DNA of 63,835 bases, filler included, from Perkinsus chesapeaki ATCC PRA-425 (taxonomy: Eukaryota > Protista > Perkinsozoa), in the NCBI GenBank assembly GCA_013115145.1. It is 13 parts of 13 records of this genome, joined end to end, with 100 filler letters (N's around TTAATTAATTAA, not from the genome) between each part and the next. Parts side by side here need not be neighbours in the genome. Positions count along the whole stretch, not along the records: positions 42,122 to 46,526 come from JAAPAO010001267.1; 12 more parts are not named here. The stretch is one strand, 5' to 3'. A program made the translations under genes and the position numbers. Below, one piece after another: positions 1-63,835 of this stretch (its first letter is position 1; each line of letters begins with the position of its first letter). The notes under the pieces were generated by a model. It did not search any database, was not told the DNA's origin, and saw only the letters and a list, made by a program, of their open reading frames with translations.

Positions 1-73
1 TTCTCACATATCTTTAGCTGAGCTATGTAAGCTTAGTACGCTATAGTATATACGTCAAAGTAGACATAAGTAT

Positions 74-223
74 TGTAATGGTTGAACTCAATAAATAGAC
101 TCTTAGGAGAGTTTTGTTTTTATACCCTAATACGGGTCAACAATGATAAGCTACGCTAAGCTTAATGATCGATATGTACAGTAGACATAGCGCAGAAATA
201 ACACAATATCTGTCTCCCTTACA
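74..223 (-). repeat. 3' LTR (150 bp)
   Basis: Identical to 4775-4924 except one base (a77 vs g4778); follows the PPT on the minus strand. Confidence 0.97.
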
Positions 224-233
224 TGCCCCCCTC
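224..233 (-). promoter_or_regulatory. Polypurine tract (PPT)
   Basis: Minus strand reads GAGGGGGGCA directly before the TGT start of the 3' LTR. Confidence 0.85.
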
Positions 234-240
234 AAGGAAG

Positions 241-3200
241 TCAGGGATAGGCAGAAGGGTCGAATCTCTCTGGTAGTCTCCTAGGACGAGATGAACGACG
301 CAGGACAGGGTGACTCTCGTCCAGACTATCGAGACTACAGAAACTAACACGATCAGTAAGGTTAGATGAAGAGTCACTAGAAGTACTAGGACTATCATCA
401 ACACAATCATCAAACTGTATACATGGAACATCCGAAGAATATAAACAAGTACCATCAGAAGCATTCAGTTTGTATAATGGAGAATCATCATCATTTGAGT
501 CGAAATTGGGGCGAAGTAGACGTAACTGTGATGGATGAGCTACTTGCGCCTGATTCGTGTCAAGAGAAGTAACTTGCACACGTGAAGGCGAAATAATTTG
601 TGATACAACATAATAGTCATTCCCATAGATTGGGCTTGTCTGAGGGAAGGCAGAATACTTGACACGTTTCAGAACCAAATCACCAATTGCAAAACTTGGT
701 TGCATAGTGTCACCAGAAGCGTCAACATGTTGCTTCACGGTTTCTTTCACCGATCTCCATACAAAAGAATTACCAAAGAAGATGGCAGCTGGACTTAGTT
801 GATGATATGAATGAGTAAGAGAATTATGTACATGGACTGCACGAGCTAACCAATATGAAACCATATGATGAGTCACCGGTTCTTGATCATGATGTTGATG
901 TTGTAGTTGTAGACATAGTATAGATTGTCGTAGTTGTCGATGAAAACGCTCAATAATACCATTACTCTCGGGCTTATTGCTAATTGAGAATCTCTGCACG
1001 ATATTCCGGCTGTGGAAGAACTGTTGCATACGAGCAGATCGGAACACAGCTGAATTATCGCAGTAAACTTCCTCCGGTAGAGGGTACAGTGAGAAGTATA
1101 TGTTGAAAACCTTCAGAACGCTATCCGTCGTTTCTCCCCCTCGAAGTTCGAAGGCGAAGGCGTAGCGGGAAAAACCATCCATGATAGTGAGTACTGGACC
1201 AAGGAGGGAATGTGGATGCGTAACGTCAAAGTAAAGGCGTTGCAAAGGCCTCTCCAGAGAAGAAGAGAGTGAGCCACCATGGCGATGATGTTTACCAGTC
1301 TTGGGTTTTGCTTGTAGACATATCTTACAAGAACCAACATAATCACAAATATCCTTGTCCATAGAAGGCCAATAGTAGTGTTTAACCAATTCTTGCTTGA
1401 GCTTAGGGACTCCTGCATGGTTAAATTCTTGATGAATATCAGCTATCAAGTGACCACGCTCAGATCTTGGAGGAATAGGAACCGAGACTGCATGACCAAA
1501 ATGTAAAGGAATATAGGACCGATAAATTATCCCATCTCTAGCTGATAATTGTGGATAGCATCGACGATATTGTTGAGGTACATCTGAAGAAAGAGGCTTG
1601 GAATCTAGAAGCAACTGTACCAATTTTTGTAAGTCTTGATCGTGCTCATAATATGTAGAATCTGGGCGTGTAGAGCGCAAATTAGATATAGCACCAATAC
1701 ATTGTAAGGCCGGTTTGGAGACAACTAAATCCAGGGGTAGAGTTGGTATCCATGACTGCCGGGAAAGATAATCAGCACGAGCATTATCTTCAGATGGAAG
1801 AAGCGTCAGTTCGAACTTGATGTTATTGTCATTAAGGTACTCAACGTGCTCTCTAATAGCATTAAGAAGGCGATTTATCGCTTGCCGTTCGACAGTTTTG
1901 GTCTTGATAGTTAGCGGGGAACCTCGGCACCAACGATAAACAGTACTGCTATCCACATAAGCCTTTACTGATGACATGGGGAGACCACGTTCTTCATGCC
2001 ATAATACAATAGAACTTAAGCCTTCGGCGAGGCTTCGAGCTTCCTTCCTATTGATATGCCATACCGATTCACGTTGAGACCATGTTCGGGAGACTTCTTC
2101 TAGTGGAACATTACCGACCATGATAGAGTATGCTCCAGCAATAGATGATGCATCGGAGTGCAGTTGAATGTCAGTACTTGAGAAGGAGGCGTCATGAATA
2201 CAAGTACCTTTGGGAATAAAAGACTCCCATGAACGGATAAGAGCTTGTAGATGAGACAAAACACTGGGGTCGGTAATGACCGTGTCCCATTTTGGCATCT
2301 TACCGGCAAAGGAGCGTAAAGAGTCACAGAGGCTACGGCATTCTGGATGAAGTTTCAACAAGTCCGAGAAATGCCCAGCAATTGAATAGACCATGCGCTT
2401 GGTGAGGTGGTTCACATCATAGTCGGGAATAGATTTGACTTGGCATCTCAGTTGTAGACCACCATCTTCACTGAGGCGTATCAGATAGCCAAGATGTTGC
2501 ACCCATGGAGTAGGACCATCTGCTTGGTGTTGAAGTAGGGACCGTTTTGAAGAAGGAAAATCCCAACCGAGGATGCGGGCGAAGGCGGAAAGGTCATCGG
2601 CATATTGAGAAAGGTGCTGACCTACAAGAGAGAGATCATCATAATACCAAACGTGATATCTAACTGAAGAGCTGGACGGACATTGCTGAAGTACTTCATC
2701 AAAGTGATGGGTTGCTTCCAACAAAACCTCTGGCCCGCAATTGATACCAAACAGCATTCGTTGGCAAGAATACACATGGCCAGCTATTAGTACAATTATG
2801 GGTTGTACAGTTCGAAATCTATAATAACATTTCGAAAGATCGAGCAGCATTATCTCGTCTCCAAATTGAAAACGAGAGCGAAGACGATTAAGAACTTCAG
2901 TAGTTGAAGGACCCGAGTAACTTGATGGGATATCAAGTGAGCGGTTAAACGATCTTAGATCTATTACTGGCCGTACAGGCGTGCTATGGCCCGGTTGCTT
3001 CACTGGGAAGCAGATAGCAGTAGGGGCGTCTGGTGGTATATCATCAGGTTTGATCTCTGTCCACCATCCTTTAGACTGGTAGGAAGATATCTCGGACCAG
3101 AATAGGGCCTTCTCGTTGTCGGAGAGTAAGTCCAGAAGGTTCTGCGAGTAGTCAACAGGCTTGGTGGTATTAATCATTCCATCATCTTCTTGCCAACGAA

Positions 3201-3834
3201 TTTCACATGTGACTTCTTGTTCAGGGGTGTCCTTAACTTCATTTGGGCGTAGGGGACGTACTCGAAATTCATAACCAGAACCAGATTTTGATGACAAGGG
3301 CCGCCAAGGACAGATAAGTTTCTTAGCTTTATCAGAAAGCGTCGATGGAGATATAGAAGGAGTGCTGACTGCTGCTACCGAAGGAGAATGTATAGTAAAA
3401 GAACCTTGATGATTAGGAAAAGTAAGTTGACCACCTTGGGGATGTTGATACCCGAGTTGAAGATTAGCCGAATTTGCCGAGAGAAAGTCGTGACCAAGAA
3501 TACAAGTTGGAAGATCCCCTAGACCCGCAATGTAGAAAGAGTGACTGAATTGATGTGATGGATCTTCCCGTAGATGGAACTGTAGTGAGACCTTAGACTG
3601 AACATAGAGAGTAGACTGTGGCGTTGAGAACCTTAGTCGTTGAGGGAGCTGGTGAATGAAGGCGTTGATATTAAGACGAGCAAGGAATGGCTCGGAAATA
3701 AAAGAAGCCGAAGCACCTGTATCTATCAGAGCTCGACAACTTACCGGATTTAGTCTTAAACTTTTGGATCCGTCTAAGACTGTTGTGCGGACGACGCACC
3801 GGTAAATTCCGACGCCCTCTTCCCGTTTGGGTGA
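241..3834 (-). CDS. pol: pol polyprotein: aspartic protease, reverse transcriptase, RNase H, integrase (-1 frame relative to gag)
   Basis: The listed ORF 241-3297 stays open upstream to 3834. It contains protease LIDTGAS...ILGHDFL, RT LLDLSK...MLFG...YYDD, RNase H SDAS...INRKE...YVDS...ADYLSR, and integrase HHCC (HQEFNH...CKIC) with D..D..E (FDVT, YCDN, NGIIER). Confidence 0.95.
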   Translation of the reverse strand, partial: SPKREEGVGIYRCVVRTTVLDGSKSLRLNPVSCRALIDTGASASFISEPFLARLNINAFIHQLPQRLRFSTPQSTLYVQSKVSLQFHLREDPSHQFSHSFYIAGLGDLPTCILGHDFLSANSANLQLGYQHPQGGQLTFPNHQGSFTIHSPSVAAVSTPSISPSTLSDKAKKLICPWRPLSSKSGSGYEFRVRPLRPNEVKDTPEQEVTCEIRWQEDDGMINTTKPVDYSQNLLDLLSDNEKALFWSEISSYQSKGWWTEIKPDDIPPDAPTAICFPVKQPGHSTPVRPVIDLRSFNRSLDIPSSYSGPSTTEVLNRLRSRFQFGDEIMLLDLSKCYYRFRTVQPIIVLIAGHVYSCQRMLFGINCGPEVLLEATHHFDEVLQQCPSSSSVRYHVWYYDDLSLVGQHLSQYADDLSAFARILGWDFPSSKRSLLQHQADGPTPWVQHLGYLIRLSEDGGLQLRCQVKSIPDYDVNHLTKRMVYSIAGHFSDLLKLHPECRSLCDSLRSFAGKMPKWDTVITDPSVLSHLQALIRSWESFIPKGTCIHDASFSSTDIQLHSDASSIAGAYSIMVGNVPLEEVSRTWSQRESVWHINRKEARSLAEGLSSIVLWHEERGLPMSSVKAYVDSSTVYRWCRGSPLTIKTKTVERQAINRLLNAIREHVEYLNDNNIKFELTLLPSEDNARADYLSRQSWIPTLPLDLVVSKPALQCIGAISNLRSTRPDSTYYEHDQDLQKLVQLLLDSKPLSSDVPQQYRRCYPQLSARDGIIYRSYIPLHFGHAVSVPIPPRSERGHLIADIHQEFNHAGVPKLKQELVKHYYWPSMDKDICDYVGSCKICLQAKPKTGKHHRHGGSLSSSLERPLQRLYFDVTHPHSLLGPVLTIMDGFSRYAFAFELRGGETTDSVLKVFNIYFSLYPLPEEVYCDNSAVFRSARMQQFFHSRNIVQRFSISNKPESNGIIERFHRQLRQSILCLQLQHQHHDQEPVTHHMVSYWLARAVHVHNSLTHSYHQLSPAAIFFGNSFVWRSVKETVKQHVDASGDTMQPSFAIGDLVLKRVKYSAFPQTSPIYGNDYYVVSQIISPSRVQVTSLDTNQAQVAHPSQLRLLRPNFDSNDDDSPLYKLNASDGTCLYSSDVPCIQFDDCVDDSPSTSSDSSSNLTDRVSFCSLDSLDESHPVLRRSSRPRRLPERFDPSAYP

Positions 3835-4757
3835 TCAAGCATATTATTGTCAATACCAGACATATTACCACCATTACCAGCTTCACGTTCACTAGCAAGT
3901 CGAGCCACAGCTTTACATTGTGAAGTCCAATGGGTATCCGTCTTGTGATAGGTGCACCACTTTTTGCCACCACCTTTGCCTTTGCCTGGGCGTCGATGGT
4001 AGGTTCTATTGAAACCATACGAACGATCTGGTTCGTTGGTAAGAGCATCTGTCAGAGCAGCAACTTGTTGTCGAAGTTCATCAATCTCCTCTTGCTCATC
4101 GGTCAGAGATAAAGGCGCAACCGTCGAGTCAACCGTCTTGAAAGGATCTCTATTAGAGTCGTAGGATTGGGTCGCAAGTTCTATGCGAGCTTGTTCAGCC
4201 AAATCTTCGACCTTGGTGAACTTCATGACACGAAGCCTAGAAGCGATATCTGGCGGAAGGGCATCGAGTACCTTGAGAATCATATCCCGGTGGTAGCTGT
4301 CAGAAGTGTCGGTCTTGATGAGGGTACTAAAGGAAGGAAAATCCTTAATGGGTTTTGTTAGATCAGGGGCGACGAAGTGCGACTCGGAGTACAATTTATT
4401 CAACTCGTAGAGGAGCGTGTCGACCGATTCATCTCGTTGAAGAGAACGATCACGAAGAGTAGCTGCAGCTTCATAAGGGGGTGTGATGAGTCGACATAAT
4501 AAGGCCACCCGGACAGCATTATATGACGACTGAATCATTGAGTCCAGAGAAAGATAAACCTGCAAAGCACGACCGACCAGACAAGTTGAAAGCTTAAAAC
4601 AAGCCTTTTCCTCGTCCCAACCGTTCGCCTTTGCGCATAGACCATATCGAATCAAAAATTCGACTATAGACTCAGAAGGCTTCCCTCCAAAAGGTGGAGG
4701 CAAGCTAGTATGACCAGACTGTGTAGAGGAAGAATCCGTTACCGAAGGGCTTGTCAT
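3774..4757 (-). CDS. gag: gag
   Basis: 327-aa ORF with a retrotransposon capsid-like N-terminus (FGGKPSESIVEFL...ANGW...L.G.A...Y) and a Zn-knuckle-like WCTYHKTDTHWTSQC. Confidence 0.9.
   Translation of the reverse strand: MTSPSVTDSSSTQSGHTSLPPPFGGKPSESIVEFLIRYGLCAKANGWDEEKACFKLSTCLVGRALQVYLSLDSMIQSSYNAVRVALLCRLITPPYEAAATLRDRSLQRDESVDTLLYELNKLYSESHFVAPDLTKPIKDFPSFSTLIKTDTSDSYHRDMILKVLDALPPDIASRLRVMKFTKVEDLAEQARIELATQSYDSNRDPFKTVDSTVAPLSLTDEQEEIDELRQQVAALTDALTNEPDRSYGFNRTYHRRPGKGKGGGKKWCTYHKTDTHWTSQCKAVARLASEREAGNGGNMSGIDNNMLDHPNGKRASEFTGASSAQQS
3825..3831 (-). promoter_or_regulatory. Candidate -1 ribosomal frameshift slippery site C CCA AAC
   Basis: X XXY YYZ heptamer in the gag frame, just after the last upstream stop of the pol (-1) frame, followed by the hairpin GCGTCGG-AATTTA-CCGGTGC. 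Confidence 0.75.
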
Positions 4758-4759
4758 AA

Positions 4760-4773
4760 GGGTCTGGGCACCA
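4760..4773 (-). promoter_or_regulatory. Primer-binding site (PBS)
   Basis: TGGTGCCCAGACCC starts 1 nt after the 5' LTR; complementary to a tRNA ending ...UCUGGGCA-CCA (cognate tRNA not identified). Confidence 0.75.
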
Positions 4774-4774
4774 C

Positions 4775-4924
4775 TGTGATGGTTGAACTCAATAAATAGA
4801 CTCTTAGGAGAGTTTTGTTTTTATACCCTAATACGGGTCAACAATGATAAGCTACGCTAAGCTTAATGATCGATATGTACAGTAGACATAGCGCAGAAAT
4901 AACACAATATCTGTCTCCCTTACA
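4775..4924 (-). repeat. 5' LTR (150 bp)
   Basis: Direct repeat of 74-223. Confidence 0.97.
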
Positions 4925-5579
4925 GTATAGTTGCTTAATAGTTACTTCATAGTTATTCATAGTTCTTTTTAGAGTCCTAAGTGTAGGTTCTCTAGTTCTA
5001 AGTATTGGTTAAGTTCCTTTGTTGGTTGCATTACTAACTAAGGCCTTATCTGGTATTATTTAAGAAGTTATTGAGTTATATCAGTTGGCGCGTGATTGGT
5101 TCACACACACAAACTCCTTTTTATAAGGCTTATTAATATATTCTTGCAGGGTGGCTGAAAATGGAAAGAATGAACCTTTCCACTCTTTCCGCGAAGCAAG
5201 CTTTCCGTCGGAAAGCTTGCTCGAGGAAAAAATGGAAAAAAACGGAAAGAATGGCGAAAACGCGAGTTTTTAAGGCTTTTCGGGCGCTTTTCAGCAATTT
5301 CACGTTGCCTCAGACGATAGATTGCGGCCCATGATTATTGGCTTGAAATAATAGGAAGAGTAGCGGTGTAGAACTTCGAGATGTCGATCAGCCCGGGTAT
5401 AATAGATCGAGCCGGCGAGTGCAAGAATCGATTACTTAGGCGCGCGCAGAGGCGCTACGACTACGGACAATTCCTCATCTGAGTTGGCCGGTGACCGAGA
5501 GGGCATTCGGAACCTATCAGTCCGTCTAATCGGAGGTCGCAAGATTCGTGCAAGTCCCGAACAGAACCGCCCGAGACTC

Positions 5580-5679
5580 NNNNNNNNNNNNNNNNNNNNN
5601 NNNNNNNNNNNNNNNNNNNNNNNTTAATTAATTAANNNNNNNNNNNNNNNNNNNNNNNNNNNNNNNNNNNNNNNNNNNN
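5580..5679. other. Artificial contig linker
   Basis: N44-TTAATTAATTAA-N44 (stop codons in all six frames). Confidence 0.98.
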
Positions 5680-5752
5680 GAAATTGAAATTTCATGAAAT
5701 TTCATGATGAAATTTCAACGCCTCCGATGAAATTTCATTTCGGAACACCCTA
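5680..5752. repeat. Probable DNA-transposon terminus with subterminal palindromic repeats
   Basis: Four copies of the palindrome TGAAATTTCA, ending in GGAACACCCTA (reverse complement TAGGGTGTTCC...). Confidence 0.45.
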
Positions 5753-8213
5753 ATCACAACTTTCAGTTGTGAAACTCGGCGATTGTTAGCAAGTTGTCAA
5801 CTAAAAGCGAATCGGATGCACTGCATCCAGCACAGTGGACTAACATGGCTTAACGTTCCAGTCCGGCTTAAACTTCCGGCCCAGCTTACTGCAAAGAGAC
5901 AATCGAGTACAGTACAGCCGATCAGCACATTTAACTGTTGAGATTCAGCACGAGATAGTGGAAGATACTAAAAGATATGACATCTAAAATATCTAATAGA
6001 TTATTGGATCTTTCTGTGTGCTCTTTTGTTCGTTTTTTTCCTTGATCTTTTGTTTCTAGTGCGCTTTACCTTGTGAAGTGTTGTTATAGAGCCCTTGTAA
6101 TAGACTTTATATTTCGGTATAATAGACTATGGTCGAGAGAAGGTGCAAGTCACGACTCGTACAGTTGCACAGTGTTACACCGTGTAACACGGTGCGAAGC
6201 GTAACTGTACGACGGTCCTACTAGGACCCAACACTGTATGTGTTGCAACTTCACGGATAATGCTACAGGATATAGCATCCCACGATCTTACACTCTACGA
6301 CAGTACTGAATTACGAACCGTGGTGTACGGACTCTTCTCTTTCTAGGCAGCTGTGGAATCAACTGTGGAGAACGATATCGCCTTGTGTTGGCGGACGATA
6401 CAGATCTCAATCATGCTATTAGTGACGAATAATTCGTCACCAGTATGGCTCAGCTGAACCTTTCGTCCGAGCCTTCAGCCGCTAAGTCCAGCTTGAAGGC
6501 TCTCGTCGCCGCCGCTCGGCTATTAGGCTAAAAGTTTTAGTAAAAGTTTATCATAGTTCTTCTGATTGTGACGATTCATCACTATTGAGCGCGCTTATGA
6601 CCAATGAGACCTCGCTTGAGGCCTACTTTGGTAACGATAATTCGGGTTCGGCCGACCTGGATGAGTTTGAAGGCACGCTCAGCACCACATAATATGGCGC
6701 TGCGAAGTTGAGCAGGAACATGAGGCTGGAGAAGGTAGCCAAGTTACTGCGACGTGCCGAGAGATGGCGCTCTCACCCTTGCGGTACCTGGTTCAGCCAG
6801 GCTTGCTGCACGAGGGCGATCTGACCTTTCACACTGTGATATTCACACCCTTCCTTATGTTGAGTGTCAGAAAGAACTTCCAATCCAAGGCTTATTAAGG
6901 GCGCAGAAAACCCTAACGTATGCGTGCAACTGGGTAGGCATGACATAGCTAATAGCAAACTGTGCAACTACAAAGGGCAGTCACTGCCCGGCAGTGAGCA
7001 AATAACCATTCTCAGCTACCTACACTGACTAAGCTATACTGAAATCCTAGCGCAGCTAATCTCAAACTTGTGCACATAGACTCTATGTCATAGAGTGACA
7101 TAGCCTATGCTAATAAATAGACACTATCCACTTTCTTACATTTTCGACTGCCATTTCTTACACTTGCAATTCGCGGAGCCGTTCCGCGCCATGCTCCTAA
7201 AATTTTCGCGCCTGGCGAACGCCCACCTTTTCCTTAGTCTCTATTGAGATGAAACCTGTGATCTCGCGATAGTTGAACATGCACTCTTAGATCTATGCCA
7301 CATACTTTAGGGGAGGTATTGCCATCAACAGTTACGAAGTGGAACTACCTACGCTGAAGTAGGCTACGTATTCACGTTCATGTTCTCAGGAGGGGTTTTG
7401 TTGGATCCGCTCCATCACATTTACAGCACGCGGGTCAAGGGTGTTGAATCAATATACGGGCCTACAGTAGGTCGATACTATTTACCAGATACGACATAGG
7501 TAGGCCTACGTACGCCAGGTCTGATGTAGACTAGGCCTACGTAGACCCAAAATACAATGCAAAATACAATTGAACGTAGTCTCCAAGGGACCCAGAGAAA
7601 GGTCAGGAGTCCAAACAGGTCACCCGTGATCTTTGCGAAAACCGAGTTTCTTCACCAATCAAACCTGCCACTTATGTAAAGCTCGGTAATATCCATTAAT
7701 ATTTGCTGCGCTCTACGCAGCATCCAGACAGAATTTGTGTGCCCGTCATCCTCGCGTACGGGTTGATGGTGTACCGATTTTGTACGCACTTTAGATCTCC
7801 GCGTAACGCGCTGTCTCCCACGAGCAAGGTGTCACGCCATTGTTCATTGTATGTTACCATTTGTATATCCGATTACCTCTACTATTCGACCTTCATATGG
7901 CATCTGTCAGCGACTATGACTTGACTGCTGAAGCATTCATGAACCTTATAGTACGTATCACTGGCAGAGAGAATTGTTCCAGAGTTACGTGGGAATCTCA
8001 CGGTGAGATATGGTCAGCATTCTGAGTGACTTATTTAACTATCCTCAATGTATTGCGTTTAGTTACACATGTACCATGTGACATGTTCGACTTTATGCCT
8101 CAGATTGTATATCAGGTTGTTGTTGTAGCGCCTCAAAATTGATACAATGTTAGATATCAAAACTAGAGTCATTTTTCGCCTTCTTTCCCTTGCGTCACTC
8201 CGTTGTTGCCTAG

Positions 8214-9020
8214 GAATGCCGTCTCTGGTATTTGATCAGCGCATCGACCATTTCGGTGGTGAAGGTGAGCACACACAGAACGAGCCCGCAAATCTTCGGC
8301 ATTGACTTCATTATCCATCTGTTATTACAGGTACATTCAAGCAACGATATCTGTACACCACCGAATTTGTGAAGAAGCAAAAACCTCAAGTAAATGAGTA
8401 TAAACTGTCTAATATTGGTCTCGTGCTACAATACCTTCATGCCAATAAATAGTGTGCATGCTTTTTAGCTGGTTATAATCGACGTGAGAGGCGAAGTTGA
8501 TCTGAAAGAGATGCACGACTTCCCTATGAATGTGTTCGACCTTGGTTTCCGCACAGAAAGCATTCTGGCTGCCCTTGAACATAGGTAGGATAATCCTACC
8601 TATGTTCAAGGAAATCCTACTAGGATTTCACAGACTCCGGTGAACCCCGACCGAGCGGTCTCTGAGTTCAGCTCAGTGAGTTGGCGACTAATACCTGGTG
8701 GTAGATTCTACGGGCAATCGTTTCCATCGACCTCCCCAACAACCAACGATCTTCTTAAATTTCTCACGGTGAAGCAGGCAATAGCCGATCTGGTATCCTT
8801 CCGAGAGTATCTCATTAAGACGTATAACCTCACCGGAGTCAAGTTTATCTTGATTGGTTGCAGCTACGCCGGGGTAATCCCCCGTAATTGTGTTATCAAC
8901 TTGTCAATACATGTTCTCGTTTTAGAGCCTCGCAGCCTGGGCCCGAGTTCAGCACCCTGATCTGTTCTTGGGAGCAGTCGCTAGCTGTCCCGTCCTAGAT
9001 GTCAAATATGAATTCGTTGG
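8214..9020 (+). CDS. Serine peptidase family S28 (Pro-X carboxypeptidase / thymus-specific serine protease-like), spliced, partial
   Basis: Exons translate to FDQRIDHF, TFKQRY, LEHR|FYGQSFP (intron 8585-8704), LTVKQAIADL, nucleophile motif GCSYAG and LAAWARVQHPDLFLGAVAS. The 5' start is uncertain and the 3' end is cut by the linker. Confidence 0.9.
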
Positions 9021-9067
9021 GTAAGCCCAACATTCATCGCACAACATACAGTCTCGGAAACTGAGTC

Positions 9068-9167
9068 NNNNNNNNNNNNNNNNNNNNNNNNNNNNNNNNN
9101 NNNNNNNNNNNTTAATTAATTAANNNNNNNNNNNNNNNNNNNNNNNNNNNNNNNNNNNNNNNNNNNN
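9068..9167. other. Artificial contig linker
   Basis: N44-TTAATTAATTAA-N44. Confidence 0.98.
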
Positions 9168-9727
9168 GCGTAATGGAGCTCCAGCTGGATTTGAGGCGGG
9201 CTCAAAAACCCTTGAGGAGGGGTTGGTAGCCGATGAATAACCGTAACAAGGCGTTGCGCGAGGAATACAGCTACCGGGGCGGCGAATTCAGCTGTATGTC
9301 CATCACGCTCAGCACAATATTTAGTCCATGCTATAACCATGTGGCTGGAAGCAACGTAGTCCTCCGCAGTTGATGGCGGAGAAGAAGCAGAGTCGACCGG
9401 GGTAGCAGCCACGATACCATTTGCAACAAGATGAGTTAGGGCAGTACTTTTAGCAATGAGGTAGGCCATACGGCTCGCTACAACATGTTGGGACAGTAGA
9501 CCAGTTAAGATGTCGGTGAGAACCGCGTCGAAGTCTTGACCATCGGCTGACGTGAATCGTAATTGAGCTTGTAGGGCAGGGGGAACATGTCCCGGGAACA
9601 AAGCAGGTACACTGTCGTAGAGCAGGCGACAGTGCCGAAGGGGCGGACCGGAGGATTGCCCGGGTTCTCCACCACTTTGTAGGGGAACTGTAGAACCAAA
9701 CATAGGGTATGATAATGTGGGTAACAC
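9168..9727 (-). CDS. Unassigned ORF running off the segment end (possibly retroelement gag-like)
   Basis: About 186 open codons up to the linker; no diagnostic motif recognised. Confidence 0.3.
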
Positions 9728-12422
9728 CAGTTAGGTAAAAAACCGTCGAACGGAATAAAACCCTAACGGCTAATACATGCCAGTCTCATCAGTCTCGTCT
9801 CATGCTCTTATCGCACGCCACATTTGGGCGAGGATCAAATCACATGTGACACGAGACAGATTACGACCTCACAGTACCACCAGCCTCACCAACGCCTTTC
9901 GATGAGCCATAGATGAGCTGGCAGTGGGGGCACATTGCCTCTCTCGTCCGGGAAGATAATAAGATGTCGGCAACCATCGCCATCTCAGGTAATTGTCTCA
10001 CAGTTATGAGGCAATAATAAAGACCACTTCTATCCCATCCCCCACATATGCCGAGAGTTGCCACCTCCGATAAATGAAGCTTCAATTGGAGGGCAGTTAC
10101 GGTAACTTGAATTAAAGTGCGTGCTGGCATTCTCATATAGGTGTACGAGTGTAATCAAGACTCCTTGCTGGGTGTCTCTTGGTGCTCCGTGTCATTAAGG
10201 CTTAATGATTAAGCCTTCCCGCACTCACACAACCCGTTTGAGCATGACATAAACTAATCTATGAAATGCGGGATAGTTTATATCGACAAACTTAAGCCGT
10301 CCAATGCATGCACTCTCCAACTAACAACGATGGATGACACATAATTGGTATCCCCTGCAGCATGGGATGAGACGCTTGCTCTTGCATGGCGCTTACCTAT
10401 TGTAGGGTTCGGTTTGGTGGCGCGTCCACGGCTAGTCGGGGGGCCCCCGACTAGCCCAACATATGCCCGGCATATGAGTCTCACAAGGGTGGAAGAATTA
10501 CGAATCATAATATATGGCGAGCATCATGATTTATGATGCTCACCACATTTCCGATAAATATAGCTCCTTTACGAGCTTCGCTACGGAGTTGTATGCATAG
10601 ACAGAGGAGATAACCTGGCAGCGCGTCGCGAGCGCAAAAGGCTAGCTTTCCACATGCGTGCGCACTGCTGCAGTGTTATAAAACACCACAAGGATAAGAT
10701 ATATCCGAAAGGGGATAGAGCAGTAAACAGAGTGAGTGACGAGTAGAACATCACGAGTGGATAAAGCTAGTAATAGTGTGGTACAACAATTGTGCGATAG
10801 ACAGGAGCTGTGTGAGTAACCCACAGTGGGTTATATAGTGCACTGCGCAGGTGACGCACCGTCTGTGGTAAACCATGGGACCTAACTGATGCCAAATAAG
10901 CAACCTTGGGTAATGTGGTGCCACTTTCGTTAGCCTTCATGGTACACAAGGGGTTTTAGTAACCTCGTCTAAGTCTAAACTCTCAGCAATAACTGGTCCC
11001 TGTCGCCGCTCGATGATGAGGAGTCCTCATTGACGCATACCTATACGGTATGCGTGCGCCAGGTGTGGTGTATGCCTAGTGGTGTGCGCGCATCGAGGCT
11101 CACGGTTTTCCATTTGACACGGGTCAGCTCCTAGTGTGACCCACAGAGATAAGAATAATCTTGTAATTACTTGAAGTAATTTACTTCGGGTATGTTTCGA
11201 GGCTCGGAATTCGAGCGATAGTGGCGACCCACACCGATAGCTGCAGCAGTTTATTTTACACAGGCACCCAGTGGCGATAAATCGATTTGGAGAATGGTGA
11301 AGCATGCCACCATGCTATCACTGTAGTCAGTCTTGTGAAATAGATACTCCGCAGATGAGGTTGCAGCTGTAGCAAAGAGTTTCCCTCTGCAACTCAACGC
11401 CTGCTGGAATCTGATTTGCTGAACAGCGTTCAGTGGACACTCCGTTAGCCACCCAAACTCAACCTCCTAGAGTACTACACCTTTTTAACATCAAGCTCGC
11501 ACTCGACTGGCAAATTTGAACGTACGAATCCGAAACGGAAAGATCTACTTGGGATTTTCGATTTCGCCATGGGATTCCCAAGTTCGACAAAAAAGTTGGC
11601 AGTACCAACTTGGTACGGTCAAGTTCGCCGGTTGGACAATGAATTTCGCCGTAGGATCTTTGATTTCGCGTTCGGAGTCCGGATTTCGGACTTCAGTTGG
11701 TCAGATACGATGTTAAGGGTGATATCTCATCTTCTAGATTTCTATGACCAGATTTTATTGTTGAAATTGAGGCTGTCTCCCATCGCCTCGGGGTCTTTTT
11801 CCGCGTCATTGCCTCCCGCTGGTTCCCAGGCTTCGGCACCACAACCACCGCTGATGAATGAACATACGCCGACTGCATCTGACCTACTAAGCGTTAGAGT
11901 TAGCAGCGATTCGTATGACCATGATTTTTCGTGCTCTCACTGGTACTTTAAATTTGCAAACGAAGCGAACAGGGCGGCAAAGAATATAACAATGTTGTTT
12001 CTCGGAGCAGCGGCGGGTGACTCTGACTGGCCAACTTGCCCGGGCCAAGTGCTCCCGACTGGTGAGTGAGCTTATCATTGTTTCAACAGGCCTCGGAGAC
12101 TCGGATTCTGATATGGACTCTGACAGTGATTGCATGCCCCCATTGAGTTATCGTTCACTCGGTGACATGATGTCACCGATGTCCGCGATGTCACTGACAT
12201 CGCGTTTCCCAACGGAGTGGGGCGATTCGCGCCGCGCGAATGAGAATAACGATTCAGTTGTGATGCAAAGCGGAGTGACACATAATCACTTCCATCGATC
12301 AGGAGGGAGAAGCCCCATGAGAGATGTTGGAGGCAGCCGGAGCCTCAATGACGTCACAGAGCTGGTACCACTCGCACTCATCAGTGTAACCGAAACTGCT
12401 GACTGACTTTCGAGAGTTCACC

Positions 12423-12700
12423 ATGGGCAGGTATGAAGTGTTGAGGGAATCGCGTGGAAGGCTTCACGCGCTGCACAAGGTGAAGCTCCCGAGTTTGTCG
12501 GATAAAGAGAGACAAGATTCCCTCAACGAAGTTAAGACTTGAAAATTTTCTATAGGGATTTAAAGAGCGCGAATGTTTTCTTGACTTGCAACGAAGATGT
12601 TAAACAGGGTGACCTCAACGTCTCCAAACTTGCCAAACGCGTGGTGCTTTACACTCAAACTGGAACGCCTTATTATGGCAGCCCTGAAGTGGGCATTCTT
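12423..12700 (+). pseudogene. NIMA-related (NEK) kinase pseudogene with internal deletions
   Basis: MGRYEVLR...ALHKVKLPSLSDKERQDSLNEVK then a stop, joined directly to RDLKSANVFL...GDLNVSK...TQTGTPYYGSPE. The Gly-rich loop and subdomains IV-VIa are missing. Confidence 0.85.
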
Positions 12701-14569
12701 TCAGGTATTCTTCAGCCCCACTCTAACACAGGTAACATTCTCTGCCTCGTTGGCGCCGATTACCGCGTGTAGGTTGTATGGGTTTTGGGGACAGTAATTG
12801 ACCCTTAGCGGTGTAGGTCTGCCCCCACCTTGCCCCCCCACTGTCAAGTACCCAGCTACGCCACTGACTGTGGAGCCCACAAGTCTGTACGATATCTAGG
12901 CTTGGTCTTGAAGGGACTAAGTCCCTGGGACTTGTAGGAACAACTTTGTCCGAAAGCTATCTTTTCTAAAACTCAATCATGCGGACTAGACTTAGCATGC
13001 GTTTTTTTCACGATGCCAAGCTGGCTTGCCATCCTACCATGGAGGCCATTAGCTTCTTGTATGAGAGTAGAGCTAGACTAGTTCTACTAGTACTAGCGAC
13101 GCAAGAGTCACTCTGTGTTGCAAGTCCGTTAATCCTCACGAGCGTCCGTGATCACGGGATATACGCCGAATATGAAAGGCTAGCTGCCCATCATGCGCAA
13201 AAGCTTTTACAGACCAGATAACACCAAAACGGTAGCTCCAGGCTCGAGCATGCCTTGCACGCCGGGCAATCATCCGGCACAACAGGACAAACGGGGAGGC
13301 ACTGTAGACATGAGTTCCGTTTTCTAGGCGATTTCTCAAATAGTCCTATGAAAACGGTCCATCCGTCGTTAATTATGCATATTCCATAAATTGCACCACC
13401 ATCCAACGTGAATTCTGAGTCCTTCCCATATTTAATAACTATTATTCATTTTCAACGTGTCAAACTTGGGAGAGTATCGTAATTCTCGGGTGTGTTAATG
13501 TCAGGGTTGGACCCAATCAATCAAGAGATGGCCCAAACTAGATGTGAAGTACGAAACTTACACATGATACTCCGGCTTATGTTAAACATGGATTCGTATT
13601 GACTAGCGAGTCATCTAGCATCACAGAAACTTGTCCGGGGGAAGGTGGTTTGGTGAAAAATGCTCCAAACGCAGAGATACAATGGAAACTCGTTCAGAAA
13701 GGATGTTCATGTGTGTGGCTTGATGGAAACGTGAAATGCATTCGTTCTATGACTCCCTACTATTGTCGTTCTAGGATGGGACACGAGACTGCTGCCTGTC
13801 CGTTTATTAAAGTTGCACGGGAAGTGTAATAGAACCAATGAATGTGTCTATAATAAAACGCCGAGGTGGGCGTAACCCGACTGATTTATATGTCTTGTTT
13901 GGAGAGCCCCCACAGCCCCGTCATCAGCGTGCATGCATCTTGGTTATATATACAAGCTGGTACTGTACAAGTTGTTGTCCTTCAAAAGCTTCCGACAAAA
14001 ACCAGAAACCGCTCCATCAAACCGATGAAAAGGAGCAGTTGATGAGTTACCGCGTTTTGTTCACCCGCGCAGGCCAAGCGAGCACTGTGCTGGAATGGTG
14101 GGATCAGTGGACTTTCCACGAGTCGTGGACCACGAATCCACCCAGGATGTTGGACTCCCCAGTTGTTGTTCGGTCTTCGTTTATAAAGGCGAACACAAGA
14201 CGCAAAGGGGATCAGCGAAGACTTCTTCCGGCTTTTTCTCGCAAGGGGAATCAGGCGAGCACGCATGCACGATTGAGCGGGCAGTAGCACCAGCGCATTG
14301 GTGAAGCAGAGTGAAGCCTCATAGTGAGCAGGTCACCGAACGAGAATCACAGTCTCTGTCTCGCAGCATACTTCGGGAGCAACGCTTCTGCCGAGGCTTC
14401 CAGGCTGGCTTCAGAAAGTACTCCGAAAACATTCGGTTTGATAGCATTTGTTCCAGCGCCTGGATACCTTCCTTGGGCTCCATAGCTGATACGTTCCCGC
14501 AGGACAATATCATAAGGATACGATCAGGTTGGTTTCAGAATATATTTTTTCGAGATAGCCATCTTTGTC

Positions 14570-15151
14570 ATGTTGGGTAACATCGCCATCTTCTGCTTGC
14601 TCGGGGCCTTTGTAGAAGCCCTGTCCTCGGTGAGGCTGTCAAATTCCAACAACAGCTCTGTAAAACCTACTTTGAGCCCCAAGGATGTAAGTAGAAAGTC
14701 TTGACACTGCGGCGTTGAGACTACGTGGTGCGAGGGGCCCACACTGTAAGGTCTGAGTCTCATCTTAGTGCTTCTGTTTTCAGGACTACTGCCAGTCCCT
14801 GAGCGGATCCAACAACATGAGTGACTGTGGTCGTTTTGGTTCTTATTGCAAACCCTTCGGCCCCCCGGAGGATGGAGTTGGAGTTTGTCAAGGATTGTAA
14901 GAGCAGGTATCCGTTCCTTCTTCGGTGAGCCCGAATGGTCAGCGTAGCCGTTACCTTGTCAGTTACTATCTTCCCGACAACACTACATGTTTCTTCAACA
15001 CTCATCCTGATCCGGCAGTGTGCCCGGAAGATAGACCAGTCTTCTGTGATGGGAATACTACTACTACTCCCGCCCCGACCAGTACGCCCGAGCCTGGCCC
15101 CACAACTACCACTGAACCTGGCCCTACAACTACTACTGAACCTGGCTCAAG
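14570..15151 (+). CDS. Small secreted Cys-rich protein with Thr/Pro-rich stalk; interrupted downstream by a non-LTR element
   Basis: Exons 14570-14686, 14784-14896 and 14963-~15151 splice in frame (GT-AG): signal peptide MLGNIAIFCLLGAFVEALS, DYCQS...SYCK...VCQGFYY...CF...CP...PVFC, then TTTTEPG repeats. Confidence 0.8.
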
Positions 15152-15167
15152 GTTAGTTGTTTCATTT

Positions 15168-16622
15168 ATGACTATTCAACGTTCGCCCGTCCATCCCACC
15201 CCCGGCATCTCTCCGTCATCGAAGGCCCCTGGCTCGCCTTCTGACAAGAGAACTAAGGAGGGTATCAAGGACCTGCATGAGGAACTCCAGCAGAAGTTGC
15301 GCAGTGTGGATTTGGAGGCGCAAGGAGCTTACAAAGAAGTGAACAGGATTCTCTCGGACTCCATTGTCGAGGGAAGGTACTACAAAGGGAGTGTGAGCTT
15401 TATGCGTGAATGTATTATTCACCTGGCTGAACTTTTCGGAACAAAATGCGAGGAACTAGCAGCCGAAAGATTGCTGAGGATTGCTGCGATGGAAGAGTTG
15501 TCGGCCCTTAAAGCGGCTGCCGAGCGTAGTGAGGGTGAAAAAGAGGGGCGCAAACGCAAACGCGTCAAGGCCAAAGACGCAAGGTTGCAAGGGCCGGGAG
15601 ACCCTGTCAGCCCATCTCACATGGATATAGACGGCGTCGACACGGCAAGCGTCGACACTGAGAGCGTTGACACGGCAAGTGTCGTCACGGAGGGGGATGG
15701 AAGAGCTCTAGCACTTCCGGCTCCTGGCCCACCCGGACAGAGGCGTATAATCTCACGTCCGCAGCAAAGGGCAAAAGCAGGCTGGGTTGAGGTGGCAAGG
15801 AGGCCACCCAAACCGAGAAAGAGCCCGTCGGAGGCATTACAAGCTCAACCAAGGGAGAAAAGACACCTCGTGCTCCATGTGGCTATCAAAGTAACGGAAG
15901 CTGGGGAAGGCAAGCCTTGGCCAGAGGCGAGTGAACTCGACATCCAAATATGTCGCACTAAACTCGGCGAGGCGGTGGCAGTGCACACTGACTGGAAGAT
16001 AGTGAACACCTGGAAAGTGAGGTACGGTCTGGCCATGGAAGTGGCTGACCAGAAAACATTTGACGACATCGTCAAAATCCCCCCAAAAGACCTCGTAGTG
16101 AGAGATCTGCCAGGTAAGAGGACGGAACTGATCATTGAAGGGATACCGGAAGAGGTGGGAGAGGAAGGAACCCTGCGGCGTGAGCTGCAACTGCGGAATG
16201 GAATCACGGCAGGGTACGAGGTCATCAAGATCAGTAAGAAAAAGGGGGGCAATAATGCCATCTTGAGGATGGACCCAGAAGCGGCAAGAGTACTTCTGGA
16301 GAAGGGCGCGAACAGAATTCCCATCTATGTAGGATACTCCAGAGTTAGAGTGAAGCCGCACGTCTTCACAAGGGTTTGCTTCACATGTGGGTTGAGGCAC
16401 AAGGCGGGGGAAGAATGCACGGCGGCGGCAAGTTGCGCCTGGTGCGGAGAAGAGGGACATCAAATGAGGGAATGCGAACGCTTACCCTCCGACCCAGGCC
16501 GTAAGTGTCTTCATTGTAAAAAGACAGGACACGGTTCTGTGGAGTATAGGAAATGCGACGCTGTGAATGGGCTCCTGTCGACCCAGACAGGACACAGGGG
16601 GAAGCCTACTAGGCCTCAATGA
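15168..16622 (+). CDS. Non-LTR ORF1 (gag-like) with three Cys/His knuckles
   Basis: CFTCGLRHKAGEEC, CAWCGEEGHQMREC and CLHCKKTGHGSVEYRKC at the C-terminus; likely start MTIQRSP. Confidence 0.88.
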   Translation: MTIQRSPVHPTPGISPSSKAPGSPSDKRTKEGIKDLHEELQQKLRSVDLEAQGAYKEVNRILSDSIVEGRYYKGSVSFMRECIIHLAELFGTKCEELAAERLLRIAAMEELSALKAAAERSEGEKEGRKRKRVKAKDARLQGPGDPVSPSHMDIDGVDTASVDTESVDTASVVTEGDGRALALPAPGPPGQRRIISRPQQRAKAGWVEVARRPPKPRKSPSEALQAQPREKRHLVLHVAIKVTEAGEGKPWPEASELDIQICRTKLGEAVAVHTDWKIVNTWKVRYGLAMEVADQKTFDDIVKIPPKDLVVRDLPGKRTELIIEGIPEEVGEEGTLRRELQLRNGITAGYEVIKISKKKGGNNAILRMDPEAARVLLEKGANRIPIYVGYSRVRVKPHVFTRVCFTCGLRHKAGEECTAAASCAWCGEEGHQMRECERLPSDPGRKCLHCKKTGHGSVEYRKCDAVNGLLSTQTGHRGKPTRPQ

Positions 16623-17692
16623 CTTCTCCCCGTGGGGGAAGGACAGAGGGAGGTGCAAAGGGGGAAGGTCGCCAGAGGAGGGCCAGCTACTTCGCCTCGC
16701 TGAACTTAATGAGATCACCAGGGGCCTTCGCGGCCGCAGCAAGGGAGTTCTCTATAGCGGGCACGGACATCGTCCTGATACAAGAACCACCGGTACGGTT
16801 GCCCAAGTGGATTAATACTTATAAAGTCTTAGCCGCTGAGGGGGTTGAGCGCTGTCGGGCTGGCATTCTGGTTCGGAAGGAGGTGCCGCATCGCATCACC
16901 CTGGCTGGCAGGGACTACATTGAAGCGGAAGTGAAGCTGGAGGGTGCTAGCCGCTGGATTACGATCTCCTCGATCTACCTGGACCGAGACATTGACGTGG
17001 AAATGGTTCTGAACCGAATCAAAGGGAACGGATGGAAGGTAGTTGGAGGCGACCTAAATAGCCTATCAACTGAGTGGTGCTCGGACGTCGAGCGTAACAG
17101 TAAATCGGTCCCAGGGGGGGTAGCAAGAGGGCAAGAGGTGGAGAAATGGGCTCTGACGGAGGGCTTTTCGTGCATCAACACGAATGAAGGTATCCCCACG
17201 TTTAGGAATAGCAGGTGGAGCTCGTCTATTGACGCAGTCTTCTTAGGCAATGCCCTAGTTCCGCTCTGCTTAGGGGGAGCGCGAGTCTGGGAACAGGCCG
17301 GGATCCCCTCGGACCACGAGCCTCTGATTTTCAGCCTTTCAACAGATCCATGCAAGGGTAACTACTGTACCACAAAGAAGGGCAGGCGCAACCCGAGGAA
17401 TACCGACTGGGACAAGTTTGGCAAACACATGGCTAGGCAAAGAGTCGGAGGAGAGATTCTTCGAGCGGAGGACCTGGAGAACAGGGCACGCGCTCTTCAG
17501 GACAGGATTACACAAGCAGTGAGGTTATCTACTAGAAGAAGCACAACAGGTAGAGAGGGTAGCAAGGAGTGGTGGACGCCAACACTGGATAAACTACGGA
17601 AGAACTATCAACGGGAGAGAGGCAGAGCAAGGGCCCACCAAGGGGACTCCGCACTTCACGCAAGGGAAGTGGAGGCAAGACGGTCGTTCCTC
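16619..17692 (+). CDS. Non-LTR ORF2, apurinic-like endonuclease domain (RT lies beyond the segment end)
   Basis: LNL, DIVLIQEP, SIY, GGDLN, PTF, SSIDAVF, SDHEPL and downstream WWTP motifs. Confidence 0.93.
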
Positions 17693-17792
17693 NNNNNNNN
17701 NNNNNNNNNNNNNNNNNNNNNNNNNNNNNNNNNNNNTTAATTAATTAANNNNNNNNNNNNNNNNNNNNNNNNNNNNNNNNNNNNNNNNNNNN
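17693..17792. other. Artificial contig linker
   Basis: N44-TTAATTAATTAA-N44. Confidence 0.98.
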
Positions 17793-18076
17793 AAGTTCCT
17801 ATCAACTTTGATCAGTCAAGAAATTCATGGGTTTTCTGCTGCTCCAACTTGAAATATATGCCACCCATGGCTTTCGGTTTCGGTCCCAATGGTGCGGTCC
17901 CGTTGGTTTTCACGGCCGTTAACTACGTCATAGTAGACAAAGGAGTATGCGTTCTCCTTTTTAAGCCTGAGAGCCGTAGTGGTACTTGGACGCTCCCATC
18001 AACCATGCTCATTGGTAACTACTTCGAATTCCAGCCCAGCCAGGAGCGAATTGGAATTGCTCGTCTTGTTCGCTGA
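17793..18076 (+). CDS. C-terminal fragment of a pepsin-like aspartyl protease family protein
   Basis: WVFCCSNLKYMPPMAF...NYV...CVLLF...WTL...LIGNYFEF...RIGIARL resembles pepsin-fold C-termini. Confidence 0.6.
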
Positions 18077-19697
18077 AGGTCCTGCTGTGTGTATCGAGCC
18101 ACTAGATTTGTAATCGAGTGGGTTCACCTCGTGCGCATAATTTGTGGCACTCCGTGAGTGGAAGTATCTCGCTCTATCTCTCCCAACTAGTTAAACAGCT
18201 TTGATGGGAACGAGATGAGTCTTTCAGTAAATATATTATCCCGTCCGTAGGAAACCATAGACGATGCTTTGTCTTCAACGTACGGTCTCGGCGGTCATTG
18301 AGATCAACATGGTAATGACAAACTGTTGTCAAGAAAACTTGGTAGAAGTTTATCCTTGTTGTCAGCTACGCGGTCGAGTAACTCGACTGGAGAGCACTCG
18401 CTTCTACCACCTGTGCACTCTGCCCCGTTGTTCTAAGTATTATTTTTTTTGGCGATTCTGACTATGACTCCGATCATTATTTCTTTTTATTCGCGATTAT
18501 CATGATCATTCCAGTATTTATTCATCTCGGTTCTATGGCCTTTGGGTAGTTGCATATGGAAGGCTACAGCACTGTTCAAGTCCAAATAGTACTTTTGGTC
18601 GAGTTGATAGCGGTGGGGTTACCGAAGTATTCGGTCCAAAGAGCTGTCATCGTAATCACCACAGCTAGAAAGCCGACGAATGCGCTAAAGCGATTTTACA
18701 TCCCTTCCACGAGCGAAATATGCGTGGGCCGCATCAATGGAACGGCACACTAAAGCTTGGTATTGGGCGGTCTCTCCTTCGTTGGAAAAATATGTTCATG
18801 CTTCAATTATAGCGACGACACCTCAAACACTTCTGACATGTAGTAGTTCTCCTATGTCATATCTCTCGCGAGTAGAAAAGGCTCTCCAATTCGCTCTGAA
18901 GGAAGCATGGCTTTTTTCTGCTGGGTAGTCATGGCTCAATTTGAGAACCCACGTCCGTCCGGAGCGTGATGAATGCGGGTTGTGATAACGCGCATTCATC
19001 AGAAAGATACCTTACTCGATAGGCCGCGTAGGTTTCTATACTCTTTCGATATGTAGAATACATCTCAGCTACCTCGTGAAGGTTTACTTGTAAGTAATTG
19101 ACGCTCAAGAGATGTGCCTGGCGTGATAATGAGACAGTTTGAGGTAAGCGTATATTCCTTCCGTGCTACCATCTCGAAGCCTCGAGGCGTTGGTGGAATC
19201 CCCGAGCTGAAATCGGTGAAATCCCGCTGGCGTAACTTCTTTGTCTTAACCCGTTTCCGCCACTTCCGGGAGCGATTGCCAAAGTCATACAATCCCGGGC
19301 CGACAGTGTCGGCACACTCAGACTGCGTGGCGCAAACAGTCCTCGAGTGTTTTTTTATTTGGGAAATTCCCGCACCGGTTCCTCTGAGATCGGTTTGTAC
19401 CAGGCCACCCGACCAGACCTGCGCGAGCCGTAACGCGTAGCGCAATCCGGAGTGGGATATCTAACTTCTCCGTAAAGCGGAATCCGCATGCTGTCAAACT
19501 TGAATGCAACTGCGAAAAAACTTGTGCACTTGCGTACCCAAAGCCTCATGTCGAAACACCGCCATGCCCATGCCGTTTTTAACTTGAGAATGCTCCGCTT
19601 CATGACTAATACAATAAATATATCGCTGTGCCCCTAAGCTAGGGCTCTCTCTACTATTAGGTGCCCCCATGGAGTCGCCAACTGATCTAGGATCGTC

Positions 19698-19797
19698 NNN
19701 NNNNNNNNNNNNNNNNNNNNNNNNNNNNNNNNNNNNNNNNNTTAATTAATTAANNNNNNNNNNNNNNNNNNNNNNNNNNNNNNNNNNNNNNNNNNNN
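19698..19797. other. Artificial contig linker
   Basis: N44-TTAATTAATTAA-N44. Confidence 0.98.
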
Positions 19798-20577
19798 ATA
19801 TCTAAAATGTTCACAATTCCCCAGCGTTTAGAGGGTTCAATGAAAGTCAGGCGCGAACAGTATCCCGTTCGCCACTATATTGCGTCCACCATTCACAAAG
19901 TTATGGGTGATACCCTTGGAATGGTGGCAACTGAAATTTCGGACAAAAGGTCCGCTTATAAGCTCTGGCTCAAATCGCAATTATATGTTATTATTTCTAG
20001 AGTTAGAGCTATGAATAATATTTATTTCGTCGGTAGTATTGACGACACGATGGGGGCCATAAGGACATTGCTCCATCAATCCACGCAGTGGGATGGTTAC
20101 GTGCGTCACATAGTAGGTATTTTAACTGGCGCTCCTGCAGCACCGCCTGTTATTCAAATGAATCTCAGGCCATTTCGTCCTAGAGATACTCCCGTTCCCA
20201 GCGATTTACGGGGGTATGTCTATGTCATTGTCGCAAGTAGGCACACTACTGTGTCCTACATTGGACAATGTAGGAATCTTAGGCAACGGATAAATGAGCA
20301 TAATAGCCGTTCATCCGGTGCGAGATTCACTGCCCTGGCGCAGTTCCAGCCGTGGGCCTGTTTAGCGTATATAGTTGGTTTCGACCAATCTGTAGATGAA
20401 AGGGACAATCGTAGGAATCGCGAACAGGTTGAGCATACTTGGAATGCTGTAGCGAACAACCTGTACAACGGTAATCCGACACCTCAAAATGTGTTGGATG
20501 CCTGGCAGCGAGCTTATGATGCCGCTCTGCGTCGGCGCTTCCCCAACCTTGTTATGGTACAATGTGGGGACTTATAA
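19798..20577 (+). CDS. C-terminal part of a PIF1-like helicase fused to a GIY-YIG (SLX1-like) nuclease
   Basis: Helicase motifs EQYPVRHYIASTIHKVMGDTL and SQLYVIISRV, then GYVYVI...SYIGQCRNLRQRINEHN...GARFT...PW...VGF in the same frame. Confidence 0.8.
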   Translation: MSKMFTIPQRLEGSMKVRREQYPVRHYIASTIHKVMGDTLGMVATEISDKRSAYKLWLKSQLYVIISRVRAMNNIYFVGSIDDTMGAIRTLLHQSTQWDGYVRHIVGILTGAPAAPPVIQMNLRPFRPRDTPVPSDLRGYVYVIVASRHTTVSYIGQCRNLRQRINEHNSRSSGARFTALAQFQPWACLAYIVGFDQSVDERDNRRNREQVEHTWNAVANNLYNGNPTPQNVLDAWQRAYDAALRRRFPNLVMVQCGDL

Positions 20578-21461
20578 CTTTTTTACTACTTTATATTATT
20601 TATAATTAATAAATACAAGTTTTTATAAGTACATTAAATAATTTATAGTTGACTGGCCCAAATTTATAATGATTTTTTAAGTATATTAAATGAAGCATGC
20701 CCGTGTAAAGAGTGCGGCTACACCAACCTGCTCATCCCTTTGCTGGATGCTAGCAGGAAGGATCGGCGAAGTGACTCGAGCTCGTGAGGTTCCCACCCCG
20801 GAGGGTTACTCACAATGAGCAATACCAGCTTCCCACTTCGTCCGATGCCACCTGTCGAGATTGCCTGTAACCCTTCGGGGTCTGCTTATCTCACTTTGTG
20901 ATAAGCAGGGCATTCTTTATGCTTATTTCGCTTTTACTGAACTACGTATTTGTGGAATTAGTAGTTAGATCTGTGATAGTACTGCGCTTTTACCGATAGT
21001 CAGATTCAGTATGATGATGGATGATGGTGTCTGGTGGTGATGGTTGATGGTGATAGTTGGTGGTAATGGCTGATGGTTGGCAGGCAGGATGATAGCGGGG
21101 GAACTGTGGCTTGGCGGCTGGTGGATGAGAGTAAACTCTGAGAGGATGATTAAGTCGTGTAACATTCTTTGTATTTTTTCGTATACGTTGTATTATTACT
21201 TTTTTGATGGGGGTTACTATCGTACTACTTTACTAATACTTATTAACGTTCGCTGTAGATCTTTAGAGCACTAGGCCGCTTTCTCAAGAACTTCCGTGTA
21301 TATGCTATCGAAAGTAGTAGATCAGTGGCTATTTTCTCATGTGAGATTGACTGTGGAATATCTGCAATTCGTTTAGAGCAATAGTTCATTGGGGTTCTCC
21401 CCAAGCTAGCTACTAGTAGTCTCTGATGCGCAAGTACCTCTGCCCTGGTCTGGTACATTAT

Positions 21462-21561
21462 NNNNNNNNNNNNNNNNNNNNNNNNNNNNNNNNNNNNNNN
21501 NNNNNTTAATTAATTAANNNNNNNNNNNNNNNNNNNNNNNNNNNNNNNNNNNNNNNNNNNN
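21462..21561. other. Artificial contig linker
   Basis: N44-TTAATTAATTAA-N44. Confidence 0.98.
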
Positions 21562-21983
21562 AAGGAATATTGTGAATAAGTTACGGGCGATAATAATTTT
21601 ATCAACCCCACCTATCTTGATGAAGATCGATATTAAATAAGACTAGAGTGCGATATATCATTTAAAGCACAGCAATCATCGTATGACAGAAGCGAGCAAG
21701 ACCAAGGGCACCAAACATTCTACCAGAGACCATATAGTGAACTTTGTGGGGACAGGATAAACTCTCCTTGAACTAGATAATATTTCACAGCAGAAAATTC
21801 AGTGTGCTTTCCATTACCCATCTTTCATATCACATCCAGGCAGTGTTGAGAATAATACGACATTAACCCTTCCCCTTAATTACTATTCAATCCTCGCAAT
21901 TGTCGCCTTCTAGTTCTCCAGCTCCTCCTGAAGACTGGGAACACTTTCTCCATTGCGCGAACCAATTGACGTACCTAAACAAC

Positions 21984-22037
21984 AACTCTAACTTCCCAAT
22001 TGCCGATAAAAACTCTAACTTCCCAATTGCCGATAAA
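21984..22037. repeat. Exact 27-bp tandem duplication
   Basis: AACTCTAACTTCCCAATTGCCGATAAA twice. Confidence 0.9.
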
Positions 22038-23641
22038 ACGAAAATCGAAATCGGTAAAAATGCTTTTGCATAAAGTAAGTTCTATCCCACTTTGACCGCT
22101 GAGCGACACTATTAAACAATGAAAGGATCACTTCGTATTTTACGTATTTTTCGTACAAACATATGAAACAATTCATATTTTTTTCCGAGTTAGGTATCCG
22201 AAAAAGTGGCCACTTCGACCCCAAGGAGCTTACAATGACATACAGTATGAGTTCAATGGCGCAGAGAGCCGCGAAGAATATCAATAACGGGTATTGCAGG
22301 ATTTCTGAGAAAAAATGAATAGCTCACAGCGGACCTGCTTTGTATCTTGCATGGTTAACCTAAAGATACCCTATTACTGTGTGTTCCAAATACGATAATA
22401 AGAACTGCCAAAACGGTCGTCGAAGTTAGGATGGCCAAAACGATTATGATCGAGTATCTTACATACCCGGCGGGATCTGACAAACTCGACCACGTCCGAA
22501 AAAATATAAAAGATTCTTCTACCTCCAGGCTGGAGCAAATCAGGTCGAGTGGCATTGACGAACTGCAAAAGATTCCCCGTGTCAGGTCCCGAGGTTGCAT
22601 AGTCTCTTAAGATACTTGCAAGCTCGCCTTCGGAAAGAGTGGTGAGGAAGTCACTAGCAATCGACGCGGTAGAATTATACGACATATTGAGAGGCCTACT
22701 AGAAACACCGAGTACAGATGCACGCATTCGACCTCATTTAGTATCTTTCTAGGATGCCAAGGTACTAAGAACGCCCGTTCTCAATTGAGATCTCTCAGAG
22801 GATCACAAAATGGCCGCCAGACCAAAATAGGATTTGTAATGCTACCAAATATCCTCAGAATTCCTATCGAAAATTGACACAAGCGGGACAATATTCTACC
22901 ACTGCTTCACCAAGCAAGCATACTTCTATTTCGTAACTTAAACCGTTAGGTTGTCCGATTATTAAACCATCGACGTTAAAGATACTCTCGAACTCAAGCG
23001 GCATTAATATTGTACTCAACAGAAACTGCACTTTTCCACCATGTCATTATCTATACCGTAAGCTCACTCTTTCGCCCATTCTTCGTCGTTGCTTTCGGCG
23101 TCTCAGTTTGCTCCGTTTATTAAGGCAGAATATGTCTAGCGGTCGTTCGGCCAATCGAGGCGAGAATATCCTTCCGAGTGCGGTACTGAAAGGAATCTTT
23201 AGCTCGAACCGAGTAAGATGCGAGATGGGTTAACTTCCGCCCTTTTTACTACTTAATGTCAATGCGAGCGACAAGAGCGATTTCCCCAAACTGCCGGCGT
23301 AGAAGCGGCCACATAGTGTCATTATCCACTCCACGTAAAACGCGAAACCTGCACCGTTTTCCTAGCGGAGCGGTGCGTCACAGCGCGTTTACTATCTCGC
23401 TCGCCAACTTCTTAATCCATATTATGAATCTCCCTATGAAAATTTTACTAATCAGTAGACGATGTCTGCTAATGATACGGCTGTAGAACAACCTCTTCTC
23501 TGAGCACTCCCCCTTATGTTAGTCTGCTCCTCGATAGGATAATATTTTACTAAATAAAAATTCCGTCCTGAGTCCCGTTTATGCCCATTTCCAGAGACTG
23601 CTCTATTCTTTTGTGTTATTGTAATGCGCACCTTCATTCGT

Positions 23642-23741
23642 NNNNNNNNNNNNNNNNNNNNNNNNNNNNNNNNNNNNNNNNNNNNTTAATTAATTAANNN
23701 NNNNNNNNNNNNNNNNNNNNNNNNNNNNNNNNNNNNNNNNN
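23642..23741. other. Artificial contig linker
   Basis: N44-TTAATTAATTAA-N44. Confidence 0.98.
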
Positions 23742-24381
23742 CCACTCGTCAGCAGTTATACAAGTACTTTGCGTTCTACCCAGTATCTAGAAGTTACCCG
23801 AGTTCGTTAACAATAGAACAGTTTTGGGCGAGCGCCAAGTACGTTGCGCATGCGTACACTACATGTCATTGTCACGCCATGACACTCACCAACGAGCTAG
23901 ACTCAGACCATAAGTTTCGGAACATCTTCAACGTTTACGGGGTTGCGTAACTAGATGTCCATAAGGATCCCGTGGCTCAGGGCCAGCAGCCGTGATAATT
24001 GGCTACTTGTTTTCCGCTCCACTCAACATCATCACAACGCGCAACCCGATAGTGGGCACATTATTTGGGTCAATCAGGTCAGTCACACAGGGACATGACA
24101 CAGGAATGGCTGTGGGGAATCGATGAGCTGTTACAGTTGGACTGAGCGTGGACTTGTTATAGTTGTCACTATTACTGTAAAATGCATGGCCAAACTGTAA
24201 ATAAATACGGAACATACCGTAGTAGTTTTATGGAGCCCATAGATCGTGGCTCAGCGAAATGTGCGTAAGCAATGTGTCATACCTGTGTTGTTGCCATAAC
24301 AGTGTTTGAACGCAAAATAAACGACAAAGTAGAAACAACATGATAAGGTCACGCACCGTGGCGGGCAGCAGGGCTAGGTGC

Positions 24382-26060
24382 TCATATCTTGTTCCGAAGA
24401 TTCCTCAACGCCTCTGTATAGTTGGGGCCCTCAATCACGCCACATCTGATAAACAATGTAACGGGTTTACACTTACCAAGCGAGCTGCTCTATACGGGAA
24501 GTGCCCAAGTTGAATGGATACAGCAGCAGCTGCAGCAACAGCCATATCCACATAACCTACTCAGTTATAAAGGCGGTGATGAGTTGGGCAGGGGTGATAT
24601 CAAATGCTGGGTTACATATATCAGTGCCCGATGGACATATTAGTTTACCATTAATCTAATATGGGGCCTGCTGTCGCTCACATCAGCCATGACTCACTGT
24701 AGTGACTTCCGACGCATCACGCTCTTCGATGACAATATCAGCACCGGTCTTGGAGGTGAGATCTAAGGACGATGTAGGCATGCAGCAGTATGCTGGAACG
24801 CCGTGATACCTGACTTCATATCCAACCGAATTATAACTCTTCACTCGTTACTTGGCTACAATGGCCAGATTGTACGTTCCTATCTTGTTAGCAACATCAC
24901 CATTAGCAGCGACACGATCACAGCCGAACACCACACCGTTTATCGGTAAACTGCTCATAATCTAAACATAGCAGCTTCTCGACGGGCATCTCCAAGTGGC
25001 TGCCTACATGCCCCGACATGCCGTCTGTTATTAGCCTGTGCGGTATGCCTTGCTGCTTCAATTCAAAGCAGGTAAGGGATGCACCTTGCATACGCGGCCT
25101 CGTCTCGTCAACGTAAACCTGTGAACGCGTAAATCTTGAACAATTCAAGAACGCTGTGTGTCTCATTACCAAAACGTTATCTTTACCAACTTTTTCCGCT
25201 ATGCTATAACAGACACCAAGAGCTGTACCATGCCCACACGTGGCAAGGAAGCCTAAGTAATGAACAGTCCATCTAAGGTAGGTAGATCTCTTCCGCTTGT
25301 GATTGGGATAACGGTCGCCACCGTTAGCTCAATGGGCAATACTCCACGTTAACTGTATGCTCAAGTGTAGGCCGTTGCCGACCGAGCTAAATGGCCGAGG
25401 GGAGGCCTTACCCGTGTTGCAGTGGTGTATTAGTCTTATAGGCCTATCATTACCGCACTTCTCAAGTATATGAGCGCTACCGTAATCACCCAACCTGCTC
25501 GGAATGTACATGCAGACCGCCAAATTTGCCAACCTGCGGTTTATTTTGATGTCGTCCTCATATAGGGATTGCGCTGCTTCAACAACTTTCATCACATCAA
25601 TGCTGCTCCCTGGTCCCACACCAGCTTTAAGCACACGATCGGTAGCCCAGCTCAGATTAACAGCGGTAGGACGGGCACTACATGGGATAAGCCGCTGGGC
25701 TATGACCGATCCGGTTGCTCCCAGTGAGGCAGGCGGCCGAAGGACCTCAACTAGCTCACCTATCGATGTAGGTCTTTGCAGCCGCGAGGGCATCGTAGTC
25801 AACGCTGCCGGATTCCTTCTGAAGTTTCAAAGCCTCCAGTGCTAGACCGAATGCCCCAGCGGAACCGATGGCAGGGGCTCCGCGAACCTGGCGAGCTGCG
25901 TGGGGTAGTTAAGTGCCATGGTAACCTTCATGGTTTTGATGATGTCGAATACATCTTCTTTAGTGCGACAATCGATATAGGATACTTCATGGGGTAGTAT
26001 AGATTGATCTAGAGCCCGAAGAATGGGCTCATCTGATACAGCCGTAAGTCTTGGAGCCAT
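24382..26060 (-). CDS. MRI1: Methylthioribose-1-phosphate isomerase (methionine salvage), multi-exon
   Basis: Exons give [84 protein letters not shown], and a last exon CGVIEGPNY...KI followed by a stop. Confidence 0.93.
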
Positions 26061-29000
26061 GCAGCTGCAGCAGCTACTGCTGCCGTACACCCACCTTTAG
26101 ATGGTATAAAGTGTAGGCTAGATAGGTCAGAGGTGGCTGCTGATGCTGCTGCCATGAAGAATCCCTTAACTAAAATACCGTGTAGGCCAGTACAGTGAGA
26201 TAGTCCCCTTTGAAAAAGCAGCCACGCAATGTTAGGGCGTACTTTACCTATGGGAAGGATACGGCCGCCGCCGCGCCATAGGCAACTCGCTACGCCACGA
26301 TCATCGATCAAGGAGGAAGCCGCCGGTGACGCGCGCGATCATGATCGAATAGCTACTGCTCCTCCTTCCACGCTCGAAACCGCTGTGATATAGTCCTCCC
26401 TGCCTTCCAGTACTCTGCTATATACAATCGGTATAGGTTAAGAAGGCGCCTTTGGGAATGCATTATTGAGGTACTTCGAGGAGATATAATATCACCATAA
26501 CGGAACTGTTGTCTACTTAAATACGTGATCCTCCCCCTTTTTGGTTCTGTCCAGCAGTTGTCCCCCACTTTAATAGTTGTCCTGCCCTATGAGCCAGAAC
26601 TCAGAAGTGCGAGCATCAAGCTCACGGATGATCGAGCATGGTAATCTCACTCACCTAAGATACGCTTTGGATCTTGCGCTGACACGGCGACCTCAGGCCA
26701 TCCTGGAATAAGCCCCGAGGAGCAGAAGGAGATGCTGATGTCCGCAAGCAGGAAGCATGATCGCTTGTAATTGGGGGGCCCTTTAGTTAATTGCCTTTAT
26801 CTATTCTGGTGGGCCCTTTGCGGCGGAGAGGCAGTCGTTGCTAGGTCCACCTACCACGAAGGGTTCCTTGAGGCCGAGGATGATGACGGCTCCAGCATTT
26901 GCTCAGAGTGTGATGGTGGATGTAATACAGATTGGGTACAGCTAGTCAGATAGGGTATGGTCTGTTAGCCTCATCCCACGGTTCGTCACGATCGACCAAC
27001 AAGAGGCCTTCTCGTGGCACCAAAAGGGTAGGGTGTCATTCGACTTAGTTGCTGCAGTGGGTGACATCAGGTCCGAGGAAAAGGGTCGATATGTGGGAGC
27101 CTCCGGAAGCTTGGCCGTACTGAGCAACGGGATGATAGGAAACTGTCTTGCTCGACAAACTCTAGCGACAGTAATAGCGGTATCTCACTTGCATTCGAAA
27201 ATCGTTCGTTGCGGCGGTTGAGAATGAACTGTAGAGTCCCTGAAGTGATGATTATGCTCAGACTGTCACACAGTGGCAGAGCTCTCGGAGGAGTCGAGGC
27301 AATCACGGAGCGACCTCCTTACCGAGGACCTCTGCGGCCCAGCGTTTATGGACTACTGCAAGTGCGATGATCCACAGGATCCAGTGTCATTGGTAGTATC
27401 TGTGGGCGGCGGGGGGATTTATAGAGCCTCCTTTGCAGCAACGAATCTGGACGGAAGGCCCTGAAGGTGGCCGAGCAGCCAGCGGTGAGATTGAGTTTCT
27501 GTTTTCCTATCATGAGGATGGCAAATTCATTAGAGGTGCTGAGTCACTGGGAAGATCTCAAGTCTGTTAATGCACTTCAGGCTTCTCCGTCACCACATTG
27601 CAGTACCTATTGCGGCAGCCTCGACCAATTCAGCATCCAGTAAGCCGCAAAGTGATACCGGAGAGCACACTGGAGCGAGCGGAGAGGATGGTCAAAGTAA
27701 TAGGGGAAGTATGAGGGCTCAGTGTGGTACACGGAGCTCAGTGCTTGGAGGCGACTGGAGCCATCGAGCCCTTGGCAGTCAGGGATCTTGCCTCGATACC
27801 GCATAAGGAACTCACTAGGAAGGATATGCAGCAGTTGAGCCTCGAGGTTGGTCCTGTGGAGGGCTGGCGGCCGAAAGGGCGGCGTGGCAGGTGTGGCAAC
27901 TGATGGCGCGTCAGTCCGTGTATGTGGAGGAGGACACTCTGGTGGACATGGACCGGGCCCAGCTCGGTAAGGGCTCGCCGGGCCAGCACTTATAATGCGT
28001 TTGTTAGTAATGGTTAACTCGGAGCTTCGGTCGATGTTCACGGAGAACTTCACTGTTGACCAGCGTCAACAATTCTACCCCCCTGATGGCATCCCCTTTG
28101 CGAAGATCCACGAGGCGCTTGTGAGCAATGGCGAGGTGGGGATATCTCCTAGATGGCCCGCTGTCACTATGAATCCACCTGTCAGGATATATCTCCGCTT
28201 GCTAGGACGCTGGGGGCGGTGCAGGGCATCCTCAGGGACTTGCGAACGGTGGGACACGTGGGGCTATCAGAGGAGGGGAGGGTGAAAGGGTCTGTCGGTG
28301 TGGTAGAGTTGGCATTCTATAAATGACTATATGTCTTATGTGTACTTAGTGCAGAACAGGCTGCCCACCTCCTGAGATGCTGCGTGTTAAATGAGGCAAG
28401 TATCATTCGGAGTATAATTTTAACGATATACATTAGCTCTTTCAAGGGAGGCTTTGTATCTGATGTTGGCCCCTCCTCGCAGTCCTTACGGTAAACTAGT
28501 CCTCCTATACGCTTCCGGCCTTGGGGGTGGTGCTTGTGCTGGACTGGAGTAGTGTTTGAGGCTGGTCGTCGATGTCAGATACTGACGAATGCGCCTGATA
28601 ACATTAAGTTTATGGTATCCTACGTTATCGTGGGGGCACTGGCTGTTGTTAGTAGCCCAATAAGGGCCAGGTAACACTCGAAGATATCCCCTTGTTGTTG
28701 GGGCGAGCCACTGTTATCCAAGGTACATGACCGGCCTAAGCCACTCGTTTGAGATACCGCCATCCCCGGGGTTGCAGGAAGACTACTCGTCCGAGGAGGA
28801 TGATGATGATCACATAGGAGAGGAGGAGGAGGAAGAAGGGGCAGCCTCTGATGATGAAGGCGATTTCAGTGGAGGCTTCTGAAGACTTTTTTCACCAAGT
28901 TCTGCAGAGGGCTCCGTGGAGCATTCTTCATTGATACAATTCTGATGAGCCATTCGCGGTTGTAGATGCCCGTTGTGGGCGTTGTTGTCGTGTTTGGTGG

Positions 29001-29135
29001 TGTATTGATTGTTTTAATTTCTGAGGCTCATATCGCTGTAGCATAGATGCTGTGAATCTCTCCTACTAATAATATCATTACGTGCTGTGACGTCTTTTGC
29101 ACTACTACCAGTATGACTAGCAGTTAGCTAACTTC

Positions 29136-30170
29136 TTGATGAGTAGGAGGGATACTTGTGTTGTTACAGCACCACCTTGCGGGGAGTTACTAGAATGCCC
29201 AATGGCTCCAGCGTCCTCTAACGTGGTAATAGTTCAGATAGGACAGTGCGGCAACCAAGTCGGTGAAACGCTTTATGACTGTTTGTGGGAAGAGATATGC
29301 GAGCTGCGGAAGCCCGGAGGCAACATCCCATTGGCAGATAGACTGCAAGGCACTTTCTTCGATGATAACGATGGAGCACGGGCCGCTTTGATCGATATGG
29401 AGCCAAAGGTGGTCCAGAGCCTTTTGTCGAGGAAGAGGGGGAATCCTTGGCGTTATGGCCGAGATAGATGCTTATATTTGCAGAGTGGCAGCGGCAACAG
29501 TTGGATGACTGGTTACTCGGTGCTGGCGAAGGCGCAGACATCCGAGCTCGCTGCAGATGTTATACGGCAGGCGGCTGAGGCCTGCGATAGAGTTGACGCA
29601 TTCCTCATGCTTTCCAGCGGTGCTGGCGGCACTGGCAGTGGGTACGGCAGCTTCGTGGTGTCGGAGATACTCAATGACTATCACGGCCTTAAGCACGGGT
29701 CGACCTGTAGCGCCATTGTGTGTCCGTTTGAGAGAGGTGAGGTGTCGGTGCAGAATTACAACACGGCCTTGTCGCTGACAACTGCTATTGAGACCGGTGA
29801 CCTCACAATGACATTTTCTAATACAAGATTGGAGAATGAAGTCGGGGCTAGAGGAGGCGGATTGGCTACCATTAACAGAAAGCTTGCGCGGACGCTGGTT
29901 GACAGCCTCTTGGTGCCCTCTCGAGTAGCCCCTTACGGCACACTCTCTGAGTTATCCCGGCATCTGCTGGCCGATCCAGACCATACTGTTGCGAGTTGCA
30001 CGTCTTTGCCGAACCTAGACTACTGTGAGTTCTCCAGCGATACTTGGTTTGGTCTTTCTAAGGAGCTTGGTGATCGATGGAAGGGTCCTTGTGGGACGGC
30101 ACTAGTTCATGTATGCGGAACGGGAGCTGACAAGCTGGAGGAAAATGTAGGTCGTCGCAATAGCCAATGA
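29136..30170 (+). CDS. TUBD1: Delta-tubulin (3' end probably continues by splicing)
   Basis: VQIGQCGNQVG, ARAALIDMEPKVV, SGSGNSW..GY, SGAGGTGSG and GEVSVQNYN are delta-tubulin signatures. Confidence 0.88.
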   Translation: MMSRRDTCVVTAPPCGELLECPMAPASSNVVIVQIGQCGNQVGETLYDCLWEEICELRKPGGNIPLADRLQGTFFDDNDGARAALIDMEPKVVQSLLSRKRGNPWRYGRDRCLYLQSGSGNSWMTGYSVLAKAQTSELAADVIRQAAEACDRVDAFLMLSSGAGGTGSGYGSFVVSEILNDYHGLKHGSTCSAIVCPFERGEVSVQNYNTALSLTTAIETGDLTMTFSNTRLENEVGARGGGLATINRKLARTLVDSLLVPSRVAPYGTLSELSRHLLADPDHTVASCTSLPNLDYCEFSSDTWFGLSKELGDRWKGPCGTALVHVCGTGADKLEENVGRRNSQ

Positions 30171-32392
30171 GCAGCCGTAGAGGGACGTCAGATGTCCAGA
30201 AGGACCTAACATTTCCCTCTTTTTAAGGACCTTCCATGTTTCTTTTCGCTGTTGTAAAGTAGTTTGCAGCTGAACTTTCATTGCGCATCAGGGACACCTC
30301 TTAATCCCCGAGGAACGCATTCCCGCAGAGCTATTGCGTTATTCCTTTGATGGTCCACTTGTACTGGGTGGTCTCGTATCGTGCAAGCTTACATTGCCTA
30401 TCTAGGCCCACAACACGCGTTTCTGTGCGTCGCTATCTATAGTGTGGTTTGTTGGCAGGTCTTTGCGCCGTTTAAGGTGAAGGGTCGGTACTTCTCGCAT
30501 GTAGCTAGGCCCCTTCGACTGGTGTTAAATCCAATTGCTAGGAGGACACCAAGCAGGTCCATATCGGTAGTTGCTACCGATCAGGAGGCTCTACAACCGG
30601 TAGCAGATGATGCAGGATTATGCTTGTCGAATGTTCTGTGATCTCAGCTAGCGCACATCCTGAGTCGTTGTCGAGCGGCGCTGTCGACGGGGGCATTTGT
30701 CCATCACTACGGTGGCTACGAAGGGGAAGCCCGCATCGCCGACGCACTAGCCACTTTGAGTGCTACCCTAGGGAGATGCCATACTCGACGTACAGGATGT
30801 GGAGGATGAATTCATTCAATACATTTCCGTGCCTGTGGTTACTGTTGTGCTGGTCGCCGGGCTCCATCAAAGTTGGGGCGCGTTCACTTGTGCTGCGCAA
30901 TCCTTTCAGCAATTACCTTTTCTCATTCGCTTTATGGTTAAAACCCGACTAGTGGCAGCACTGTTGGCAAGCCAGGTTACTATGGGCACATCAGTGACCG
31001 AGAACATGCTTAGGAGGGTCCTTGTTATGAATGCTCCAGGTGACACCGAAGGTTGGGCATGCGTGCACTCGGACCGCCATGATTTGCTCCACTCTGCAAC
31101 TTCCTGGCACACCCCTTCTCGCTACCTTACAGGCTTGTTTGCTTTATGATGCTTACCGTTACCGTGTATGTGTTGCTCATCTGTTGGTGCCTCTCAGACT
31201 CTCCGGCGCCCACGGCAGTGGCCCCGACTGCTCGAGCAACGGTGACAACTGTTGGGGCAGCGAACGCTCCACCAATTGCTTCGCGATCCTCGACGATTGC
31301 AGCGGTATCGACGGTCTTTAGTACTGTTTCGAGCTCCCCGTTCACTCCCACAGCTGCGGCATCGACAGCGAGCCAGTGTAAGCTTGGGTGTGTGCAACTG
31401 CCTCGAATGCGCCCAGAGAAGTGTTTGAGACGTGAAAACCACGGGGCGCGTGACGGTAGAATGTGACACCGTGACGCCACTACCCCCCAGAGAGATTGCG
31501 GTATTTGAGTGTGTTCATTTCAGCCCCTCCTGCAGCCGCAGCCTCACCTCCGCCCCCGAGCTCGTCTCCCCTCAGCACAATCCCTCCATCCGCACTCCGT
31601 TCGACAACGGCTGCCCCAACAATGGCCGGGGCAAATGCCCCTAATCAAGCCGATCCCAAACCGTAGAGACTTGGCTCGTCAGTGTCCTACGTTATTGTTC
31701 GGTGTTTAGGAACGATATGAAGTTGAGAGATCTCATCATTTATTGCTTCCTCATAGCCTTGGCCATTGGGGGCGTTGGTTGGGGAATCGTAATACTCCAT
31801 GACCGGTAAGAATATATATGCCAATGGAGTTCGGGCCCTTATGGTGACTTTGTATCTTTCTCAGTTGGCGAGATCATTACAGAGTTCCTGGGAGACACCC
31901 CAAATATGGGCAAGGTGGCGGCAGTCGATCTAAGGTGAGAAATTGTGTGGCCGATAGCTCCTTAGCAGCCCAGTGGTTTCAGAGGAGTGATTCACAGCGG
32001 AGCTGGAATGAATCGACCGACACTGGTAAAAGTGCTGCCTCATCGGTGGCGCGGTGCATAGTCCTCACTTTTAGGTGGCAACGCATTGCCGTCCGAAGTG
32101 ACCAGTTTTGATGAAGGCCCCCCTTCAACGAGGAGAGTACCCCATGTAGGCCCAATTAAAGCTGTACCTCCACAGTGTAGGGTTCTTAGTATAAGACGCG
32201 AAGAGCCGAAGGTCAGCAGCAGCAGCCTAGGGGTCCTAGTGAAGCACCATGATCCATGATAGTTGGGCTCCTCCATGGGAGACGAGAGATGTCATCCACT
32301 CGCATGAGTGTTGCTTTCAGTGCTTTAAATGTGGCCCGAGTCGCCGGTGTGTAATTGCGGTTTCTTTCTCGAGGCTCCCAAATTTTTTACGT

Positions 32393-33808
32393 ATGGCAGC
32401 ATTAAATCTCTTACCACTCCAAAGCAGCTTCCCATCAGATCAGGCGGTGTTTGTACGTTACGTGAACAGCTTCCCCGAGTTCTTTTCGGTCGACTACAGA
32501 AGAAGCCCCCCGAGCATTCCTGCTAGCAGCTCGGTCCTACGTAAGGCTCACATTATCAGAGAAGGTGAACACCAAGGAGATCTGAGGCTTTGCCGCCGTG
32601 CATCGTGCCCTAAGGCTTCCGCCAAGCTACGATGTAGCAGCTCTCCACCTGGTGTGAGCCCGAGTACGATAGATAGGTCCTCCTACGATGAGACGGCTCT
32701 TGTCGGTCGTCGCGGAGCGAAGTCCCCAGTCAGTGAGACTGACATTCTGGTGCATGATGTCCCTACCACTAGTAGTGAGAGCTATGAAGGAGTTAAGGAG
32801 GAGGTTGATGATGATGACAGTTGTTGTGGGAGTAGCAGCAGTGAGCGACGTTGTCTTACCACTGTTATGTTACGTAATATCCCAAGCCGTTATTCCACCA
32901 AGGACCTTTGTGAGATACTCCACCGTGATGGATTTGAGGCTGGCTCCCACTATGATTTCGTGTATCTTCCCGCCGACTTCAGGGACTATTCCTGTCTCGG
33001 GTATGGCTTTGTAAACTTCACTGCCCACTCCACAGCTAAGGGCTTTAGTGAAAAGTTTCAAGGTCTGAGGTTACCCTACTCTGGCTCATCTGATAAGATA
33101 TGTCAAACAAGCTGGGCTCGTATTCAAGGCTTTTCTGAGAATATAAGACATGCACAGCACTCAGCTAACCATGATCTTCCGCCATTTTTTCGTCCTATGG
33201 CATTTAGTTGTCAAGGTGCCCCGATTGCCCTAGATGAGGTACTGGCTGACTCTACTTATGCTCGTACTCATCAACAACGCGGGCGCGCTCAGAACCAGAA
33301 TAACAAGGCCAATGGTGGCAGCTCACGCACTTCACAGATGAGCAGAGGCAGTAGAGCTGATGGAAGCTCGGGAGATAGGGCCAAGGACAACGACGACTGC
33401 AAGTTCTTCCTCGGCGGCCTGCCCAGCGAAATGGAGCGGCCCGATTGGTCCAAGAAGATGCTTTCTAGTGGCCTCACCCCTTACTTGCCGACTGGGGTAG
33501 TGGTACTAAACTGTGCCCTCCTCAGCGTTGGCCCGGCCTGCAGTAGGTATGCTTTTGTAACTCTAAGTTCTGCTGATGCAGTGACCTCTATTTTAGAGAA
33601 GTACTACTTCTCTCCCCAGCCAGGCGAGGTCGGTATTCAGATTGATGGTTTCTCGGTCTCCTTGAAACCATATCGTAGAAGGCGACATGATAGCTTCGCG
33701 ACTTCGGTGGCCTCTCGTCGAGTCTCCAAAAGCAGCGTTGCGTCGACGTACAGATCATCGACAACCTGGCGGAGTAGCCCGAAGAGGTCCACCAAGCCTG
33801 AGATGTAA
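32393..33808 (+). CDS. Mei2-like RNA-binding protein (Mei2 RRM3 plus a second canonical RRM)
   Basis: TTVMLRNIP...YDFVYLPADF...GYGFVNF...KIC...WARIQG, followed by KFFLGGLP...YAFVTL...IDG.SV.LKPY. A short retained intron is possible in the second RRM. Confidence 0.85.
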   Translation: MAALNLLPLQSSFPSDQAVFVRYVNSFPEFFSVDYRRSPPSIPASSSVLRKAHIIREGEHQGDLRLCRRASCPKASAKLRCSSSPPGVSPSTIDRSSYDETALVGRRGAKSPVSETDILVHDVPTTSSESYEGVKEEVDDDDSCCGSSSSERRCLTTVMLRNIPSRYSTKDLCEILHRDGFEAGSHYDFVYLPADFRDYSCLGYGFVNFTAHSTAKGFSEKFQGLRLPYSGSSDKICQTSWARIQGFSENIRHAQHSANHDLPPFFRPMAFSCQGAPIALDEVLADSTYARTHQQRGRAQNQNNKANGGSSRTSQMSRGSRADGSSGDRAKDNDDCKFFLGGLPSEMERPDWSKKMLSSGLTPYLPTGVVVLNCALLSVGPACSRYAFVTLSSADAVTSILEKYYFSPQPGEVGIQIDGFSVSLKPYRRRRHDSFATSVASRRVSKSSVASTYRSSTTWRSSPKRSTKPEM

Positions 33809-35859
33809 CCGCTTCCATCAACAGGAAGACACTATCGGTGGTTATCGGTGGTTTAGCAGGCATAGTGGCAAAAACTGCTACATTATACTATTCTAAGTTT
33901 ATGGTCAAGTACACCTCTTCTCGGTCACCTTACGTTGAGGATGAATAGATCAAACCATTATATTAACCATTATTTCTTGCACGGTCAATCCGGAGCGTTT
34001 TCATTAGCAATGTCTACAAAAATAAGTTTGCCGTCTAGGCAGGGGGACTTATGCTTTGCATTTCCCAGTCCGCTACACTAATAACTATATAATATGTCGC
34101 GGATGCTATTGTGGTCTTTCAAGGGCATTGCAACGGATGTTACCCACATTATTATTCGAAGTTTTCATTGGTTTTGGGGATTTTGGGTCAAGTATCCCAC
34201 TTTTCCCTCTTTTCCTCTCCCAATGGAGATGGGACAGTGTAAGCACATTGCCCCGTCTTTTCGGTAGCGACGTATTTCCACACATATGGCAGTCATGCCC
34301 TATGCGTTTATCCTCTTTAACTTACCTCTACTGTTACTATTGCGGAGTCTAAGCCCGAGCCACATTAGTTTTATATCTTGAGCAATTGTACCTTGGTTTC
34401 GTCAATGAGTTTTCATTCGGTCATCATGTTCGGAAGTGGGGTTTTGCTACTAGTATGTGGACCGGGGTCGGACCAGAAGGTTTTCTTAGCTACCTGCGGC
34501 CCGCGCATGCCTCGGGTCCTGCTGCTGCTGTCTAATGTCACAAGTTCTGATGGATCGTCATCTGTTTATAGTTGAATGAATCATTTGCTTCACTGTGTCG
34601 GATGCATTAGCTTTTAGCATCGTAGTGTTATAGCCCTCTAAAGGTTATCTGTTGGGAAACCTTTTCGGTAGTGACTCCCGCCGCGGCCGCCACCGTGGCC
34701 AGTACAATCGGCCGGTGTATCTACCAGTGTATTGTGAAGTGAATGATTCACATGATGATTTAACTGTCAGTGTCTGCCCTTCACTCATGGGCTTTCCAGT
34801 AGATGATACGGTACTATCTCATCGGACATCGCTTTTGAGTTGGTTGCTTGTCAATAATCATCGTCAACTGTAATCTCCAAACCTTTTGGCTCTCATAGTA
34901 CAACTGGTTTATAACCCCCTACAGACTCCCGTATGGCTTGGTTTGCCAGCTTACTGTCCAGGTCTCAGCCACCATGAAGAGGGGCTTCGATTGCAGGCTT
35001 TCGGCTCCTCGAAGCCCATCGTTTCTTTTCTCGCGTGCCCACCGTGCCAGCCGTTTCATCCGCGTCCCGCTGGTGGGGCGACGCCGCGCAGTCGATGATT
35101 AAAGGATGTTGTTGTTGGTTTTACCCATCAACATTTCGTTCCCGTGCAGTTGAGTTTCTTGCTTATTTTCGTATATGTCAGCATCCCCCAGCAACCATCG
35201 CTTATCCGTCCGCCAGCACACTGAGGTGATTGGCCGCGTCACAGTAGAAGAAAACTGCGCCGCTACATGTGCTGCCAGATTCGAGCAAATCGTACGTCTG
35301 TTGGTTCAGTGGCAAGCGAAGGAGAAGTTAGATCTGTGAAGCATTACAAGCATCGAGGGTCTAGACATAGGCCCGAAGTGTAACCCCCCTGCCACGGCCA
35401 CGGCCGCAGCAGCAGCTGTGGCTTTACTCTTATTCGTTTAGGTGCTATTACCCTAATTCGCAAGACGTGCTCTCTGAGGTAGATATTAAACCGTTTTGCC
35501 TTGGAGGAACGACTGAGTGGCGACGGGATCAGGTGAGCAGTAGTAGGGGGTGAAGCGATAATAGCCTTCCTCAGCCTGCCGCCGCCATGTCGCCTGGCCG
35601 TGGGGTCTCAAGGTATGGAGAAGGAGATGGAATGTTTCGTTATGTACAGCCGCCAGAAGTGCCTCTGGAACTTTTGAGTGCATGCCCTGCAGGCCGATGA
35701 TGAGAACGAGTCCGATGTGTCGAATGCATGGAGCGCTGCATGTAGGGGTCGAGGCTCGCTGAGGTGACCATTGCGCCGCTATGACTCACGTTGAAGCCCT
35801 TTTGAATGTCCAGGCCCAACGTGTACCCTGCCAGCCCTCTCTCCCAAGTTCCCATCTCT

Positions 35860-38410
35860 CCCTACATGCAGAGGCGTGCTGTGAGCCCCTTGCTTGTAAG
35901 CTCGGCGCTCAGTTAGGCTGGTGATGGTTCTCATGATCTCAGAGGGGTATGACTCCTACACGCACCGCATCCCCGGCAGCCCGCGCCGTCAGCCCTTATA
36001 TGGTGAGTTGGAGTGATCGAGGCGCGGCTCGCAGCAGTGGCTCAGGTTCGTTCAGCGAACGCGGCGGTTTCGCGGCAATTCTCGTCGCCAGTTCCCAGCT
36101 CATCAGGATGCATGGTGAGTTGCCCTGGCTAAGTCGTAGAGGATGAATGCGTTGCAGCCTGCTCGGGCGATGAGTGTAGCTGGCGCATTCTCCCCCTCCG
36201 GTGGAGTTTCCCAAGCCTCCCCTGGGCGGGTCGTGTCCAGGTGGGCCCGTTCGGTGATGGAGTGCAGAAGACTTCCTTTTTGTTTAGGCGTATAATTCGT
36301 TACGCGTCTCCCGTGCCGTCGCGAGTGACGACGACCAGATACTGTCGTTCAGCCAGCCCTATGAGAAGGGATCATTATGAGGCCTATCAGCAGCAGCCCC
36401 CTGGCAGCGTGCCGGCCGAGTCGAAGCGATACGCCTTGGACCTGAACACGGAGGAGGGTAGGCCGGTCTTGAGATGGTGTTTGTGTAGATCGCCCTTGTT
36501 TGGCAGATGTCGCTTTCAAGAGTGCTACCAACACTTTTTTGATGACCCAGCCGCAAGTGAGAACTGGTGTACGGCTTGCAGCAAGGCGTCCCTCTTAGGA
36601 AGAGCCAAATGCCAGCCGGCTCAGTTGGGGTGCGTGCAATCGCCAAATGCTGGAGGAGGACCGCAGGCTGAGGTACCCGAGGGTGGATCCACCGGACTCC
36701 ACAGCAGCAATTCCCTATACGGCGCGGCCATCTCCACGGGTAGGCAAGCGGCAGTCTCGCTTGGAAAGAGACTTTGTCCGACTACCAGGGGTCATCGCCG
36801 GCAGCAGCTAGACGATGTGTTGATGACGCAGTTGGTGCGATGTTACAGCTGGCTGAGGAGGACGAGAGCCTCGAGATGGAGGTGAGCATTTACTACAAGT
36901 AGTGGTTGGTCATTATCGGTCCCTTTCTTAGCCGGACCCGATGAAGTCTTGCCAGCCCAAAAGAGTGAGAGCCGCTGTCCTTTGTCAAAGTTGTCATGGT
37001 TTTCTCCTGCTGCAGTCGTCTGAGGAGCTAATGCTGCTATCGGATTCCGACGAGTCGGTGGCGTCCCCACCGCGGAAGAAGCGTACTTCTTTAGACAGGT
37101 GAGGCTATGACACTTGAGAAGGCGCAGGGTTGTGCTCCAGGCAACCTAGGGCGTGTCGTACGCCAGTGGCTACAGCAGCCACGCAGACGGAAAATGCTTT
37201 GAAGGTGGGGCTGATTTTCGGAGTAACTTGGAGCGACTGTTGCTCAGGTATGCGTTGGTGCTGAACCGAGATCAGATCAGTCTAGGGCCGCGGCAGCAAG
37301 TCCTGGTAGGTCCCCCTTAATGCTCGGTCGATGGTTTGTGTGGTCGTCAGGGCGTCCGGAGTTTGGCTCGTTTACCGGACACTCGTGTGAGTGTTCAGGG
37401 AAGAGTCGCAGTTACACTTCGGCGTTTATGTCCCCCTCGTATGCTGACCGAGCGAGAGCGCTTCAAGAGAAAGAAGTCCAGTAAGGCGCACTATCTGTGG
37501 GCTGTTAGGCTACTTTTAGGTTAGAAAAGTTTCTGCAAGAATCAGCGCGCCGGCGGGCTCGGTTGATGGACTCCATACAGAAGAGGAAGAGGGAGGTTAG
37601 CTCGATGGCTGTGTGCGAGGAGGATGAGGAGTTCAACGCCCCGATTCGAGGCTTGAAGTGAGGAGGCTGAAGGAGGCTCCTGTTGGGCTGGGGAGGGACC
37701 TTGTAGGTTACCGATGGGGTCGGCAGAGGGAAGGTGGGCGGAGGCAGCAGCAGGGGGTGGGAGGTGAGCAAGGAGTTGTGGTGTGCTTGGATAGGTCGCG
37801 TTGTCAGTGTTGATGCCCCGGCTGCCATGAAGGCTGCTGGTGCCGGTAAGATGGTGAGCACAGTCATTGATAGAGTGTATTGTGATTAGGTATAGCTGTT
37901 CATCGTCCAGAGGGTGGAACGGAGAGACGAGAGGATAGGTGAGCTGTTTGAGGGGTTTTGGGAGGACTAGTATGTCTTCCAACAGGCCAACAGTAGACGG
38001 AAGCCACTCCACTGGGACAAACGGTAGGTTATGTTTGTGAGCTATTCCGAGTAGGACTGCCTTGATTAGGTCCTCGGCGACCATCTTCACCTGTTCCGGC
38101 ATCGCATGGTGTGTTTGTGAAGGAGGGCCAGCCCAGCAAGCAGAGGAGGCGTTCTAGCTGGCATGGTGATCCTAATGTGAGGAATGCCTCCGCAAATCCA
38201 TGGGGAAATCATGTGCCATCTGTCTCAGCGCACGGTCTTCGGTGATACGACGCCGCTGCCTCTACACGGGAGCTACCACAGAACGGTTGTTCCGAAGTAG
38301 GAGGTGTTAGTTTACTGCTGAGATGTCTGGGCAATTAGGGCCAATAAGTTGCATGGGAGGGGAGAGACGTACGCTCCGATAGACGACGCGCAGTGGAGGG
38401 TGAGGGCGGC
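35860..38410 (+). CDS. Unknown multi-exon gene, tandem paralog A (boundaries approximate)
   Basis: Shares blocks with 38860-41365: IRYASPV.SR.TTT, SPPRKKR, SP.Y..R...L.EKE..LE.FLQESARRR, QRTV.GD..PLPLHGSYHRT..P and YAPIDD.QW. Intron 37481-37519 is at the same position as in paralog B. Confidence 0.6.
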
Positions 38411-38859
38411 TTTAGATGGGGCGGTGGGAGTGTTTTGTGGCAGGCATTAGCCGAGAAGTTGAGGCAGAAGGCGGATAGCTACGCCATAAGTACCGAGTAG
38501 AAAGGAGAAGGCCTAATTATTAAAGTGGATGATGCTACAGAGACAGCTCTCTGATGGCCCACTTGGGAGACTGCATGTTCACCTTTTGTTCCCTGCATGC
38601 ATTTGTGATGGGCCACCACCGCCACGGCAGCCGCCACTTCTGTGGAAGTGGGGCTGGGCTTCTATGAAAGTGTTGGGTTTTGAGTTGTTTTGAGGTGGGG
38701 AATGGGTGGAGTAGTGTTATCGATGGCATCATCCGGACACAGTAGAGATAATCTAACAGGCCAACAGGGGCCAGTGTGGGAGGTGGTGAGAGAGGAGGTG
38801 GAGTATGAAGAGTGAGTTGTTGTTGTTGTTGATGATAAGGAGGGTTTGGGTTAGATGGC

Positions 38860-41365
38860 ATTCAGGCCTGTGTGCTACTATGGCAGTCCTACGTATGTAC
38901 AGACTAGTTCAGCTCACCCATCCGGCAGCCCTGTGATAGTAAGTTGCATGCTCGGGAGGGGGGAGGCAACCGTGTCAGGTCCGCCCTGCGAGCACAACTG
39001 TTACCCGTTACGTATCGCCGGTCTACAGCCAGGTTGATGTGGTGCCGATGGTAGAGGGGGTGTATGTGATATGGGGGATGAGAGTGAGGTGTTTCAGGGA
39101 GAGTATCCTGTCACTTGTACGTCCCCGGCAGCTGTCCCTCAACATAGCGGTGTGATGCAGAGTTCGCCTGGTAGGGTGGTCTCAAGGTAGCAGCTTAAGA
39201 GAGGGTAAGGTAGAGTACGTCAACGGTTAGGCGTGTGATCCGCTACGCTTCACCTGTCCGTTCGCGTATCACCACGACCACCTATCGTTGCACACCGAGC
39301 AGTCCCTGGCAGTATGGCGAAGGAAGCGGAAGCATCATGACATCCTCGCCCCCACCTGGGGCAGCTGAGGTGCTGCCATCCTACGGGGTACCTGGGTACA
39401 ATTTGCGGACTCCGAGGAGAGGGAGAGAGGAGGTGGGCTGAGAAGTCGGATTGGGCTGGAGGTGTGCCTTGTTAGGGTGAAGTAAGCCAGGCGGACTTCG
39501 ACTGCGATAGGCCTTTCACTGCGCCTCGAGTAAGCCAGCCGGATAGCTGTTGGAGTGAGATGGGGTTAGGAGGGAGCTGGCTGCGGTGGTAGCAGCTACC
39601 CACGCTCATGCAAGAAGTCTGAGTTGTCGGAGGAGCCTGTGAGCGAGAGAGCAGCGCCGGAACCTGTTCCCAGTATACCGCAAACGGTCGAATCGAAGGG
39701 CAAGGTAAGCGGATAGTTTGAAAGGCCTGATAGGCAGCTCCGATAGCACCGTTCGCCCAAGAGTGGCACGCCGATGAGCAGAAGGCCGCTCTACGAGTAT
39801 CACGAAGAGGAGGAGGGGCAGGATAAAGGATACGATGAAAGCATGGAGATGGAGGTAGGTTGAGGTGGCTCCTGGTTTGGAGCAGCAAATGGCTTCAGCC
39901 CGACCCGACAAACGTTGCGGTGCAGTGTCGTCGAAGGGTAAGAGAAGGGTGCGCTGGTCTTTCGTATTGCCGGCGTTGGCATTCTGACGGTGATATGGTG
40001 TGAATTCGTTAGTCATCGGGGTCTTTGGTCTTCTCCGACTCGGATGGCGATGATGATGATGCCGGCAGCCCGCCACGGAAGAAGAGATTGTAACTCACGC
40101 TGCCTGCTGTTCTGTATGGAAGGTGGAGGCCGACTTATCAGGTCTACCAAGAAGCCACCGACTCCCCTTGCCGCCTCTCGCGGCGCGCAGACAGATGACG
40201 TTGTTGAGGTGGGGCTCTGCTGCTGATGATGATTATTATGATTCTCGTTTATATTGAATTCCCCCAGGATGATCCGCCATGTGACAGTGACGAGGGCGGC
40301 GGCGGCGGTCTGAGATCGCCTGGTAGGGCTGGCTCGGTGTAGAGTGATCGTTGATGTACTTCAGCTGTGTTAGGTCGAGAGTTCTTGTCTTTGGACGTGC
40401 AAGCGTGTCGAGGTGTGTCCCCCGGACGGGCTTACCTCTCCCCAGTGTACCGCGAGAGATCCAGGGAGTTGAAGGAGAAGGAGGCCGAGTATGGTGAATT
40501 GCATGGGCAACAGTACATAGGTGTTGGCAGGCTGGAGCAGTTCCTGCAAGAGTCGGCGAGGCGTCGGGGAAGGCTTATTGAGTCCATTAAAAAGAGAAGG
40601 CGAGAGAGCGATGGGGAAGGGAGCGCTGCTGGCGGACTTGAGTGCCACCACGATGCGCCAATCATCTGTAATTCAATTGTTTCTCTCAGACTACCCAAAG
40701 TTGGCGCTGTTGGGAGGTGGGGCGAGGTTGAGGAGAGTAGGCCCGCAGGAGGAGGAGGAGCCGCGTTCAGAAGGAAGTGAGGGCCGATGTGGTTATTTTA
40801 TGTTGTTCATCGATACTCCAGACCGTGGTCACCACCGCCGTTTAAGGCGATAGAGCAGGAGGGTCCTCGTGAGAGAGAATGGAAGAAAGGCATTTATCCG
40901 TAAGCGGCAGATGAGCACGGTTTTTCGGGACCTCCTCGCTTCTATGTTGTCAGGCCTCCTCCTTTGACTGCCAGAGAGCAGACCAGGAGAGGTAGGGAGC
41001 TGCATTGTTACCGCGTGAGAGTATTCCTCTTGTAGAAGCGGTTCATGTGGACGAACCAGATCCTGTAACATCTAATGGCTGCTTTGTATCCGAGGGAAAA
41101 CACAGGCCAGTTGGTAGACGTTCTCTAGGAGATACGGTAAGGCAAGCCTGCTATGCTGTGGCTTGAGGGCCGCTATGCTCAGAGAACAGTGTACGGAGAT
41201 GCCTCGCCCTTACCGTTGCACGGCAGCTACCACAGGACGATCATCCCGAGGTGGGCGAGCTATGTTAGGCACCCTTCGTTCATGACTCACTGCAGGGTAC
41301 AGAGGCTTTTCGGGGAAGGCGCGCCGTATGCACCCATCGACGATAATCAATGGAAGGTTGGTTGA
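38860..41365 (+). CDS. Unknown multi-exon gene, tandem paralog B (boundaries approximate)
   Basis: Same conserved blocks as paralog A; intron 40489-40530 matches the intron in A. Confidence 0.6.
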
Positions 41366-42021
41366 TGTGCCTTTGTCTGAAGCTGATTAAATCTACTCAG
41401 GAACTAGCGAATAGACTGAGAAGGCAGGCTGAGAGCCATACGATAAGCGTTGATAGGTCGTGCTGATTTAATCGCGGTCATTGTTGTTGCATGTAGCAAG
41501 CCACCTTGTGGGCCACCTCGGCGGTTTCATTTCGGGTAGAGTAGATGTCTTGCTGACGATACGGTCACTTACTGTTAATAGTTTATCATAAGAGCATGCA
41601 TGATTTACGCTGGAGGACGGTTTACAGGGAAACCTCTGACAGTTTATAATATCCTTCGAAGGGCAAAACTTGGGTGTTGTGTTGGAGACGCGACGTGAAC
41701 TGGAGGAAACTGAAGATTTCAAGTGACGTATCTTCTTGTGCATGCGTGCAGCCGTTTTTGTGGGGCTAGGCTAATTGGTTTGCAGTATGGTATACCATCT
41801 GCCCCCATCTACTGCACTGCTACCTTTCTGCTACTAACAAGGACATTGACCCTCGCATACTGAGAGGCTCTTTGGATTCGTGTGGTAACTACTTTGTGGT
41901 ATTCACTGTGCTGGCCCACTCCCCCAGCAGTTGCTCTTGAACGGTCATAATGATGAGTTAGCCCAGTTTCATTCTCAACACTTATGGTTCCAGGAACTGT
42001 GTAACGGTATATGTTTAAAAG

Positions 42022-42121
42022 NNNNNNNNNNNNNNNNNNNNNNNNNNNNNNNNNNNNNNNNNNNNTTAATTAATTAANNNNNNNNNNNNNNNNNNNNNNN
42101 NNNNNNNNNNNNNNNNNNNNN
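42022..42121. other. Artificial contig linker
   Basis: N44-TTAATTAATTAA-N44. Confidence 0.98.
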
Positions 42122-42311
42122 CTAAGGGTGTCGCAAGCACCGCTCCTCTATCGGGCAAAGATGGGATATATAACAGAAAAGGAAAGAAAAAAACCCACCC
42201 TCCCAAGGGGAACACGCAGAGCTAAGGCCTAGGCACGACCAGCGCTCTCCCCAATGACATTAGTTAGGTTGTGCTTGGACCTTGGTAAACGTGTATTCAA
42301 CACTAATTATC

Positions 42312-42356
42312 GGCTGTGTGGTCTAGTGGTATGATTTGCGCTTTGGGTGCACGAGG
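42312..42356 (+). tRNA. trnP: tRNA-Pro(TGG), 5' part (acceptor, D arm/A box, anticodon arm), interrupted
   Basis: GGCTGTG TG GTCTAGTGGTATGATT TGCGC TT TGG GT GCACG AGG; the sequence then stops resembling tRNA. Confidence 0.85.
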
Positions 42357-45295
42357 GCTGCGCGATATAGTGGGTTATTCGCGCCGAAGGCGCGAAAAAT
42401 TTTTTTTAGGAAAAGAAGAGAGAAAAAAGAAAAAGAAGGGAAACATGAGCAAAGAGCCGTTAAATCTTTACGATGTTGATAGCTGCTAATTGTGTTACAC
42501 TTACGAGTAGTACAAAAAATAACACCTTAGAACTGGACACAATTCGGCAAGCATTGACAACATCACGGTTATCATTTTCATGCATTTTTTTGGGCTGCCA
42601 GCCACAGATCATAGTCTCCGTCGGTTGCGGGACAAAACCAGCCTGCCGATTTCCCATTGATCCATGGTTTCTTGTGACCAGTGAGACCTGTCTTCTCGGC
42701 GCCACATGAAGTGCAACGAGGTCGCTTCCTTTCACCCCCCTTCCAGTCTTCAGGTACATGACGCTTACGATCCACAAGCTCGTTCGAGCAGGCTGGAACC
42801 TCGGTAGTCTGCGAATGCTCTTGCTGAATATTTGGCCTTGCCCTAGGTGCCGGTTTGCCCCTTGGTTTTGCACGACCGCGGTTCCGCCGGCCAGCTTCTT
42901 TTGCTTCACGGATACGTAAAAACTCAGACATCTGCTTGGTCGACTTCCACTCCTCTAAAGGGCCATCGTGATTCGGGCAATACCAGGGCCCGACATAAGA
43001 CCGACCTTCGAATATCACATTCGGGCGGAAGTGCGAAGTTCGCACTGCGAACCTTCAAAATTGAATTTCAGTCCATCTGGACGGTCCAATCATAGCGGTT
43101 CCTACCTTTGCGGACTTCACGACAGACACCACAACGAATTCCATCTATTTCTATAGCAGTTCCGGTCTTCTCTGGGGGAGGTTCTGGTACCCGTGCCTCC
43201 ATATTGGGTCGAGGTATTGGTCTCGGTGCCTCTGACTGGCTTGGCACAGCTGGAGTTACAGCCCTTGCCCCTGATGCCAACACCTCGGCCATTCGAGTTC
43301 GTCTGGCAGCTGTCATCACATCAGGCACAGCTGCTGAAGCGCCCGCGAGTGCTATTTTCTTCTTGGTTAGATAGGCCTCAACGTGGAACCTAGAGGTAAC
43401 CAAAATCGGTGTGTTTGGATCTTTAAGCTTCTCTTCGAGGAACCAGCGATAATACTGCCGATGAATCTCGCTGATGTCTTGTTCACCGACGGTGGCAGCC
43501 AGGTCATCCAATTTCTGTTTCATTAGAATCGTGAAGTTTTCAGGGCGTGCTTTCTGGAGAAAGTTAGAGTTTTGTCCAAACATCCGGAGTTTTGAAATCC
43601 TGCGTGAAGTGCTTTGAGACTTGGATGCGGACACATGACGCTCATTGCGCCCTATGTCTTGCAAGGAGTGCTCAGTCTCCAGTATTTCCAAGACACGGTC
43701 CATACTCCAGTTCATTGCATATGCCTCATACTCGTGTATGTCCTCACTGTCAGCCACTGTTTCGCCAGGGCTAGCTTTGCTCAATTCGTCGACCTCAGCT
43801 TCAGCTAATTCACGCCGAATGGCGGCTGTATATTCTAGCCCAAATTGTTCACCTACATTCAATTAATCGGCCACTAAGTAAGAAAAAAGCCTCACCCGTA
43901 TCGGTAGCGTTCAAAACTAAGTTCGGATAAATAGTCTCACCATCGCCGGATGAGTCCCTCAATCTCAGGAGAACGGCGTTATCGTAGATGGGATAAACCG
44001 ATCTATGCCCTTCAGCTTTGCGGCGAACATTGCGGTTGTATCGCATTATACCATCTATTACGAGAACCTGGGAAGCAAGTGTGCCGACATTCGTGCCACT
44101 CAGATATGAGGCCTGCCAACCGTGAATTCCTTCGAGTTGGCTGCTGCCTCGATAACATTTATATGCCATCAACGGCGCTTCCTTCTTTCCTTGGAAGTGC
44201 ACAATCCCTTGTTCCTCGTATAAGGGGATATTTTGGGCATCGGATACACACCCCATCCGTACATGATGAATCTATACAAGGATAAATGACCCGGAAATGC
44301 TATAGTTTACAGTATAAACTTCATACAAAGAGTATCAACCTCTCGTTTCTGTGGCTTACTTGATTAGCCAAACAACGATCGAATCCATCTGGCCCTGGTG
44401 GAAGTAGCAACTCCCCTTCCCACTCGACATTCCGAGCAGCATCGACGACGGCCAGTATCCTTTCTTCAAGCTCTTCCTTGACCGGGACTTGACGACGCAC
44501 ATGCTTGTAAAGCCATGGTGGCGACTCTTTCAGCTTAGCAACTGCATCAGCAGGGTCGTTCAATCCGAGGCAATCATGATGGCTTCGATGAGAAGCTTCA
44601 TGTCATTTTCGTTCACCTTAAATACTGCCTAAAGAATAGTGGCCAAATGGAATCGTAGCACAACTACCTGTGACAATTCCCGCATAAACAAGGGATGGGA
44701 GGGGTGGGAGCTTCTACTACATGCTTTAGAAAATCTCCATAGTAGATGGAATACATCTAACTTCACTTGAATATTCGGGAATATTTCCTGTAACATCTTC
44801 TTGTACGACCCGCAACACTGTTTATCGACGTATGCCAAAGTTGGATATGGCACATTCAATGAGTCAAACCTAGTCTTTAGCCCGACATACAGCTGTCGAA
44901 CTTGGATGTCCGAGTCTGTTTCGGTAAACCCGTGACAGAGGACTTCGCCGAATTCATTTAAGACGGAATAACTCCACTTGGCGCCTGCCTGTGATGTCAC
45001 TTTACCCGCCAAAGGGCGGGTATGGTCCCCTTTAAGGATTCGCCCCGACAGACTCCTCATCTCTTGAGCTAGTCCGGGTTGACGCACGATAAAGTCTTGA
45101 ACGTAAACCGACATCAAGTACTCTCGACATCGATCTGAGTCCGCGACATTCCACCCATGGGATTCGCCTTGGTCGCTCATGCTGCCGAAACATGGGAACC
45201 CTCCTTCCGGTATTTTATGTTGTATGAAAGGTGACAGACGACCCTTCTGGGACGCTATCTCCCATTCCCGACAGTGGAGTTCATACTGAGCCCGC
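42357..45295 (-). mobile_element. Dada-type DNA transposon within tRNA-Pro (truncated at the transposase 5' end)
   Basis: Lies exactly between the tRNA-Pro 5' and 3' parts; encodes a Dada/DUF6729-type transposase; GAA-loop hairpin near the 42357 end. Confidence 0.8.
42578..45293 (-). pseudogene. Dada-like (DUF6729-associated) DDE transposase, spliced, N-terminally truncated, one frameshift
   Basis: Exons give ILKGDHT, VLNEFGEVL, AYVDKQCC, VKLDVFH (DxxH), SHPSHPLFMRELS, KHVRR, SDAQNIPLY, YRGSSQLEGIH, GEQFGLEY, and two C-terminal CxxC...W(Y/F)CP fingers. Frameshift near 44565. Confidence 0.8.
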
Positions 45296-45336
45296 TTGGG
45301 TGCACGAGGTCCCGAGTTCGATTCTCGGCTCAGCCC
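45296..45336 (+). tRNA. trnP: tRNA-Pro(TGG), 3' part (anticodon loop, T arm/B box, acceptor 3' strand)
   Basis: TTGGGTGCACGAGGTC CCGAG TTCGATT CTCGG CTCAGCC C. Confidence 0.85.
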
Positions 45337-46105
45337 CTTGGTGTACTAGGTTTTGAGCTCTGTCTGTAACTCTGAAATTTCAGGTTGTGCCGCGGGGGAA
45401 GTTGGCAGCCTTCCGAGTTTCAGTACGTTAGTAACTCAGAAAGATACCAATCAGGTAGTCGAATGATTTGAAATTATCATAATTTCATAATTCAATTATG
45501 TAGGTTGCAATTTTGGGAAGTATTTTGAGCACTACCTTGGAATGATTGTGACCCGCTCTTTGGTGCGTCACGTTTCTTGCAGTCGAGGGTGCGCGCACGT
45601 GTACAGCGTGCAAGCGTAGTCGATTGTTTGAGTGCGTCATGTGGGTCACAAATTGTGACTCACAATGTCACATGATGTGACACTTTGCAAACATCAGTAA
45701 TGAACCCGAATCGCTGAGCGGACTACAAAGATGCCCTCCAGATAATCTTTTTTGGAGGTGTTAACGAGCTAGTGGCCGAAGTCCTAGCAGCAACCCACAG
45801 TCCAACTCTCTGCAATCAAAGGAGTTCGGTTGCCCAGATGCCGCGCGAAGCGCGGCTGATAATCTCAAGGAGGTATAATGTAGAGGCCTAATTGTATAAG
45901 CGTGCATGATTTCCTCCCTTTTTCGACCGTGGAAGAAAACGGTTTCGTGCGGTTGAACGCGCGCGCCTCCAGCGAGTTTGAACGCGCATGTGTCTACGTG
46001 TCTGCGTGTCGAAAAAGCCGTGACGCCGAGCTACCCCCTAGCACAACAGCATGTACCACTGATAATGAGTGAATCGAACATAGTGACTATGTACTGACTG
46101 AATTA

Positions 46106-46225
46106 CTCCTTCTTCTTCCCTTTTCTTCCCTTTTTTCCCTTTTCTTCCCTTTTTTCTCTCCTCCCTTTTTCCTCCCCCTTCTCCTCCTTTCTTCCCTTTT
46201 TCTTTTCCCCCCTTTTTCCCAGTCT
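46106..46225. repeat. Polypyrimidine low-complexity tract
   Basis: About 120 bp made almost entirely of C and T on the + strand. Confidence 0.85.
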
Positions 46226-46362
46226 CTTTTGCCCCGGGTCTGGGCCTGGGTCTGGGCATATAGTTAGAAGCCGTGTAATACACGGTAGCATAACATTCAC
46301 GTTGTGGCTTGTTCATTCCCAAAAGTACACTGCGAGCGTCATGATTTTTTACAAATTTTATC

Positions 46363-46434
46363 GTTTGTGTGGCCTAGTGGTATGGTTCTCGTCTAGGGTG
46401 CGAGAGGTCTCGAGTTCAATTCTCGGCACAGCCC
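46363..46434 (+). tRNA. trnP: tRNA-Pro(AGG), one acceptor-stem mismatch
   Basis: Cloverleaf GTTTGTG / D arm / CTCGT-CT-AGG-GT-GCGAG / TCGAG-TTCAATT-CTCGG / CACAGCC-C; pair 2:71 is T:C. Confidence 0.85.
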
Positions 46435-46526
46435 AGTGTTGTACAAGGCTTTCGCTGTGGTAACTTGATTGAGGCCTTTATCTTGAGCCGCCACCGATTG
46501 GTCCCACCGATTGGTCCCGCTTCCGA

Positions 46527-46626
46527 NNNNNNNNNNNNNNNNNNNNNNNNNNNNNNNNNNNNNNNNNNNNTTAATTAATTAANNNNNNNNNNNNNNNNNN
46601 NNNNNNNNNNNNNNNNNNNNNNNNNN
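46527..46626. other. Artificial contig linker
   Basis: N44-TTAATTAATTAA-N44. Confidence 0.98.
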
Positions 46627-47703
46627 CTGGTTTACTCTACCGGCATGTCCTGTACGATGTCTACGGGCAGATTGTTCCGCAGGTGGTTTTGGATGATGAT
46701 GACCACACCACGCTTATCCAGGATATTATACACCACTTCCACTGCTTGGGTGGACACCCTGGTATCAAGGCTACTCGTCATTTGATCGAGCGCTACTTCT
46801 GGTCTCCGAAGCTGCGACATGCTGTCCGACGATATATCCAGCTGTGCCAGCCATGCCTCTTGACTCAGCAGACGCGTCCGTGGCACCCACCTAGTACCTA
46901 TGCTGCTCCGTCTAAGCCGTTTCAGACTATCGGTTTAGATTTGACTGGCCCGTATCATTCAGCCGTATGGCACACGGCTAACTTCCGTGTTGTTCTTACA
47001 GCGACTGACCTCCTGACTAAGTACTCTATTCTAATTCCTCTACAGAATGGTTCTTTACCTGAAGTTCTGCATGGGGTACGACTTATCACTTGGACTTATG
47101 GTGTTCCTTCTACTATCGTCTGTGACAACGCTAAGGTGTTTGTGAGCCTCACATTCGCACGGTTCTTACAGGAATATGGTATTAAGGTTTATCATACTCC
47201 GCCTTTGTCTCCGTTCTACGGAGGATGGTTTGAACGTGTACATCGTACCATGGGGATGGTTCTTCGCAGGCTACTCCTGGCGAGGCCTACTGACTGGTTG
47301 ACTCTCTTGCCTGAAACACAGTGGATTATTAACCATGTCAGTCAACAAGAGTATGGTGCTTGTCCTCATGAACTACTATTTGGTTATACAGATAACCTGC
47401 ATTTTCTTCATATGGCAAGTGACTCTGGTACTGACTTGGAGCCTACTAACCCTGTTGAGAAGCACGTCATAAATCATAAGCGGCTGCTTGCAGAATTCTG
47501 TAGGTTGTGGGAGAACCAACACACGGCTACGCGTCTTGCGTTGGAACGCCGCGCAACTACTGGTCCACAACCTCGGCAAGGAGATACTGTCTACCGTTTC
47601 CGCCCAGCAGCTTACAAGTTGACAACTGGCTGGGATGGCCCATACACAATCCTCGACAAGCTCACTGATGTTGTCTACCTACTATCTGACCCGAGGGATT
47701 CTT
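46627..47703 (+). mobile_element. LTR-retrotransposon integrase fragment
   Basis: HHCC (H...GHPG...RYFW...CQPC), core IGLDLTGP...DLLTKY...CDNA...GGWFER, and a C-terminal GPY/F-type motif KL...WDGPYTI. Confidence 0.93.
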
Positions 47704-47803
47704 NNNNNNNNNNNNNNNNNNNNNNNNNNNNNNNNNNNNNNNNNNNNTTAATTAATTAANNNNNNNNNNNNNNNNNNNNNNNNNNNNNNNNNNNNNNNNN
47801 NNN
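47704..47803. other. Artificial contig linker
   Basis: N44-TTAATTAATTAA-N44. Confidence 0.98.
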
Positions 47804-48317
47804 ATTATACGTGTTTCGCTGGGGATTGGGCTTTGAAGGTTAGCGTTGGAGCCGTTCGAGATCACGTCGGAGTGCATCGCCGATGCGATACTCTCATTCA
47901 ACCCGGATAGAGTGATATTCTTCGATAATCTACTCACAATGGGTCCAGTTCCTCGCCATCTTATGGCAAGAGTGGGCAGAATTATCGAGTACATTCATCA
48001 TGGACGTTGTAGAAATGAAGGTAAGAAATTCTCGTTTGGTCGGTGACTCGTGTTCATACTAGGTGCAATCATAATGCTGGAAGTTGAAGGATCAATAGAG
48101 GCGTCTATGCGCAGTTAACATGCTGGAAGAGCAGTGCATTAACGATATTCGACGAAGTTCCAGAGCGTTTTGCACTCTAGCATCAGCGTTTCTTGAGTTG
48201 AAAATATAGGTGACCCTGCAGTCAAGCTACTAAGCTGGGCAAGAGTTGATGGGGGAAGTTCGGACCTTTGGGGCTTAATAATGATTATATTAGCTTGCAA
48301 TATTGGATTGGACCGTT

Positions 48318-49991
48318 CATGAACCCTCAGCAAGATCCGATTAGGTTACTTGAAGGCTTGCTTGAGCAGCTCAGAAGTGGTGCTCCGTCAGATCCACCAC
48401 AGGCGCCACCCCGCAAGCCAGGGAGAGGTCCTGCGGCGGTGTATGTTGAAGCATCAGATGAGGTCTTCCCCACACTGCAGGATGCAGAACGAGAGCTTTC
48501 CGGCCTAGCAGGATTACCAGCGGGCATGAAAATGATTGCCAATAACCAATATAGTAGAGGTATACAACGGTATAGATGCCCGTACCAGAGAAAAAAAGGG
48601 TGGGACAAATGCCCTTTTGCCATGAGGGTGGAAGCGGGATCCGACGGCAAGGGCTTCAGGATCTTCAGACACGAAGATCATCCACCTCACATTGAACTTC
48701 CCGGGGCTGAGGGCAGTGTGAACCGAAACCGAATACTATGCGACGAGGCCGTGAAAGTGGTTACTGTGAGCTGTCACAGTGGGGCTACCGCCAGAGGTAA
48801 ATTGAGTTTGCTCATCAACGGGATGTCGTGCGTGCACTATAAATTAGTCTATGATATAGTGTACTATAATGTAGTGAGCGACCATATCAGGCACATTCAA
48901 AGCGCTGCGAGAGGGGAAGCTCCTCCCTATCGATAAGCCCGTATCTGACCGTCAGCTAAAGAAGAGTATCTACAATCTGAGACATAAGGTTCGTCTGAAT
49001 AATCCAAGCAGACCGAGACCCAACTCCGCGGCTTTAATCGACATCGACATCTTCTGCAGAGAACACGAGGATGTGCCACTCGATCCCCATGAAGCCTTTT
49101 GTCTGTCCTTCTCACCCGCCAGTGATATTGGCACAGTGCAAGAGGCCAAGGACTCGGGTATCGACATGTGGTATTACTTCACTACTCCGTTTCTCCTTGA
49201 ACGAGGCTGCAACTACTCTACTCTCTGCATGGACTACACACACTCTCTGTCTTACTGTCCGTTTCCGACTGTGTTGGTCGGAGGTATAACACCTCCCGGG
49301 TCATTTCATATCATAATGATGGGGGTAACCCTCCATGAAAACTCGGCATCTATCGAAATTGGTCTGCGGGCTCTCCTGGAGAAGGCAGCCACTCGGGACC
49401 TGACCTATGCTCCAATGGGCCTTCTATGCGATTCAGCGCCATGTTTCACGGCCGGATTCTCAAGAGTAAGGTTCTGTTGTGGTTGAACCACGGTGGTTCG
49501 GTGCTGAAACTCGGAGTGAACTCTGATCGTTTATGCTGATTTAGGTTTTCGGAGAATGCCGGGCTCTGGGGCTAAGCAATGACCTGGCCATACAGCAGCC
49601 ATCCAACTCCGGAGCGGATGGCCTCAGAGCTCGACTGTACTGCTACGTGCATATGTGGAGACAGACCCTCCGACACACAGCACCGATGCTGAGAAACTCT
49701 GCTTGCAATAAAGAGCAATACGAGGCGCTTCGTCTCGAGTTGAAGCACGATGTGCTGAGTCTTCAGCGTGTGCCAGAAGAATACCATTTCCCAATCCTTG
49801 CCAAGTTGCTGGCCGTCAAGTGGACTGCCATTCATGCAGAGGCGTGGGCATATTTTAGTAAAACGTGGCTTATTCAGTATGGGAACTGGTACCAAAAATG
49901 CAGTAACGATATAGTCCCTCCCACCATTGGAAGAACTTCCAATGGTGTGGAGGGAACGAACGCCGCCCTCAAACGAGGTAATTTATCCTAA
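48318..49991 (+). mobile_element. MULE/Mutator-like transposase, spliced or degenerate
   Basis: WRKY/FLYWCH-like YRCP...CPF.M...H..H, then LCMDYTH, LLCDSAP...AGFSRV and W.Q...GRTSNGVEGTNAALK. Confidence 0.8.
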
Positions 49992-50669
49992 TGGTTTTCT
50001 GAGGATTGTCAAAGATCATAAAACTCTTCTAATGTTTGATTATTCCTCAGGAGGTATCAACGTCAACCTCTCATTAAGCTCGCTATTGTCAGAGGTCATG
50101 AGTGCTTTATCCGATTACTCCACACTTGGCTCGATTGAGGAACCAGAGGAGTTCAAGCCATCTCGCGATCAGGTTATGCACGGATTTCGGTAATAATTGA
50201 ATCTGGATTATACTTATCGGGGAGTTAGCTCGCAGTGAATTTTAGCTGACTCTTAAGTTAACAGTGTTAACGCTAGCCTAGTTTTACGACGTTAGGTGTA
50301 GATTGATGGCACACCTAAAGTGTAGCACATGTATACAGTATACTACCGAGTGGTTCACGAGCCGTTTGCCAATGTTAATTCTGAACTGATGTCAAATTGA
50401 CATTGTCGATCCTCGGTAAATCCAGTTGTATATTGTCTACTCTCGCACTTTAAAGTAGCTGCACGTGAACGAATTCTACGTGTCACGCGTAACGTGTACC
50501 AAGAGCGCCCCTAGTACGCCTAAATGAAGTACTCAATCTTCGATTGAGTATAGAATGGCAATCTTTTCCGACCAAAAAGTATGATTGACGGCCTCACTCT
50601 GTTCAGATGGACCCGGTCAAAGGTTGTGCGTAAGGGGCTGATATTCTTGGATTCGGAACCTACGACATC

Positions 50670-50769
50670 NNNNNNNNNNNNNNNNNNNNNNNNNNNNNNN
50701 NNNNNNNNNNNNNTTAATTAATTAANNNNNNNNNNNNNNNNNNNNNNNNNNNNNNNNNNNNNNNNNNNN
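50670..50769. other. Artificial contig linker
   Basis: N44-TTAATTAATTAA-N44. Confidence 0.98.
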
Positions 50770-50869
50770 CTGGGGACGCGCCACCGAACAGAGCTTTCAC
50801 CCTCCTTAAAAGTCCTGAGTATGTTAAACTATTGAATAGCATTGTGGAGTTAATATTCGCTTTTATTTC

Positions 50870-51979
50870 ATGCCTCTATCAGCGGGTGCTTACGAACTAG
50901 TTCAATATCACTGTGATCGTGATGGCCTTCTTGAGAAGATTGTTGAGGTTCTCGAAGGCCAGGGAATTGATCAGGTTATCCTGCTCTCGACTTTGACCGC
51001 TGATAGTATCATGGCGCTTCAAAACAAGGTGGCTAAGGATGAGTTGGCTGATAAAGCGATCCTAATGATTAGGACCTAATCGGTTCCTAATTGAGTGCGT
51101 GTCAAAAAGCGGCTGCCTTCCAAGTTGATCTCGCGGCTGCTGGTCAAAGAGCAACCACTCAATTGAAGGATGTATCTGATACTAATGCACAGATGAAGAA
51201 GAGAATCGGTGTTCTCAAGTCGGTTTATGGTATGCCAGAACTAGGACCGGATCTGCTTCCTCCGGTTGATGTTTGGAAGAAGCTTAATCTCAATCCGGGG
51301 ACTTACATTGACTTTCGTAAGGATTTGTTGCCGTTGTGTAGACCTTCTGAGGATTTGGCCCGTTCGGTGAATGTGGATATCGTGGTTAATGATGTTCCTC
51401 AACATGTTAGTTTCAGCAGTGAACAGGCCACGAACCCTAAGCGCTCAACTATGGGTGGCGCATCTTGGATGTTGTGCTTCCAACGCTATTCGGTGGCACT
51501 TCTGCTAGCTATGGTAGATCCAAGGGAAAATGCTGCCCCCAAGGACGTTGACCCTTTCATGTTGCAAGTATACGGCTGCTGAGTGACTGGATACGGCCTC
51601 TCTCTATGGCTGGGAGCTGGCCCAGGAGGTTGATGTGCGGTTCCGTAAATTCGTTAGCCACGCTTATCTAGAGGCTTCTGTGTCTCTCAGGAAGCTTTTC
51701 GATGATTCCATTAAGTTTCGTCAGATAAAGCTGGATTGCCGTCTTGCCGCCAAAGATAAAGTGCTGAACTCCTCTCCTACTGAAGTCGCTGGTAAGCGCG
51801 ATAGATCTGATGACACGTACAAAGCTTGTTCAAAGAACAAGCGACGCTTTGGCAAGGGCCTGTGTTATGATTTTCTGGCTGGGAAATGCCAGAGAGGGGA
51901 CAACTGTAAATTCATGCATAGCAAGCCTGATTCGGCCAAGAACCAAGCATCAAGAGCAGCTAAAGATAATAAGAAGTAA
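50870..51979 (+). pseudogene. Gag-like ORF1 with a CCCH zinc finger, frameshifted
   Basis: Three consecutive ORF pieces, the last ending in CYDFLAGKCQRGDNCKFMH (C-x7-C-x5-C-x3-H). Confidence 0.65.
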
Positions 51980-52390
51980 TGTGATGAATGACTTGACTCT
52001 ACGGTGTGCGTCGGTTATGAAACTTGTGGGGTAGTCTTATTTGAAGCTTAGTTTCTAGTGTTCTAGATCACTTGTGTTGGTTCCCTGTCAAGTCATGCTG
52101 CGAAATGGCGTGAAAGAGGTCAGGGGTCTGGATCCTATGAACAATTGGTTGCTTGTCGTAGTTCTAGACTCGTACAAGGCAACGTTCAGCGGGGGATCCA
52201 GGTATTGATTGTCGTTTATCGCTGTTTCGAAATGACAGCGGGCATATTCGGAATCAGTACGGGAGCGAGCGGTTTTTCAGAGGCTCACTTGGTTGCGAGT
52301 GTTCGGTTAGAATAGCTCGCATGTTATATCACTCCGGTTTACTATTTTGCATGTGTTAGTACAATATTGTTAGAGTTAAACTCGTTATAA

Positions 52391-54619
52391 ATGTGCATTC
52401 TTCTACTCGTTTCTTTCACTGTAGCCTTGCATCTGGCAAGCCGTATTCTTGTCAGGCTGGTAACCTCCGGTTCGCCTGGTCAACCCTCTATTATTAGCGA
52501 TATGTGGGGCTTGGCTTCTAAAACTCTCAAAGAGTGTGAAGAAAAACAGGCAGAGGAGTTGCTGACTTTGGTGGACGGCATGGGTGTGGACTCTGTGGTT
52601 AACCAAAGCCGGGTGGCCAATCGGTCTTCTAAGGTTGAGGCCTTAGGTGAAGCCATCCAGAGGGTGGTTGGGTTGATATCGGCATCCCATGTGGGAGAAG
52701 AAATAAGGAATTGGATATCCTTGTCCAGGGATCAGCAAGCCCAATCCCATATGTGGGAGGATGTGAAGTCAGAACTCCACTCATATGCCGATTCCCTGAG
52801 ACGTGAGTGGGCCCAGATCTTGAAAGTGAGTGATCAGAAGGTTAATGTTGGTGGGGATATTCGAGCCCCGCTAATGAAAGCAGTATTGCAAGCTATGCAA
52901 GAAGAAACGGATCGACCTTTGGACTATCCATTTATGGATTTGGTGGATTCGGGTATACCGTTGGGGACTACTTGTGATGTGCCACCAACAAAGTGCTGGA
53001 AGGATAGATCCGAACCTTCGAAGCATACATGGTACCCCGTCACGCGTGAGGTATGGACAAACTATATTTCAGCTGAAGACTTTGCTGTCGAAGTGAAGTC
53101 TGCGTTGGCACGTGCCAACTTGGCACGGGAAGTGTCCTTGGGCAGGATGGAAATGATTGGCTCTAATGAGGTGCACCGCATACAGGGGGTCAATCGCCTA
53201 GCTTGTATTCCAACGTGCGATGACGCTGGTAGGTTGAAGAAAGTGAGATTGGTCGATGATTTTCGGCGGAGTGGTATAAATAGTGTTATTGATCCACATC
53301 TCTCGCAAACCTTGGTGCTACCTACTATAAGATCTGTAGCCCTAACGGCACAATACTGTGTATTGGAGGCTCAGGCACGTGGTGATAGTTCCCCGTTGCT
53401 CTGGTTAGAATCGGATGTGAAATCTGCTTTTAGAATATTGAGAATCAAAGTAGAGGATACTTGGTACTGTACCAATGTTGTCGATAACCAGCGATATAGA
53501 AACCTGGCCCTAGCGTTTGGCGCACAATCTGCGTCGTACCTGTTTGTACGATTGTCGGCTAATGCAGGAAAGATCGTGGTCCGCATACTCCAATATTGTA
53601 ACGTGTACAGTGGATTGGTCCTCTATATCGACGATCGGGGTTGTCCTACTACAGTTAAAACGGCCCTTACAACTATATTGGTCGCTATATTAGTCGACTT
53701 ATTGTGCGGTATAGATATTTCTTGGGAGAAGCTGTTCTGTAGTAGGCAACCGAGGTGCCTTGGCTATTGTTTGGACTTACACTCTATGCGCCTTCTCCTA
53801 CCCGAGGACAAACGAAGGAAAATATTGGAAGCCCTTAAATTGGTTGGTACTAGCTCTGTACCAGTTGAAGTCTCTACAATTGATACTCTGCTTGGGAGAT
53901 TGGTTTGGGCATCTACTTCCTTTTGTCGCCTTCGTTGTCATCTACGCCCGTTCTTCAGCACAATCAAGGTTGCCAGAAAGAAGAATCTTAAGCGAGTATG
54001 GATCGGGAAGGCACTCAAGCAGGCGGCAGGTTATATTGGTCGGGTTTTTGAGTCATTATGTGCATCGCCTTTCAATAGCCTGGTACCCAGTATGGGGTGC
54101 AGGAGAGCTATTATCATGTGCGATGCGTCTACTGTAGCGCTTGGTGGTGTAATCTTGAGAGATTCAACTATATTGTGGTATCATGTAGTACTTAGTAGTC
54201 CCGCTGCCTGTGCAATGTTGGCTGCTTTTATCCCGGGCTTTGAAGACTCTACTACAAAGGTGGAATCTTCACATGTTTGCTTCTTAGAATTACTCGCTTG
54301 CCTCCTTGGTATATTGTCATTGCCGCTATTTACTTCTTGTCTCGTAATATCGGATAATAGTGCAGCTGTGCAGGCAGTTTGTCGCCATCGTGCGAAGGCT
54401 GAATCGATGGCTGCCCTGATGAGAAGGTTTGTGGTACTTCGCCCAGATACTACTACTGAGTCAAGCAAGGCTATGCATGTAAACGGAGTGGCCAATACTG
54501 TGGCAGATCTCGTATCCCGCAGTTCTGTTATTCATGCGCGAGAATTCTTTGCAACAGTCCCTGAGGCACGTGAAATAGATGTGTACTATAAGATGTGTGA
54601 GCTAATGGAGGATTATTAG
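52391..54619 (+). CDS. DIRS-type reverse transcriptase / RNase H
   Basis: KVRLVDDFRRSGIN, SDVKSAFR, LAFGAQSAS, LYIDD; RNase H MCDAS...FLELLA...SDN...NTVADLVSR. Confidence 0.92.
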   Translation: MCILLLVSFTVALHLASRILVRLVTSGSPGQPSIISDMWGLASKTLKECEEKQAEELLTLVDGMGVDSVVNQSRVANRSSKVEALGEAIQRVVGLISASHVGEEIRNWISLSRDQQAQSHMWEDVKSELHSYADSLRREWAQILKVSDQKVNVGGDIRAPLMKAVLQAMQEETDRPLDYPFMDLVDSGIPLGTTCDVPPTKCWKDRSEPSKHTWYPVTREVWTNYISAEDFAVEVKSALARANLAREVSLGRMEMIGSNEVHRIQGVNRLACIPTCDDAGRLKKVRLVDDFRRSGINSVIDPHLSQTLVLPTIRSVALTAQYCVLEAQARGDSSPLLWLESDVKSAFRILRIKVEDTWYCTNVVDNQRYRNLALAFGAQSASYLFVRLSANAGKIVVRILQYCNVYSGLVLYIDDRGCPTTVKTALTTILVAILVDLLCGIDISWEKLFCSRQPRCLGYCLDLHSMRLLLPEDKRRKILEALKLVGTSSVPVEVSTIDTLLGRLVWASTSFCRLRCHLRPFFSTIKVARKKNLKRVWIGKALKQAAGYIGRVFESLCASPFNSLVPSMGCRRAIIMCDASTVALGGVILRDSTILWYHVVLSSPAACAMLAAFIPGFEDSTTKVESSHVCFLELLACLLGILSLPLFTSCLVISDNSAAVQAVCRHRAKAESMAALMRRFVVLRPDTTTESSKAMHVNGVANTVADLVSRSSVIHAREFFATVPEAREIDVYYKMCELMEDY

Positions 54620-54824
54620 TATTATCACAGCATCTTACCGTCTAATTTCGCTAACTCATATCTGACTATTGATTTGAGTTCTGTTGATTTCCTATGTACT
54701 CAAGTCAGGAAAGAGTCCAAGGGGGATGCGTCATAAGATAAATTACCTCTTATTGAGAAACAGATTTCCTGTTAGTAAATGTTTCGGCCCTCGACTCGCT
54801 GTCAGGCGGAGCTGGTGAATTTCT

Positions 54825-56282
54825 TTGACTGCGGTTATTATGGTGGAAATGTACAAGGAGATATTTCACAAGATAACTCCGGGATATTCAAAAGGACCAC
54901 ACAGTCAAAGGAAACGCAGCCAGGGCCAACGAGAAATACAAATGATTTGTATTTCCCGATTTGTAACAAATCGGCAACCAACGCGTGGGTCATTTGAACT
55001 TGCTGCAGAGGCAGCCCGTCAATTAACATTTGCTGACTTGATTACATTTGGTAACCATGCGAGGAGCCCTGACACGATAAGGAAGTATACCAATATTAAA
55101 AATAGATACGAGGGAATAGTTAAAGCATCCGGAAGGCAGCCCCAGCCACTAACTGGTGAAAACCTTTGTGTTTTTGTTATATCCTTGGTTAGGGGTCGCT
55201 ATGCTTATGAAACTATAGATCAGTATGTGAGAGTAACTAAGCAGCTGGCTCGTGAAGAGCACGGGGTTATCATCATTGTAATAGAACAGCAAACTGTAAA
55301 ACTATTCCTCCGAGCCGCGGAAAAATTATGTGCGCAGTCAGGCATCAATCAACAAAAACGTGCTGTCACACTGAATATTGATGAGGTTAAGGCCCTAGCT
55401 CGGCTGGGACCCCAAGCAAATTATGTGGTTGTGAGTGCAATGCTAATTGGTATTGCTGGATTGCTTAGGGTTGGGGAGCTGTTGAATATAAAGGTTGAGG
55501 ATATAAAGATCGAAGCCAGGTTACCTCAAAGAGCCATTCTAACTATGACTCGGAGTAAAACTGACCAGCTGGCTCGGGGTGAAAAGATAGGCTGCTGTTG
55601 CAGCGAAGCTGGAGAATCTTCTTTGGATAAAAATATAGACCCTATATGCCCACTCCATAGGATAATTACGATGATTGGTTTGGCTCAATCAAATATGACA
55701 TCCCATCTAGTACCATTAGAGAGAAGTCATTTCTCAGGCGAAGTAACTAAGATTCTGAAGCTCATTTTGAGCGAATCAGCGGGAACAGAAAATAGATGGT
55801 CAACACATAGTCTCCGGCGTACCGGATGTCAATTATTACTTGACCAATATGTTGAAGAGAATCGCGTTGCCGAATTTGGACGATGGCGCTCAGCAACATG
55901 TATCCGAGAGCGCTATTCCCGGGAGGGGTGTTCATGTCCCATACACCGAAAACTCGTACACCTTCGACTCATGTCTCGAATACTCGTACATTTACGACCC
56001 GTACACCGAAAACCAATACACTTTCAACTCGTACACAAAATACCTATACACTGTAAACTCATACACATAATACTCATACATCGAATACTCGTACACATAA
56101 TACCAGTACATTTTAAACTCGTACACAGAATACTCGTACACTTTCAACTCGTACACCGAAAGCTCGTACACTTTCACTTCGTACACACCCCCACTTTTAA
56201 CCCGTACACCGTCATTTCGTACACTCTGCTAAAATTTTTAAAAATTTTCGCGCCGGCTTCGCCGGCGAGTCGCATACCTTGA
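54825..56282 (+). CDS. Tyrosine recombinase; residues after ~55925 are a repeat-derived tail
   Basis: LLRVGEL, RSKTDQ, CP, HSLRRTG and GRWRS...RY (R-K-H-R-W-Y set). Confidence 0.9.
   Translation: MTAVIMVEMYKEIFHKITPGYSKGPHSQRKRSQGQREIQMICISRFVTNRQPTRGSFELAAEAARQLTFADLITFGNHARSPDTIRKYTNIKNRYEGIVKASGRQPQPLTGENLCVFVISLVRGRYAYETIDQYVRVTKQLAREEHGVIIIVIEQQTVKLFLRAAEKLCAQSGINQQKRAVTLNIDEVKALARLGPQANYVVVSAMLIGIAGLLRVGELLNIKVEDIKIEARLPQRAILTMTRSKTDQLARGEKIGCCCSEAGESSLDKNIDPICPLHRIITMIGLAQSNMTSHLVPLERSHFSGEVTKILKLILSESAGTENRWSTHSLRRTGCQLLLDQYVEENRVAEFGRWRSATCIRERYSREGCSCPIHRKLVHLRLMSRILVHLRPVHRKPIHFQLVHKIPIHCKLIHIILIHRILVHIIPVHFKLVHRILVHFQLVHRKLVHFHFVHTPTFNPYTVISYTLLKFLKIFAPASPASRIP
55939..56225. repeat. 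Tandem array of ~18 degenerate 15-bp units (core ACTCGTACAC)
   Basis: Units such as GAATACTCGTACACT and TTCAACTCGTACACC, loosely alternating as a 30-bp higher-order repeat. Confidence 0.9.
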
Positions 56283-56536
56283 AGGGATTGCCTTCCCTCA
56301 CTTAACCGTGAAGGACGGCCTCGCGGTCATGCCAAGGATTGAACTCGCGATCTCACGATTCACAGGCATTAAGTCTAACCTCTACGCCATATTGACCAAG
56401 AAAACCAAATTTGTTCAACGACCGCCTTTCGACTCTCCGAAAGGGACATTATGGTGTGCTTCGCTCCGCCAAGTTTGCAGCGCACGAAACAAGTTCGTTC
56501 AATCAATCCGCGTCGTATAATACGACTCGTATTGCT

Positions 56537-58285
56537 ATGTCACTTCCTCCGAATGAATACAAAGAAGAACGGAATTATAATCCGCTGCGCTTCTTAGAAG
56601 GTAAGGGTACAATCATTGTACTACAATGCTCGTTTATCGCTATATGAGCAACTGATTTAGGTTCTTCGGGAAGCGAGTCCGAATCTGATAACTGCTCATC
56701 TGATAACGAATTCTCTGATGTAGCGAGCGAGCTATCCGAGTCAGAAGTCGAAATGCATTGGAGATTTATACCTTCTACCCGGAAGTCTAAGCGGACTGGC
56801 AAGGTTGGCAAAATCGAGTGAGGATGGGTATAAATATTGGAGGCGTCCTACATCGAATACTAAAAGGGTGAGAACACTAATCTCATTCAAAGATTCAATA
56901 CTGTCAATAATTTACTCATCAATTGTCATAATATGATAGATCATGGTTCATAACGTCCTCTTCAGATAAGGTATGTTTGCGCAACAACAGGTTGCAAGTC
57001 CACCGCTTACACCGATGTTACTGGTGACGTGGATGAATCGCCTCTTGATGCTGAGGAAGTCCACGAAATCCTCGATGTGGACAGCGTGCAGGTCCATGAT
57101 CACTCCCCACCTGACGTGTAAAATATTGAAGTTTGTTCCCTCGTTGTTTATATGCTCATCTTTATCAGGTCGGATGGCTGGAATCGCGTATTAGCCCATC
57201 GAATAAAAGAAGTGATCCGCGAGCATCCATTCCAGTCCGCCTCGGCTGTTTACGACGAGGCTATCAAGATCGTTCCCAAAGATCTCCTTTTTCAAGTCGG
57301 AGGCCTAACACGCTTCAGCCCTTTAATATATCGACAACGTGCTCAGCATATGCCCCCCAACCCTAAGTCTACGGCTGAAATAGACTTCCCCGACGACCTG
57401 GAAGATGTATCTGGGGAATCATTCCTGCTCATAAACGAAATGGTGGCTAATGAGCGTATAGTCGTGCTCGCAACCAATTCAGCAATGCATCAATTTGTAG
57501 AAGCGAAGACTTGGATCGTCGATGGTACATTTAATGCTGCCGGAGGTATATTCCACCAGTTGTTGGTGTTCCACAAGCCTGGCTCACCAGTGAATACGCC
57601 ATTGATTTTTGCCTTCCTGGAGGGCCGGTCAGCTGCGACATATGAAAAGCTCATGTTTATGTTACACAGCAAATGTTTGAAGATATGCAAGAAAAAGCCG
57701 CAGGTTGAAACGGTAATAAGCGATTTCGAGGGAGGGTTCATCAAGACATTCGCTAAACGAGTGGGTCAAGTCCATCATCATCTCTGCCTTTTTCATTATT
57801 CCCAAAGTATCATGCGCCGCGTGGACAAGCTCCAACTGACTAGATATCATCGGAATAACAGTTATGGTTTTAGAACTTTATGTGATATGATGCGTGGTTT
57901 ACCCTTCGTGCCATTGGATCATCTCAAGCCAGCTTGGGAAGTTGTCGTTGATCATTTCGAGACCACCAAAGAGAACTACAGGCACACTGAGAGAGAGGCT
58001 GCGACCAAGCTCTTGGAATATTTCGATTCCACTTATGTGTCTGGAGATCCCGCTATCAGCAAGCCGCCCCTGTACCCTCCCCCGCAATGGAATGCTTCAG
58101 AGGTTGCAGCTGGCAAGTCTTCAAAGCACCGTACATCAAATATAGCTGAATCCTTTAATCGCAAGATTAATAGGAGGTTAGGCTCCCATAACCAGTCTTT
58201 CTTTTACACTGCGTTCATATTGTTGGAATTACATAACCAAGCTCAAATTGATTTGCAACGAGCTAAGCTGGGTGACAAGCAGCGA
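56537..58285 (+). mobile_element. FLYWCH-MULE transposase, spliced, cut by linker
   Basis: DGYKYW|IRYVC...C...HDH, then WIVDGTF...QL, FAFL.G...Y, ISDFE, CLFHYSQ and RTSNIAESFNRKIN. Confidence 0.9.
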
Positions 58286-58385
58286 NNNNNNNNNNNNNNN
58301 NNNNNNNNNNNNNNNNNNNNNNNNNNNNNTTAATTAATTAANNNNNNNNNNNNNNNNNNNNNNNNNNNNNNNNNNNNNNNNNNNN
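58286..58385. other. Artificial contig linker
   Basis: N44-TTAATTAATTAA-N44. Confidence 0.98.
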
Positions 58386-58386
58386 T

Positions 58387-59268
58387 GGTTCTAGTAAAAA
58401 TCCATTCTTCCACATTGAGATTATCTTGGAAGAATTTCGCTTGGGTTTTCAATTCTTCTTTTTCTCCCGCGAAATCTTCTTTGAAAATGATTATTTCAGG
58501 GTCTAAGCGTGACTGTTACCTAATTTCAGCACCATCAATACCTTTGAGTTTTTCAATTGCAGACTCTGTATCAGAATCATTCCAAGGAGCTTTGACGATT
58601 ATGTTCTCACTTCTTTGGAGAACTCTATCTACCTTATACTTATCGAGTTTGCAACCCACACAGTTCTTAAGATCACTCATCTTTTGCTCCCTTTGTGCAA
58701 CGTCTTGCACTGGAGTTTTCAGTTTTATCACAACTGTTTTAACGTCCTTTGTTCTGGACGGAGTAAGCGACCCATTTCTTGGGAGCATTTTGGTTGTTTG
58801 AGCTGTCCCCAGGACATCCCTATAAGCCCTTCGGGGTTCGAATTTAGATAAATCAGTAGAATTAGCCTTATCTAACTTGATTCTCAAATCTCTATTTTCC
58901 TCAAGAATTTCAATGTATTGTTCCTTAATCACCCTTGCGGACTCTTGCAATCTGGCGCCGAATGAATCAGAGAGAATCCGACCGCTATTGAGACATTCAT
59001 TCACAACATCCTCGATCTCGCGTACTAAATCCTTAACGGGCACATATCCATTTGTAAAACTAGCCAACCCATCGCTAGCGGCCCCGTCGCTTGCGACACT
59101 ACCGTCCTGCTCGTTTGCTTCTTCGGATTCAAGATCCTCATCATCCAAGTCTTCCTCATCGGCCCAGCTTAGCTTGTTCTTCTTCAGTCCAGTAATATTC
59201 GGCGACGGGGAGGCACGAGAGCGTTTGCCGCGCTGGGTTGGAGTCTTCCCAGACGGCGGAATTGGCAT
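58387..59268 (-). pseudogene. Non-LTR retrotransposon ORF1 (gag-like), premature stop at 58516-58518
   Basis: Basic/acidic N-terminus, coiled coil, YRDVL, VVIKLK, IIVKA; the frame resumes after TAA (QSRLDPEIIIF...) up to the linker. Confidence 0.6.
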
Positions 59269-59729
59269 GTTTTAAGTTGTTAGTTGAAAAAAAATCCAAC
59301 TTGAGCCAAATCACAACCGTTACAAAACGACATACTTGACGATGACAATGTCATGACATCATTCAATAGAATGGGTTTCCAAAAATTCCAGGCACATCAT
59401 TTGTGCCCGATATAGGCACTTGGGGCACTAACGGCCCCTAGATTTGCCTTGGGTCACTTGCTGCTTTGACATGGATACCTAAACCGAAACCTCTTCCCGC
59501 TCAACTTTTGGAGTGTGTTCGGGTTTCGGCTTTGAGTATTCCTCCCGCACTCCCGTGTTCGATGGGATTTTACTATACTGTTATTGTCACTGTATGGTTC
59601 ACTCAGAAGAATGTAACTGGTGTTAAGAGACCCTACTCCTCCAGGAGGAGTAGGGTATCTTAACAGGAGGAGTCCTCCTAGCAGATTTCGCTTACGCTGC
59701 GTAAGCGAAATCCTTGTCGAGTTTGGGAG

Positions 59730-59830
59730 TATGCGACGAAATTGAAGTTCCTATACGCGAAATTGTTTTCACTAAAGTTGCGAAATTGTATTTCGTAGAC
59801 AAGTGTAGCGAAATTGAAGTTCCTGAAGCA
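59730..59830. repeat. Four spaced CGAAATTG motifs (probable transposon subterminal repeats)
   Basis: CGAAATTG occurs four times; GAAATTGAAGTTCCT occurs twice. Confidence 0.6.
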
Positions 59831-59859
59831 CCTCCCAGGGTATATTGAAGTTACTAAAG

Positions 59860-61490
59860 CACCTACCTGATGAATTTGAAATTACTAAACGAGAATCTTA
59901 ACATAAATTTCGCTCGCCTGTCGAAATAGAAGTTACTATTGTCGAAATAGGCGTTGAAAAGGTGTATCGCTTCCTGTAAGTCATCAGCGGCATTCAGTCT
60001 CATAAGAGAGCACCGACTGTTTCGATAGCACTGAATACTCGGCATGCTTCGGCCTCTTTAGGAAGTTCCTCAAGCTCAGCTCTGGCCTCACCGATTTTCG
60101 ACAAGATCTTCTTACAGTCCTTACCAGTGAATCCCATGACATTCGTCTTCTCCAACATGCTTCCGGGAATGAGCTTTGTAGGAGTAACATTTATCTTGCC
60201 CTCCAACACCGCTTCTAGTTTTTCGCGGGACGCTCCACAACGGATAATTTGGTCGAAAACATTTCAGCATAGACCCATCAAGATATGAAGCCACGGAAGT
60301 AGATTGGAGCCACTTTCAACTAATGGTTTGAACTTCTGGCCATTAACGTGAGAAGGAGGTCGTTTTAGACGCCTAATACTTGAGTGATACGCCTGAGTAC
60401 TCATCAGCCCACTTGCTTGCATGGCATGGGAGCATTGCTCCCAGCGATCCTCCGCGGCTTGGAGCTCGTAAAGGTGACGGCCCCACATGCCCAGCATGCA
60501 GTAGACGAGGTTCCAACCAGGAGCTGCAGTTGCTTGTTGTCACCACTGAACCATAACCGAAATCTCCCAGCAAGGCAATTAATATCTTTGATGCCTGCTT
60601 TCCTTCTCGCGGTGCAGTGCAATATGCAGACCCATGACCTTCCGAAAGGCCGTAAGGCCTCACAACCACTTTGAGAGAGCCTCCACCGTAATCTAAGCCA
60701 ACTATTAATCCCGGAGTTTCCTCAGTGCTGCTGCAACTGCTTGATAGACCAAAAAAAAATCGTATACAAAATCTACCATATTCTTCTCCACGGCACCGCT
60801 CCCCTTCTCTTCAAACGCGTTTCTCTACTCCTTAATAGAAGACTGTATTGCTCTCCATGAAGGAAATACCCGTTTGCCACATTCTCGGTTCACACCTGTC
60901 GCCAAGGATTGCAGCTTCCGCTGCGATAACCGGAGATCGGAAGCGTAGTTCTTAGGCTAAGAATCTTAGCCCGATTTATCTTGCTATCTAGGGCTTGTGT
61001 TGTAGGCTCCGGCTGCGACTGCGTCTCCGTGGCCGCTGCCTGGGAAGTCTTCAGAAGGTGCAGCACGCCTTCTTGCTCAGCCACCTTCTCGAAATAACGA
61101 GCCTTGTCATGCTGGTTCAGGAAATGAAGGGATCGAAAGTCGTTAAGCAGATCACTGTCAGGTGGTAGAGAAACAAGATCAAGAATCCTCTCCTGATCCT
61201 CTCCTGCGCTTCTTCCTACCACCAATCAACACCTTCGGCCCGAAGGCCCGATGCATGGCACATCAGTGCCATCATGCATGGCACTGCCATGCATAAGGAA
61301 TGAACCCTCGTGGGGTATACTTTTCCATCCATGATACAGCCCCGGTGTTGAGCCCAACCACGCATGTAGGACAAATTCCCCCTTCACTAAAGGTCTTCGG
61401 AGAGAATCCAAGAACATTCAAAACGAGCTTGCGACGCTGCTCGGCAGGCGTGCATGATGACGTTGCGAACCCACACAAGTAGCAGGTGTT
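59860..61490 (-). pseudogene. Chapaev/Transib(RAG1)-like DDE transposase remnant
   Basis: Fragments in order: CYLC-x32-ICPTC, IVGLDYGGGSLKV, FSGDNKQLQLLVG...CWAC, PWLHILMGL and FTGKDCKKIL; broken by stops, frameshifts or introns. Confidence 0.65.
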
Positions 61491-61975
61491 CTTATAAGCA
61501 ATTCTGTAAAGAACTGACAGCTAGCACTCAGTCGACTGCATTACTTGCGACTCGCATGAAGATCTGAGGTCAGGTGGTTCAATGGTGCGAAATTGCTACA
61601 ACGGGGCAAGAGAGCAAGAGAGCCCTAGCGAGTAATCAGCACACAGGTCGAGTTAGAGCCTAAAATTTGGGAGATCTACGTTTTGGGTCATGCTCTACAA
61701 TGGCTTTTTTTCTCGGGGCACTTTGTGTTTTGGTACCACCGTGCGAGCGTGCCACACTCGTGGCACGAGTGTAGTGCGAACTTCAGCCGATAGAGAAGGC
61801 CAGCGTCAGTGACGCTGCGTCACTGGCAGTGACTCGCTGCCAGTAACTCACTAGCCTAGTTGCTTCACTATGAAGCTCCCATTGTTGCAGGCTGTAACTT
61901 ACAGCAGTCTGCGCTTACGGTTACGGCGTAACCTGAGAGAACAATGCTATTATTCACCCGATGTCATCGGGGAAT

Positions 61976-62075
61976 NNNNNNNNNNNNNNNNNNNNNNNNN
62001 NNNNNNNNNNNNNNNNNNNTTAATTAATTAANNNNNNNNNNNNNNNNNNNNNNNNNNNNNNNNNNNNNNNNNNNN
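61976..62075. other. Artificial contig linker
   Basis: N44-TTAATTAATTAA-N44. Confidence 0.98.
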
Positions 62076-63109
62076 AAGTTTCTTGTGCTTTGCTCGTGCT
62101 GGAAGTAGACAAAGTTGAACTCCCAGTCAGGTAGTTTATCCACCACTTGGCATGGGATGGTATATCCTTCGATGGCATCTTCGACCGAAATCTTGGTCAA
62201 AGAGTGTCCTGTCCCTTTGAGAGCATCATTCACAGCCTTGATATATCTAGATTGTAAGTCCTCATCTCTGACGTAAATCAGCGGTGCCCCGGAAACGATA
62301 CCACAGAATGGGGCAACGGGTTCGTCAATGCTCCATCCGGCACGGGCATATAGTGTCTGGGAAGTCCCGCCAAAGTTGGAATATACTGAATCAGTCGAAC
62401 CCATAAAATGACTTTGGCGAGTATCCTGGAAGAGCTTCCTAAGATCCTCGTGGAAGTCAAATGAATTGTCTACTCGGAAGCCCTCCTTGTCGTAGTCGAG
62501 ACCATATGTTACCCTTCCCGGTGGACCAAGCGGAGAGTCTGCCGAGAAAATGCCAAATGCAGGACGTCCAACAAGCTGGTTTGGCGCACCATAGAGTTGC
62601 TCGAAGAATAGCCCTTCGGCGGTGCTTTCCTTCCCTTGTACGCCAGCAAAGCCAAGACCAAACCTAGTGTCAACAGGGCTCTCAACTCCCGGTCTTTTGT
62701 CATCAGGCTTCAAGTATACGATATGCTGTAGATTCGTACGCTTCGTTTTGTTACCATCGAACGATACTTCAGCGGTAGTATCAGCAGACCGTTGGTCATA
62801 ACCATAGTACCCAAGATAAGGCGCTGCAGTAATTGGAGCTTGAGGGCAACTATCATAACAGTTGTAACACTTTTCGCCCGAGCAAGTGCGCTCGTGGCCA
62901 AAGGCTCCTGGGGGTGGCTGATGGGTATAAAGCCTTACCGAAGGGACACCGGTATCGACAGTCCCAAGAACAACCTGGCCGTCGAACATGATGGTCGAAC
63001 GGAAATCATAGGTTAAAGGCAAGGTTACTTGACTATCTACCAGCAGCATCAATGTCGAACCACATAAAAGATACCAACACAAGGCGGTAGAGTAAAATGA
63101 ACATTCCAT
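62076..63109 (-). CDS. Secreted pepsin-like aspartyl protease family protein, 3' end cut by linker
   Basis: Hydrophobic N-terminus, VDTG, FGLGF, FGIF, GRVTYG and YTIPC...LPDW.F; the second-lobe motif reads IVSG. Confidence 0.75.
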
Positions 63110-63835
63110 TGAAGGTAGGACTAAAGTTAAGAACTGAAAAGGAGTGCACTTTGTCCTGTTCGAATTGTAAATCGAAGTTCACGGTAAACTGTTTACCAGT
63201 GGTGAGTCACCACGAAGTTTCGGGATTTTATCACGGGGAGGTGAGTCGCGTCGCGACTGTCGCGGAGAGCTGTAATATCCAAGTCTCCATTCAACATGCG
63301 TCGGCCCCCTATTCGGCCATCGGTGTTCCTGCGACAGCAGCTGCCGGACAGCGCCACATGGGCGTAGCCCATTGGGCTAGCATGCCATATACTAGTGATT
63401 TGCATCTTGCAGGGGTCAAGGTCGTTCATACTCAGAAAACACGGTACAATGCGGGGTACGCGCATCACAGCCTTGTGACGCGAAATCCTTCTGTAGCCAT
63501 AGCGGGATCAAGCCACTCGTTTTCTGGTGCAAACCCAACAGTCGGGATATTAAACGAAGAAGGATTAACCACCAGAAAATGTCAGCTTAGTACTATAAAG
63601 AGATACAGCGGGCACGAGACAATCACACCTACTCGACTGAACTCATGAAACGCCTCAAAAAGTAGTACTACTTGAGCGAAAAATCATCCTGCGGGGGTCC
63701 CTTCATCCAAGGCGCGTGTTCCTTCCGGAACGACGCGGTGGGCAAGCGCTTCCCAGCACCGCCCAGTGTGAAGGAAAGCATCGAAATACCAAAGTTAAGA
63801 AAAGTCTAGCTATTAGCAAAAAAGGTGGAGCATCC

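Follow-up and report, generated by a model that had tools for sequence, protein, structure and literature searches.

The window analysed here (63,835 nucleotides of joined genome parts from Perkinsus chesapeaki, a parasite of shellfish) contains in its entirety the 4.4-kb contig JAAPAO010001267.1, on which a tRNA-Pro(TGG) gene is interrupted at 42356/45310 by an insert of about 2.94 kb (Table 1). The 5' part of the gene shares 83-92% identity with tRNA-Pro genes of P. olseni. When the two halves were joined, ARAGORN called a 73-nt tRNA-Pro(TGG) containing two mismatched pairs, C-A and T-T, and it called no tRNA in the interrupted sequence. The sequence-only reading, which had described such a split and proposed this check, is thus borne out, except that the stretch where it let the gene resume, 45296-45309, is the second copy of an exact 14-bp direct repeat (TTGGGTGCACGAGG) bordering the insert, the first copy lying at 42343-42356. 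For annotation, the predicted protein KAF4650401.1 (FOL47_001175) represents part of a dead transposase rather than a host gene.

Table 1. Features of the split tRNA-Pro locus, in window positions
Feature	Position	Strand	Remarks
tRNA-Pro(TGG), 5' part: acceptor, D arm with A box, anticodon arm, start of variable loop	42312..42356	+	
Putative target-site duplication GCACGAGG (7 or 8 bp), left copy	42349..42356	+	length inferred from P. olseni solo end
Element end, transposase 3' side, GCTGCGCGATATAGTG...	42357..42407	+	81% identity to P. olseni element end across the junction
Perfect hairpin with 8-bp stem, in transposase-3' end	42378-42396	+	100% conserved with P. olseni
T8 run in transposase-3' end	42400-42407	+	
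Exon 5 with stop codon: end of first CCHC finger (..H..WYCP), second finger CxxC-x9-H-x13-C	42578..43044	-	
Exon 4: C-terminal region as far as CGVCREVRK	43106..43852	-	
Exon 3: catalytic E (SSQLEG)	43896..44271	-	
Exon 2, segment after 1-nt frameshift at ~44570	44360..44569	-	IMVAFGLQDP unbroken in P. olseni; frame shifts in window
Exon 2, segment before frameshift (AVFKVNENDMKLLIEAIMI)	44570..44628	-	
Exon 1 remnant: D (LKGDH), D (YVDKQCC), DxxH (LDVFH)	44668..45293	-	starts at equivalent of P. olseni residue 503
Last 8 nt (GCTTGGGT) of element end, transposase 5' side	45294..45301	+	sole survivor of tRNA-like terminal imitation
Putative target-site duplication GCACGAGG, right copy	45302..45309	+	
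tRNA-Pro(TGG), 3' part: T arm with B box, acceptor	45310..45337	+	
Intact tRNA-Pro(AGG), target site free (GGGTGCGAGAGGTCTCGAG)	46363..46434	+	ARAGORN; 1 kb downstream of split tRNA-Pro

A Dada transposase gene in the insert

The reading frames of the insert run antisense to the tRNA and carry the motifs LKGDH, YVDKQCC, LDVFH and SSQLEG, distributed over a gene with four GT-AG introns. The exon 1 remnant lacks its own start codon for a full protein. Past the frameshift near position 44570, which could be an assembly error, the spliced frame is open over 599 codons. Over 814 codons compared with P. olseni, pN is 0.17 and pS 0.83, values given without a dN/dS ratio because dS is saturated; they show purifying selection on the lineage of this transposase. 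Terminal inverted repeats were found neither in the window insert nor in the full-length P. olseni element described below.

HMMER returned 494 matches, 106 of them at E ≤1e-10, with fish proteins at E = 2e-29; the matched fish proteins carry PF20499 and the blocks ILKMDSTKK and RLDIWH common to named zebrafish Dada sequences. In the published Dada alignment (Dataset S1 of Kojima and Jurka, PMC3706591; columns D, D, DxxH and E), the window segments LKGDH, YVDKQCC, LDVFH..FMRELSQAVF and SSQLEG fall on the columns VLKADH, YVDKDCC, LRLDAFHFMRRF..YPEF and STSQVE, so that the four catalytic motifs named in the sequence-only reading are all in register. The C-terminal CCHC finger of the superfamily (CxxC..H..WYCP) is matched across exons 4 and 5 by CGVC-x9-H..GPWYCP and is followed by a second finger, CTSC-x9-H-x13-C. 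The N-terminal region, where Dada proteins have a CCCC zinc finger, is absent from the window copy, being deleted before residue 503; in P. olseni (P0002 and P0162) it matches PF20499 (DUF6729) at E = 2e-10, with ..PCIKDH..RFRCTTC... Pfam gave no model above threshold for the five open frames (DDE_Tnp_ISL3 reached only E = 0.29), and a homologous-protein search with exon 4 (264 aa) yielded no match within the length band searched. Judged by the HMMER homology and the motif agreement with Dataset S1, the window protein belongs to the Dada superfamily, as had been proposed from the motifs.

More distant neighbours, namely MULE, Transposase_mut and ISL3, were returned by a language-model and structure search. 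With MuDR, hAT, P, Kolobok and IS256 the protein shares a DDE core and a C/DxxH motif after the second D; it differs from them in falling below every Pfam transposase threshold, in the lack of terminal inverted repeats and in its strict targeting of RNA genes.

A truncated copy and its relatives at the same tRNA-Pro site

The full-length relative in P. olseni (L006/L007) is about 5.65 kb long, within the 4.7-11 kb range of complete Dada elements, and its multi-exon transposase gene runs antisense to the tRNA. The encoded protein exceeds 1,091 aa and combines a putative zinc-finger region at the N terminus (Pfam DUF6729) with a DDE/DxxH core and, at the C terminus, CCHC fingers. In a tblastn search with the P. 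olseni protein P0162, homology in the window begins at residue 503, precisely at a deletion junction (45293/45294) where the internal homology to L006 ends in ..GAGCCC and homology to the element end begins. The window insert measures 2,945 bp against 5,653 bp in P. olseni, so about 2.7 kb has gone from the transposase 5' side; with it went the promoter, ~502 codons from the start of the gene and the whole transposase-5' end except 8 nt. This deletion explains why the window copy, at 2.95 kb, lies below the Dada size range. A retroposed copy as the cause of the 5' truncation was ruled out by the retained introns and the missing poly(A). The window copy cannot make transposase and probably cannot move. 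Thus, the sequence-only reading saw the insert correctly, but what it took for the transposon itself is an internally deleted, frameshifted relic; the ~502 missing codons, the four introns, the frameshift and the probably composite nature of the repeat had escaped it.

Three further P. olseni inserts occupy the site used in the window, nt 39-46 of tRNA-Pro, bounded by the anticodon stem's 3' strand on one side and the T arm on the other. They are the full-length element (L006/L007), a second family (L003/L005/L008) bordered at its other side by a 5' fragment of tRNA-Val, and a solo end of 85 bp that sits in a tRNA-Pro(CGG) gene and is flanked by an 8-bp duplication, GCGAGAGG. An intron was ruled out for this 85-bp insert, which lies at nt 46/47 rather than 37/38, has the 8-bp duplication and aligns to the termini of the large elements. 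The target specificity rests on few events, since there are four insertions in two species and the three P. olseni loci were seen as alleles or strains of the same sites. Two other relatives gave no junction: L001 is a contig without flanks, and L004, a more distant P. chesapeaki relative (~50% identity), is 3'-truncated, with no adjacent tRNA-Pro fragment and other tRNAs nearby. The tRNA-Pro genes are multicopy and form arrays with tRNA-Val in which stretches of 14-22 kb contain 8-11 tRNA-Pro genes; the insertion inactivates one gene of this family, a loss the host tolerates.

Within the papers searched, neither a tRNA-Pro target nor a 'Dada-tP' appears, whether in PMC3706591, in PMC8869645 or elsewhere. 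The insert looks like a member of a Dada family with a target unreported in the Dada papers searched, with P. olseni relatives at the same tRNA-Pro site, and the earlier suggestion of a Pro-specific family with a new target gains support. Taken together, the window insert is very probably an internally deleted, non-autonomous relic of a Dada DDE element whose family inserts specifically into Perkinsus tRNA-Pro genes.

The Dada families described from P. marinus are Dada-tL_PMar, -tIA, -tIB, -tG and -tY and Dada-2/3/4_PMar (Kojima and Jurka 2013, PMC3706591); the sequence-only reading had named the tRNA-Ile, -Gly and -Tyr targets and had missed tRNA-Leu. Like the tRNA-Pro family, and in the same genus, they have a DDE/DxxH core, C-terminal CCHC fingers, no terminal inverted repeats and a fixed insertion site in a multicopy tRNA gene. 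Dada-tL_PMar, which also has two C-terminal CCHC fingers, is the nearest described family by its motifs (LKADH, YVDKDCC, LDAFH, GCLSDP, STSQVE and YRYN). In contrast, tRNA-Pro is not among the targets listed for P. marinus; tIA, tIB, tY and tG insert at nt 8-13 rather than nt 39-46, and the P. marinus elements are stated to have no introns (PMC3706591), against four GT-AG introns here. None of the diagnostic peptides of the tRNA-Pro family (FTETD, GWNV, LEGIH, HLLWR and DKQCC) occurs in Dataset S1. The fish elements Dada-tL, -tA, -tD and -tV (Kojima 2022, PMC8869645) likewise insert around the anticodon arm, antisense to the tRNA, so that only the Pro target is apparently new and not the kind of site. 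They also show occasional flanks from two different tRNA genes and target bases replaced by element-specific sequence at one side or both (PMC8869645), but they use other tRNAs and other exact positions, are 5-11 kb long (PMC8869645) and encode distant proteins (~33% identity over the core).

The flanking repeat and the tRNA-like element end

The apparent duplications differ in length, with 8 bp around the solo end (7 if the element ends in G), 14 bp in the window and 37-40 bp around L006, where the direct repeat includes non-natural tRNA sequence on both sides. Dada elements are characterized by target-site duplications of 6-7 bp, and apparent 8-bp duplications were also noted in the 2013 paper (PMC3706591). 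The window duplication is read as 7-8 bp because the 8-bp GCGAGAGG duplication surrounds the P. olseni solo end; this length in turn rests on a single insertion, as the solo end is the only insert in which natural sequence borders the duplicated bases on either side, and both its copies are one locus. The 14-bp repeat is probably composite, made of a 7-8-bp target-site duplication, (G)CACGAGG, and of the last element bases, which copy the tRNA. The 37-40-bp repeat of the full-length element is not explained by a simple 7-8-bp duplication.

If the 2.9-kb insert were instead a complete short element, transposed as such by a Dada variant with an unusually long, 14-bp target-site duplication, the exact repeat at both borders and the upstream frame that stays open up to the junction would fit. 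This is improbable, however, given that the P. olseni homology starts at residue 503 right at the junction, so that the insert lacks a promoter, a start codon and the N-terminal zinc-finger region, and its last 8 nt match the end of the terminal sequence of the 5.65-kb relative. In addition, the solo end at the same site has an 8-bp duplication, and the terminal tRNA imitation accounts for 6 of the 14 repeated bases.

The long repeats of the full-length P. olseni copy, 37-40 bp containing element-type rather than natural tRNA sequence on both sides, might also be taken as att-like, the element having entered by recombination (Campbell-type or homology-driven) of the gene with a tRNA-like segment that the element carries rather than by DDE cut-and-paste; in Dada insertions, target bases are often found replaced at one side or at both (Kojima 2022, PMC8869645). 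Yet no recombinase is encoded, the sole gene being a DDE/DxxH transposase under purifying selection, and at the solo end natural tRNA sequence continues as far as a clean 8-bp duplication. Moreover, later conversion or tandem events fit the varying repeat lengths (8, 14 and 37-40 bp) better than a fixed att core would, and we consider such an entry very unlikely. An assembly chimera, or a chance juxtaposition that only mimics a split tRNA, could be suspected on a contig of merely 4.4 kb from a fragmented polyploid assembly, whose sequence was found in only one public run, probably the source data; it is nevertheless highly implausible, since the joined halves give a recognisable tRNA-Pro, the duplication is clean and the same architecture recurs on 60-130-kb contigs in three independent P. 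olseni assemblies.

For a truncated Dada element, the 7-8 bp duplicated would reflect a staggered transposase cut, the duplicated bases being (G)CGAGAGG for P. olseni and, in the window, (G)CACGAGG. The deletion in the window copy may have arisen in a repair event beginning at the cleaved end, with the 1-nt frameshift presumably gained afterwards.

The transposase-5' end imitates nt 10-38 of tRNA-Pro at the spacing of the gene: GGTCTA, 13 nt, CGC, 7 nt and then the duplication. The 13/7 spacing is conserved in all three element ends, and no inverted partner of the imitation was seen at the opposite end. The sub-terminal repeats that Dada-U6 and Dada-U1 carry (PMC3706591) similarly make the apparent duplication seem longer than 6 bp; in contrast to them, the imitation in the tRNA-Pro family is bipartite, spans about 29 nt (GGTCTA-13-CGC-7) and occurs at one end only. 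From its exact tRNA spacing we infer that a single DNA-binding surface may read both the target and the transposase-5' end, in which case every insertion would rebuild a target-like site next to itself. The Dada papers searched contain no transposition or DNA-binding experiments on any Dada element. The fuller proposal, which we hold tentatively and rate at somewhat less than even, is that the transposase-5' end is a bipartite copy of the target under selection, with GGTCTA (A box) and CGC-TTGGGTG (anticodon stem-loop) kept at the 13- and 7-nt spacings while the intervening 13 nt drift freely, one module reading both and each insertion regenerating a target.

Implications for Dada elements

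Dada has been described as the first DNA-transposon superfamily strictly targeting multicopy RNA genes, and tRNA-Pro is an apparent addition to its list of targets. A Perkinsus Dada family can have introns, against the 2013 statement on P. marinus. The imitation of the target at the element end, with its conserved spacing, points to the bases that the transposase may read. If the end is indeed a selected copy of the target, this would account for several features seen across Dada, namely replaced flanks, long apparent duplications, solo ends and mixed flanks, and it would provide a concrete code by which a eukaryotic DDE transposase recognises a specific sequence.

Transposase gene and Dada membership

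The transposase gene of the insert lies on the minus strand and comprises five exons separated by four canonical GT-AG introns of 39, 88, 43 and 61 nt, whose positions are kept in the P. olseni relative. This differs from Perkinsus Dada elements as stated to be intron-less in 2013 (Kojima and Jurka, PMC3706591), a statement that does not hold for the window family. The first open frame (183 residues) gave 494 HMMER matches at E <= 0.001, 106 of them at E <= 1e-10, the distant ones being long DUF6729 (Pfam) proteins of fish, sea urchin and priapulid, among others. One match, a Pangasius protein (E = 2e-29), has the blocks ILKMDSTKK..LAG, LLYVD..CC and RLDIWH.MRR in common with the named zebrafish Dada of Dataset S1, the Dada alignment of Kojima and Jurka.

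The window motifs occupy the catalytic columns of that alignment: LKGDH at the first D (VLKADH in Dataset S1), YVDKQCC at the second D (YVDKDCC), LDVFHLLWRF...FMRELSQAVF at DxxH (LRLDAFHFMRRF...YPEFAS..DLR) and RGSSQLEG at E (GSTSQVE). These correspondences, together with the HMMER links to fish Dada relatives, bear out the antisense Dada-type transposase proposed in the sequence-only reading. The C-terminus carries a Dada-type CCHC finger, CGVC-x9-H...GPWYCP (compare CxxC...H...WYCP), and a further finger, CxxC-x9-H-x13-C. Dada-tL_PMar is the sole described Perkinsus family having peptide blocks in common with the window protein; because the diagnostic peptides of the window family are absent from Dataset S1, it is distinct from the described ones.

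The split tRNA-Pro gene and its target site

Positions 42122-46526 of the window are the entire P. chesapeaki record JAAPAO010001267.1 (4,405 bp, GCA_013115145.1), with one annotated protein, KAF4650401.1 ("hypothetical protein FOL47_001175, partial"); only one public run contains the sequence. ARAGORN calls no tRNA in the interrupted tRNA-Pro sequence and recognises the joined halves as a 73-nt tRNA-Pro(TGG), so the earlier observation of a tRNA-Pro gene split by the insert was correct. The 14-base sequence TTGGGTGCACGAGG is repeated exactly at 42343-42356 and 45296-45309. The anticodon stem (42336-42360) is TGCGC/GCACG against the canonical CTCGC/GCGAG, which amounts to a single compensatory change of pair (T-A to G-C), a wobble and a C-A mismatch; since both duplication copies have the mismatched base, it is older than the insertion. 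Between the tRNA-Pro(TGG) and tRNA-Pro(AGG) genes there is a 120-nt low-complexity tract, and the contig end holds an exact 13-bp tandem duplication, CCACCGATTGGTC.

Coordinates of features at the window locus and on contigs with related elements
Feature	Position	Strand	Source
tRNA-Pro(TGG) 5' part	42312-42356		
tRNA-Pro(TGG) 3' part	45310-45337		
Polypyrimidine (CT-rich) tract	46103-46225		
Intact tRNA-Pro(AGG)	46363-46434		ARAGORN
13-bp tandem duplication	46491-46516		
Family B tRNA-Val 5' fragment	L003:14090-14125, L005:4777-4812, L008:9193-9228	minus	
tRNA-Pro(CGG) gene with 85-bp solo end	L003:16795-16960, L008:11885-12048	minus	
tRNA-Val cut in T arm	L008:2921-2942, L003:7807-7820	minus	
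tRNA genes with internal extra sequence	L004:159-247, L004:540-625	minus	

The sequence-only reading had proposed a tRNA-Pro target, and three more inserts, rather than having random flanks, occupy the same position in P. olseni, where the natural gene reads ...GGTCTAGTGGTATGATTCTCGCTT(T/C)GGGT GCGAGAGG TCTCGAG.... One is the full-length family-A element on contigs L006 and L007. Two tRNA-Val genes flank it, at a place where a tRNA-Pro is expected from the Val-Pro array, and its junctions are ...GGGTG GCGAGAGG / GCTGTGCGATATAGTG... and ...GCGCTTGGGTG GCGAGAGG / TCTCGAGTTCGAC.... Another belongs to family B (proteins P0151, P0011 and P0166, about 58-66% identical), found at one locus on contigs L003, L005 and L008, and its transposase-5' end reads ...GGCGCTTGGGTG GCGAGAGG / TCTCGAG.... 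The last is an 85-bp insert, on L003 and L008, in a tRNA-Pro(CGC-TTCGGGT, anticodon CGG) gene split after GCGAGAGG. It aligns with the final ~70 nt of the family-A end and is therefore a solo end of the large elements or a miniature derived from them.

This solo end, flanked by natural tRNA sequence and the 8-bp duplication GCGAGAGG, gives the cleanest duplication readout (8 bp, reduced to 7 bp should the element terminate in G), close to the 6-7 bp published for Dada in a study that likewise came across apparent 8-bp repeats (PMC3706591). The corresponding window bases are (G)CACGAGG, and the remaining six of the 14-bp repeat, TTGGGT, probably belong to a tRNA-copying element end. Since BLAST found no flank homology between the window locus and the P. 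olseni loci, the window and P. olseni inserts are counted as separate events, within a partial census of eukaryotic loci reached by exact-protein look-ups. Since 2013, Dada elements have been on record in the Leu, Ile, Gly and Tyr tRNA genes of Perkinsus (PMC3706591), and antisense insertion near the anticodon was already reported for fish Dada (Kojima 2022, PMC8869645). A tRNA-Pro target is mentioned in neither article, and the term "Dada-tP" is absent from the literature searched, as distinct from the Repbase and Dfam catalogues.

Degraded window copy and anomalous flanks

Among full-length relatives the closest is P0162 (KAF4663562.1, P. olseni, 1,091 residues as predicted), found in two assemblies on contigs of 60-90 kb (L006, L007). 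By tblastn, homology begins at its residue 503 (RRAQYELHC), right where the insert meets the tRNA 3' part, and the window copy lacks the first ~502 residues, the DUF6729 zinc-finger region among them, and the promoter. Because internal homology with L006 stops at ...CATACTGAGCCC (45293) and is followed by 8 nt, GCTTGGGT (45294-45301), that match the extreme end of the L006 element (...GTACTGCGCTTGGGTG), the window copy, 2,945 bp long where the L006 element has about 5,653 bp, is an internal-deletion derivative with one end reduced to 8 nt. This deletion would have arisen by repair following cleavage at the transposase-5' end, perhaps aided by the TACTG in common. A 1-nt frameshift lies near 44570, at a point where the P. 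olseni reading IMVAFGLQDP is unbroken; past it the spliced frame runs through 599 codons before its stop codon at 42580-42578. Over 814 codons aligned with the P. olseni relative, pN is 0.17 and pS 0.83 (saturated), values which argue that the gene was working as this lineage evolved and that its damage is either recent or local.

The full-length P. olseni element is flanked by a direct repeat of 37-40 bp (L006:5284-5323 and 10946-10985, 95% identical), far longer than any plausible duplication, carrying on both sides the element-type spacer CCACCTAG(A/T)ACTG and not the natural tRNA one. Before the left repeat, GGCTTTGA resembles the natural tRNA-Pro start GGCTGTGT. Conversion between both repeats and an earlier solo end at the same site are candidate explanations, as is replacement of target bases at insertion, which has been described for fish Dada-tA and Dada-tY (PMC8869645). 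The flanks of family B come from two different tRNA genes, a tRNA-Val 5' fragment at the transposase-3' side (..GTCTAGTT/CGCGCTTTATTGCGCC; also given as GGAATGGTAGTCTAGTT) and the tRNA-Pro 3' part at the opposite side, resembling zebrafish Dada-tL_DR, whose mixed flanks were ascribed to one-ended transposition (PMC3706591).

Elsewhere on L003 and L008, a tRNA-Val gene cut in the T arm (..GTTCGATTCTCGGT/GAAGGGGAGGTTCCCAG) adjoins a gap of ~1.9 kb; the Val-Pro array is regular elsewhere, and the gap may be the site of another insertion of some kind. On the P. chesapeaki contig L004, two other tRNA genes, adjoining a third, 3'-truncated Dada relative, hold extra sequence that may represent introns or further insertions; in one of them, CCTTTTAAGGCC-like units recur around the anticodon.

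Organisation of the element ends

No terminal inverted repeats were found in the window insert or the full-length L006 element. The transposase-3' end (42357-42407) shows no tRNA imitation and contains a perfect hairpin, TTCGCGCC-GAA-GGCGCGAA (42378-42407 including a T run), which P. chesapeaki and P. olseni share without a difference. The T run follows in the tRNA sense direction (T8 in the window, T6 in L006, with T7 near the solo-end start) and would stop RNA polymerase III, reading on from the orphaned A box, just inside the element.

The natural gene has the same layout as each of three transposase-5' ends (family A, family B, solo end): GGTCTA, a spacer of exactly 13 nt, CGC, another 7 nt exactly, and the duplicated octamer. 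The 13-base spacer is wholly different: the gene has GTGGTATGATTCT, the three ends CCACCTAGTACTG, GCACAAACAATGG and CGGGTCAGAATGT; because boxes and spacing are kept while the spacer is free, selection on a putative bipartite binding site is suggested. Less than 400 bp from the tRNA-imitating end, L006 also holds sub-terminal direct repeats with GGTCTAC (TGGACC..TGGTCTAC..GAAATTTTT; 5478-5511 and 5652-5685) and a 26-nt near-palindrome (5365-5419), candidates that may be extra transposase-binding sites.

Dada-U6 and Dada-U1 have sub-terminal repeats whose distance from the duplication is fixed (Kojima and Jurka, PMC3706591), and the target-imitating end is an extension of these. It is the part worth following up. 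Through this imitation, the junction at the transposase-5' side would re-create a target-like site.
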